From contig CDPCPM010000344.1 of assembly GCA_976551045.1 (NCBI GenBank), forward strand, positions 1,674,001 to 1,738,000: 64,000 bases of DNA, given 5' to 3'. Below are positions 1 to 64,000 of this stretch, piece after piece. Position 1 is the first letter of the stretch. Every line of letters begins with the position of its first letter. Made by a program: the position numbers and the translations under genes. This DNA comes from Glaucostegus cemiculus. Taxonomy: Eukaryota. The notes beneath the pieces were generated by a model. It saw nothing but the letters and a program-made list of their open reading frames with translations, was not told the origin of the DNA and did not search any database.

Positions 1-929
1 ATGGTAAACAATGTCGCAGTCAGTGAAGTGAAAGATTGGTTTCTTGTACCAAAGGTTGTGGGAGTGTGATGTATCAGTGTTATATTAACATAATTACTGA
101 AACAAGTTCATGAAAAGACAGCCTTTATAATATTACTTTTGCAATGCAGCTTAGATTTTTCTTTACTTTTGCTTTGGAGAATGGTTATATGTCATGTTAT
201 AGTCAGTACATCTTTGATATTTACAGTTTTAAAACATTCCCTTGAAACTGCCAAATGTGACAACAGTTAATCAGCAACTTGCCGTTTAGCTTTCTGATTC
301 ATTCATGTTGTGTGACTGTTTCTGGCTGGGATGATTTTTATTGTCCATTTCCTGCCGCTCTGAGAATTCAGCTGAATGTTTTTCCCAGTCCAGTACAAAG
401 GGCAATTAAAAGGCCTCTGTGTTTGGTGTTGGACACAAGAAGGTGATCCAGGATCAATCTCCAAGTTAAGCAGTTTCATAACGAGCAATACATTGAAGCC
501 TTTATGTATACGGCACACTCTTTGCAGTTGAGAGAGGAGACCTTGGAGGCTGCTGCAATTATTCAATTTCCAACAGAGGAATAAAGTTTGAAGATGACGT
601 GTGTATTCCCTACTTTGCAATAACTTAATGTTTCTGTGGTAATGAAATGCTGTGTGATAATCCTGTGGAATATTTGGTTCAGGACCTAGGAAGAGAGATT
701 CCTAAAGAATTTTATTCAGTTTGCCACATAGTGAACTATCCATAAATGTTTCACTTATTCCAGCTCCTGAGGAGGTAGATCCCTGATGGTTTAGATGTAC
801 TTCTTAACATGCAGTACAAATGGGTAAGAACCAAGGAACAGATTCTGAAATCAGGCCTTACTTCCAGTGAGGCCAACGCTGGAATTCACAGGTGCACAGT
901 CAATGACTTCCCGTCCGTTAAAGATAATG

Positions 930-1300
930 GATGTAGTTCTAAAGAATAAGAGGTTCTTGGGGGAACTACGAGGGTGGGTGCTGAGAGAATGTTTCACCTG
1001 GTGAGACAATCTGGAACTAAAGGGCTTGGTTTTAGATGAGGGGTTGTCCACTTCAGATGGAGATGAGGAGGGATTCCTTCTCTCAGAGGGTGTGAATCTT
1101 TGGAGTTCTCGGCCCCAGAGAACTGTGGAGGCAGAGTTACTGTTTCTATTCGAGGTGGGGACTGGCAGATGTTTACATTACCAGGGAGTAGAGGAGTGAG
1201 CAGGAAAGTGATGCTGAGGCCAAGGCTGGTTGAGCCACTGTGGTTCCTGAATTGTGGAGCAGGCTCACGGTCCACTCCGACTCCTGTTCCTCATGTTCTT
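930..1300 (+). mobile_element. Degenerate CR1-type LINE 3' end
   Basis: gagatgaggagg...ttctctcagagggtgtgaatctttgga...aatggcggagcaggctc-like tail shared with other CR1 copies in the window. Confidence 0.65.
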
Positions 1301-1419
1301 AAAGCCAGTTTGCTCACCTCAGCTCCCTTTGTTTTGTGTCACAGAATGAAACCTTGTTTGGCACCGCCAGATCTTGAAAGCTGCAGGAAGGCACGCGAGG
1401 CCTGGCCGTTCAATGTAAC

Positions 1420-1692
1420 CGGGGCGGCACCCTCCCTCTCAGGGGCAGCCTCCCTCCCTCCCTCCCAGGGGCACCTTCCTCCCTCCCAGGGGAAGCTCCC
1501 TCCCTCCCACCTTGGGAACGGCACCTTCCCTCCTGGGGGTGGCTCCCTCCCTCCCAGGGACAGCTCCCTCCCTCCCGGGGGAGTCTGTCTGTCTCCCTCC
1601 CTCCCAGGAGCAGCTCCCTCCCTCCCTGGGGGGTGGCTCCCTCCTTCCCGGGGGTGGCTCCCTCCCTCCCAGGGGGGCGCCTCCCTCCTGGG
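1420..1692. repeat. C-rich minisatellite with a unit of about 19-21 bp (gcagctccctccctcccaggg-like)
   Basis: About 13 degenerate tandem copies of ctccctccctcccagggg are visible. Confidence 0.85.
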
Positions 1693-2512
1693 CATGCCTC
1701 ACTACGTAGTTGGAAGTTTTCTGGCTGTTTGGTTATTTGTTACTTTCCCGGTTTCTCCTCCCTCTCTGTCTCACCCTGTCCTGGTTCCACGGACATTGCC
1801 GTCCCACGGAAACATTCCCGGGTGCCAGTTTGCCCATCCGTCAGTGTCGGTGTTAGTTGGTAATCACTGACAATCTCAACCACCATCAGCCAATGGCCAC
1901 AGGACCACCTTCCAGCTGTTAACCGGGTGAGGGAGTGGTGACCACGTCTGGAGTCCCAGTCTCAGTCCGACATCGTATCCCCTCAGTGTCCTGCCCACTG
2001 CCGAGTGTTTCAGCTCAGACAGTTCAACTATAGCCAGGGACCGGAGCTGGGATCTTTGTTTACAGTGTTAAACTACAAGGTGTGTCGACACTCGGAGCTG
2101 AGCTCATAACGTACAGTTTTGAATGATTCTCCCATGGTGACAGCAGGCTTCTCGCTAATGACGTGATCTTGCGTGCCTGACCGGTTTACACACTCACTCA
2201 CCGGTGTCTCCCCTTGACTTTCCAAACTGCTGACAAAATCAAGGTTTAAGAAGGTAATTGTGGGTCCGAGCTGTGGCTCCCGCCGCAATGCTGGGGGAAC
2301 GGATCATCTGGGAAAACGGGAAAGGAATGTGGCTTTTACAAATCTATAGGAGGTGTTAGCATGGGAACTGTGGATCAAGCTGCCGATGTTAAAGGGGTCT
2401 CTCAGCAGCAGAGCATTTTTAATGCAATAATCCTTCACCAAAGGTGCACCATTGCATCTGATCTGAGTTTGCTGTTTGCACTTTTTTCCCCTCTCCTCTC
2501 CTCTCTGTCCAG

Positions 2513-2593
2513 GCTGTCTCCTTATTTGGTTTCCTTCCACTGGGAAGTGGTGGCAGTGCTAAGAATTTGGAGAGGCGCATCCAAGAGCTGCAG
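2513..2593 (+). CDS. Candidate alternative in-frame cassette exon (AVSLFGFLPLGSGGSAKNLERRIQELQ)
   Basis: About 30-nt polypyrimidine tract then cag; 81 nt open in phase 0-0; cag/gtagct donor; TACTAAC at 2634-2640. Confidence 0.5.
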
Positions 2594-3719
2594 GTAGCTG
2601 CCCAGGTCTGGGCATCAGAACTTGCTCAGCGACTACTAACTCACTGCTTTCAGGCCATTCCATCCCAGCCAGCTGTGAGCAGATCCAGGGCAGCAGCATC
2701 AGGTGTCCAGGGCAGTGCAGATGTGCATCATCGTGTCCAGGCCAGCAGAGACATGCAGCATTGATAGCAGCAGATGTGCAGCAAGGATCCAGGGTGGTGG
2801 CAGATGTGCAATATGTATGCAAGTTAGCAGGCCTGCACTGGAGAGTCATGCACAGTGCACTGATAGCTTAGAATTAATTGTTTGACTGCATAAATGCTAC
2901 AATGGATCAGTTATTGACCTATTTTCTGACACTTCTCCCTCACCAGCACACACTTTTGTTCCCTTCGATGTTATCTTTTATCAAATTTAAAATAATTCTC
3001 ATCCCTAATTGGGCATCTGCTGGTTGGTAGGTTCTGGCTGGGACTCACATGGGAACTCCACCCATGTTTCCAACTTGTGTGGAGTTATTTTGGAGGACCC
3101 AGAACGTGGACCCAAGCCAAATCCCTGGTGCCAATAACTGGAAGAACACTCTGCATCGCTCCAGCACCCTTAAAGTGACAGAACCTTCCACAAATATTAT
3201 GGGAGAAAATTTACTACAGAGTCTCAGAAGAAAAAAAAATTAGGGTGTGACCAAAATCTTTGTCAAAGCAGTAACCCTCTATAAATTGTGAGTGCTCAGT
3301 GTGTTTGTAACCGCTAACAGGGTAGACTGCACCGACTGACACACGTGTGACACAAGAAGTTCATGCAAAGTGATTCCGGGTTATTTAGTGACTTATCATA
3401 GACCGTCTCTAGAATTTTCTCTCAACCCAGGGAGCAGTCAGTCACTTGACACGATCCTTAATTGTTACCTCAATGTAGTCACCCCGACGTTGTTTGCACT
3501 GATATTATGTGAAGTACCCGGCTTCAAGATCAATCTTACCTCCCCTTTCAGGAATTCTGTGGGGGGGTGTGCCCCTCACCCCACCCACCAAGTTCCCTTC
3601 AAAACACCGCAAATGGTTTTTGATTACTACTAAAATAGTTGTCCAACTTATTATACACAATAATCTACATGGGTCATCTGGAATGGTATTGTAGGCCAAG
3701 TCCATACCTGTACTCTACA

Positions 3720-4520
3720 CCTAATGACTAGGCTTCTATAGCTTTGTCTGTATGTCTAAACCAGGCCGACAGACAAATCCCCCAACCTCTACTTCTGTGT
3801 CTGCAATACACAACTGTTATGCACGGAGTTCTTCCATAACAGTGCTTGGTAATTCCTTGGGTATCTTTCACCCCATGTCCACATTGTGCAGCCTTCGTTG
3901 GTGAACAGTTCACTGCACCAACAATGAAATAGCTTCATGGCTTCTTTCAGACCAGTGCAATTTAAAATGGATCCATCCCTGCCTCAGGTCTGTCTTCAAT
4001 TCCATTGCCATGATGGGGATATCATCTTCCACCTCCTGCAGGGTACAGCTTTCACTGTTTATGTCTGTTGTGACTTCTTTGTAAGTTAGACTCAATAAGG
4101 TGTCCATTGTAGCATCTTGTTGGACGCTTTGTACCCAATGCTGTGGTCACATTGAAACACAGAGATGATCCGTCCCTGCATCCTTGGTGCTGCTGTTTTG
4201 GGAAAAGCAGATTTCAGTTCCAGAATGTCCAGTAGGGATTTGTGGGCAGTGAGAGATTTGTGGGCATTGACCTGTGTGAATTGTCTTCCCAATTAGAATT
4301 CCTGAAAACTTCACGTATAATCCCCAATGGCTCCTCCTGCATCTGAGCACAACTATTATTCACTTTTGATCAAAGTGCGTGATGTGTAAGCCACAGGCTT
4401 TTCGTGGTCACCATCCATGATGTGGCTGTTCACTCTTCCAACTCCACAGTTAGAGCATCGTTGTGGTGTCCAGTTGGTGGTGTGATGCATCAGCCAGGAT
4501 CCCCAGCCCAATATTCCCGC
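3720..4520 (-). mobile_element. Decayed Gypsy/Ty3 LTR-retrotransposon pol fragment (RNase H and the start of integrase)
   Basis: Minus-strand peptides LADAS, SHIMDGDHEKPVAYTSRTL, GRQFT..HKSLLDIL..AAPRMQ resemble Gypsy RNase H motifs; many stops and frameshifts. Confidence 0.7.
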
Positions 4521-4629
4521 CACACACACTCCCGTGACCCAGGCTCACTGTACAATTGGTCTGCATGCCACACTCACCACAGCGTTCTTTACCAGCTAGA
4601 ATTATTTTATATTTTTGGAGTAATTCCCA

Positions 4630-4850
4630 CTTCCCCTTCCTCCATCTGCCTGTCACCACTCCTCCCTGGCTCTACCTATCGCTGGCCAGCTCTTGCTCCA
4701 CCCCCTCCCCTCACCTCTTAATGCCGACTATCTCCCCTCCAGCTTTCAATCCAGATGAAGGGTCTCGACCAAAACATCAGCTGTCCATTTCCCTCCACAG
4801 ATGCTGCCTGACCTGTTGAGCTCCCCCAGCAGTTTGTTTTGTTTTTGCAT
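4630..4850 (+). mobile_element. Penelope-like element 3' fragment with a degenerate hammerhead
   Basis: ccagatgaagggtctcgaccaaaac...ccacagatgctgcctgacctgttgagctcc. Confidence 0.7.
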
Positions 4851-5323
4851 TAGATCTCGTGTCTGGTAACTGGACTGCTTATCAGTTAGTCTGTACACAA
4901 ACTTATCTCACCGCCTACAACCCAAGGACACAAGATTCATTCAAACAACTATGTAATCACTTACCATCCTTTCCCATATGGGCTCCATGCTCTTGGCTCT
5001 GTGCGGTCTCTCGGATGGAATAGTTGGTGAAGTTTTGGCGAAGGGCTTTAGGTCAGTGACTCAGTGGAGGTGAGGCTTATGAACAGAGGAGTCGTGCTGA
5101 ACTACAAGCTCCACGCCTGCATTTGAAGGAGGGGTTCTTTTCAAGCTGTATAACCGAGACTGTACAACCCTGATTTTAGTTTATATTTATTCATCCATCT
5201 GAGGTAACAAGTGGAATGGCCTGAAAGCAGTTTGTTTCACCCTAACACTGCGGAGCTTGAGAGAGACTGTCTGCTTAATAATGAGTTTTGCAGGTGTGAT
5301 GAGGTCCTGGATTAACAGATCTA

Positions 5324-5509
5324 TTGGTTTAATACTTAGTCACTTGGTTTAATACTTCGTGCCTTCATCATGTGGTTTAATACTTTGTTACCTTTGTTGG
5401 TTGGTTTAATATTTTGTTACCTTTGTTGATTGGTTTAATACTTTGTTACCTTTGTTGATTGGTTTAATCCATTGTTACCTTTGTCACTTGGTTTAATACT
5501 CTGTTACCC
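5324..5509. repeat. AT-rich minisatellite with a unit of about 29 bp (ttggtttaatactttgttacctttgttga), about 7 copies
   Basis: Directly visible tandem repeat. Confidence 0.9.
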
Positions 5510-6174
5510 GTCTATACATGCTCAGGGACAATGGTTTCATTGAAATCCATGTGATAATGCTGTCCACCCCTTGTCTTTTGGCCAAAACCATGTCTGTGAA
5601 TCAAGATTACATTGTAAAGTTGTCAATGGAATACTGGGTTTTACGCCTGAGTACTCAGGTGATAAATAGCATGTGTGCGTGTGTGTTTGTGTTAAATGAT
5701 CTTCGGTAGAATTTCACGGTGGATTGCGGTTTTACGATTAAATCACAGCTTCATTGCAAGCCAGCAGGTAAGTGCTCAGCCTACCATTAACTCTTTAATC
5801 TCACAACGTTTCCATTGGAAAATTTTACTGGAATTTGATGACTCTTAATGGCTTTGGAGTTCATCTGGAAATTGTGTTTTCTCAACACAAAACTTCAAGT
5901 GTTTTTATAGTAAATAGGTTCCTCTTCCTGATTGGTTAGGTGGCCACCAATCACATTGCACCAGATGGACACCGCTCCAGTCACATTCTAGACCGGGCCT
6001 TGGGGCTGAAGTCCATTAGCATCTTCAGCAGTCCCAGGTCCTGGGAGAGTTTACACTGGTTTTCACCTGGTCCCAGCTGGAGGCAGTGGAAGAGAGGGGA
6101 ATGGAGGGGGTGCTAATCGGGTTGGATGAGGGAGAATGGGAGGAAGCTCCAATGGAACTCAAAGGTCAGCAAAG

Positions 6175-6460
6175 GGGAGATGGAGCACAAAGGAGAGGAT
6201 TCTTAGGGGTAGGATTTATGAGCATTTGGAAAACCGTGGCCTAATTAGGAACTGTCATAGCATGGCTTTGTGTGGGGCGGGTTAAGTCTTATTAACGATT
6301 GAGTTTTTTAAGGAGGTGACGATGGTGATTGATGTAGGTAGAGCTGTGGATGTTACGCAGGGAGAGTGTGCAAACTCCACACAGCCAGCACCTGAGGCCG
6401 GGATTGAACCTGTGTCTCTGGCACCGTGAGGCAGCGACTCCACCCTGCTGCCCACACTGC
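6175..6460. mobile_element. CR1 RT fragment (+) joined to a V-SINE head (-)
   Basis: [17 protein letters not shown]-like CR1 peptide, then gggagagtgtgcaaactccacaca...ggattgaacc. Confidence 0.65.
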
Positions 6461-7385
6461 TCTCCCTTAAATTACTTCTTCCCAGTGTCCCCACTGGACT
6501 CGAGTCTGATTTGCTGATGTCCCAGTCCCTTTATTGACTTAACAGTGAGGTGTTTGAGGTATCCTTAGGTCATGCAATGTGCAGAATAATTTTTTCCTCT
6601 ATAAATCTCCTTTATTCCAGTTTGAATCCGTGGAACAAAGCTGCAATGAAAATAGATCTGTAAAAATAAGGGAAGAGTCTAGAATATTTTAACCCCTTAG
6701 CTGCAAGTGTCAGGTCCTAGGTGGATTTGATCCTGAACAACTTCCAAAATTCCAAAATGTGACATGGACTTTCAGCCCTGGCCAAATGTGCCCCCTGGTG
6801 GCCGGTGAAATAGTGCAGTTGAGCATCACTAACGTAAAATAACTCATTAACATGTGAGTGCTAGCCGATGTTTGCAGTTTTGAAATGTTTTGCTTTGCTT
6901 TATTTCACTGAATTATGTGACACTAGTGAATGAAACCAAGTTTTTCCAGTGAGACATTGCTGGGAGTTCACTGAACGATGGGGAAATGGGACAGTGCTGG
7001 TTGTGGTGTCAGAGCAGATTGCATCAAGTTCCAGGCAGTTTCCAATAAGTTAGGTAGATCTTAGAGCAGGATAAAATATTGGCACAACAGTGTGGGCTGA
7101 AGGGCCTGTACTGTGCTGTAGTGTTCTATGTTCTGACTTGACACTACTCGAGGTCTCAATAAGGTCGAAGATAGAAGTCCAAAAACTGCCTGCATTTGTA
7201 TAGTGCCTTCAGTGCAAGGGATTTCACAAGGGTATTATCAGGCCCAGAGTGGACAGTAGGCTGCAGTGGTGACATGATGCAATGTGTGTGTCGTGGTGAA
7301 GGCTGTCTCATCGAGTTCTTGTCTTCACTCAGCAGAATAAGTTTTAATTGAACAGTTTATGTCCTGACCTTCGAAGGGTTTGTGG

Positions 7386-7635
7386 TTTTTTTTAAATTTA
7401 AATTTATTTACAACGTGGTAACAGGCCCTTTCGGCCCAACGAGTCCACGCCGCCCATTTTTAACCCCCAAATTAACCTACCCTTACGACTTTCAGAATGT
7501 GGGAGGAAACCGGAGCACCCGGAGGAAACCCACGCAGACGCAGGAGAACGTACAAACTCCTAACAGACAGCGACGGGCATCGAACCCCGATCGCTGGCGC
7601 TGTAACAGTGTCGCGCTAACCGCTACACTATCGTT
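7386..7635 (-). mobile_element. tRNA-derived V-SINE, subfamily with CR1-like tail
   Basis: B box ggttcgat, V-domain gtgggtttcctccgggtgctccggtttcctcccaca, tail ttgggccgaaagggcctgtt. Confidence 0.85.
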
Positions 7636-8577
7636 GGCTGAGCAGATCTCAGGACAGTGCTGATGGACGCATCACAGCTACATGCATATGGTAACTGTAC
7701 CACTGCAGCTCCAGGAGGCTCAGTTCTTAAGAGTTGTAAGTTATGGAAACCAGCCCTTCAGCCCACCGAGTCTGTGCTAACCATCAAGCATCCAATTTCC
7801 TGAACCCTGTTTTATTGGCTTGTGATCTGTATCAGGCAGCAGTGCATCTGCACTGAGAGGCTGCTCATCTCCCTGTCGCAGTCAGCAGGATTAGTTAGGG
7901 CCTGTTGCTGAGCTTGCTCAATGTGACAGGAGCTGGAAGAAGCCCCTGAGCAGAAAGAAGTGCTGGAAGTCACAAGCATCAAATCCAGCTCCTTGTTGCA
8001 GCGACAGACCGGAGGGCTAGTGAAGGTGTTCTCTTAAAGTAGCCATGCAATGGTCTGAATGCAGGATTATTGCAGGACCTTCTAGCACGGGGCCGATGCA
8101 TTGGTGTGAGGGGCATGGCTGAGGTTTTCCTTTCACGGAAATGCTTGGTTCCACTGCAGCACGGAGAGAATTGAAAGGTGGTGGTGCCACTGCTAGTCAG
8201 GGTGTCAAGACCATGTGTAGACTGTAGCTGAAGCAGAATTAAGGGCCAGAGATAACTGATGTGCAGAGAGTAATGCAATCCTCAGTTTTCAGCTGGCATA
8301 GTCACTTTTACTTTTTCAGTATAAACCTGCAAACCGGTATTTGGATTAAACCATCAGTAGATACTTGGTAAGATGCAATTGCTCCCTCCCTCCATTGAAG
8401 AAACTGTTGATAGGTAGTAGTCTATGTGCCTTGGGGGGGATAGAATTTAATGATGAAAGAAGCTGACAAGCAGTGGGGACAAATGTAAGGTTCTCAACAG
8501 GAACTGTATCTTGGTAATTATGTGGAAGTGCACCAATGTACTTACTATCTGATGCAAAGTGCTTTTAATTTTTCCAG

Positions 8578-8713
8578 GCCAAGATTGAACGAACCGACAT
8601 TGGAACTCTCATTATCCCTTCAATCACCGCTGCCCAGGCCGGTGTCTATCTGTGCGTGGGGACCAATACAGCTGGCTCCTCCGAAGGCCGTATTGAAGTC
8701 AAAGTCTTTGCCT
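8578..8713 (+). CDS. HSPG2: HSPG2 exon, C-terminal half of an Ig domain ([45 protein letters not shown])
   Basis: ttttccag acceptor, gtaagt donor, 136 nt, phase 0 to 1. Confidence 0.95.
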
Positions 8714-11700
8714 GTAAGTGTCTTGTTTTCCAAAATGTTCCGGCTTCTTTGTACTAATGCCTGAGGTGACACAAGTCCAGCTTATTGTTGGTCTAATCAT
8801 CGTAAATCATTGCAGAATGCAAATTCAATGGCTGCACTTCAAACAAAAAGACATTTCAGATACTTCCCATTGGAGAAAAGGTGTTCCGTTTCTCTCAGGG
8901 CCTGAGGGAAGCACAGAGGTGGAACAGTTCCAGGGAGCCAGGTTCAATCCTGGCCTCGAGTGCTGTCACTCTGGAGTTTGCATGTTCTCTGGTTTCCTCC
9001 CAGGTCTCAAGGTGTTTGTGTTAGCTTTATGTTGGCTAATGGCTGGGAGAATCAATGCAGAGGTGCACGGACATATAGGAGAGGGGGAATGGGATGGATG
9101 AGCTTGCTCCTCTGGGAGATAGGATGGAGCTGTTAGGCTGGATGGCTACCATGTATTATAAGTGGCAGGTAAGGAAGTATAGCGGTTGGCGTAACGCTTT
9201 ACAGCGCCAGCGGCCAGGGTTCGATTCTGGCCGCTGTCCGTAAGGAGTTTGTATGTCTTTTTCCCCGTGTCTGTGTGGGTTTCCTCCAGGTGCTCCGGTT
9301 TCCTCCCACATTCCAAAGCTGTATAGGTTAGGAAGTTGTGGGCGTGCTATGTTGGCACCGGAAGCATGGCGACACTTGTGGGCTGCCCTCAGAACACTCT
9401 ACACAAAAAGTTGGATTTCACTGTGTTTTGATGTACATGTGACTAATAAAGAAAGCTTATCTATGTCTTATTTTAAGTAATCTTCAAGGGACCTGGTGTT
9501 GTGTGTCTGGAGGCTAGAAACGGTTTGCATTGTTAGTGCCTCCAGTGGGTTGCTCACTAAGCAAGAACTAGCTTGTTGGGTTCACCTGGAGGTTTGACAA
9601 ATCTCGGTGAATGAACCCGGCACTCAAAGGTTCAGCATGGCTTGAGTTTCCGACATTTTTAATTTGCCTCGACAAAACCTTTGTCTTGAAACTAAACTGG
9701 GAGACAAACCTTATCTTCTGCAAAGAAGGTCTGTGGCCAACCTGCTAAATTGAATGGTAATAGATCCCAGAGATACAGGAGTTGCCTCCAGGAAACAGAA
9801 TTTTTCAGACACATTTTGGGTGTGCTGGGCACCTAACTAAGCCCTATTTCAACTGATAAACGGTCAGGAATGAACAAATACGCCACAGGAACTTCCACTT
9901 CAACTCTGGCTCCAGAGTTAGCTTCCCGCAGGATCGGTTACAGAACCCTGTGTCATGTGTGACACAGCAGATTTTCCATCCAGCTCCACCACTGCAGGAA
10001 TTTCCATTTGATGTACACTAGATGCTCTTGTGTTTATAATGTTCAGTCAGTACACTTCCCTTCTATTCTTTCCCTTCAGCCACACTGAAGCCATCACATA
10101 GAACATATACACCCAGAGCCACTATACCATGGAGACTCAAGAGACTGCAGATGCTGGAATCTGGAGCAACACAAAATCTGCTTTGTCCTGATGCAGGGTT
10201 TTGACCCAAAACGTCAACAGTTCCTTTCCCTCCACAGATGCTGCTCGACCCGCTGAGTTCCTCCAGCAGACTGTTTGTTGCTCCATGATACCTTATTTGG
10301 TGACACAAAACAATGATTGACCAAATTCAATGTTTTCAAAATGTTACTAGAAATCATCCAAACATTGCATTAAAAATGATCAGTGTGCTACCCCACATAC
10401 CAAAGCCTGTACCGGTGAAACAAGATTAAAACCAGGATTAATGTCGTCATTTAGAAAATATACAATATAATTTTATGAAATTAATGTATCAATGCAAAGA
10501 CGTATGGGTTAGGAAGTTGTGGGCATGCTATGTTGGCACTGGAAGTGTGGCGACACTTGTGGGCTGCCCCCAGAACACACAATGCAAAAAGATACATTTC
10601 ACTGTGTGTTTCGATATATGTGTGACTGATAAAGATGTCTTATCTTATTGATGGTCTTTGAATTTACTGTACATGTGTTACTCAGAATTATTTCCGACTT
10701 ATTGCCCATAATGAGTAATAATGATGTGCAAAATCCTGTCTTTTTTTTATTCACACTTGCATCCTCTTGGAAGATCTAGGAATATTTTTCCCTTTAACTG
10801 TATGTTTCCACTCTCCCCACAGCTGAAGGATCTGTCCCGCTGGTTCGAATTCAACCCTCTCCTGCCTCAGTGACAGAGGGAGAAATGCTGGAGTTATTCT
10901 GCCAGGTGACAGGAGACCCTCGACCTGAGGTTACCTGGCGCCGGTCACATGGTTATCTGACCTCCAATCACCAGGTATCTAAGTGTGGTTGTTATTTCTA
11001 AGTTGGCAGCGAGCAGGAATGGGATTCTAAGCTTTTTGATGTGGTGCTCTGCACACGAGTACAGGGGACTATCCCTGTGCCACTGACCAAAGTTTATCTG
11101 TGGACCAGCAACAGAGATGATGAGAAGATTTGCTTCACTGGTCTTAAGAGGAACACCAGCCCCCCACCCCCCCGCCACTGCTCAGATTGGCTGCATGTCC
11201 CCTGCATTTCTACTGTGGCTACACTTGATTGTAAGACACTGTGGGATGCTCCGTAAGTGTGCCACTGGGCAGCGATCCAATAAACCAGAGCTGTGAGATG
11301 CTTCCCTTCACATCTTTGTCCATGGGTGGGATGTCCAACCCCTGCCTGTGTCCTCGATGCCGGTGTTGGGCAGTGCTGTTGTTTTTGAGTGGTGACGGGG
11401 AATGGTTCTGACCTTCTGACTGATGTTGTAGGTTCACGGGCCGGTGCTGCGCATCCTACGGGCGAGTAGTGCTGATGCCGGGGACTACATCTGCCACGCT
11501 GAGAACAGCCTTGGGATGCAGGACGTGGCTGTGTCTGTGACAGTCATTCGCGGTGATTCACGTACGTATCCCAGAAAATCCTCCTCATAGTGTCGTGGAC
11601 TCATGTAGCGCACGAGCAGGCCCTTCTGCCCACCGTGTCTATCAAGTACCCATTTACAAGCACTTGATCCTTGGTGAACTGTTGTGAGAGTCTCTGCCTC

Positions 11701-14700
11701 CACCCCCTCATGTAGTGTGCTGGAAATTCCAACCATCCTCTGGGTGAAAAGGTCCTTCTTCTATCCCCTGAATCTATACCCTCTACGTTCAGATACCTTG
11801 AACAGTTTCTCATCTTGCATTATGAATGAATGGTGAGAAGCCAGGATGTTGAGTATTGGTCCATCTGTGTGACATCATCTCAACCGTGAGACTATAGCCA
11901 GTGGAGATTGGGTTGTCCTTCCTCTGATGTTGTGAATTGTCGGCTGCACGTTGGTGGTGTTACATTGCTTAAGGAAAGGAAAATCAAAATCCACGAGGTG
12001 TATCAAGCTCCTTACACACTGGAACTGAAGATGGGGAACGTTATCCCGTTCTTGGAGGGAGTGGCAAAGAGATTAACTGAGGTTAAATGTAGATAGTGGT
12101 ATTGGGTCATTGTTGTCACTTGTGCCGAGGTACAGTGAAAAACTTGCCTTGCATACCGATCGTACAGATCAATTCATTACACAGTGCAGTTACACTGAAA
12201 TAGCACACAATGCATTGAAATAGTACAGGGTAAAAACAATAACAGAATACAGAATAAAGTGTCACAGCTACAGGGAAGTGCATTGCAGGTAGACAATAAG
12301 GTGCAAAGTCGCAACAAGGGAGATTGTGAATAACAAGATAGATTGTGAGGACACTTGAGAAATTAGGGCTTGTTTCATTGTTTAAAACAAACTGGTAATG
12401 CTGTGAAGATTAAGAGAAATAAATGGAAAAGTCTGTTGGGTCATTTAGTCAGTAAACAATTAATAAACAAGCAGGATAAATTAAAGATCATCCCAAAATT
12501 AATAAAATCTGAGCTAACTATGTAGAATATTAGACAGGAACATAATGATCCACATAAGCCATTCTCAAAATGAAAACGCGCAGTGTGTGTAGACCAGAGA
12601 AACATCTGGGTGGTTGCAAACTGACATCAAAAAAATTTATCATATCCAAGGGAGATTCTTTATCAACGAGTGGAGGCCTTGCCTTGGCACAGACCAATGA
12701 CGAGGCCTCATCCGGACCTGTATCCACACAATCTTTTAAGGAAAATACCAAAGAAAAAGTTTGTTTGATGCCAGTTGCCAGGTAACTCAAGTACATGACT
12801 CTGCCCCTCACTTGAATGTTCTCATTGTAAGGAATGTGGCCGGGGTTCAACCAAAACCTGCCTTGTGCCTCATAAAACCTGCTCTGCTCTTCCACAGCAA
12901 GAAGAACAGTCCCAACCGTGAAAGTTTACTCCTCTCCCAGCTCAGTAACCGAGGGAGAAATGGTGGAGTTACACTGCCAGGTCACAGGTTATCCGCAACC
13001 CAGGGTCTCATGGCACAGGGAAGGGGGCGCTCTAACAGCCAATCACCAGGTAGGTGAAGGTGGTGGAGATAAGTCTGGATTCTCCTGTCATGGGGAGTCT
13101 TGTAAGGTGGACAAAATAAGTGTGTAATCTAAAGTCTGACCTGTCAGTGAAGCAGACTCAGAGAAGGAAGAAAGTAAAATGGGCACCAAGTCCCACCAGC
13201 AGCGCTTTGAGAGTGCAGCTCCCTCAAATGGCCTTCCTTCTGTTTCATAATCTCCAAGTAAGAAGTAGAGAAGGAGGATGCACAGAGGAATGTGCTGGGT
13301 AAGGATTCATTCTGGGTGCAGGCATGGTGCCTCTTCCTGTCCAATTAACTGCACAGATAGTGAACAATGACTCGAGTGCCAGATTGGATAGATACAGTCC
13401 CATCAAGTCCAGGCCAGCTCCCAGCAGATCAGTCCCATTCCCCCACTCTCTTTCTCTGCAGCCCTGAGATTTATTTCCTCCCACCCAGGGGCTGTGATTC
13501 TTTTGCCACTTACCTACACTAAGGGGCAACGATCAACGGCCAATTAACCAACCAGCATGTCTTTAGGATGTGGGAGGAAACTGGAGCACCCGAGGGAAAT
13601 CCATGTGGAAACACAAGAGATTCTGCAGATGCCAGAATGCCGGAGCAAAGCACACAGAATGCTGGAGGAACTCAACGGTTCAGGCGGCATCTATGGAGGG
13701 AAATAAACCATTGACATTTCAAATCAAGACCATCAGGACTGATGAAGGATCTCGACCTGAAACGTCGACTGTTTATTTCCCTCCATAGATGCTGCCTGAC
13801 CTGCCGAGTTCCTCCAGCATTTTGTGTGCAAAATTCATGTGGTCCTGGGAGAATGTACAACCTACATGCAGACAGCACTGGAGGTCAGGATTGAACCAGG
13901 AACCTTGGAGCCATGAGGGAGCGGCTCCAACTGTTGCACCACTATGCTGCCAAGGTCACTGGATAGCAATGAGGAAGCAGACTCACAGCTGGCTCCTCTG
14001 TTCATGCCTTGATTTTCATTTCTCGGTCAGAAGTCAAGCTGACCTTGACCCTTACTCGTTCAGAATGGCCCCTGTCCGTTGCAGCTGTCTGTATGTTTGT
14101 GGCCGCTGAAACCAGCCGATGATTTTCCTCTCGACCCTCTAGGTGCAGGGCCCTGTGCTGCACATCCTTCACATGATGCCCTCGGACATCGGCGATTACA
14201 TCTGTCGTGCCGAAAATATCCTCGGAACGCGGGAGGTCAAGTTCTCCGTCTCCGTCACCGCACCACCCCGTACGTAACCCATTCTTCTTCCGGCATCTCT
14301 TTTGGATATCTCAGCTTTAGAAGTTGGGGAGGATGATTAATAGCAGTGCAGAAAGATGCAAGAAGCTGCAGAAAGATATTGACAAGCTGGTTGTCAAATC
14401 CATGGCAAGTGAAGTCCCAAAGGAAATATAACCTATCCACTCTGGGTCACAGAAAGATCATTGAGAAGCTAGGAAATGTAACGGAGTGAAGAAGATGTGC
14501 TACAGTTGTGAGGATCTTTGGCTGAGTCACAACGGGAACACTGCAGTCAGATCTGGCTGTCACTTTATCAAGAGGTGTATGCTGGACTTGGTGCGGGTAC
14601 AGCACAAGATCAGGGGAACTGTTTTGATGAAAGGTCATTGACCTGAAATGTTAACTCTGTTTCTCTCTGCACGGTTGCTGCATTTTCTGTGGTTATAAGG

Positions 14701-17700
14701 GAGAGTGTCCCAGGGGCTTATAATAGCATTAACTTATGAGGACAGCTTGCATAAAGTTAACTAGGTTCCCCTCAAAAATGTAGAAATTTGAGGACTGACC
14801 TGAGTAAGGTGTATGAAATAATTTAATTATTTAATGGATTTCATTTTTCTTCTGGTGGACGATTTGAGAATAGGACAATCTTAAAATTGCAACTGAGTTC
14901 TTCAGGGAGAAAGTTCAGAGGGTTTTTTTTCCCATACAGAGGGGAATAGAAATTTGGAACTTACTCTCTTGTTAGACTATGGTTGTTAGGGAATAACTGG
15001 GCCTTTCAGGACTGAGAGGAGTAGATGTACTTTATGGAGCTAAGGCAACTCCCCAGTGATGTAATGGACTGTGGGAGCAGGACTGAGGGCTTGATTCCCA
15101 TTGACCTGTTCCTCACACAAGGCTGCTACATTGGGGAAGAGCGAAGATTCACGAACCAATTAGGTTTATAGGGAAGGGTATGTTTGTGCTTTATATCCCT
15201 CAAGATTCCTGTTCTATTCCCAATACTATATGAATATAATGAACATGTTTTGTTTTGGACAACTGAACTGTTACCAGAAAGGTATCCTAATGAAGTTGCT
15301 GTCTTGGGAAATGCAGTGGTCATTTGGTAAGACTCCAAAGTTAGTCTTTAGAAAATGGTTAAAGATCGTGGAGCAAGTGACAAATTAACCAGTTGGGCTG
15401 GAATCAGGAATAGCAAACAGACAATGCAGGTCAATGGAAAAGCTTCGCCTGAGAGACGGAGTAACACACACAAAATGCTGGAGGAACTCAGAAGGTCAGG
15501 CAGCATCTATGGAGGGAACGTTTCAGGTCGAGACTCTTCATCAGGACTGGAAAGGAAGAGGGCAGAAGCCGGAATAAGAAGGTTGGGGGAGGGGAGGAGC
15601 ACAGGCAGGCAGGTGATGGGTGAGTCCAGATAAGAGGGGAAAGGTTGGTGGGTGGGAAGGGGGGGATGAAAGGGAAAGATGCGAGAAGCTGGGAGGTGAT
15701 AGGTGGAAGAGGCAAAGGACTGAAGGAGAAGGAATCCAGTAGGAGAGGACAGTAGACCGTGGAATAAAGGGTGGGGAACCAGATGGAGGTGATGCACTGG
15801 TCGTGAGGGTGGGGGAGGGGAAAGAGAAGGGGTGAGGGGGGGCACAGGAATGGTGGAAAACAAAAGGAGAGGGGAAGGGAAAAACAAAAGGAGAGGAGTT
15901 ACCGGAGAAATCGATGTTGATGCCATCAGGTTGGAGACTCCCAGGCAGAATATGAGACGTTGTTCCTCTAATCTGTGTCTGGCCGCAACGTGGCAGTAGA
16001 GGAGACTGTGGACAGACATGTCAGTGTGGGAGTGGGATGTAGAATTGAAGTGAGTGGCCACCGGGAGGTCCCGGCTGTTGCGGTGGATGGAGCGAAGGTG
16101 CTTGACGAAGCAGTCACCCAATCTGCGTCGGGTCTCACCGCTGTAGAGGAGGCCGCACCGGGAGCACTGGATGTAATAAATGACACCTTCGGCCTCACCT
16201 GGAAGGACTGTCTAGGGCCCTGAATGGTGGTGAGGGCGGAGGTGTAGGGACAGACATAGCACTTGGTGCAGTTGTAGGGATAAGTGCCGGGGGAGGAGGG
16301 GGTCATCAGTGGGAAGGGACGAGGGAGTCGTGGAGAGAATGATCCCTGCAGAAAGCAGAGAGGGAGGAGGGGAAGATGTGCCTGGTGGTGGGATCCCATT
16401 GGAGCTGGCAGAAGTTGCAGAGAATGATGTGTTGGATGTGGAGGCTCATGGGGTGGTAGGTGAGGACAAGGGGAACCCTGTCTCTGTTACGTCGGGGGGT
16501 GGGGTTGGGGTGAGGCCAGATGTGGGGGAAATGGAGGAGATGTGGGTGAGGGCAGCGTTGACGGTGGTGGAAGGGAAACCCCGGTTACTGAAAAAGGAGG
16601 ACATCTTGGAATGGAAAGCCCTCATGGGAACAGATGCAGCGGAGGAACTGGGAGCAGGGAATGGAGTCCTTGCCAGTGACTGGGTGGGAAGAGGTGTCGT
16701 CAAGGTATCGGTGTTGGTTTATTATTGTCACTTGTACCGAGGTCCAGTGAAAAGCTTGTCTTACAAACCGATCGTACAGGTCAATTCATTACACAGTGCA
16801 GTTACATAGTTAGTACAAAGTGCATTGAAGTAGTACAGTAAAAAACAGTAACAGTACAGAGTAAAGTGTCACCGCTACAGAGAAAGTGCAGTGCAATAAG
16901 GTGCAAGGTCGCACAAGGTAGAATGTGAGGTCACAGACCATCTCACTGTATAAGGGAACCGTTCAATAGTCATATCACAGTGGGGAAGAAGCTGTCCTTA
17001 AGTCTGGTGGTGCGTGCCCTCAGGCACCTGTATCTTCTACCCGATGGAAGAGTGTCCCGAATGAGTGGGGTCTTTGAGTGGGGTAACTGTGGGAGTCAGT
17101 GGGTTTGTAAAAGATGTCAGTGCCTGAGAGACTATGTTCTGCTGAGTTCCATGGAGGTATTGGCCCTGTCTCTAATTAAATCATCCACAAAGGCTCGGGC
17201 TTCACCATCCAACAACTTAAACTAACGTCACACATTGTGCAGAGTGCCCACATTAGCAAATGAAGGCCAGTACTGTGAATGGTGATATAATTCAGCTCCT
17301 GGTTGTTAAGAAAAGGTAGTCTTGTTCCCCAAGAACCTCCTCAACAAACTCCTGGTGGCTCTTGTTCTTTCTGCTGCCTCAGTAACATTTCATCCCCTCA
17401 CCACCAATGAAACTCTCACCTTTATAACCCCATCAGGGTTTCTCTCCTTCCAGCTGCCCATCAGCAGAGGGAAGGTGCTGGTAGCCCCCACCAGTACTTA
17501 ATCATTGTACAATTACAGACAAAAATCAAGTCTTCCCCTCCCTCAGTTGCTATGACCTCCCTTGCCCCTCCTGGTACCTTGCCCACCGACCCAGTCTCTG
17601 CCCCCACCCTCCCACTGTTCCCCCCCACTGACTTTCATCTACCCCTCCACGCCACCTCTTGGTGCCACCACATCACATCTCCATTCTCCTCCAACCACCC

Positions 17701-20700
17701 CACTTAAAATGTTGACTTGATGATATGAAGGCATTCACCCCTGCTGGGTCTCCAGAACCGATGGATGACGTATCGGGATGTTGTGTCAGTCATTTCAGAG
17801 CAAGTTTCTTCTCTTGGGCTTGTGAGTCTTTGTAATTCTGCATCACATAGGCCAGTGGAAACTCCAAGGTTAGCTGCTTTCCAGACGGAGATCAACAGAT
17901 GCATGAGGACGAGGGACTTTGAGAAAGGACAGTAAAGAGGATTAGGGGTGTTTGATCAGCCACGATATCATTGGCAGGTGGAGCAGGTTTGATCGGCTGT
18001 AAGGCCCAATTCGTGCCATGTTCTGTTCCCGTCCATCAACGTTGGAATGATTAATAGTAACCTGGCAATGATAATGGATCTAGGATTGTCCCAGTGGCTT
18101 GGAATAGAACTGAAAGCACGTGTGACACTGCACCACTCCCTTCTATGGTAGTGCAGCGGCTAGCATGACACTATTACAGCGTCAGTGATCCGGGTTCAAT
18201 TCCGGCCGCTGTCTGTAAGGAGTTTGTCCGTTCTCCCCGTGTCTGCGTGGCTTTCCTCCGGGTGCTCCAGTTCCCTCCCACATTCCAAAGCCATACAGGT
18301 TAGGAAGTTGTGGGCACGCTATGTCGGTGCTGGAAGTGTGGCGATACTTCACAGTAACACAAAAAGACACATTTCACAGTGGGTTTAGATGTACAGGTGA
18401 TTAATAAGTCAATATCTTGTATCTTTTTATGGCACTGAAATATAAACATGGATTATGTATTCAATCCTGTAGCCAGGTTTATTTTCCCAGTCCTGGCTCA
18501 GAGTCAAGAGGAGTACCAACGCGGCCAGCTGGAAAACCTGTTCCTCAGATAAATAACTCTGGCCAAAGCGTTGTCCCAGAGAGTCAACTGAAATATTTAA
18601 ACAGTTAACACAAGCTGTAGTTCCAGATAACAATACCAGAAACATGTTGTCCTCCAAGAAATAGGAGTATCGCTATTGTCCCATTTCAATCCACTTCTCT
18701 CATTCTAGTCTCTGCCCTTCCACAGCACAAAGTCAGCCCCCGACTGTGATGGTTTACCCCTCTCCTACCTCAGTAACCGAGGGAGAAATGGTGGAGTTAC
18801 ACTGCCAGATCACAGGACAGCCGCAGCCCAGGATCACATGGTACAGGATGGCCGGTTCTCTCACCGCCAACCACCAGGTAAGGAATGCGCTCCACTCTGT
18901 ATTTCTGAGCACTGGACCCAGTCTGGGCGAGTGTGAGTGACAGAGGCTGTGATTTTCCTCTCGCTGCTTCAGGTGCAGGGTCCTGTGCTGCGCATCCTTC
19001 ACGTGACTCCTGCCGACGCTGGGGATTACATCTGCCGCGCCGAGAACATCCTTGGAATGCAGGAGGTCAAATTCTCCGTCTCCATCACTTCAACGTGTAT
19101 GTACCCGTCATTCTCCAAAGTCTTTGGTCCGCACGAACTGTTCCCCTCATGTTGTGACTGCATCTGGGCTCAAAAGTGTGCTCGACTTCCAGTGCTGGGA
19201 AACAAGGTTCAGAAGGGTTTCAAGAGACAGTTTAATAATTAGAGAGTGTTATAGAAGGAAGGAGCACATCTCATAGATCAGTTAATTTAATATTAAGGAA
19301 GGGAAAGTGTTTCAGATCTGCAGCCAAGTAATTGGATTCATTAATGCCTCTTTTTTCATTTATAAATCGCCCATTAAAGCAGTTTACTAGAGAAACAAAG
19401 GACTGCAGATGCTGGAATCTTGATGAAAAACACGATGATGCTGGACGGACTCAGCAGGCCAGGCAGCATCCGTGGAGAAAAGCAGGCGGTCAACGTTTCA
19501 GGTCAGGACCCTTCTTCAGGACTGAAGACAGGAAAAGGGAGGGAAGCCCAGTATATGGGAGGGAAAAGCAGATCAGTGATAGGTGGACAAAAGAGGGGAG
19601 GTGGGGTGGGCACAGGGTGCTGATGGGTGGACACAGGCAAGAGATAGTGATAGGCAGGTGTAGGGGAGGAGGGGAGAGCAGATCCACCGGGGGGTGGGTC
19701 AAAGGTGAGGAGAAAAAAAGGGGGTAGGAAAAAGAGACAGAGGCTGGGAAAGGGAAGTAAAGAGGCATGGTTGTGGGGGAGGGGGGGAGGTGGGGGGATT
19801 ACTTAAAGTGGGAGAATTCAATGTTCATGCTGTTAGGCTGCAAGGTTCCAAGATGGAAAATGAGGTGATGTTCCTTCAGTTTGCGCTTGGAATTCTCCCG
19901 GCAGTGGAGGAGGCCGAGGACTGACATATCAGTGATAGTGAGGGAGGGGTCAGTCCTCAGCCTCCTCCACTGCCGGGAGAATTCCAAGCACAAACTGGAG
20001 CAACAGCACCTCATTTTCCGTCTTTGAACTTTGAAGCCTAATGACAACAGCATTGCATTCTCCCACTTTTAAGTAATCCCCACCCCCAACACCCCCACCG
20101 TGCCTCTTCTTCTCTTCCCTTTCCTGGTCTACCTCTCTTTTCTCAACCCCTCTTTGTTTTCCCCTCATCTTGACCCACCCCCCGGTGGATCTGCTCTCCC
20201 CTCCTCCCCCGCACCTGCCTATCACTATCTCTTACCTGCATCTACCTATCACCACCCTGTGCCCACCCCGCCTCCCCTCTTTTGTCCACCTATCACTGCT
20301 CTGCTTTTCCCTCCCGTATGTTCAGCTTCCCCTTTTCCTATCCTGCCCTGAAGAAGGGCCCTGACCCGAAACGTTGACCACCTGCTTTCCTCTACGGATG
20401 CTGCCTGGCCTGCTGAGTTCCTTCCAGCATCATCGTGTTTTTCATTCCATTAAAGGGGTTTTACTGGGTTAGGTCACACTAGTGATGATTTACTAGTGAA
20501 ATCATGCCTGTCGGGAAATTGGCTCCAGAAAATAATATCTCAGCAAGCCCTACTTCCCTGACATCCCCTGATCCTGCAGGAGGCACTTGAAATGGTGAGT
20601 GAGAACTTAGTCCAAAGGATGTTGCTGCTTTGGGATTCCAGGAAGTATTTGATGTGATTCCACATGCGAGCCTTTGAAGGATAGTTACAGATCACGGAGC

Positions 20701-23700
20701 TAATGGCAAGTTATCCAGTCAGACCGATAAGCAGCTTGGCAGTGGGAATTTATGCTAGTCCATGGAGTTTAGAGTAGACCATTAGCTGCACTGAAGCCAT
20801 GCAAGTGAAGGCCAATACTGCCAAACGTGAAATGTGGCAGCTACCTCAGAATTGGTGCATGGCATACACAGAGAGGATTGAGGTATTATTTTCACAGTGG
20901 TTATGCTTATGAAAACTGTGACAGGAAGCATAAAATATACTTGTCAACCAAATATATTTCACCCTCTATTGGAGCAGTAAACATGATTAAGTCTCGCTCA
21001 GTTGGCGCCCCAATTCATGAAATTGGCAAAAATAAGTTAGAAGGAGCACTAGGAGGAGCTTGTGCACAGAATCATGTGCCAAAATGGGATCTGTGAAGCC
21101 CCTGCTGGGAGAGTGTTGGGAGAAATAGAATCACTGTAGGGTGTGTGGATGGTCAGCACAGACTTGGGCTGAAGGGCCTGTTTCCATGCTGCACCTCTCT
21201 GTGACTGTGGCCCGTGCGTGCAGTGTTATCACTGCAGCGATTACTGGGAAGAGTGTCAGACCTTAATGCTGGAGGCAGGTGTAAATGACAATGCAGTTTG
21301 ATTCTTCATCTCCACACATTTAGAAAGAGGTGGACCCTCCACCACTCTCACCTTGGCTGTGAAATCCGATAATTGGGCCATAGTGTACGAGCCTGGTTTC
21401 CAGAAATCCGGACCACTGGCCCGGAGATGTATGTTTGAAATCCACCATGGCAGCTGTGGAATTCAATTACTTCAACAAAACCAGAGCTTAAAATACTAGA
21501 ATCAACAACAGTGACGGTAAAGCTACCAGAGAGTTGTAAATACCAATCGCAGAAAGAAAACTACCATCCCAGTGTGACTGATGCGATTGACTTTTAATTG
21601 TCTCTTTGAGTTAGGGACCATTAAGGATGGACGACAAACACTGATATTGCCAATCGTGTCCTCATTTCATGCATGAATAAATAAAATGTTGACGTGAACC
21701 ATGAGAGAAGGAGGAAGGTCACAGACAGAATGTAAACATTGCACGTTAGGAGTATGGATGCAGAAAGGCTGTTTTCCCCAGTCAAGGTTTCTAGAACAAG
21801 GGGATTAGTTTCAGATTAAGGAGTCAACCCATTCAGATGGAAGTGCGGGGAACTCCTTCTCTCAGAGGAGATGAATTTTTGGAATTCTGCATGCCAGGGA
21901 GCTGTGGAGGTGGAGCCATGGGACATATTGATGGAGACTGACTACAAGGGAGTTCAGGGTTCTGAAGAGAGCCTGAGGAATTTGTGCTGAAGCCAAGATT
22001 CGATCAATATGATCTTATTGAATGGGGAAGCAGGCTTGAGGTGCCACTTCACCACCTTCTCTTCCTTTTCCCCTTCCTTCCATTCTAATGTAACAAAAGA
22101 AATCCATGTTGTTCATTTTGATCTGTCTATATCGTTCTTATCTCTGCCCTTCCACAGCACAAATTCAGCCCCCGACTGTGATGGTTTACCCCTCTCCTAC
22201 CTCAGTAACCGAGGGAGAAATGGTGGAGTTACACTGCCAGATCACAGGACAGCCGCAGCCCAGGATCACATGGTACAGGATGGCCGGTTCTCTCACCGCC
22301 AACCACCAGGTAGGGAACCAGCTCCGCTCTGTATTTCTGAGCACTGGACCCAGTCTGGGCGAGTGTGAGTGACAGAGGCTGTGATTTTCCTCTCGCTGCT
22401 TCAGGTGCAGGGTCCTGTGCTGCGCATCCTTCACGTGACTCCTGCCGACGCTGGGGATTACATCTGCCGCGCCGAGAACGTCCTTGGAATGCAGGAGGTC
22501 AAATTCCCTGTCTCCATCACTTCAACGTGTACGTACCTGTCATTCTCCAAAGTCTTTGGTCCGCACGAACTGTTCCCCTCGCCCTTGCACCAAGTTGTGA
22601 CTGCATCTGGGCTCAAAAGAGTGCTCGATTTCCAATGCTGGGAAGGTTCAGAAGGGTTTCAAGAACAAATAACCAGAGAGTTTTATAGATGGAAGGAGCC
22701 AGTCTTGTAGATCAGTTAAATAAATATTTAAGGAGAGAAAATGTTTTAGATCTGTGGCCAAGAAATTGGATCCATTAATGCCTCTTTTTTTCAATTACAT
22801 ATTAACCATTAAAATGCTTTTCGCGGCTTAGATCACACATGATCACTTACCAGTGAATTTACGCCCATCGGGAACTTGGTCCCGGTGCTCACGCACACAA
22901 TCCATCTCCGCACATATGTGTTTTCTCAGCAGTTCAGGCGGCATCTGTGGAGGGAAAGCGGTGGTCAGTGTTTCAAGTCAAGACCCTGCATCAGGACTGA
23001 GTGTGTAGAGGGGGTGATAGCCAGTATGAAGAGGAGTGAGGGAGGGGTGAGGCAGGGGCTGGTAGGTGGTAGGTGGATCCAGGTGTGGAGGGAGGTGATG
23101 GGCAGGTGGAGCCAGGTGAGGGAGGAGGAGGGGTAGAATTGGGAGACAGCAGCTTGTGGGTGAAGGGTAGAGACAGGAGCGAGAATAAAAAGGGGCAGAT
23201 GGAGCCAGACGGGGTGGAGCTGGAGACAGTTTGGAAGGTGATAAGAGGAAGCACAAGAGGCTGCAGATGCTGGAATGTGATGAGTAAGAAAAGTGAACTA
23301 AGGAAATGGCACCAGATCAGGGAGGGGCAACGGGCAGACGGATCCAGGTGGGGCAGGGGAAACCCTGGGTGGATCAGAGAAGAGCACAGAGAGTGTGAAC
23401 ACCTGCCCTCTGTCCACAGTGGCCATCCTGAGCTCCCCGTCGCAAGCCACTTCAACTCCCCATCGCACACAGACCTGTCTGTTCTCGGCCTTCTCCACCA
23501 CCAGGGTGAGGCCACACACCAGCTTAAACAACAGCACCTCATGGTCCACCTGGCTATCTAAAACCATTGGTGTGGACATTGAATTCTCCCTGCTCAGGTA
23601 ACCCACACTCCTTACTCAACCACCTGATTCACCCAGGGTCTCCCCTCCCCCACCTGGTCCCATCCACCTCTCATCCACACACTGCACCTACTGGACCTCC

Positions 23701-26700
23701 TATCTCCTTCCCCAACTGGTTCCAACCGCCCATCATCACCCTCCCCCTCACCTGGTACCATCTATCGCCTGCCAGCCCCCACCCCACCCCACCCCGCCCC
23801 GCCCTCGCACCCCTTTATGCTGGCTACCTCCCCTCTGTGGTCAGACTTGATGCAGGGTCTCAGCCCAACATGTCGGCCATCCATTTGCCTCCATAGAAGC
23901 TGCCTGTCCCCCTGAGTTCCTCTAGTAGTTTGTCTGCTTTGCTCCGTATTCCACCATCTGCAGTCTCTCGTGCCCCTGTTTTCCCAGTGTCAGTCGTGCA
24001 CCTAATGACATCACAGGTCACGTGCCACACATATCCTCCAACGTCAGAATAAATCAGAGCTTTGGGTGTGACTTATGACCTTCATTAAACACATGATGTT
24101 GAGGTCGACAATGGAACCATTTCAAAGGTGTGCGTTCTGGCATCGACGTCTTGTTCACCGCATCAGTCTTATTGCTCAGTAGTAAGGAAACCCCATCTCA
24201 GCTTCTCCCTCACTGCTCACATCCAACGTTGCATGCAACATTGTCTGACCCCTTGACCATGCCGCACCTCAGTGTTCTGGGCCCATTCACAGTCAGTCTG
24301 TGCCTAAAACTTACAGGGCATAGGTTTAGGGCAAGGGTTAAGAGGCTGAGAAGGGATTTGAAGAAGAACCTTTGTACCCAGAGGGTGGTTGACATTGGGA
24401 GCGCACTGTCTGTGGGGGTGATGGAGGCAGAGCCTCTCACATCTGAGAAGTTTCTCGGCGAGCACTTGAATCGCCAAGGTGTAGAAAGCTGTTGACTAGT
24501 TTAATTTTTTTAAATTTTATTTACAACGCGGTAACAGGCCCTTTTGGCCCAACGAGTCCGCGCCGCCCATTTTAAATCCCCCAAATTACCTACCCGTACA
24601 TCTTTAGAATGTGGGAGGAAACCAGAGCACCCGGAGGAAACCCACGCAGACACAGGAGAACGTACAAACTCCTTACAGTTAGCGACGGGAATCGAACTTC
24701 GAGCGCTGGTGCTGTAACTGCGTCGCACTAACCGCTACGCTATCGTGCCGCCCTAAGTTCTGGTTAATGAGATCAGTATGGGCAGGTGGCTGATGGACTT
24801 GTGGGCCAAAGGGCCTGTTTCTGTACTGTATGACTGATTACAAGGGAAGTATCCACACAGGAGATGGATTACGCTCACCGCACACTCCTGTCCTGCATTT
24901 GACAGATACTGTACAGCTGCCAGAGGGAGAGTCCAATGAGGTCTGATACCCTCCCCAGCAATCAGTGCAACAATCACAGGGCAGATAAGAGATCCTCCTG
25001 CAGCTCCTGGCAGGAGCCATTCAGACCCCACTTTGGATGTGATCTGTGCACAAACCCCAATAACACTGTTTCTGGTGTAATTTTGCCAATTCCATGAATT
25101 TTTTGTATGGGTTCCACTTAAGCTATACTTAATCATGTTTGGTGGTTCAAAGTGAAAAAGGTTCACTTTGAAAAAGGTTCTTGAAATGCATAAGTTGTCT
25201 TCCCTTGAATCACAGTTTTCAAAGGTGTAATCTTCATGAAAATAATGTCCCAGTATGTCCTCCTTCCCTAACGTCTGTGGACAGAGAATGGGAAAAGCAG
25301 TTTTGAAGCCAAGATTGGATCAACCATGATCTTATTGACTGGCTGAGCAAGTGTGAGGGGCTGATTGGCAGACCCCTCCTGTGTAACTCACAGAATCTAT
25401 ATAGCCCACGATCAGATCTGCTCATCTCATTCTCATCTCCGCCCTTCCACAGCAGAAAGTCAGCCCCCGACTGTGATGGTTTACCCCTCTCCTACCTCAG
25501 TAACCGAGGGAGAAATGGTGGAGTTACACTGCCAGATCACAGGACAGCCGCAGCCCAGGATCACATGGTACAGGATGGCCGGTTCTCTCACCACCAACCA
25601 CCAGGTAGGGAACGTGCTCCACTCTGTATTTCTGAGCACTGGACCCAGTCTGGGCGAGTGTGAGTGACGGAGGCTGTGATTTTCCTCTCGCTGCTTCAGG
25701 TGCAGGGTCCTGTGCTGCGCATCCTTCACGTGACTCCTGCCGACGCTGGGGATTACATCTGCCGCGCGGAGAACGTCCTTGGAATGCAGGAGGTCAAATT
25801 CTCCGTCTCCATCACTTCCATATCAACCTGTATGTAACACATCATTATTTGAATGTTATTCATGCACCAACATTTACCCTTTATTTTGCTGGCATACCCA
25901 TCCCTAGTGTTGTTGGAAACCAAGAGTTTCTGGTATTGCTTGAAAGGTAGTCTCTTAACATAGTGATCCCGAGCTTTGGGAAAGCAGAGGTGTGAGTGGC
26001 ACAGTGGTGTGGCTGGTGGAACCGTTGCCTCTCAGCTCCAGAGACCCGGTTTCAATCCTAGCCCCCAGTGCTGTCTGTGTAGAGTTATCCCTGTGACTGT
26101 GTGACTTTACCCCACGTTCTCTGGATTTGTTCCACATCTCAAAGGCTTGCAGATTGGTAGGTTAATCGATGATTGTAAATTGTCCCTGGTGTGTAGGTAA
26201 GTGGGAGTTGCTGGGAACGTGGGGAGAATTGGGCTGCTCAGTGAGCTTGCATAGATTTTGGGCGGCACGATAGCATAGCAGTTAGCGAGACGCTGTTACA
26301 GCGCCAGCGAACGGGGTTCGATTCCCGTCGCTGACTGTAAGGAGTTTATATGTTCTCCCATGTCTACGTGGGTTTCCTCCGGGTGCTCCGGTTTCCTCCC
26401 ACATTCTAAAGATGTACAGGTAGGTTAATTTGGGGGTTTAAAATGGGCAGCGTGGACTCATTGGGCCAAAAGGGCCTGTTACCACGCTGTAAATTAAAAA
26501 AAAATTCCATGGACCATATGACCTCCTACATTGGAGAGGAATGTGAATTGCTTTGGACAAGTGAATGTTAATAGGTGAAGAAGTATGTTAGAGCTTCATG
26601 TTTTCTTGTTTTCCTCCAGCTTTGCTCTTTGTGGAAGCTGCCAGATCCCTCCCTGACCTTTAGAAACATTCAGAACTGTTGAAAGTGAAGTAAATGGTTC

Positions 26701-29700
26701 AAAAATATGAAACTTAATTGAAGATTTTGAAAAAAAAAATTCACCTGAAATGACTGAAGCTATGAGAAACACCACTGCCAACATAAATAAGCACCAAGGA
26801 TTCTCAGCAAGTTTGTGGTCTACCCCTTGCCAAGAGCTCTGATAGACTCACAGACTGCACCTCCAGCAAGCTTGAGACCCCTGTATTTGGATGCATGTGC
26901 ACTGCTAGCCTAACTGAATCGCCAAGGGTAAAGTACGGCCTTTCATTGCCCAGTAGGGTTTAGTCCTTGGGATAAACCCTACTGGGCCATGAATTTCTTC
27001 TGGATTTGAGAAGGTCTTTGCCGTGTGCACTTGAACCCTTTGGGTTGGTTCCCTCTTATTAAGTGCAGGGCTGAAATCCGATGAATTAACAAGAGAAGGA
27101 GCAGTGGCTGGAGGAGAAAGGTGCACAGAAGGATCCTGTTGTATTTAGATGGAACATGTTGGAGGCAGGAGAGAGGAAGATTGTCCATAATGCAGCCAAG
27201 GAGTGTACCTGCAGTTCAATAAGATACAGCTTCATTACTGTCTACTTTTCATATGTTGCTCCATTAAAATCCTCCTCTGCTCTCCACCTTTACACAGCAC
27301 AACAAACTGCTCCCCAGGTGAGGGTTTACTCCTCTCCCAGGACGATAACAGAGGGACAAATGTTGGAGTTACACTGCCAGGCCACAGGACAACCAGAACC
27401 CAGGGTCACTTGGTACAGGGCAGCTGGCCCTCTAACAGCCAATCACCAGGTAAGTCAAGGTTGTGAGCAACGGTGGACATTCCCTTCAGGAGATGTCATT
27501 TTACCCAGACACAGTGAGTGTGGGACTCATGGCTTCAGTCATATCACAGTGGAAGGAGGGAGCTTTGCTGAAGAGATATCCAAATGGGATTGTGTCCGAC
27601 CCTCAGACAATGAGGTCTTGCGGACGTGGTTGCTATGCTGTGGCAGAGATTGTTTTGAAGTGGAGGAGGAGGGAGGTATGGCTGTTCCAGCGAGCGACTG
27701 TATCAGCAGACTGTGAAGGGCTGACTGAACACCTGTACTTGTATGTATTACAAGCATACATTCCCGGTGAAGGGGTAAGTTCAAAGGAGATCTATGGGGC
27801 AAGTTTTATTTACACAGGGAGTGGTGGGTGCCTAGAATGTTCTGCCAGGGGTGGTGTGGTGGTGGAGGCAGATATGATAGAGGTGTCCAAGATGCATTTC
27901 ATATGGATGTGCTGAAAATGGAAAGAGATGGACATGGTGTAGGCTGAAGGGTTTAGTTTAGTTAGGTGTTTAATTACTAGTTTAATGAGTTTGGCACAAT
28001 ATCATGTGCTGAAGGGCCTGTTCCTGTGCTGTGCTATTCTATGGGACCAATGGAGGAAGGTGGTGTCCGAGTGAGATAGCAGCTACAATGCCAGCGAGTG
28101 TGTGTCAGTGGGCAGGAAGGGAAGGTGCAGCTTCAGGATCAAGCGACAAGGTCAAGGCAAAACCACGTCATTGCCTGCAAGAGTGCTTGTAGCAACTTGC
28201 AGTGGAACGCTTGTACATGTGGGCAATGATGGCCATCTTCAGCGTGGAGTTTGTTGCTGCATGTTGAGGGCACACTGCAGTGCTGAGCCCTGGGCTGACA
28301 ACCTTAAACAGCACAGAGGGAAACCACTCCATGGAATTTAGAAGAGTGAGGGGTGATCTTTTTGCAGCATATAAGATCCCAACGGGCATGACGGAGTAGA
28401 TGTTGAGATGTTTCCACTAAGTGGGAGGGGCTCGAGTAAGGGGACGTAGTTAAGAGATAAGGGGGCAATCATTTAGAACTGAGGTGCTTAGGAATTTCTT
28501 CTCAGAGAGTGTGGTGATTCTCGGGAATTCTCTACGCCTGAGGGCGGGAGAGGCCAGACGTGAGAAGAGCTGGATAAATTCTTGGAAGATCAGGGATTTC
28601 AGGGCCAGGAGCAGCTGGCACAGAGAAAACATTGAGGCCTGGGCAGAACAGCCATAATCATGATGAATGGCAGGAGAAGTTTGACGGGCTGAGTGGCTGA
28701 TTCTGCCCCGTGAGCTCCTTTTCTAGTTTCAGTGACCACTGCCAAATATGACAAGCCAGGCTAATTATCTTGCTTCCCTTTAAATTTCAGCTGGGTCTTA
28801 ACACTGGAATCATCCCTGGACCTATTTGTTTGACTCTGGAATGGTATCTAATTATTAATCTTTGAGTGGAGAGTACACAGGAACAGGATTGGGTCTTTCC
28901 ACCCATGGTCTAGCAGGGTGCTGCGGCATTTGGGACCAGTTGTATGAGATGAACGGTTCAGCCCCCATTTCTCCAGCTGCCCACTGTGTTGAGGCTCCCA
29001 GTATGTTGTGCAGGCACTAGACCCAGTCTGGGTGAGTGTGAGTGACAGAGGCTGTGATTTTCCTCTCACTGCTTCAGGTGCAGGGTCCTGTGCTGCGCAT
29101 CCTTCGCTTGACTCCCGCCGACGCTGGGGATTACATCTGCCGCGCCCAGAACATCCTTGGAATGCAGGAGGTCAAATTCTCCGTCTTGGTCAGCTCCACG
29201 CCATCCTGTACGTAACTTGTCATTCTTGTCCTGTGTGTTTCGTTAACGTCCTTTGATCTCACCACTCTTAGCATTCACTTGCAGAGTAGCATTTTGTTTG
29301 TGGTTTAGGGCAAGTTTGATTGTCAAGTAATGAACCCAGGAAGATTGTAAGCTCTCCTACAACTGGTGATCCCATGGCTGCATTCAGTGCCAGCTCTGCT
29401 CAAGGCTGCCCAGTGTAACAAAGGGCCAAATGCCTGTTTCAGGCACTGGCCCCTGATGCTTATTTTCCTGCTGTCACCAATATTTTGCCCTTAAGACCAC
29501 ATTAATACTCCCCACCCTGCAGCCGTGTTGGGTGTAACTACCACCATAGATGTGTATGGTGCCATCAGATCTGTGGGTCTCAGTGTTTGCTCATAGGCAC
29601 AGGAAAGCGATTGTATTCCTGAAGGTGAATTGTTTTTAAGCAGGGTTAAATAAGAATTTTGCTGCTCAAAAATGAGCATTGTTTTTAGATCTGATTTGTG

Positions 29701-32700
29701 AGCTAGGTCAGTGCATGGGAAGCATTTACTTAAAACCAATTCAGGAGAGTTGTAATGAGGTATTTGGGATTTAAAAAATAGGAAAGGTTTTTATTGTTAA
29801 CCCTTATATTTCATTTATCACAAAAGAACTGTGCAAACTTTAGAAACTGTCTCAGAGAGCACTTAGCCGGGGAATGGTTAGCCTCAGCTTGCCGTAGTCA
29901 TTGGTGAGCTACATGATGAAAACGAGGTCAATTTCTTTGACGCTATGTTCCTGCCTGTTACTCAGTGCACCACAGAGTTGGCCTGAGACTGGAAAGTTCC
30001 TCTCTGACCCAGGGTCCTGTTGTGCAAACCTTTTGCTAAATTTACCTTCCGCCTAGTTTAGGATTTGCACGTGTCAACAGAGCACTGAAGTTCTTGAGAT
30101 GGTCCAGAGGTGACACATTTAAGAAACATATTTTAAACATCGCTACTACTAACTAGCCCTCACATTGGCACCAAATGTTGCTGCTTGTCGTGACCTCATT
30201 CAATGCCGGTCATTTCAGCTAATGACAATGTCAGATTTTTCCAGATTTTGATGTCTCATTGATGTCTCTTCTGATCTCCACTCCACAGCCAATGAAGGTG
30301 CACCAATAGTGAGAGTGCAACCCACACCCACCTCGATAAAGGAGGGGGACATGCTGGAGTTACATTGCCAGATCACAGGACAGCCAGAACCCATGATCAC
30401 GTGGTACAAGTTGGGCAGTGCTCTGACCGACAGACACCAGGTATGTAATTGTGGCAACATTCACTGTCTTTTTTGGGTTATTATCACAGATGTAAACCAG
30501 AACATCGAACCCACCATTTGCCTGCTGCTTACCAGCCAAAAACAGCTGCAGAGTCGACCTGCTGAATTCCTGGCAGAATCCCAGAATCGATCCCATGCTG
30601 TGCTCCTGCGAGGACACGTGACCACCTGTACATGCACACACCCCAAACACTGTGTCCTCAACCTCTGATGGTGAGGGTGAGCTATGGATTTCCTTTACTC
30701 TGAAGGAAGGTGGGAATGAGAACTTGCCATGATTAAGGAAGACAAGAGTTTATTTTGATCGGCTGGAATCTTGGAAACTGAAAACTAAAACAAGTGAAAT
30801 AAGCCAAAACAGCAACAAATAAGGACGTACCTTCAGAGTTAATAGTCAAAAGGGAATCAGTACAATTTATGGTTATACACAGCAGAAGCTTTTGATACCT
30901 GATGTAGCTGTTCAGTTTTAAGTTCTCCAGATGTATTTTGTTGTCGTTTAATATTCTGAGATGGATTTTGGCACCACTGGAAACTGACAGAATGAAGTGA
31001 GTGTGCAGTGTCAGTGTGATCTCCTGTCATCAACACTTTAAGGCAAATTAAACAGTGCACAAAACTTGCCTCCTATTTGTGCTCTTGCACCAGCAGATGA
31101 AACAAAGCATGCACTGAACGTTCTGCTGGCTGCTTTCCGACCAGACATCACAGGAACTTTGCCCTGAGATTCCCAAGTGCCAAATGTGATCCGATTGAAA
31201 CTGAAGTGGGGAGACAGTAGGCACTGTGGAGATGAGAGTATCCCTCTGAACTGACAGGGGGAACAAAATTAAACAATTATTTTAAGCTATTTCTTTAATA
31301 TTCCCTTTTTATAGTTTCGAGGCACCACTAGCAATGTTTATTGCCCATCCCTAATTGCCTGTGTGAAGGCACTGGTGAGCTTTCTTCCTGAACTGCTGGA
31401 GTCTTTATGGTGAAGTGCTACTGGGGAGGGAGTTCCAGGATCTGGACCCAGTGGGGAAGGTCCGATGATATATTTCCAGGTCAGGACGTGGATGTCTTGT
31501 AGGTCCTGGTGTTCCCATGTGCCGGCTCCTCCTCTTCTCTCCCTCTCTCTATCCCTTTTAAAACACTGAAATCTGGGAATATTCAGTATCCATTCCTGCC
31601 CTGGTGACAGCCAAGTCTCTGCAAGAGCCACGATATCATATTTGCTCTCTGTTCATCACCCTTATTCCTGATACTTCTCTCATTTAAATCAATGCACTTT
31701 AGCCCATCCACCTCTCTACTTTTCTACCCTATACTCTGCTCCTCCTTCCTCAAAGCCTCTCTGTATGTTAGATCTGACTTTACCACATGCACTTCTTCCT
31801 CTGAACTACTCCTCTGGTTCCCATCCCCCTCACAAACTAGTTTAAACACTACCAAACCACACTAGCAAACCTGCCTGCAAGGATATTGGATCCCCTTGAG
31901 TTCAGGTGTAACCTATCCATTCTGTACAGGTCCCACCGTCCCCAGAAGAGATCCCAATGATCCAAAAGTCTAAAACCCTCCTAAGCCACGCATTTATCAG
32001 CCATCTCTGCCTATTCCTACCTTCACTATCACGTGGCACTGGCAGCAATCCTGAGATTGCTACCCTTGAGGTCCTGTTCTTCAGCCTTCTGCCTAGATCC
32101 CTAAACTCACTTTTCAGGACCTCATTCCCCCTTCCCACCTATGTTGTTGGTGCCAACATGAACCACAACTTTTGGCTGCTTTCCCTCCCGCTCAAGAATC
32201 CTGTGGACCCGATCAGAGACATCCCGGACCCTGGCACCTGGGGGGGCAACAGACCATCCGGGATTCTCGCTCACGTCCACAGAACCTCCTGTCTGTTCCC
32301 CTGACGATCGAGTCCCCTGTCACTACTGCCCTCCTCTTCTCCTCCCTTCCCTTCGGAGCAGCAGGACCGGTCCCAGTGCCAGAGACCCGGCTACTGCTGC
32401 TTGATCCCTGCAGGTCATCCCTCCCACCCACCCACCAACAGCTTCCAAAGTGGAAAACCTGTTATTGAGGGGAACGGCCTCCGGGGTCCTCTGCACTGTC
32501 TGCCTGTTCCCCTTCTCTTTCTCTCCCCTGAAAGTCACCCATCTATCTTTCTGCTGGACCCTAGAAGTACCTGCTCTAAGGGTGGGGGGGGGGGGGTGAC
32601 TGCCCCCTGATGCACAGCATCTACACAGCTCTCTCCCTCCCTGATGCTTCACAGTGTTTGAAGCTGCGACTCCAGCTCATCAATTCTGAGCCGAAGTTCC

Positions 32701-35700
32701 TCCAGCCTCCAGCACTGACTGCAGAAGTGGTCACCGTGCCCCACAGCCGGGTCCACTGGCTCCCACATCACGCAGCTGCAGCACGGGGCCTTGCCTCCTT
32801 GCCCTCCAGCTGAACTATTTTTTTTCTTACCTAGCTGTAATCTACTTAAAAGCTATAACAGTAACAGTAAACCTTACCTTTGCTTACCAGCTGCTCACCA
32901 GTGTTGTTGCAGATGGTCTCCACCCCTTGATGCCAAAGCCTGTTGTGCCAAGGCCACTCACTCTGACTCTGTCCACTCCGACAGTGGCCGCTCCAAAATG
33001 GCCGCTCCGCTTGACACAAACTCCTTTTTATTGGCCCTTTCTAAATTAGCCCAGACCTGTGAGGGACGTGCTGCTCCAATGTCTCCCGGGCCGATTCTGT
33101 ATATAGCTGGTCAATGGTCATCCCTAGATGTAGGTGGTGAGCGACTCAGAGGTGGTAGAGCCATTGTGTGTTTGAAGGGTAGTTGGTTAGACTCACTCTT
33201 GCCTGGCAGTTCCGTGGCGTGAATGTTACTTGCTAGTTCACAGCCCTTGCCTGAGTGTTGTCTTGGTCTTGCTGCATACAATAACCACATGGGAGTACCT
33301 TCAGCAGAAAGGCAGCTGTAGTTCAGGTGGCAGCCCAGCACCTCTTACAATTCCAAGGGCATTTAGGGACAGGCAACAACTGCTCACCTTTCCAACAATA
33401 CCCAGGTCCCAGAAAAGCAAACGCATTTAAAAAAAGCTTTTTTGTATGGATGGGCCGTGAATCTGGTTCATGTCCTTGGGAGGATTGGCTGCCTGCGATA
33501 ACCACGACACAAGCATCAGATGCAAGGACCCCTCCTGATAGTAACCCAGTGCTCAGAGGCGTGCGGCTCCACTCAGTGGGACTGTGTTACTTGCTACAAA
33601 CAGCTCAGCGTGACAAGCCCTTGTCATTTTCCTCCTGGTGCACAGGTTCAAGGCCCGGTGCTGCGGATCCTGCAGGTGACCCCTGAGGACATTGGGGATT
33701 ATATCTGCCGTGCCGAAAATATCTTCGGAATGGAACAACTGAAATTCCCAGTCTCAGTCACCTCCGCATCATCCAGTACGTAACCCAGTCAGTTCTTCAC
33801 TGTCATTTGGTTCATCACCTCTTGATTTCACCAGTTGTTTTATTGCTTGGCCCTGTTTCATGTTAAATGGGAGGCAACATTGTACTGTTGTTAAGTAGTG
33901 TTTCGTTACAGACAGTGAGCTACCATTGCTAAAGCACTCCTCGCAACTTCACAAAGAACATCACAGCAAATAAGTACTTTTGGATTGTATTTAGTTTGAA
34001 GAGAACAGCATGGGTTATAACTTTTCCACTGAAAGTCCAGTAACCTCGCAATGTGGAGAGTTTTATGATAAGTCACATGAGTGAATGATAGAGAAATGGA
34101 GGGCTATGTGGGGTGGAAGGGTTAGATAGGTATTAGAGCAGGATAAAATGTCAGCACAACATCGTGGGCCGAAGGGCCTGTATTGTGCTGTAGTGTTCTA
34201 TGTTCTAAGCTGACACTAGAGCAAACTATGACTGCTTTTGTCATGGGATGCAAAGAATAAATGGTTAATATTTGGTGACCTGTAAAGATCAGAGGTGGGA
34301 ATGAATAATGTTTAAACGTTGAAGGTGCCAAAACCAGAGAATGGAAGATCGGTTACTTACATATCTATAGAATCATAGAAGTGTTATATGGGAGCCCATT
34401 CAGCCCCATGCAGCCTGTGCTGGCCAGGATCACATGTGCTTTACCAATTCTCAACATACCCTCTCACTCACAGGGGTTTATGCCCATGTACATCTGGATC
34501 CCTTTTATTCTTGCACATCCTTTAGAACTTGCCATTTAGTCTGCAATGCCCCTTACTATTATTTTTATTAATGTGCACCACCTCACTGTATTAGGTCTTG
34601 CCTGCTCAATCTTCCAGTCTCCCTGTAGTCTATTGCGATCTTCCTTGCTATTTATTACACTTTCCCATTTGGTGCATCATTGGCAAATTTTGAAACTTTA
34701 CCCTGTACACCCAAGTCTAAGTCATGAATGGAGATACAGAGAGCAGTGGCCCAGGGATGGCTGGAGAACACACCGCCATCTACCAGATGGTGGTGTCCAG
34801 ATGAAGAGTCTTGACCTGAAATGTCTTCTGTCCATTTCCCTCCATAGATGCTGCCTGACCCACTGAGTTCCACCAGCATTTTGTGTGTTGCACCATCTAC
34901 CAGCCTCCAGTCTGATACACAACAGTTTACCACTGCACTCTGCTTCCCGCATTTAACCCCCCTTCCTGTTCATTCTGCCTCTGACCCTTCAGTTTCATTG
35001 GCCTCAGTTTTACTCACCAGCCATTTGTGTGGGACTTTAATAAGGACCATTTGGCCCCTCATGTTTGCACCCCATTCAGTCAGATCACGTCTGATCTTTT
35101 ACTCAGCACCATTTTCCTTGATTCCCTTAATGACTAAAAAGCCATCTGTCTCTGATTTGAATATGCTCAGTGACAAAGCCCCCATAGCCATCTCAGGCAG
35201 AGATGATTCACTACCCTTGGCTGAAGAAATGTCTTCACTCATCTAATGCCTCCTGTGAAACCATGTTGACAACATCTACTGCATTCCCTTCATCAACAAC
35301 TTCTTTTAACTCGTCAAAAAGTTCAATCCATTTTTTCAGTGGTGTGAAAGCTACTTCAAAGTGTTTATCTGGATGCAGGAGAACGTGTAAGCTATAGTCA
35401 GCCGTGCCTGCATGAGTCAGAAGACCCTGCTCCAGAGAACACTTGGGCAGACTTATCATTGGTGGTGAGATGGTGAACTAAGGCTGCACTATCACAGAGA
35501 GGTTGAACTAGCAGAGAAGTGCTGGCTGTTCAGCAGAGCTGACCACTTGATCCTGGCACCCTCACTAATGAGACAGTAAACCCTCTGCCATCTGCAGTCA
35601 ATGGAAGAGATGTGTCCCACGGCAGTTCCTCCCTTGTGTGACGACCATTGTTTCCTGTTTAAAATCATGAATGGTTTTGAAATAGTAAATAGGGCGGCAC

Positions 35701-38700
35701 AGTGGTGCAGCTGGTAAGAGCTGCTGTGTCACAGCCCCTGAGACCCGGGTTCAATCCTGACCTCTGTGGCACTCACTGTGGAGATCGGATGCCCCCCTGG
35801 TGCTCCACTCTCCGCTCATATCCCAAAGACTTGCCGGTTGCTAGGTTAACCAGCTACTGTAAATTGCCCCATGATAGGTTAGTGGCAAGATAATTTTGGG
35901 GGGGAGGAGGGTTTGAGGGCAGGAGATGATGTGTGTGAGAAGGAAAAGTTATGGGGAAATCATTGAGGGAGCGGAACTGCCCTGAGAGACCTGCTGGACC
36001 TCCTTCTCTGATGTAAAGAAAAAGGCATTAACTCCCACGGCATTTAAGAAGCATCCAGACAAGCAATTTGATTCACCAAGGCATAGAAGGTGATGGAACT
36101 AATGTGGGTGAATGGGATCAGTGTAAGTGGGTGCAGCAGTTGAAGTGGAGGTGGTGGGACAGAGATTCTACACCGTACAGCTCTATGACTCTCTGGTTTT
36201 ACAAGCAAAGTAAATGTGACGAATTTAGGCATTTGCCAAAAGGAATGGGCAGCATTTGTAAACATTTTTATATAGAGGGAATGATTGTGGTATTTAACGT
36301 GGTACCTGGAGTGGTAGAGGAAGTAGATTCAACAGTGAGACTCAGAAGAGAATATGGTAAATACTTGAAGGGAAAACTGAGCAAAACTTGGGTAAGAGTG
36401 GGTTGGGGGGGGTGGTGGGGTGACATTGGATAACTCAGCTAGAGAGCTAAAGATAATTGTCAGATGACTTCTATGCTGAGTTCTTCAATGCATCTGTAAT
36501 AGTGGTCACTAACCTGCACCAGACAGAAGAAATTATTTGGTCGCATAGCACACTGTGAGACCGAGCTAGCTGTTGCTTTGCCACAGCTTTTCCAGTTCAG
36601 AAGTACTCGGTTGGCCCAACTGCATTTGTCAAGGCGTGGAGCTGTGATGAGTACTTTGGAAATGCATCTTCTTTTCTGAACAAAAAGTTCTTAAATTTTC
36701 ATAAAACTGCAGCAGTTAGCACATAATTAACTTCCTTTTTGTGTTGTGCTGTAGGGGACCAGTTACCAGTTATAACCACTGGGCCACGGGATGTTACAGA
36801 AATTCAAGGCAATGATGTGACCTTTAGGTGTGAAGTCACAGAGGGAGCTCAGCCATTCACGATAGAGTGGAAGACACCTCATCAAAACCAACAAGGTACA
36901 CAGCAGCATTTCCAGCAGAATTTGATCACCTGCCAGATCGTGTTCCTCCTCCTCCCCCCTATCCTTTTATTCTGGCTTCTGCTCTCTTCCTTTCCAGTCC
37001 TGATGAAGGATCTCGGCCTGAAACGTCAACTGTTCATTTCCCTCCACAGATGCTGCCTGACCTGCTAAGTTCCTCCAGCATTTTGTGTGTGTGTTTCCAG
37101 CAGAGTTTTATTAGAAGCAGGAGATAAGTGATAGAGAGAGATTCCCTGACCTAAATGTAAAATGTTTCATCCAAGAGGAGCAGGGCTGCAGTTAATGGCT
37201 TTAGCTTTTGAGGCATTGAAATTGCTAGTCTTAACACTCAACAGGCACCCCATAAAGATTATCTTCTTGTTCCTGCATTAATATGGCTCTGGGACATAAA
37301 TGTCACCCTTTAACCATTGATGTTCAACCTGCTATTACATAAGGAGAAAGGTATTGCCTGGAATGTGTTTATGTGGGAGCCTCATCAAAGACCATTTGAT
37401 TGTATTTTTAAGTAGTAAAAGCAGGAATTAAATTTAAAATTTTTAAATTTAAATTAAATTTAAATTTTTAAATTTTATTTACAACCCGATAATAGGCCCT
37501 TTTGGCCCAACAGGTCCGCGCCGTCCATTTTAAACCCCCAAATTAACCTACCCGTACGTCTTTAGAATGTGGGAGGAAACCGGAGCATCCAGAGGAAACC
37601 CACGCAGACACGGGAGAACGTATAAACTCCTTACAGACAACGATGGGAATCGAATCCCGATCACTGACACTGTAACAGCGTCATGCTAACCGCTACACTA
37701 TCGTGCTGCCCACTGGAATTGCTGGAAGTACTCAGCAGGTGCAGCCATTTGAAATGTTAACTCTGCTCTCACTCCACAGATGCTGCCTGACCTGCAGAGT
37801 ACTTCCAACAATTTTGGTTTTATTTCAGATGTCTAGCATCTGCAATTCTTCTGTTTCTCATTCTATGTATAGCTCCACATTTAACACACCCAAATAAAAT
37901 AATTTGCCGTTGCTGTTCCATCAATTACAGCATATTCAACATTCAATTTTTCTCAGCAAACACAGAGGTCTTGTGAGTAATTCGAACCTCATGTGAATAC
38001 AGTTACCTGTTGTATTTCATGGTTATGGAGTCTTGGAGGCATTTCAGGGAGGGTTTTATGCTTCCTTGCCGTGTCCGCTGAGCGCGAGAATTCCACAAGG
38101 TGTGGAGTCCTCAGGCACTGGGTCCGTCCTGTGTAAGCAAAATTAACAAGGTTTAAGTGGAAGGCAGTCTTCGACCAAATCACATTGGAAGTGATGCTCT
38201 GCAGTGGGCACTGTAATTTCCCTTGTACCCTCTGCTGTTCCTTTAGCCACACGTTGTATGGAACATAGAAAAGTACAGCACAAGGAACAGGCCATTCTGC
38301 CATAGTTTTGTGCCAAACTAATTAAACGAGTCATTAAACACCTAACTAAACTAATTCCTTCTGCCTACACAATGTCCATATCCCTCCATCCTCTGCACAT
38401 TCATGTGCATCTCATAAGAGCTCTTAAGTGCCTCTATCGTATCTGCCTCCACCACCACCCCAGGCAGCACATTCCAGGCACCCACCACTGTCTGTGTTTA
38501 AAAAAATAACTTGCCCCACACATCCCGGCACCTAAGGAAAACAAGGTAACGTGCCTTAATGACTACCAGCCAGTGGCTCTGACATCCACCATCATGAAGT
38601 GCTTCGAGAGGCTGGTCATGGCACGCATCAACTCCAGACTCCCAGACAAACTCGACCCACTGCAAACAGGGCAACAGTGGGTGCCATCTCCCTGGCCCTA

Positions 38701-41700
38701 CACTCATTTCTGGAGCATCTGGACAGGAAAGGCATCTACATTAGACTATTGTTTATTGACTACAGCTCTGCCTTCAATACTATAATTCCAAGCAAATTCA
38801 TCACCAAACTCTGAGACCTGGGACTCAACACCTCACTCTGTAACTGGATCCTTGACTTTCTGACCAACAGACCGCAATCAGTGAGGATAGGCAGCAACAC
38901 CTCCAGTACAATTATTGTAACACTGGTACCCCACAAGTCTGCGTCCTCAGCCCTCTACTCTACTCCCTCTATATGAGTATATATAGGGAGGAAAGTAGAG
39001 CCCTGCGTAGCCAAATTCTGGTCTAACTCCATCGACAAGTTTGCAGATGTACTGTAGTGGGCCGTATCTCAAATAATGATGAGTCAGAGTACAGGAAAGC
39101 TATAGAGAGCTTAGTGACTTGGTATCATAACAACAACCTTACCCTCCCTCAATGTCAGCAAAACAAAAGAGTTGGTCATTGACTCAGTAAAGGGGGCGGT
39201 GTACATGCACATGCCTACATCAAAGGTGCTGAGGCCAAGAGGGTTGAGAGCTTCAAGTTCTTTGGAGTGAACATCACCAATAGCCTGTCCTGGTCCAACC
39301 ACATGGACGCCACAACCATGAAAGCTCACCAATGCCTCAGCTTCCTCAGGATGCTAAACAAATTTGGCATGTCCCATTTGATACTCACCAACTTTTATCG
39401 GTGTACCATAGAAAGCATCCTCCCTGGATGCATCCTGGCTTGGTACCACAACTGCTCTGCCCAGGACCACAAGAAACTGCAGAGAGTTGTGGACACAGCC
39501 CAGCACATCACAGAAATCAGCCTCCCCTCCTTGGACTCTGTCTAAGCTTTTTGCTGCCTTGGTAAAGCAGCCAACATAATCAAAGACCCCACCCACCCCG
39601 GACATTATCTCTTCTTCCCCCGCCCATTGGGCAGAAAATACACATACCACCAGGCTCAAGGACAGCTTCTACCCCACTGTGATAAGACTATTGAACGGTT
39701 CCCTTATACAATGAGATGGACTCTTGACCTCACAATCTACCTTGTTATGACCTTGCACCTTATTGTCTACCTGCAATGCACTTCCTGTAGCTGTGACACT
39801 TTACTCTGCATTCTGTTATTGTTTTAACCCTGTACTACCTCAGTGCACTGTGTAATGAATTGATCTGTATGAACAGTATGCAAGACAAGTTCTTCACAAT
39901 ACCTCGGTACAAGTGACAATAATAAACCAGTACCAATTTGTCCCCTCTCACATTAAATGCATGCCCTCTAGTAGTAGATATTTTGACTCTGGGGAGAAAG
40001 ATACCGGCTGTCTACTCTATCTATGTTCCTCATAATTTTATAAACTTCTATCAAGTCTCCTCTCAGCTTCTGCTGCTCCAGAGAAAACAACCCAAGTTTA
40101 TCCAACCTCTCCTTATAGCACATGACTTCTAATCCAGGCAGATTCCTGGTGAACCTCTTCTGCACCCTCTCCAAAGCCTCCACATGCTCTAATGGGGCGA
40201 CCAGAATTGAATGCAATACTCCAGATGCAGCCTCACCAGAGCTTTATGAGGCTGAAACATGACTTACTAACTCTTGAACTCAATTACTGAATTAATAAAG
40301 ACAAGCATGCCACATGCCTTCTTTCCCACCCTATCAACCTGTGCAGACACTTTCAGGGAGCTATGGACCTGGACCCCAAGATCCCTCTGTACACCAACAC
40401 TGTTAAGGGTCCTGCCATTAACAGTGTACTGCCTCTTTATATTTGATCTCCCCAAGTGCAACACCTCACGTTTGGCCAGATTAAGCTCCAGCTGCCATTT
40501 CTCCTCACATATCTGTAACTAACAGTCATGGGATTGAATTTAGGAGCTGAGAGGTATTGCTTCAGTTATATAGGTCCCTGGTCAGACCCCACTTGGAGTA
40601 TTGTGCTCAGTTCTGGTCGCCTCACTACAGGATGAATGTGGAAGCCATAGAGAGGGTGCAGAGGAGGTTTACGAGGATGCTGCCTGGAATGCGGAGCATG
40701 CCTTATGAAAGCAGGTTGCAGGAACTCAGCCTTTTCTCCTTGGAGAGAAGGAGGATGAGGGGGGACCTGATAGAGGTGTATAAGATGATGAGAGGTATTG
40801 ATCGGGTAGATAGAGGCTTTTCCCCAGGGCTGAAATGGTGGCCATAAGAGGACATAGGTTTAAAGTGCTGGGGAGTAGATATAGAGGAGATGTCAGGGGT
40901 AAGCTTTTTACTCAGAGAGCAGTGAGTGCGTGGAATGGGCTGCCAGAAGCAGTGGTGGAGGTGGATACGATAGGGTCTTTCAAGAGACTGTTAGATAGGT
41001 ACATGGATCTGAGTAAAATAGAGGGCCATGGGAATGCCCGGTAATTTCTAGTGTAAGGACATGTTTGGCACAGTTTTGTGGGCTGAAGGGCCTAAATTGT
41101 GCTGTAATTTTTCTATGTTCTAATTTAAATCCTACTGTATCCTTTGGCAATCTCTACACTATCCACACCACCACCGATCTTTGTATCATCTGCAAACTTA
41201 CTAACCCACCCATCCACATTTTCATCCAGGTTATTTATTTGTATCCCAGTACAGAAAGACAGCTGGTATATAAAATGCCCCCAGGCCAGTGCTTGTCTGT
41301 AGTCAGCTGTTAGGCAGCTCAGACCCCTAACGTTCTCTGGCTCTTCCCCACTTCCCAATGAAAGTGCAGCTGCTGAGTGATGACGTTATTTTCCGAGTGC
41401 ACTGGGATTTTTTCGTTGGAACATTCAAGAAGACAAGGAAATAGGAGCAGGAATGGGTGTCCTGCCATTCACTCTGGTCATGTCTGATCAACCCCAGAGC
41501 TCAATTCCTCTACTGTGCCAGTTCCTCATGGCCTTCGATTTCCTGATCTTTCTAATATTTATCTACCTCCTCTTTAAATTCCTCCAGTGATGCACCCTCC
41601 CCAGTCCCTCAAAATTCCAGAAATTCACGATCACCTGCAGAAAGAAGGGATTGTGGTGACTAACATGGAGCATTTTCATTCTGAAGGATCATCCCAGTGT

Positions 41701-44700
41701 GAATGGATAGGTATTGGTGTTGGTTTATTATTGTCACTTGTACCGAGGTACAGTGAAAAACTTGTCTTGCATACCATTCATACAGGTCAATTCATTACAC
41801 AATGCAGTTACATTGAGTTAGTAGAGTGCATTGAGGTAGTACAGGTAAAAACAACAGTACAGAGCAAAGTGTCACAGCTACAGAGGAAGTGCATTGCAGG
41901 TAGACAATAAGGTGCAAGGTCAAACAAGGTAGATTGTGAGGTCAAGAGTCCATCTCATCATATAAGGGAACCGTTCAATAGTCTTATCACCGTGGGATAG
42001 AAGCTGCCCTTGCACAGGATTCTGACAAGCTCGCCACACAACCACCGCTGGACAATATTTTTGGTGCCCTCCATCTTTGGAAAGTAATGTCAGGATAGTG
42101 TTCTATTTGGAGTGACCCATTTTAATGGAGAAAAAGTCAATCACAGTTTTGATTTCCACTCTAGCAAACTCTATATCCAAGTGCTCCTCAAGTTTGAAAT
42201 GCAGTCACAGGCGTGAATTTTTCTCCTTGTCACATCATTGAGATGTTTGGTGTCTATATTTGGTATGTCCACTCAAATTTGAGGAAGATGCTATGAAATG
42301 AGTTTTAGTACTCTGGGGCCCAAAGTATGAACGATAATCCAAGGTAAAGTGTTGGAGCCAAAGGAACAGCCTTAAATATTTGGAATGTAATATGCTTCTA
42401 GGTATAATTGTTTTCATAAATTCTAGGTGGTGCTATGAGTTATTGTGAGAAGCCCTGTTGTTCTGGCACATGCTCTGGCTTTAATCAAAACATCTTCACT
42501 AATTGCATTTATCTCAGGTTCCTAGCAGCTGAATGGGAACTTTGATAAATCGTTAGCAGTGCAACCAGTACACCCTTGTTATTTTTTTTTACTTCTTGGA
42601 AACATTAAGGACACTGATGCACACAGCACTTGGAAAATCTGAAATAATTTAATGCCACATGAGGAAGTTTTAACATCTCTCCTGCTTGCCTTGTGTTTCA
42701 GACAATGTGAAGATCAGTAGCGATGGCTCTGTGATAACAATCACTAAAGTTCGCCAACAGGACCAAGGCCAGTACAAATGTCTGGTTCGCAATCGGTTTG
42801 GGTTAGCATTTAGCCTAATGACTCTGATCGTACAAGGTACAAAGTTGTAAATCTATTGTAAGGCTATAAGCTTCAGTTATCCAATTATCTCTGCAATTTG
42901 TCAACAGATCTTGGCATTGTGTGCTGCCAGTTCTTGGTGTACCTCTCATTTGCATCACAATGGTATTAGTTTATTGTTACTTGTACCGAGGTACAGTGAA
43001 AAACTTGTCTTGCATACCGATCGTACAGGTCAATTCATTACAGAGTGCACTGAGGTAGTACAGAGTGCACTGAGGTAGTACACAGTGCATTGAGATAGTA
43101 CGGGGTAAAAGCCATGGTATTTTCTCTCACCATATGCCTATCATGTAGTCTTAGTTTGGAGGAACAACGCCTCGTATTCTGCCTTGGGAGTCTCCAACCT
43201 GACTGCCTCATCATTGATTTCTCTAACTTCTGATAACCACACCTCTTCTTCCCCCTCCCCCCCCACCCCACTCCTTTGTCTTCCCTTATTCCTGTGGCCT
43301 CCCTTCCCTGCTTCGATGACCTGCCCATCTCCTCTCCTCCCCTTTATTCCATGGTCTACTGCTCTGTCCTACCAGATTCCTTCTTCAGCCCTTTGCCTCT
43401 TCTACCTATCACCTCTCAGCTTATTACATCTTCTGTGCCTCCCCCACCCACCTACCATCCCCCTCTCATCTGGACTAATGTATCACCTGAGCTCTCCCAT
43501 CCCCTGCCTCCATGTGCTCCTCCCCTCTCCCCCCCACCCCCACCTTCTTATTTTGGCTTCTGCCCTCTTCCTTCCCAGTCCTGATGAAGGGTCTCAGCCT
43601 GAAATGTGGACTGTTTTTGTCTCTCCACGGATGCTGCCTGACCTGCTGAGTTCCTCCAGCACTTCTTGTGTGTTGCTGTAGTCCTGCTGTCAGCTTAGGT
43701 TGAGTGGTAGTACTTTCTCCCTTGGGTCAGGAGTTGCGGGTTCAAGCCCCACACCAGGTTGTCACTGCATTGCTGTACTGAAAAACAGCTGCTCTGCTGG
43801 AGATACAAAACCCAAGGAGCTGCCCGCTCTCTCAATTCAAAGTAAAGAATCCCACGCACCGTGTGAGGGGGAAGACTTGCACTTCCTAGGGGGTCCTAGC
43901 CAACACCGATACCCAAGCTACATTGGTTATTTATCTCATTCCAATCTTTGCAACTGTGTTGTACTCATGTTATCTGCAGCCTTTTCCACACTCAGCCACA
44001 GTGGTAGCACTTCAGACAGTAGTTTATCAGCCCTGTGGAATTTGGGGCATCCTGCAGATTTGAAAGCTGTGTAATAGAAACATCTGTTTTCTCTTTTGAC
44101 TGTTCAACCATCTGCCTTCTTGTCAACATTGGGGCTTTCTGTTTAGAGCAATGGGACATTAATTTTGAAATGGGCATTAATGTAATTATGTCTTAAAGTT
44201 ACAGCCATTTGCATATGTAAATTGCCAGTAGAATGCATTGACTGCTGTATCTGGATTCACCTGAAGTGTGAGTGGGAAGCTGGCACAGCCCTCCTGCACT
44301 GCACAAAGTGATGTATGTTTTTGCTGATCCGTGTCTGTCTCATAAGTGGAATTTTTGTCCCTCCTTTGTTGCTAGGACCTCCCACTGTGTCCATCTCTCC
44401 CAGTGGTCCAGTCAGACTGGGGGTAGGTAATTCCATTACTCTGGAATGCATAGGTATGGGAGAGCCTCGCCCTACAATCAGCTGGCATCGGGTTAATGGC
44501 AGGACAAGGAACAACTTGGGGAGACAGCTGCCAAGGGAAGACAATCCCATCCTGAGGGTGAGTAAAGATTGACCTTAACCTAACAAACAGTCTTCGACCT
44601 GAAACATCAACTTTGGTTCTCTCTTCACAGAGGCTGCCTGACCTACTGAATGTTTACACCATTTTCTGTTTTCATTTATGATTCATGACTCTCATTCCCA

Positions 44701-47700
44701 CTTCTTCCAACATAGTAGCTGACAAGTTTGAGCTCGAAATGTGAAAAGTAAAGGGAGCAGGAATATGCAATTTGGCTACTGGAGCCTGCTCCACCATACA
44801 GTACAATCACGACCCATCCTCCATTTCAGTACCATATTCTCGCTCTTCTCCCCAATGCTCCTTGATGTTTTTTGTGTCTAGAAATCTATCTATCTCCTTC
44901 TTAAATATATCCAGAAACTTGGTGTCCACTGCCTTCCGTGGTAGAGGATTCCATGGGTTCAGCACTCTCCAAATGAAGACATTTCTCCTCCTCAGTCCTA
45001 AGTGCCTTACCCAGTATCCTGAGAGTGTGACCCCCAGTTCTAGACACCACAGCCAGAGGAAACAATTTCACTTCATCCACCTTGTCAAACCCTGTCAGAA
45101 TTTTGTACATTTCAGTGAGATCTCCTCTCATTCTTCTAAACTCCAGTGAATGCAAAACCCTAAACTGAATCACCGGAATGAGTCTGGTGAATCTTTGGTA
45201 AATTGGTTTATTACTGCCACATATACTGAGGCACAGTGAAAACCTTGTCTTGCATACCGTTCATACAGATCAATTCATTACAACAGTACAAGGGAAAACA
45301 ATAACAGAATGCAGAATAAAGAGTTACAGTTACAGAGGAAGTGCAGTGCAGGCAGATAATAAGGTGCAGTGGCCACAACGAGGTAGATTGTGAGGTCAGG
45401 AGTCCATTTTATCGTACAAGGGGACCATTCAATATCTTATAGCAGTTGTCCTTGAGCCTGGTGGTACATGCTTTCAGGCTTTTGTATCTTTTGCCCGATG
45501 GAAGGGGGGGAGAAGAGAGAATGTCCGGGGTTGGTGGGGGGGGGTCTTTGATTATGTTGCAACACTCCCTTAATGCTATTGTAAACCTTTTCTTTAGTGA
45601 GGAGACTAAATCAACTCTCAATATTCTAGGTGTGATCTCACCAAGATCCTGTATAACTGTGGTGTGATATCCTTGCTCCTGTGCCTAAAATATCTTACAA
45701 TGAAGCCCAACATGCCACCTGCCTTCTTAACTCTGCTGTGCCTGCACGTATTTGCTCTCACTGGCTGGTGTACTACGACACCCAGAACCCTTTGTACATC
45801 AACATATCACCTTTTAAATAACTACCTTTTTGCTTTTCCACACCAAAGTGAATCCACATTTATCCACATTATTCTTGCATCTGTCATGAATTCATCCACT
45901 CATTCAACTTGTCCCAATCACCTTGAAGCCTCCTGCAACCTTTTCCCTCCCAGTTTCATGTTGTGAATAAATGTACAGATATTACATTTGGTTCTCTCTA
46001 CGGTAAGAACCACACAGAGTAGGAACAGATGTAGGCCACCTAACCCTTCGATCTTGTCCTCACAGATTAAAACTATGATTTTAGTCCGTGTACTGTCACT
46101 GGGTTAATTAAAGTGGCAGTGCCCACCTCAGATGCACATAGAACAGTACAGGCCCTTCAGCCCACAGTGTTGTGCTGACCCATGTAAACATCTCCTCCAT
46201 GATCAATCTCACCCTTCCCTCCTGCACTGCCCACAACCCTCCATTTTCTTACATCCATGTGTCCATCTAAGAGCCTCTTAAATGCCCCTTTTGTATCAGC
46301 CTCCACCACCACCCCTGGCAGTGCGGTCCAGGCACCGACCACTCTCTGTGTAAAGAACCTACCTCTGACATCTCCCCTGAACGTTCCTCCTCTAACCTTA
46401 AACAGTATTTGCTATTACCGCCCTGGGGAAAAGGTGCTGGCTGTCTAGACTGTCTCCTCCAATTAATCTTATACACCTCCATCATCCTTCTTCTCTCCTA
46501 AGAGAAAAGCCCCAGTTCACTCAACCTTTCCTCATAAGATACATTCTCTAATCCAGGAATCATCCTGGTAAGTCTCCTCTGCACCCTCTCTAAAGCTTCC
46601 ACATCCTTCCCATTATGAGGTGACCAGAACTGAACACAATACTCTAGGTGTGGTCTGACCAGAGTTTTATAGAAATACATCGTTACCTCTCAGCTCTTGA
46701 ACTCAGTCCCCCGACTAAGGCCAGCACACCATACATCTTTTTAACCACCCTATCAACCTGTATTGCAACCTTGAGGGATCTATGAACTTGGACCCCAAGA
46801 TCCCTCTGTTTCTGCATACAGCTCAGAATCCTGCTGTTAACCTTCATGTTCATCCTTCCAAAGTGTATCACTTCACACTTTTCCAGACTGAACTCCATCT
46901 GCCACTTATCCATTCAATTTTGCATCCTGTCTATATCCTGTTGTAACCTACGACACCCTTCTACACTATCCACAACCCCTCCAACCTTCGTGTCATCTGC
47001 AAACTTACTAACCCATCCCTCCATTTCCTCATCCAAGTCATTTATAAAAATCACAAAGAGCAAGGGTCCCAGGACAGATGCCTGCTGAACACCACTGGTC
47101 ACTGACCTCCAGGCAGAAGAGTCTCCATCCACTACCACCCTCTGCCTTCTGTGGGCAAGAAAATTCCGAATCCACACGGCCAAGTCTCCATGGATGCCAT
47201 ACCTCATGACTTTCTGGATGAGCCTACCATGGGAAACCTTGTCAAATGCTTTACTAAAGTCCACGTACACCACATCCACTGCTCTAATTTCATTAATTTG
47301 TTACGTCACCTCCTCAAAAAAATTCAACTAGGGTCATGAGGCACAACCTGCCCCTCACAGAGCCATGCTGACTATCTCGAATAAGACTATGCTTCTCTAA
47401 ATGCTTGTAAATCCTGTCCCAAAGAATCCTCTCCAATAGCTTGCCCACCACTGATCTATAATTCCCAGGATTATCCCTACTGCCTTTCTTGAAAAATAGA
47501 ACAACATTTGCCATCCTCTAATCCTCTGGTACCACTCCTGTGGCCATGGAGCATGTAAATATTATTCTCAATGCCCCAGCAATCTCTTCCCTCGCCTCCC
47601 GTAGTAACCTGGGGTATATCCCGTTCGGTCCCTGGGACTATCCTAATGTTTTTTTAGAAGCTCCAACACGACATTTTACTTAACCTCAAAATTCTCCAGT

Positions 47701-50700
47701 TCTACACTGACCTCACATTCATCAAAGTCTCTCTCCCTAGTGAACACTGCAGCAAAGTATTCGTTCAGGACCTCACCTACCGCCTCCGCCTCCAGGCACA
47801 TTCTTCCCCCTTTCTCCCTGGGTGGTCCTACCCTCACTCTGGTCATCCTCCTGTTCCTCACGTATGTGTAGAACACCTTGGGGTTTTCCTTAATTCTACT
47901 CGCGAAGGCCTTCTCATGCCTCCTTCTAGCTCTCCTAAGTCCCTTCATAAGCTTCTTCCTGACTACCTTATAATTTTCAAGAGCCCTGCCTGATCTTTGC
48001 TTCGGGAAGCTCAAGTATGCTTCCTTCTTCCTCTTGACTAAATACTTCATCTCTCTTGTCAACCATGGTTTCTTTACCCTCCCATCCTTTCCTGTCTCAG
48101 TGAGACAATCCTATCCAGAACTCTATGCAAGTGTTCCCTAAACAGCCTACACACTTCTGTGCATTTCCCAATTTACACTCCCAAGATCCTGCCTAATACC
48201 ATCATAATTAGCCTTCCCCCAATTAAAAACTTTCCCATATCATTTGCTCGTATCCCTGTCCATGACTCTGCTAAAGGAGAGAGAGTTGTGGCCACCATCT
48301 CCACAATGCTCACCCACCAAGAGGTTTATCACCTGTCTTGGTTCATTATCCAAGAGCAATATCCAAAATGATTGCTCATTACCCAGAGCAATGTCCAAAA
48401 CGATATACTTGTTATTGAGGGGAACAGCCACATGTGTACCCTGCACTGACTGCCTATTCCCTCTCCCTCCCCAGACGGTCGCCCAGCTATCTGCATCCTG
48501 CAACCTAGTTTTAACTATCTCCTGGTAACTCCTGTCTATCATCTCAGTTCCCGAATGATCCGGAGTTCATCCAGCTCCAGTTCCCTTACATGGTCTGTAA
48601 GAAGCTGCAGACGGATGCACTCCTCACAGGTGTAGTCATCAGGGACACTGGAGGTCTCCCTGACTCCCCACATCCTGCAAGAGGAGCAGACCACTGCCCT
48701 GCCTGCCATTCCCACTGCTCTAAACTGTGCAATGAGAAACAAAGAGACCTTATAGGAAGGATGTGGAGGCGTTGGAGAGGGTACAGAGGCGATTTACCAG
48801 GATGATGCCTGGATTAGAGGGTATGGAATATGAGGAGAGGCTTAAGGTGCTCGGGCTTTACTCATTGGAGAAGAGGAGGATGAGAGGAGACTTGATAGAG
48901 GTGTATAAGATATTGAGAGGAATAGATAGAGTTGACAGCCAGCGCCTCTTTCCCAGAGCGCAGATGCTCAAGACGAGAGGGCATGGCTTTGAGGTATTGG
49001 GTGGGAAGTTCAGGGGAGATGTCAGAGGGAAGTTTTTCACCAGAGAGTGGTTGGTGCATGGAATGCGCTGCCTGGAGTGGTGGTGGAGGCAGATACGTTG
49101 GACAGGTTCAAGAGATTGTTAGATAGGCATATGGAGGAATGTGGAAGGAAAGAGTTAGATCGTGTGAGCTTTCATGGATGGCAGGACTTGGTGGGCCGAA
49201 GGGCCTGTGTTGTGCTGTATTATTCTATGATTCTATGGTTATCCGAGCCTCACCTTAGCCTCTGTTCACTTCCTCCGCCTCTTCACCCCAAAGCTTCGAG
49301 GTCCCACTCTTACACTGAGCCACTCACACACTAGAGCGTACAATGTACACTTCCGTTATTTCCAGGTTCAGACATCTGGTTACATGTATTTTTGCAAATT
49401 CCAGCAGACTATGAAATCAGCAAGTTTGTGCTCATGCAATGCAGATGTTTGTTTACCTTTAGCACTGACATCATATACTCTCAACAGATCACTGCTGGTT
49501 ATGTAGAGCCTCAGTTACTGGCACAATATCATGAATCTTGCACTGCATTCGGTTATAAATCAGCAAGTCCAACTGCAGCTTGTAGAGAAACCCACCAGGA
49601 TTGCCTTGGCTGATGCGTTAAGAAGCGAACACCACGACAGATCCTGGTTTCAACTGGTTCATTTCTTTGAATTATGAACTTTTCTTTGATGTAGGAAATC
49701 CGTGAACTTTGGATAACATTACCATAGAACCATAGAACAATACAGCACAAAACAGGCCCTTCGGCCCACCAAGTTGTGCCATCCTTCAAACGTCTCACAA
49801 TATAACTCTTTCCTCCCACATATCCTACTATTCCACATTCTTCCATGTGCCTATCTAACAATCTCTTGAACCTGTCCAACGTATCTGCCTCTACTACCAC
49901 CCCAGGCAGCGCATTCCATGCGCCAACCACTCTCTGGGTGAAAAACTTCCCTCTGACATCTCCCCTAAACTTTCCACCCAATATCTTAAAGCCATGCCCT
50001 CTCGTCTTGTGCATCTGCGCTCTGAGAAAGAGGCGCTGGCTATCAACTCTATCTATTCCCCTCAATATCTTATACACCTCTATCAAGTCCCCTCTCATTC
50101 TCCTCCTCTCCAACAAGTAGAGCCCTAGCACCTTAAACCTCTCCTCATATTCCATACCCTCTAATCCAGGCATCATCCTGGTAAATCGCCCCTGCACCCT
50201 CTCCAACACCTCCACATCCTTCCTATAATGAGGCGACCAGAACTGAACACAATATTCTAAGTGCAGCCTAACTAGAGTTTTGTAAAGCAGCATCATCACC
50301 TCTCTGCTGTTGAACTCAATCCCACGATTTATAAAAGCTAACATCCTATAAGCCTTCTTAACTGCCCTATCCACCTGCGAGACAACTTTGAGCGAACTGT
50401 GGGTATGAACCCCCAGATCCCTCTGCTCCGCTACACTGCCAAGTACCTTGCCATTTACCTCATACTCTGCCCTGGAGTTCGTCCTACCAAAGTGCACCAC
50501 CTGACACTTCTCCGGATTAAACTCCATCTGCCACCTGTCCGCCCAGCTCTGCATCCTATCAATATCCCTCTGTAAGCTCTGACAGTCCTCAACACTATCC
50601 ACCACACCGCCGATCTTGGTGTCATCCGCAAACTTACCAACCCATCCTTCCACTCCTTCATCTAAGTCATCTATAAATATAACAGAGTAGAGGTCCCAGA

Positions 50701-53700
50701 ACCGATCCCTGCGGGACACCACTAGTCACAGTCCTCCAATCCGAGGGCACTCCCTCCACCACAACCCTCTGCTTTCTACAGGCAAGCCAATTCCTGACCC
50801 ACACAGCCAATCTCCCCTGGATGCCTCGACCTCTGACCTTCTGAAGAATCCTGCCATGAGGAACCTTATCGAACACCTTACTAAAATCCATATAGACTAC
50901 ATCCACCGCACTGCCCTCATCAAGCTTCGTCGTCACCTCCTCAAAGAATTCTACCAGGCTCGTGAGGCAAGATCTTCCCTTCACAAAGCCATGCTGACTG
51001 TCCCTAATCAGTCCGTGATTCTCCAGGTGTTCATAGATCCTCAACGAGGACTCAAAGATCCTCACCAGCAGATCAACAATCTCCTCCCTCGCCTCTCGAA
51101 GCAGCCTGGGGAATATTCCGTCAGGTCCCGGAGATTTATCCGTCTTGATATTATTTAACAATTTCAATGCCTCCTCCCTCTCGATAGCTACATACTCAAG
51201 AACATTACCCTTATCAGCACTCTCTGTCGCATCATCCAGACCCCTCTCCTTGGTGAATACGGAAGAGAAGTATTCATTCAGTACCTCCCCTACTTCTGCC
51301 ACCTCCAGGCACATTTATCCTCCCACCTTTATCCTTAATCAGACCTTAGAATGTCCTTAAGGATCTTCCTTTACCGCATAAAGGTCCAGAACAGATCCAG
51401 GCTGTGTTTCCACAGAATCTGTTTTTCTCCAGATTCCAGCATCAGCGGTCTCTTGTATCATCAAATGTATGAACATAACTTCACTGAAAAGCCACTATCC
51501 CTTGCAAAATAGAAGAAATGTCACTTTAAAGCCCCATTTAAATCTAATATGGAATATATACTTCCTTTAAACTTACACATACTTCCTTTCAGTAAAACTT
51601 AATTTCTTATTGTCATATTGTGATCAGTTTATGTATTTTCTTTCTCCATTAACTATCCAAGTCCATGTTCACACTGGGAACTGCCTGAGTGAACGATGTC
51701 CTGTAATTACACCATCCCAGCAGTGGGGGCACTGGAGTAGCCCAGAACTCTGTGAGCCCAGCTTCCAATCCTTCAGCACAGGGAACACTGTACCCTCTAA
51801 CACCTAGAATCAGTAACATGTGCAAATGAGGACAGTGTGAAATTTACAAAATCGAAACCTCTCACTGACCCAATAAACTTCCATCCCTTTACCCCTACTT
51901 TGCCTTAATTATTGCCTATTATTCTTGGACTTCTCAGGCCGTCAGTGATCAACAATACACACTCATTTTGTGCTGCTATAATTTGTGCCAGTTTAATCCC
52001 AGTTACCTAACTTTCTGTTTCAGATTCCTTCTGCCCAGCTACAGGATTCTGGAACCTACTCCTGTAGGTCAACGAATATGTTCGGCACGGCAGAGGCACA
52101 GGTGGAGGTCATCGTTGAGCGTTCAGCCTCCACGCCTCAGGCTCCTCAGGTTACTGCGGAAGAGCCTTCAATAACCACCACGGCAGGCCAGACTGCTACC
52201 CTGCGTTGCTCAGCGACTGGTACGGCATGACATTGGCAGTGTCTAGTGTGGATGATAAAGCATTTTGGATTTCATTGATTGCTTCACCCCCCTCAGCCCT
52301 GTCTGGCCTACTTAGACCTTTTGTAGTATTGCGAATGTAGGCTCACTCTTCATGAGATGAACATTTCATACAATTACCTTGAAGGGATGGTCTTTACTGA
52401 CCAGGCTCATTGCCTGGTACTGGGTCCAGTATGGCCTCTCCTGTAGTCTCCTGAATCCTGGACACACCTGATAAACTCTGCCCCATCTATCCCCTTTTAC
52501 ACTAAGGAGGTGCCAATCAATATTAGGGAAATTGAGATCACCCATGACAACAATCCTGTTATTTCTGCACCTTTACAAAATCTGCCTCCTGATCTGCTCC
52601 TCAGTGTCTCTGCTGCTATTGGGGGGGGGGTGGGCGTTTCTGTAGAATAGTCCTAATAGAGTGATCGTTCCCTTCCTGTTTCTGACTTCCACCCACACTG
52701 ACTCAGTGGACGATCCCTCCAGGACATCCTCCCTTTCTACAGCTGTGACACTGTCCCTGATCAGCAAAGCCACTCCCCCACCTCTTTTTACCTCATCCCT
52801 GTCCCTTTTGAAACATCTAAACCCCAGAATATCCAGCAGCCATTCCTACCCTTGTGACAGCCACGTCTCTGTGATGGCCACAACGTCGTAGCTCCATGTA
52901 CTTACCCATGCTCTAAGTTCATCACCCTTGTTCCTGATACTTCTCACATTAGACACACTTCAGCCCATCCAATTGACTGCAATTTTGCTGTTTCAACCGC
53001 CTATCCATCCTCACAGTCTTTCTACACTCTGCATCTACTTGTACACTAAATGCACCAACCTCTAACCTATCACTCGGGTTCCTGTCCCCCTGCCAAACTA
53101 GTTCTCCATTGTATTCCTATGTTCCTAATTTGATTCTGTCGAACACTTTACCTGGATTATTTTGGAAAATTTGTAATTTTGAGAACTTGAAATAGCTTGC
53201 CACAGATTTTCCCCTTGTAGAGACCAAACCCAACTTCTCTTTGTTGCTGTTCTTGACTCAAGCTCCTGAGATCCTGGAATTACCTTTGCACCTTGGTGTT
53301 TTACCCAAACAAGGAAGGAGTATCCTCCTCTAAGAGATTTGATGCTTTCTTATTATTGGACCGATGATTAAGGAATCAGTAACTAGTTACAGTAAAACTA
53401 GTCTAAGGTGATGATTAGCAGAAGAACACATTCTAGAATTGATGCAGTGGTATTGTTGTTACATGGGGCACTGGTCAGTACAGAATGGGTCAATAGTTGT
53501 TCTCAAAGGCCATCCAAAGAGATGCTTGCCTTCAGCTGAGCCCAGGACCTGTTTATACTACTGCAGGAGTGCTACAATTACATTGGGAATGGTACAGCAA
53601 CGTGGGAATAAGAGGGCCCTGCTCACAAGAGTGTACTGCGTCACTCCCACTGCTTTAGTGGCCTTTCAGCCCCGTGCAGTGGTTACATTCCCACCTTAAT

Positions 53701-56700
53701 TCACACAGAATATCTATTAGGTTTTTTCTTGCTGCTTCCTGTTTAGCAGAGATCATTAATGGGTTGAAATTAGTTTGGAGACTCCTCTTGGCCCCTTCCT
53801 GCACTCTCTAATCTGATGTCGGCATTTCACCTCTCACATTATTGTCCTCCTTATGTTCCTCTGATTTGAGTAATTTTGTAAATGAACCAACATTGGAAAT
53901 TGTGTTTTATAGCTACTTGAAATTTCCAGTGAGATTCACACTAGTTTTAAACTTTAAACCTCTGAAGAAAGAAACCGCTCATAGAATTTTAAAGAGAATT
54001 TTTAAGAATGAAGGTACTGTATATAGCATTAAATGCCTTGTCCTCATGAGAGCAAAAGAGGATCAAATGTGAAATGTGACTTCTCGTTTGAATTAACCTT
54101 TGATTTCCCCTCTGGACTGTAGGTTATCCCACTCCAATTATTCAGTGGTCGAAACTGCGGGCCCCGTTGCCATGGCAGCACAAGATTGTTGATGGATCAT
54201 TGGTTATCCCTAATGTGGGACTGCAGGATTCCGGCCAGTATATCTGCAATGCCTCCAATTCTGCAGGATTCAACGAACTCTTCATAATGCTGGATGTAGA
54301 AAGTAAGCACAGCCCCACTGGAACCCAACCAAAAAAATGGTCAGGTCAGGTGCCATCTGTGGAGAGAGAAACAGTTGATGTTTCAGGTTGATTATCTTTC
54401 ATCAGAACCACCCTAATTGAAAGAATCAGATTGAAAGATTGAATTGAAGGGTCATCAGACTGGATCGATAACTGTATTTCTCTCTCCATGGTAGCTGCCT
54501 GGTCACCTGAGTATTTCCAGCACCTTTTCCCAGTGTCTGTGGTATTTGCTGTTTGATTACAGCCTTGCTTGAAATGCGTTCGGCACTCTTTGAGAAAAAG
54601 AACATCTAGTCCATAATTTATATCTTTTTACTCAATGTGCAGACGTTAATCTGTTGAATATGCTGTGCAAAGAGCTGGAATTGCACTGAAGGTGGGTGGT
54701 TCTGGAGGTTACTGGGTGGGCAAGGAATGGAGAAGACCCATTTCTACAAAGTCATGATCCTGCATTGCTGACCACTCTGCTGCTAATATGAGGCCTTTGA
54801 TGTGTTGTTACTGTTGTAGTTCAGGAAACACAACAGCAAGCACAGACCACAACAATGATCCAACACAGTAGCACACCTACAGTCCTCCCCAGCTTACAAA
54901 CACCCAACTTATGTACAGCCTGGACATAGGGACAAGATGTTGGGTGATGGACTTGCTGGGGCTGCAGGCGTCTTCTGCCACCTCTGAACTTGGTTTGCAG
55001 CCATCTTTCTAACTTGAAACCTGTCGCCACCTGGTGAGGATTTGCAGTGGAACTGGTGCCTCACCGCTCCAGTGACCCAGGTACAATCCTGACCTCCGAT
55101 GCCGCCTTTGTGGAGTTTGCACATTTTCCCTGTGGCTGAATTCTAAAACTGGCACAAAGGTTTTGCAGGACCTTTTGAAGAGAGGAAGTTTTCCCCAGGT
55201 GACCTTAGCAACACTGAGTCAAAGTTTAGCTGGTTATTTATTTTGTTGTGTCAGGTGGATCTTGCACTGTATGAATAAAGCCCCTATATTTCCTGCATCA
55301 CAACAATGGGCACACTTTAAAGGAATTAATTCTGAGGCTGTGAAGGTTGCTCTATGAGTGCAGTTACATTCTTAGGCTTCAACTTGGTACCTGCACAATC
55401 AGTGGAGTTTCCCACGTAGGAGCCACCAGGAATTACAAACCTTCCTAATGTTGTGGGTTTGTTCCCAGTAAAGACGTTTAAAACATTGATGCTGCCTAAG
55501 AGGCATTTAGACAGACACATGAACAGGCAGAGAATGGAGGGATATGGACCATATGAAGGCAGATGGGATTAGTTTAGATTGACATCATGATGGGCACAGA
55601 CATGTTCTGTTCTGTGCTGTACTGTTCTATGTTCTGCCACAACACTGAGAAGCACTTGAAGAGCATTTTAATAATTTTATAAAATAATAATTAATCTGAA
55701 ATTATAAACTCATAAAGTCATTGAAAACATTTTATTGGAATAATTTAATTTAAATTTTATTAATATTAACTAAAATAAAGTTAAAAGAACACTTTGCCTA
55801 TTTCCCCGTATATTCACTTTGTTAACAAAGTTTAGTGACCTCATCCACGTGAATGGTCGGCTCCAGGAGCGTCAGATGTGGCTGCCCTGAACCTAAGGCA
55901 GGTGAAAGTGTTTCCTGCCTCAGCTCTGAGCTATGGAAGCGGCAGTGTGCCATCCACATGACCCTTAGTTATATACTCAGTGAATCCCGCTAACATTGAT
56001 GAATGTATTACCAATCATTTCTAGGTGTAGAATGAGACAGGAAGATTTGTCAGGATACGAGAACTCAGTGCTTTTTTTCACGAGATGCTGTAGAGTCTTG
56101 TTCCAGTGATTTGGGAGAGAGACAAGTATAGGGGCCTGGTATTATTGTTCCCGTTAAATAAAATAACAGTGCATCAGGACACTTTTAATGCCAGGGCCAG
56201 GTAGGTGAGAGGCCTAACAGCTGCATCAAGCTGTTGTCTATCTATTGTTCCTTGACGAGGCTGTTAGCTCTGGAACTGCACTCTCAGTGACGGGGGGGGG
56301 GGGAGATGCTGAGGTAGCAGGACTTGTCACAGGAGATGCTCAGTGACCTTTGCTGGTTTTAAACAACAAACAATGTGCTGGAGGAACTCAGCAGGTCGAG
56401 CAGCATCTGTGGGAGGAAAGGAGTTGTCGAGGTTTTGGGTCGAAACACTTTGCTGGTTTTAATTCTACTTGAGTCAGCAGTTGGCAACTTGATTGTATTT
56501 GGTGAAAATGATGATGTACTCAATCCCAATCCTGAAGTAACCATAGCTTTGAACTACATAGTGACACATGAACGATATCAACACATTAAGTCTGTCCTAA
56601 TGCTAAGTTATCCTGTTCCTTAGCCACACCATATGCCACCTTTGATGTCGACACTGTCACTGTCCGTGTGGGTGAGATCATCCGGTTACACTGCCTTTCC

Positions 56701-59700
56701 CACGGAACCCCACCAATCACATACGAATGGTCTAAAGTAAATGGAACCTTACCTGACCGGGCTATCAAACGCAATGGGATCCTACAGATTAACCTCGCCG
56801 TGGTGTCTGACTCGGGCAGGTACCGGTGTCTGGTGAAGAACAGGGTCGGTGAAAGTGATGCAATTGCAACAGTAAATGTGAAATGTGAGTACAGTGTCTT
56901 AATTCCCTTTCACTTTTCTACTCAATCTTATCTCCTTTTCCATTATAGTCACTTTCAAATGGGAAGTGGGTAAATGACAGAAGGGGGAAATGTTACGCTT
57001 ACTGTGGGGAATGAGGAGGGCATGTGGTGCTATTGGACATTTCTATCAAAGAGCTAGCACCGGCAGAGTTGGCCAAATGTCCTGTGTGCAGCGTGGTGCT
57101 TTGGATCCTTGAACTCAACATCCCTTAATTCGTTTCTTCTGACCCTGGATCAGAGTCACCAGAGACAGCACATGGATAAACATATCAACTTGACCCAAGA
57201 CTTTTTATCTGCAACTTAGCAGGCACGAGATTGTACCTGCAAATAACACAGCAGTTTGGTTGTTTTTAGGATGTGGTGGAAAACACAGAAAGGAGCAGAA
57301 AATGGAGATGCTCGTTTACTGACCAGAGCTCTGCATTTGCAGGGCGCTGATGGTTTGAGTGCTCATATGACAGGAGAGGCTGGGAAACCCGGTGGGTTTG
57401 GCCAGACACCTGCCTGTTCTGGGAGCTGTGTAGACTTGTGGTTAGGCTCGGGGTTTATCTATGGGGCTAGATTGATCAGCACTTAGTGGGGATCAGGAAA
57501 CCACGCCCTCCCTCACCTGATCTGTACTGGGGCCCAGTCTCAGCCACGGCCGGTAGAAGCTGAGGGAGGAAAGCCTTAAGCCAGCCAACAGCTGTGAGAG
57601 CATCTGAATGGCCTGCCAGCTGTAGAGGTGAGTGTTACAGGCCTTTTAAATACATCTCTTTAGTTAATGCACAGGCATTGTTGTTAGGGATTCTCCTAGT
57701 TGACAAGTGACAGGTGTGCAGCAGGCATGGGGTGAGGTCTAACTAATCCAGAGACTGTACCTTGCCACAGTCACAGAGGCAAACAGCCCACAGTGCGCAC
57801 ACAAACTATCCGCACCCATTTACACCAATCCTGTTGCATTCTCCGCACATTCCCCTCAGATTCTGCCATAAGTTTACACCAGCAGCAATTCACAGCAGCC
57901 AGTTAAATTACCAACCTGTGTGACCTTGGGATGTGGCAGGAGACCAGAGCCCTCAGGGGAAATCCACACAGTCACAGGCTGAAGTGCAAGCTCTGCAGGA
58001 GGCCAGGATTGGCACTGTGAGCCTGCGGCCATACTGTCTGCACCACTGTGCCACCTAGTAGACTGTAGAGAGAGGTTACAGACCTCACCTGGGTGGGTGT
58101 TGTGCCAGTTGAGACATGCCTACCTCTTGGAGGTTGTCCCAGCAGACTCGCTGGTGGTTTTCCAGGAAGGGCAGGGATCTCGGCAGCTACTATGGGTGAA
58201 GTATGTTCAAACACCACAACATGACAGTGACCAGAGCCTCTCTCTTCCCTTCTGTGCTGTTTACGACACCAGCTCCCCCAGCAGCACGAGTATCGCCGCA
58301 GATTGAGGTGAGAAACATCGGTGGCACTGTAGAATTCACCTGCTCTGTTATCGGTCACCCACAGCCCAGGATCGAGTGGTTAAAGGAAGGAGGACGTTTA
58401 CCACCCAATCACAAAATCACGAAAGGAGTCTTGAGGTAGGATGATTGTTATTTTCAACAGCAGGTATTCAGTATGGGATTGCAGGACGGGTGTTACCATT
58501 CGAAGAGAGATTCACAGGTGAAACCACATCTTAATATCGAGTGAATGATTGAAACAGCTGAACAATAACTAAAGGTCCAACTCTCAAACTCAGCTTGGAA
58601 GTGAAGGGTGCAAGTGAACTGTCTCAGAGATGAGAAAAATGAATAGAACAATTTAAGCCAGAGTATCACTTTAAATTAAACTGGATAGTTAGAAGTCAGA
58701 GACAGGGCTCAGCTCAAGGTAAATTGAGGGTTGATGTCAAGAAATATTTATTTGTGTGACCAATCCTTGGAATAAAATTGCAGATCAAAAACCTTGGAAT
58801 CCCAGAACCAACTAGAGAACACAATTTTGGTGTGGAGGTGTTAAGGGGTGTTTGTGTGTATATCGATGTGTGAAGAGGGGATGTGTGTTTTCCTCATTGA
58901 CTATCCTATAGACATCAGTTGAAGTAGGTCAAATGGCTCCCTCACACCTTCTATCATTAATGAAGCTATCAGTAAGGAAAAAATAGCAAGGCATCTGGAT
59001 AGAAATGGTTCCATCAGGCAGACACAGCATGGATTCAGGAAGGGCAGGTCCTGTTTGACAAACTTGCTGGAGTTCTATGAGGATATAATGAACGCAGTGG
59101 ATAGGGGGGAATAGGCGGATGTTGTACACTTGGATTTCCAGGAGGCATTGGCTAAGGTGCCACATAAAAGACTTATCCATAAGATAAGGATGCATAGAGT
59201 TGAGAGTAATGTATTAGCATGGATAGAGGATTGGTTAACCAATAGAAGGCAGGGAGTTGGGATAAATGGGTGTTTCTCTGGTTGGCAGTCAGTGGTGAGC
59301 GGGGTGCCACAGGGGTCAGTGCTGGGCCCACAACTGTTCACGACATACATTAATGATTTGGAAGAGGGGCCCGAGCGTAGAGTACCTAAGTTTGCTGATG
59401 ACACTAAACTGAGTGGAAAAGCAAATTGCGCAGAGGATGTGGGGAGTCTGCAGAGAGATATAGATAGGTTGAGTGAGTGGGCAAGGGTCTGGTAGATGGA
59501 ATACAATGTTGGTAAATGCAAGGTGATCTACTTTGGAAGGAAAAATAAAAGATAAGATTATTACTTAAATGGTGAAAGACTGCAGCCTGCTGTTGTGCAG
59601 AGGGACTTGGGAGTGCGTGTGCATGAATCACAAAAGGTTGGTTTGCAGGTGCAACAGGTTATCAGGAAGGCAAATGGAATGTTGGCCTTCATTGCTGGAG

Positions 59701-62700
59701 GGATTGAATTTAAGAGCAGGGAGGTTATGCTGCAACTGTACAGGGGACTGGTGAGGCCGCACCTGGAGTACTGCCTGCAGTTCTGGTCTCCTCGCTTGAG
59801 GAAAGATATACTGGCTTTGGAGGTGGTGCAGAGGAGGTTCACCAGGTTAATTCCAGAGATGAGGGGTTAGCCTATGAGGAGAGATTGAGTCGCCTGGATC
59901 TGTGTTCACTGGAATTCAGAAGAATGAGAGGGGATCTTATAGAAACATATAAAGTTATGAAATGGATAGATAAGATAGAGGCAGGAAGGTTGTTTCCACT
60001 GGTAGGTGAGGCTAGAACTGGGGGACATGGCCTCAAGATTCAGGGGAATAGATTTGGGATGGAGATGAGGAGAAACTGCTTTTCCCAGAGAGTAGTGAAT
60101 GTGTGGAATTCTCTGCCCAGGGAAACAACGCAGGCTACCTCATTAAATACACTTAAGACACATTTAGATAGATTTTTGCACAGTAGGGGAATTAAGGGTT
60201 ATGGGAAAAAGGCAGGTAGGTGGATCTGAGTCCACGGCCAGATCAGCCATGATCTTATTGAATGGCGGTACAGGCTCGACGGGCCAGATGGCCGACTCCT
60301 GCTCCTATTTGTTATGTTCTGAACCAGTCATCTGTATAATGTAATGTACATAGATAATTAAATCTTTGTTAAAGGGTACCATAAAAATAAAAATGAGAAT
60401 CTTATTGTTTCTAACGAGATAAATGCCTGAGCTAATGTGTAGTTTTTGTCATTGTTACAACAAAGTACCTTGATGTATTTCACATCGCTCCATTGTTTTT
60501 ATATGAAGAATTAATATTTGTCTGTGTTTTTGTTAAATGCTGACAATGCACCTTAGCAAATGGCTGCCACAAGAACACCTCACATTTCATAAACATTCCA
60601 AGGTGCTGCACAGAAACGTTATTGGACAAGCTGCTGCACATCATGAGCTGTCAGGACATGTGACTAAAAGTTTCACCCTTTGTTCAGTTATCTGAGCAGC
60701 CTGGTTGTTACAAAACTCCTCCACTTATCAGACATCAATATAATGTTCACTCTTTGGTATCTAAAATGTCCTTATGTGCAGTTTGTACATTGCTATATAT
60801 TATGCCTCACTAAATCCTCGAAATGTAATTAATATGTGGCTTCAAGGGCAGAAAACTCTTCACTGAATGACTTGTCCATGTGGTGGGCTCAAGTCTGGAG
60901 CATCATTGCATCCTTTCCACGTGCATGGATGAGTGCGGCTCGAACAACACTCGAGGCTCAGCTCCATCCGGGACAAGGGTAGATGACTGATGCCCAATCC
61001 TCCATTTTAAATGTTTACTCCCTCTATTACCATTGCAGCAGTGTGTACCGCCTGCAGAATGCACTTCACCAACTCACCAGGTCCCCTCTGGCAGCAGCTC
61101 CCAAACCCACAATCCCTGTCACCTTGAAGCTCAGAGGCAGCCAATGCAGGTAGCTGTAGCACGGCAGCCTGCCCGCAAGTCACAACCTACGCAGGCTTGG
61201 AAATACGTTACCAGTCCCTCACTGGGGCTCCCTGCTCTCTAAGTCCTGGAACTCCGCCCCAGTTGCTTCTTCTCTACAGTGACTACAATGTTTTGAGGTA
61301 TCTTACCTCAGCCACAATTAGGAGAGAGCAATAACTGGAGGCCTTGCTGCTAATGAACATAACCTGGAATTGAATTTAAACAAAACATATCCAGATTCCT
61401 TTTGAAAGTTCCTGTTGAATCTGTTTTCACCCCTTTTCCAGCAAGGCATTTCAGATCATTGCAGCTCAATCTAGTAAAATCACAGGTATCTCCTGCCATT
61501 GGAAACTGTTTCTCTCTAGTTACATGATCATAACTCCTCATTACTTAGTACCTATCTGTAATCTCATTTTAATGCTTTTGCTCTAAAGACAACAATTCAA
61601 TTTTATCCCATCTCTCCATTTAACTCATTCCCGGTATCAACCTGTTAACTTCCTCTTTACCCCCTACAAGACCTTGACATCCTCTCCTGGTCGTGTTTAT
61701 GCACATTGGAGCTTAGAAGACCCCACCCACCCCGGACATTCTCTCTTCTCCCCCCTCCCATTGGGCAGAAGATACAAAAGCCTGAAAGTACGTACCACCA
61801 GGCTCAAGGACAGCTTCTATCCTGCTGTTATAAGATCATTGAACGGTTCCCTAGTACGATATAATGGACTCTTGACCTCACAATCTACCTCATTATGACT
61901 TTGCACCTTATTGTCTGCCTGCACTGCACTTCCTCTGTAACTGTAACACTTTAGTCTGCATTCTGTTATCTTACCCTGTACTACCTCAATGCACTGATGT
62001 AATGAATTGATCTGTATGATCGGTATGCAAGACAAGTTTTTCACTGTACCTCGGCACAAGTGACAATAATAAACCAATGTACCAATTTAATTTACCAAGA
62101 ACGAGAGGTTATGTGATTGAAACATAAAAATTCTGAGGGGGATTGACAGGGTGGCTGCCGAGAAGATGATTCCCCTAGTGGAGGTACCTAGAACTTGGGG
62201 CAGACTTTCAGAGTAAAGGTTTGTCTATTTAAGAAGGAGGTGAGGAGGAATTCCTTTTCTGAGGCTCGTAACTCTTTGCAGTTCCCTGCTGCAGAGAGCT
62301 GTGGAGGCAGAGTTATTGAATGTATTCCAGATGGAGGCCAAGATACATTAGAGTGTTGTGCACAGTTCTGGTTGCCACACTGTAGGAAGAATGTGCTTAA
62401 ACCAGAGAGGGTGCAGAAAAGGTTCACAGGAATGTTGTCTGGACTGGAGGGCTTGAGTTATAAGGAGAGACTGGACAGGCCGGGACTGTTTTCCCTGGAG
62501 CGAAGGAGGCTGAGGGGTGACCTGATAGAGGTTTATAAAATCATGAGGGGCACAGATAGGATGGGTGGCCACTAGAGGAGTCTAAAACTAGAGGGCATAG
62601 GTTTAAGGTGAGAGGGGAAATATATAAAGGGGATCTGAGGGGCAAGTTTTTCACACAGAGGGCGGTGGAGTGGTAGAGCCAGTTACAATTATAACATTTA

Positions 62701-63678
62701 AAAGACATTTGGACAGGTGAACCATAGAACAATACAGCACACTACAGGCCCTTCAGCCCACCATGTTGTGCCGCCCTTCAAACCACACCTAAGACTAACC
62801 CCTTCCTTCCACATATCCTTCTATCTTAAATTCCTCCATATGCTTATCTAACAATCTCTTGAACTTGTCCAACGTATCAGCCTCCACCACCACCCCAGGC
62901 AGCGCATTCCATGCACCAACCACTCTCTGGGTGAAAAACCTCCCTCTGACATCTCCCCTGAACTTCCCACCCATTACCTTAAAGCCACGTCCTCTTGTAT
63001 TGAGCATTGGCACCCTGGGAAAGAGGCGCTGGCTGTCCATAGATTGTTTAGAGGTGCATGGATAGCAAAGGTTCAGAGGGATATGGGCCAACTCAGGCAA
63101 ATGGGATTAGCGTAGCTAGGCACCTTGGTCGGCATGGACGAGTTGGGCCAATCCTTAATGACAAGCCAACGTTCATCCCTCAAACATGAGTAAATAACTG
63201 GTCATTGTCATTGTTTACAACAGTTGTGCTATGGGGAAGCTTGCTGATGCACTGTAACTTTAAAAGTACTTTATTACCTGTGAAATCCATTGAGACACAC
63301 TGAGATTATAAAAGACACTATATGAATAATGATGCTTTATCTTTCTTTCCATCTGAATTCCTGGCACTGACATTAGAGTGTGAGAGTCATCTAGCTAATA
63401 GCAGCATGGAGGGCCACACCAGTCATCAATCATATTAATTGTCCCATTTGGCACCAACCAATGCATGAACAACAGAACAGTGTAATAAAATAATACCAAA
63501 GCTTTCTGTTGTGTGCATATTCAGTTCATTGCCAAATGGTATTTATCTGACATCAAATTCCGTTGTTGGTGATCTTACAGAATCCAAAACATACAAGAAG
63601 GAAATGAAGGAGTTTACATCTGCAGAGCATCTAACCAATTTGGGAAGGCACAGGACAGTGCCAAACTGGTCATCCAAG
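8578..63678 (+). CDS. HSPG2: Perlecan / basement membrane heparan sulfate proteoglycan core protein, partial (domain IV Ig repeats), 23 exons; the gene continues beyond both ends of the window
   Basis: The exons splice in frame with GT-AG ends and matching phases. Peptides [57 protein letters not shown] and [10 protein letters not shown] match recalled human HSPG2 motifs ([67 protein letters not shown]) in the same order. Confidence 0.95.
9175..9472 (+). mobile_element. tRNA-derived V-SINE, second tail type
   Basis: gggttcgattc B box, V-domain, tail ggaagttgtgggc...tttcactgtg...gtacatgtgactaataaa. Confidence 0.85.
10128..10288 (+). mobile_element. Short Penelope-like insertion with an inverted end and a degenerate hammerhead
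   Basis: gagactgcagatgctggaatctggagc followed by cctgatgcagggttttgacccaaaacgtc...ctccagcag. Confidence 0.7.
10500..10650 (+). mobile_element. V-SINE 3' tail fragment (second tail type)
   Basis: Matches 9325-9470. Confidence 0.75.
10823..10974 (+). CDS. HSPG2: HSPG2 Ig module 1, exon A ([50 protein letters not shown])
   Basis: ccccacag / gtatct, 152 nt, phase 1 to 0. Confidence 0.93.
11432..11561 (+). CDS. HSPG2: HSPG2 Ig module 1, exon B ([43 protein letters not shown])
   Basis: ttgtag / gtacgt, 130 nt, phase 0 to 1, DxGxYxC motif. Confidence 0.93.
12095..12350 (-). mobile_element. Rex1/Babar LINE 3' UTR fragment
   Basis: Reverse complement of the 39720-39935 tail (ttgtcacttgtgccgaggtacagtgaaaaacttg...). 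Confidence 0.75.
12898..13049 (+). CDS. HSPG2: HSPG2 Ig module 2, exon A ([50 protein letters not shown])
   Basis: ttccacag / gtaggt, 152 nt. Confidence 0.93.
13500..13950 (-). mobile_element. V-SINE interrupted by an inverted-repeat Penelope-like insertion (about 13610-13830)
   Basis: SINE halves lie either side; the insert has arms of about 95 nt, gcacacagaatgctggaggaactc... / ...gagttcctccagcattttgtgtgc. Confidence 0.75.
13739..13771 (+). ncRNA. Minimal hammerhead motif; core intact, 5' arm of stem I lost at the inversion junction
   Basis: CTGATGA aggatctcgacct GAAA cg TC gactg. Confidence 0.6.
14143..14269 (+). CDS. HSPG2: HSPG2 Ig module 2, exon B ([42 protein letters not shown])
   Basis: ctctag / gtacgt, 127 nt. 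Confidence 0.92.
14330..15110 (+). mobile_element. Old degenerate CR1 fragment with a small Penelope-like insert (14620-14690)
   Basis: LQKDIDKLV-like peptide, cttatgaggacagcttg, CR1-like 3' end. Confidence 0.55.
15462..16700 (-). mobile_element. Penelope-like retroelement fragment (end of RT, GIY-YIG endonuclease, 3' region with hammerhead)
   Basis: Peptides [54 protein letters not shown]; hammerhead core at 15517-15549. Confidence 0.85.
16705..17075 (-). mobile_element. Rex1/Babar LINE 3' fragment
   Basis: Homologous to 39590-39935. Confidence 0.8.
18146..18425 (+). mobile_element. V-SINE, second tail type
   Basis: ccgggttcaattcc B box, V-domain, ggaagttgtgggc tail. Confidence 0.8.
18726..18877 (+). 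CDS. HSPG2: HSPG2 Ig module 3, exon A ([50 protein letters not shown])
   Basis: ttccacag / gtaagg, 152 nt. Confidence 0.93.
18973..19096 (+). CDS. HSPG2: HSPG2 Ig module 3, exon B ([41 protein letters not shown])
   Basis: cttcag / gtatgt, 124 nt, follows a 95-nt intron. Confidence 0.93.
19386..20446. mobile_element. Foldback Penelope-like insertion: inverted arms of about 500 bp, each with a GIY-YIG C-terminus and a hammerhead
   Basis: Arms 19423-19926 and 19949-20445 are reverse complements; peptide [23 protein letters not shown]; ccattaaag flanks both sides. Confidence 0.88.
19487..19524 (-). ncRNA. Minimal type I hammerhead ribozyme motif
   Basis: Reverse complement: cagtc CTGAAGA a gggtc ct gacct GAAA cg TT gaccg. 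Confidence 0.7.
21370..21690 (+). mobile_element. Old tRNA-derived SINE, degenerate
   Basis: tttgaaatccaccatggcagctgtggaattcaat... ending in a ttaaggatgg...aataaataaaa tail. Confidence 0.45.
21745..22050 (+). mobile_element. Degenerate CR1 3' end
   Basis: ttctctcagagg...ggaattctg...gatcaatatgatcttattgaatggggaagcaggcttgag. Confidence 0.6.
22158..22309 (+). CDS. HSPG2: HSPG2 Ig module 4, exon A
   Basis: ttccacag / gtaggg, 152 nt, near-identical to module 3A. Confidence 0.92.
22405..22528 (+). CDS. HSPG2: HSPG2 Ig module 4, exon B
   Basis: cttcag / gtacgt, 124 nt. Confidence 0.92.
22925..23975. mobile_element. Second, older foldback Penelope-like insertion
   Basis: Minus arm about 22925-23380 and plus arm about 23385-23975; peptide [24 protein letters not shown]; two degenerate hammerheads. 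Confidence 0.75.
24503..24753 (-). mobile_element. Full-length V-SINE, CR1-like tail
   Basis: Reverse complement begins gggcggcacgatagcgtagcggttag; V-domain; tail. Confidence 0.88.
25453..25604 (+). CDS. HSPG2: HSPG2 Ig module 5, exon A
   Basis: ccacag/cag NAGNAG acceptor, gtaggg donor, 152 nt. Confidence 0.92.
25700..25829 (+). CDS. HSPG2: HSPG2 Ig module 5, exon B
   Basis: cttcag / gtatgt, 130 nt. Confidence 0.92.
25990..26230 (+). mobile_element. Older V-SINE
   Basis: ggcacagtggtgtggctgg...gacccggtttcaatcc...gtaaattgtccct. Confidence 0.7.
26259..26505 (+). mobile_element. Full-length V-SINE, CR1-like tail
   Basis: gggcggcacgatagcatagcagttag...ttgggccaaaagggcctgttacc. Confidence 0.88.
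27298..27449 (+). CDS. HSPG2: HSPG2 Ig module 6, exon A ([50 protein letters not shown])
   Basis: tacacag / gtaagt, 152 nt. Confidence 0.93.
27760..28710 (+). mobile_element. Two CR1 3' fragments (27760-28045 and 28330-28710)
   Basis: gtggtggaggcagat...gctgaagggcctgttcctgtgctg; ggaatttagaagagtgaggggtgatct. Confidence 0.65.
29078..29207 (+). CDS. HSPG2: HSPG2 Ig module 6, exon B ([43 protein letters not shown])
   Basis: cttcag / gtacgt, 130 nt. Confidence 0.93.
30289..30440 (+). CDS. HSPG2: HSPG2 Ig module 7, exon A ([50 protein letters not shown])
   Basis: ctccacag / gtatgt, 152 nt. Confidence 0.93.
31520..33070 (-). mobile_element. CR1 LINE 5' portion: 5' UTR, ORF1 (SGNH esterase-type) and the start of the ORF2 endonuclease
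   Basis: [48 protein letters not shown]; ORF2 ALAETWL..FKRDRE..RGG. Confidence 0.85.
33646..33775 (+). CDS. HSPG2: HSPG2 Ig module 7, exon B ([43 protein letters not shown])
   Basis: gcacag / gtacgt, 130 nt. Confidence 0.93.
35692..35885 (+). mobile_element. V-SINE
   Basis: gggcggcacagtggtgcagctggtaagagctgctg...cccgggttcaatcc. Confidence 0.75.
36755..36895 (+). CDS. HSPG2: HSPG2 exon ([46 protein letters not shown])
   Basis: ctgtag / gtacac, 141 nt, phase 1 to 1; resembles human QQGQDASFKC...LEWKT. Confidence 0.9.
36921..37094 (+). mobile_element. Penelope-like 3' fragment with tttccagcaga target-site duplication
   Basis: tttccagcaga occurs at about 36909 and about 37094; contains a near-intact hammerhead. 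Confidence 0.75.
36995..37032 (+). ncRNA. Minimal type I hammerhead ribozyme motif (Penelope-associated)
   Basis: cagtc CTGATGA aggatctcggcct GAAA cg TC aactg; one stem I mismatch next to the cleavage site. Confidence 0.7.
37470..37712 (-). mobile_element. V-SINE with CR1-like tail and an AT-rich (tttaaa)n extension at 37425-37480
   Basis: Near-identical to 24503-24753. Confidence 0.85.
38526..39936 (+). mobile_element. Rex1/Babar non-LTR retrotransposon (RT to 3' end), decayed
   Basis: [68 protein letters not shown]. Confidence 0.9.
40525..41124 (+). mobile_element. CR1 3' fragment nested in the opposite orientation
   Basis: [32 protein letters not shown]; ends ttctatgttctaa. Confidence 0.88.
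41708..42012 (-). mobile_element. Rex1/Babar 3' fragment
   Basis: Same tail as 39650-39935. Confidence 0.8.
42702..42836 (+). CDS. HSPG2: HSPG2 exon ([45 protein letters not shown])
   Basis: tgtttcag / gtacaa, 135 nt; resembles human DNVHISPNGSIITI. Confidence 0.92.
42960..43680. mobile_element. Rex tail (-, with a 20-bp triple tandem at 43041-43100) followed by a Penelope-like 3' fragment (+, 43140-43680)
   Basis: cagagtgcactgaggtagta x3; [16 protein letters not shown]; hammerhead-like motif at 43576-43613. Confidence 0.78.
43690..44095 (+). mobile_element. Old Deu-domain-type SINE (SacSINE1-like); related remnants near 36500-36675, 55140-55365 and 63150-63350
   Basis: tRNA-like head gggttcaagccccac, gtaaagaatcccacgcac, and a tail like gcacttcaaaagtacttcattggctgtaaagcgctttggg (recalled consensus). 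Confidence 0.55.
44376..44557 (+). CDS. HSPG2: HSPG2 exon ([39 protein letters not shown]...NPILR)
   Basis: ttgctag / gtgagt, 182 nt, phase 1 to 0. Confidence 0.93.
44745..45990 (-). mobile_element. CR1 fragment (-) with a nested Rex 3' fragment (45200-45560)
   Basis: [20 protein letters not shown]; Rex tail with [15 protein letters not shown]. Confidence 0.75.
46137..48748 (-). mobile_element. Long, internally deleted CR1 (ORF1 zinc-finger/zipper, ORF2 tether and RT, 3' tail); 5' UTR remnant at 49241-49335
   Basis: [19 protein letters not shown]; [16 protein letters not shown]; [13 protein letters not shown]; [15 protein letters not shown]. Confidence 0.9.
48750..49240 (+). mobile_element. 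Young CR1 3' fragment inserted into the CR1 above
   Basis: [25 protein letters not shown]; near-identical to the reverse complement of 49721-50230. Confidence 0.9.
49721..51375 (-). mobile_element. Young 5'-truncated CR1 ORF2 (RT), with one frameshift and an internal deletion
   Basis: ORFs 50667-51314 and 49553-50722 carry [35 protein letters not shown] and KFADDTK; (ttctatgg)n tail. Confidence 0.92.
52024..52219 (+). CDS. HSPG2: HSPG2 exon ([32 protein letters not shown]...[12 protein letters not shown])
   Basis: tgtttcag / gtacgg, 196 nt; resembles human [13 protein letters not shown]. Confidence 0.93.
52430..53102 (-). mobile_element. CR1 ORF2 APE endonuclease fragment
   Basis: [35 protein letters not shown]; VVMGDLNFP. 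Confidence 0.85.
54123..54302 (+). CDS. HSPG2: HSPG2 exon ([60 protein letters not shown])
   Basis: ctgtag / gtaagc, 180 nt. Confidence 0.95.
56348..56462 (-). mobile_element. 85-bp Penelope-like terminal fragment with a perfect 15-bp target-site duplication
   Basis: ctttgctggttttaa at 56348-56362 and 56448-56462. Confidence 0.8.
56624..56884 (+). CDS. HSPG2: HSPG2 exon encoding a whole Ig domain ([37 protein letters not shown]...[25 protein letters not shown])
   Basis: tccttag / gtgagt, 261 nt, phase 1 to 1. Confidence 0.95.
57880..58055 (-). mobile_element. Old V-SINE
   Basis: gggatgtggcaggagaccagagc...aatccacacagtcacagg...caccactgtgccacc. Confidence 0.6.
58273..58435 (+). CDS. HSPG2: HSPG2 exon ([54 protein letters not shown])
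   Basis: caccag / gtagga, 163 nt, phase 1 to 2; further in-frame CAGs just downstream could serve as alternative acceptors. Confidence 0.9.
58950..60322 (+). mobile_element. CR1 ORF2 RT to 3' end
   Basis: [53 protein letters not shown]. Confidence 0.92.
60870..61355 (+). mobile_element. Old LINE 3' end (CR1/L2 clade); a related minus-strand piece lies at 31325-31520
   Basis: gcagcagtgtgtacc..tgcacttcaccaactcacc..cctggaactcc..caattagg. Confidence 0.5.
61715..62085 (+). mobile_element. Rex1/Babar 3' fragment
   Basis: [35 protein letters not shown] followed by the tail. Confidence 0.85.
62095..63150 (+). mobile_element. CR1 fragments (+) with a nested young CR1 3' end (-, 62721-63040)
   Basis: [22 protein letters not shown]; the nested piece matches the 49721-50050 subfamily. 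Confidence 0.82.
63581..63678 (+). CDS. HSPG2: HSPG2 exon ([32 protein letters not shown])
   Basis: cttacag / gtaagt, 98 nt, phase 2 to 1; resembles human IQNLDQSCQGTYICQAHGPWGKAQASAQLVIQ. Confidence 0.93.
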
Positions 63679-64000
63679 GTAAGTCTGAGACAATTTGCTG
63701 GCTTAAGAGCGGTGCTGTATTCGGTTCTGGTGAAGGGTCACTGGCCTGAACGAGACTGCTGCCTGACCCCCTGAGTGTTACCAGCAGTTTCTGTTTTTCC
63801 CTTTTAGACTTGCAGCATCTGCATTTTATTTTGGATTTTTCATCCACTGTATTTGTCTGGGATCACTGTAGAAAAGAAACGATGATGTGCCTGAAGTATA
63901 TGTCATGCACTTGGATGTGATAGATTGTTTACGGAGCAGCTCCACCCCCACTGAAAGCAGTAGTGAAAGTAATGAAAATTGCAGGGGAGGTTCAGCTTCA

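Follow-up and report, generated by a model that had tools for sequence, protein, structure and literature searches.

We describe a conserved cassette exon within the fifth Ig domain (Ig5) of perlecan and favor, on balance, the reading that it is a splice switch, likely tissue- or stage-specific, that changes Ig5 binding. Judged from its own sequence and that of its homologs, the exon is real and ancient, and it is almost certainly an alternative exon. It lies in the window, by which we mean the whole 64,000-nt stretch analyzed (G000:C344:1674001-1738000).

An in-frame cassette exon splits perlecan Ig5

The exon, at 2513-2593 of the window, sits between the two half-exons that encode Ig5. Immediately before the window is the upstream half-exon (G000:C344:1673568-1673713), which ends in ...LPPQ in phase 0; the downstream half-exon (8578-8713) begins in phase 0. 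The cassette therefore joins in phase 0 on both sides, and its 81 nt keep the frame in both the included and the skipped form. An AG acceptor at 2511-2512, behind a long pyrimidine run, precedes an open frame that encodes the 27 residues AVSLFGFLPLGSGGSAKNLERRIQELQ, and the donor CAG/GTAGCT follows directly, making this an internal exon bounded by AG and GT sites. Its presence divides the intron of Ig5 into introns of 2,799 and 5,984 nt. The features of the region are as follows, with the words at 2457-2467 taken as candidate branch points:

2457-2467, + strand: two branch-point-like words, CTGAT (A at 2461, 52 nt before the exon) and CTGAG (A at 2466, 47 nt before the exon)
2468-2512, + strand: AG-free pyrimidine tract and 3′ splice site; CU repeats (CCTCT x3.2), possible PTB sites
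2513-2593, + strand: 81-nt phase 0-0 cassette exon, inserting 27 aa in perlecan Ig5
2594-2599, + strand: 5′ splice site GTAGCT, 9.8 bits
2634-2640, + strand: TACTAAC, a candidate element of the QKI type at +41 to +47 of the downstream intron
8578-8713, + strand: second half-exon of Ig5, spliced directly to the upstream half-exon when the cassette is skipped

The preliminary description of this DNA had proposed an 81-nt phase-0 cassette exon, and the AG, open frame, donor and TACTAAC are all present as it described; its claim that inclusion keeps the frame and inserts 27 aa into a perlecan Ig domain also held, with phase 0 at both flanks. Its ranking of the splice sites did not. It had called the acceptor very strong and the donor moderate. 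We scored both with matrices trained on 31 donors and 31 acceptors elsewhere in the same gene, 32 junctions being refinable out of 45 chained matches. The acceptor is instead the median for the gene at 7.8 bits (15/31 others lower), and the donor is high at 9.8 bits, with 28/31 others lower in this small training set. Many donors of the perlecan gene have no G at +5 (gtaaca, gtaccg, gtagag, gtagca, gtacca), so the cassette donor is not weak for this gene. Across 71,347 intronic bases, we found no pseudo-exon that matched both site scores and was open in phase 0. Passages of PMC12064062 define a microexon as 51 nt or less, and this exon, at 81 nt here and an implied 78-81 nt in homologs, is longer.

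The intron before the exon carries a GC-rich 21/44-nt minisatellite (window 1430-1688). Beyond the donor, the exon's frame stays open for 56 further codons (window 2594-2764) in a loosely repetitive, CAG-rich stretch that has no homolog in its own genome, and this extended frame is probably due to chance. A longer exon using a second donor (2605/2606, score 4.5) was considered and rejected, as the homologs all stop at an ...ELQ-type boundary. With common words skipped, DNA and protein searches of the genome for a repeat or transposon origin matched this locus alone at E below 2.

Homologous inserts occur from sharks to squamates

Searching with the upstream exon gave 150 representatives, among which five vertebrate perlecans spanned the site, and two of the five had a 26-residue insert at the junction. 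A second search, with a query that held the insert, together with three cluster look-ups brought the total to 478 proteins. Of these, 154 had no orthologous site, leaving 324 fetched perlecan models that cover it: 134 carry the insert and 190 skip it. Insert-bearing models are over-counted in these figures because the second search contributed the best 120 of 255 matches with the insert in the query. All homologous inserts are predicted gene models as opposed to observed proteins. Among proteins of up to 2000 aa, the upstream exon had no homolog in a further search; perlecan is longer than that.

The insert is 27 aa in sharks and in turtles and squamates (25 in one), and 26 aa in sturgeon, teleosts, coelacanth, lungfish, caecilians, a salamander and frogs (25 in one). 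Both forms occur in 15 species-level model sets, drawn from fishes (Stegostoma, Chiloscyllium, two Alosa sets, Scleropages, Latimeria and Protopterus), amphibians (Rhinatrema, Xenopus tropicalis, Dendropsophus with nine models including the insert and six without, Hyperolius and Ranitomeya) and reptiles (Chrysemys, Paroedura and Liasis). Between isoforms of Chiloscyllium, Stegostoma and Dendropsophus, the insert is a clean deletion block. The predicted perlecan isoforms XP_072442898.1, XP_059511622.1, XP_069802948.1 and XP_031762630.1 are orthologs with the same exon at the same site.

When the shark insert was slid ungapped over the 8.9-kb intron in three forward frames, it scored 74 exactly at 2513-2593, and the next best score was 11. 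By tblastn, the shark perlecan chain runs collinearly through the cassette exon, and the flanking exons are 84-93% identical to shark perlecan, which marks the host as a cartilaginous fish rather than a mammal. The preliminary description had staked the exon on a frame conserved in related species, and the insert is indeed conserved from sharks to squamates, with both forms in gene models.

We aligned 36 distinct homologs with the insert of the window, giving 37 sequences. A1, G6 and F7 never vary, position 2 is L, V, I or M and position 19 is L or I in every sequence, position 22 is R in 35/37 and position 26 is L in 33/37. Most of the sequences end in R-R-I-Q-E-L-Q. The insert of the window shares 16/27 residues with that of Stegostoma. 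Since the invariant residues are kept from sharks to lizards, the optional insert must be under selection. The mid-region is S/G/N-rich in homologs, with different residues, and the Gly-rich GSGG middle is particular to this genome; the GSGGS turn named by the preliminary description is thus not a shared feature. Over the 37 inserts, we rejected two motif readings, a glycosaminoglycan site at GSG and a furin site at RR, each being either not conserved or off the usual consensus.

Absence of the insert is harder to read. None of 34 bird models carries it (about 28 sets; two bird labels were guessed), nor do any of three crocodile models or of six mammal models from two species. Meerkat and bat models read LPPQ/ARSERTD across the junction, the reading that the preliminary description had given for human perlecan without an insert. 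Models also often omit the exon in clades that have it, as in Carcharodon (0/4), Heterodontus (0/6), Pogona (0/15), Zootoca (0/9) and Python (0/5). Given such omissions, loss of the exon is plausible for birds from these models and may have occurred in mammals. A search with the turtle insert region gave 7/75 candidates, all turtles or squamates; it missed known insert-bearing lizards and is uninformative on birds and mammals.

Skipped transcripts dominate in a related species

We read 18-24% of each of three raw RNA runs, all from one study of a related species with unlabelled tissues. Reads joining the flanking exons directly numbered 32, 5 and 11 (48 in total); a position 12 nt before the junction was covered by 44, 6 and 13 reads. 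Inclusion reads were absent from the three runs, and the 310-nt bin that contains the exon reached depths of 0, 0 and 0.06. Skipped transcripts therefore exist, as seen in the 48 reads of the relative and in 190 models, and skipping is the main form in the relative's three samples if its exon is at least 80% alike. Inclusion is a prediction from the 134 gene models of other species. In a DNA-like run, X1, depth was 1.18 in the exon's bin with no piece listed there, which hints at local conservation.

Dominant skipping in the relative is what would be expected of a chance pseudo-exon or a decayed exon that has gone out of use in this species, and the middle of the peptide has drifted from two shark forms. 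Yet the exon retains its identity to Stegostoma, the three invariant residues, both splice sites and the shark length, and it is a single copy in the genome with no repeat origin seen. We regard decay or chance as a remote prospect, and prefer the reading of a functional alternative exon.

The insert is predicted to add a strand and a helix to an intact Ig core

By counting Cys motifs, we identified the host domain as the fifth Ig of perlecan and the fourth of domain IV. In five insert-bearing models, a Cys-Cys spacing of 74-75 occurs only in Ig5, against 44-51 in the other repeats caught by the pattern. The fold of Ig5 matches I-set domains and perlecan IG3 (1gl4_B), and ESM Atlas likewise returned an I-set Ig for the upstream exon.

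For structure prediction by AlphaFold2, we used natural shark domains as stand-ins, Chiloscyllium with the insert and Carcharodon without. The insert-bearing model, made from a 30-row alignment on a stand-in that shares 15/27 insert residues with the window, has a mean pLDDT of 86, with the core above 90 and 79/121 residues at or above 90; residues 51-80 stand at 64-68. Insert residues form a strand at 50-53 and a 12-residue helix at 64-75, and the native segment, now at 77-80, is coil. Without the insert, mean pLDDT is 95 and strand 50-53 is formed by the native KVER. A swap of this strand by the insert is a low-confidence prediction, and Pro at insert position 3 in 11/37 sequences would fit poorly in a regular strand. 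The hydrophobic start and C-terminal helix that the preliminary description had proposed agree with conservation and with the AlphaFold2 model.

The helix is better argued from its pattern than from its moment. The hydrophobic moment was not clearly above shuffles (0.64 and p 0.055 for the window, with 2/36 homologs under 0.05). Hydrophobic residues at positions 16, 19, 23 and 26 (a-d-a-d), with R, Q and E between them, are conserved across the 37 sequences, and this sequence pattern is what suggests an amphipathic helix. The same L/I heptads could pair two perlecans through their helices, or bind a coiled-coil partner, altering perlecan assembly in the matrix. However, the pattern suits packing of the helix on its own domain just as well, and two heptads are short for a coiled coil. 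A homodimer prediction of the insert-bearing domain scored 0.00, with the alignment not used. Pairing between perlecans is, in our estimate, fairly improbable.

Alternatively, the insert might be a lipid patch, its aromatic start and basic amphipathic helix tying perlecan to sulfatide-rich surfaces such as those of QKI-active glia. The insert does contain an F-G-F type aromatic motif and an RR-bearing helix, and Ig5 is said to be a sulfatide module. PMC4315246 and PMC2171891 describe perlecan at nodes of Ranvier, to which it is recruited, and sulfatide as an anchor of the Schwann-cell basement membrane. However, the acidic residues of the helix equal the basic ones in number in most species, and the unremarkable hydrophobic moment also speaks against this reading, leaving a lipid patch very unlikely.

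A proposed switch in Ig5 binding

We propose that inclusion of the cassette adds 27 residues between the Ig5 halves, predicted to fold as a short hydrophobic strand followed by a loop and a helix while the Ig core stays intact. The model predicts that the first insert residues become the strand directly after LPPQ, displacing the native basic K/R-x-E-R segment into a loop behind the helix. Such displacement would remodel the basic face of Ig5 and add a helical surface. Work attributed to Hopf in 2001 reportedly mapped heparin and sulfatide binding to arginines of IG5 and fibronectin binding to IG4-5; our literature search found no passage confirming this ligand map. Both the bat and the shark skipped forms have Arg23, Arg27 and Arg53 in this domain, and the insert enters just before the segment holding residue 53. 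Domain IV as a whole binds nidogens, fibronectin, fibulin-2 and heparin, according to passages of PMC9010944 and PMC6266596. We infer that the insert rather likely changes a binding property.

Instead of altering ligand contacts, inclusion could create a protease-sensitive loop with an MMP-like P-Q-A-hydrophobic junction, so that the long form is cut inside Ig5. The junction resembles the MMP site consensus. Position 2 of the insert is hydrophobic in 37/37 sequences and follows an invariant A, a place taken by K, R, H or the like in the skipped form, and passages of PMC9010944 describe domain IV as MMP-susceptible. However, Pro is at the P3 place in only 20/36 inserts (LPPQ in 18, LPPK in 1, LPPL in 1), the Ig disulfide ties both halves so that a cut would release no fragment, the junction residues are modelled in a strand by AlphaFold2, and cleavage leaves the conserved GF and helix unexplained. 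Together this makes a protease loop distinctly improbable, and we retain a change in Ig5 binding as the preferred reading.

Candidate regulators of inclusion

The sequence around the exon suggests how inclusion could be controlled. According to passages of PMC9122611, QKI-driven inclusion is associated with ACUAA downstream of the exon, and skipping with CU-rich PTB motifs. The exon has ACTAAC at +42, a motif of QKI-activated exons with a chance occurrence of 3.3% per 100 nt, and an ACTAAC-type motif follows 1/31 other donors of the gene. We speculate that PTB-type CU repeats at the acceptor would repress the exon by default and that QKI bound to the downstream ACUAAC may switch it on, both being weaker steps of the proposal than the structural ones. 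A single hexamer at this background offers thin support for QKI, whose involvement we consider possible, a little short of an even chance. We rejected QKI control as a feature common to the optional exons of this gene, since three of the others have no ACTAAY within 150 nt downstream.

The preliminary description had also suggested a muscle bias. We consider this doubtful, and passages of PMC9786888 report QKI as also active in neural, vascular and other cells. A more specific scenario is that a QKI-driven switch of jawed vertebrates, acting in glia or muscle, swaps a strand of the heparin- and sulfatide-binding Ig5 and adds the helix, turning the old surface off and a new one on, from sharks to lizards, with loss in birds and perhaps mammals. 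This full scenario is unlikely; if the QKI switch is true, it would have been overlooked since the field works on mouse and human perlecan.

Other optional exons and repeats of the perlecan gene

Several further optional segments were seen in the gene. A 209-residue block of domain III (190 in a frog) is present in this genome's exon chain upstream of the window (G000:C344:1616970-1626300), and its first exon, of 13 residues, can be skipped alone. An optional exon of 18 residues in the Ig3-Ig4 linker has its likely ortholog at G000:C344:1659422-1659475 (score 34 versus 22 for the next, with approximate boundaries), and in frogs an optional exon of 20 residues occupies this position; Ig3 is the nidogen-binding module of 1gl4. 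In domain V, an optional 17-residue exon (G000:C344:1777063-1777113) ends in ...EGSA beside a possible glycosaminoglycan site and is optional in sharks and a frog, and a 6-residue optional piece is found in the first LG domain of Stegostoma and Dendropsophus. Within the window, at 18665-29212, several Ig exon pairs are near-identical, including their intron flanks (frames 18937, 22369, 25664 and 29042), which points to recent tandem duplication or homogenization of domain IV repeats.

Comparison with known inserts and biological meaning

Two known systems resemble the perlecan cassette, with no sequence kinship implied. VASE of NCAM1, an insert in an Ig domain, is regulated in development and alters function, and meA of PTPRD, PTPRS and LAR is likewise placed in an Ig domain, whose fold it preserves while determining which ligand is bound (passages of PMC2120034 and PMC12598525). 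By prediction only, the perlecan Ig core likewise stays folded around its insert, at the core pLDDT given above. However, VASE is 10 residues in a cell-surface receptor and meA is a neural microexon of 3-9 residues with known ligands, whereas the perlecan insert, about three times longer, belongs to a secreted matrix protein and has 26-27 residues that include a predicted helix.

Perlecan splicing is regulated elsewhere too. The worm gene C. elegans unc-52, unlike the cassette described here, skips whole Ig repeats as opposed to gaining residues inside one. Passages of PMC6613909 and PMC6266596 describe its control by MEC-8, an RBPMS-regulated exon of rat Hspg2 and miniperl. The rat exon is about 51 nt by the coordinates in the supplement of PMC6613909, making it another, shorter exon, which from a reading of the primers may lie near domain I. 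Vertebrate perlecan is credited with only a few splice variants of unknown function in passages of PMC6266596, and the exon is unmentioned in the review passages of PMC6266596, PMC9010944, PMC4859157 and PMC6978720. A literature search covering few subscription journals returned no title or abstract on it; supplementary exon catalogues may list it. The RefSeq and GenBank isoforms of sharks, bony fishes, amphibians and reptiles are automatic and carry no description or function, and this genome's copy differs from them in its Gly-rich mid-region. The exon is thus already in RefSeq predictions and apparently undescribed in papers.

Studies of fish and frog perlecan would be handling isoforms that mouse models may lack, and the exon is a candidate for lineage-specific loss in birds and mammals. 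The insert sits in a ligand-binding part of domain IV, where splicing may tune the basement membrane.
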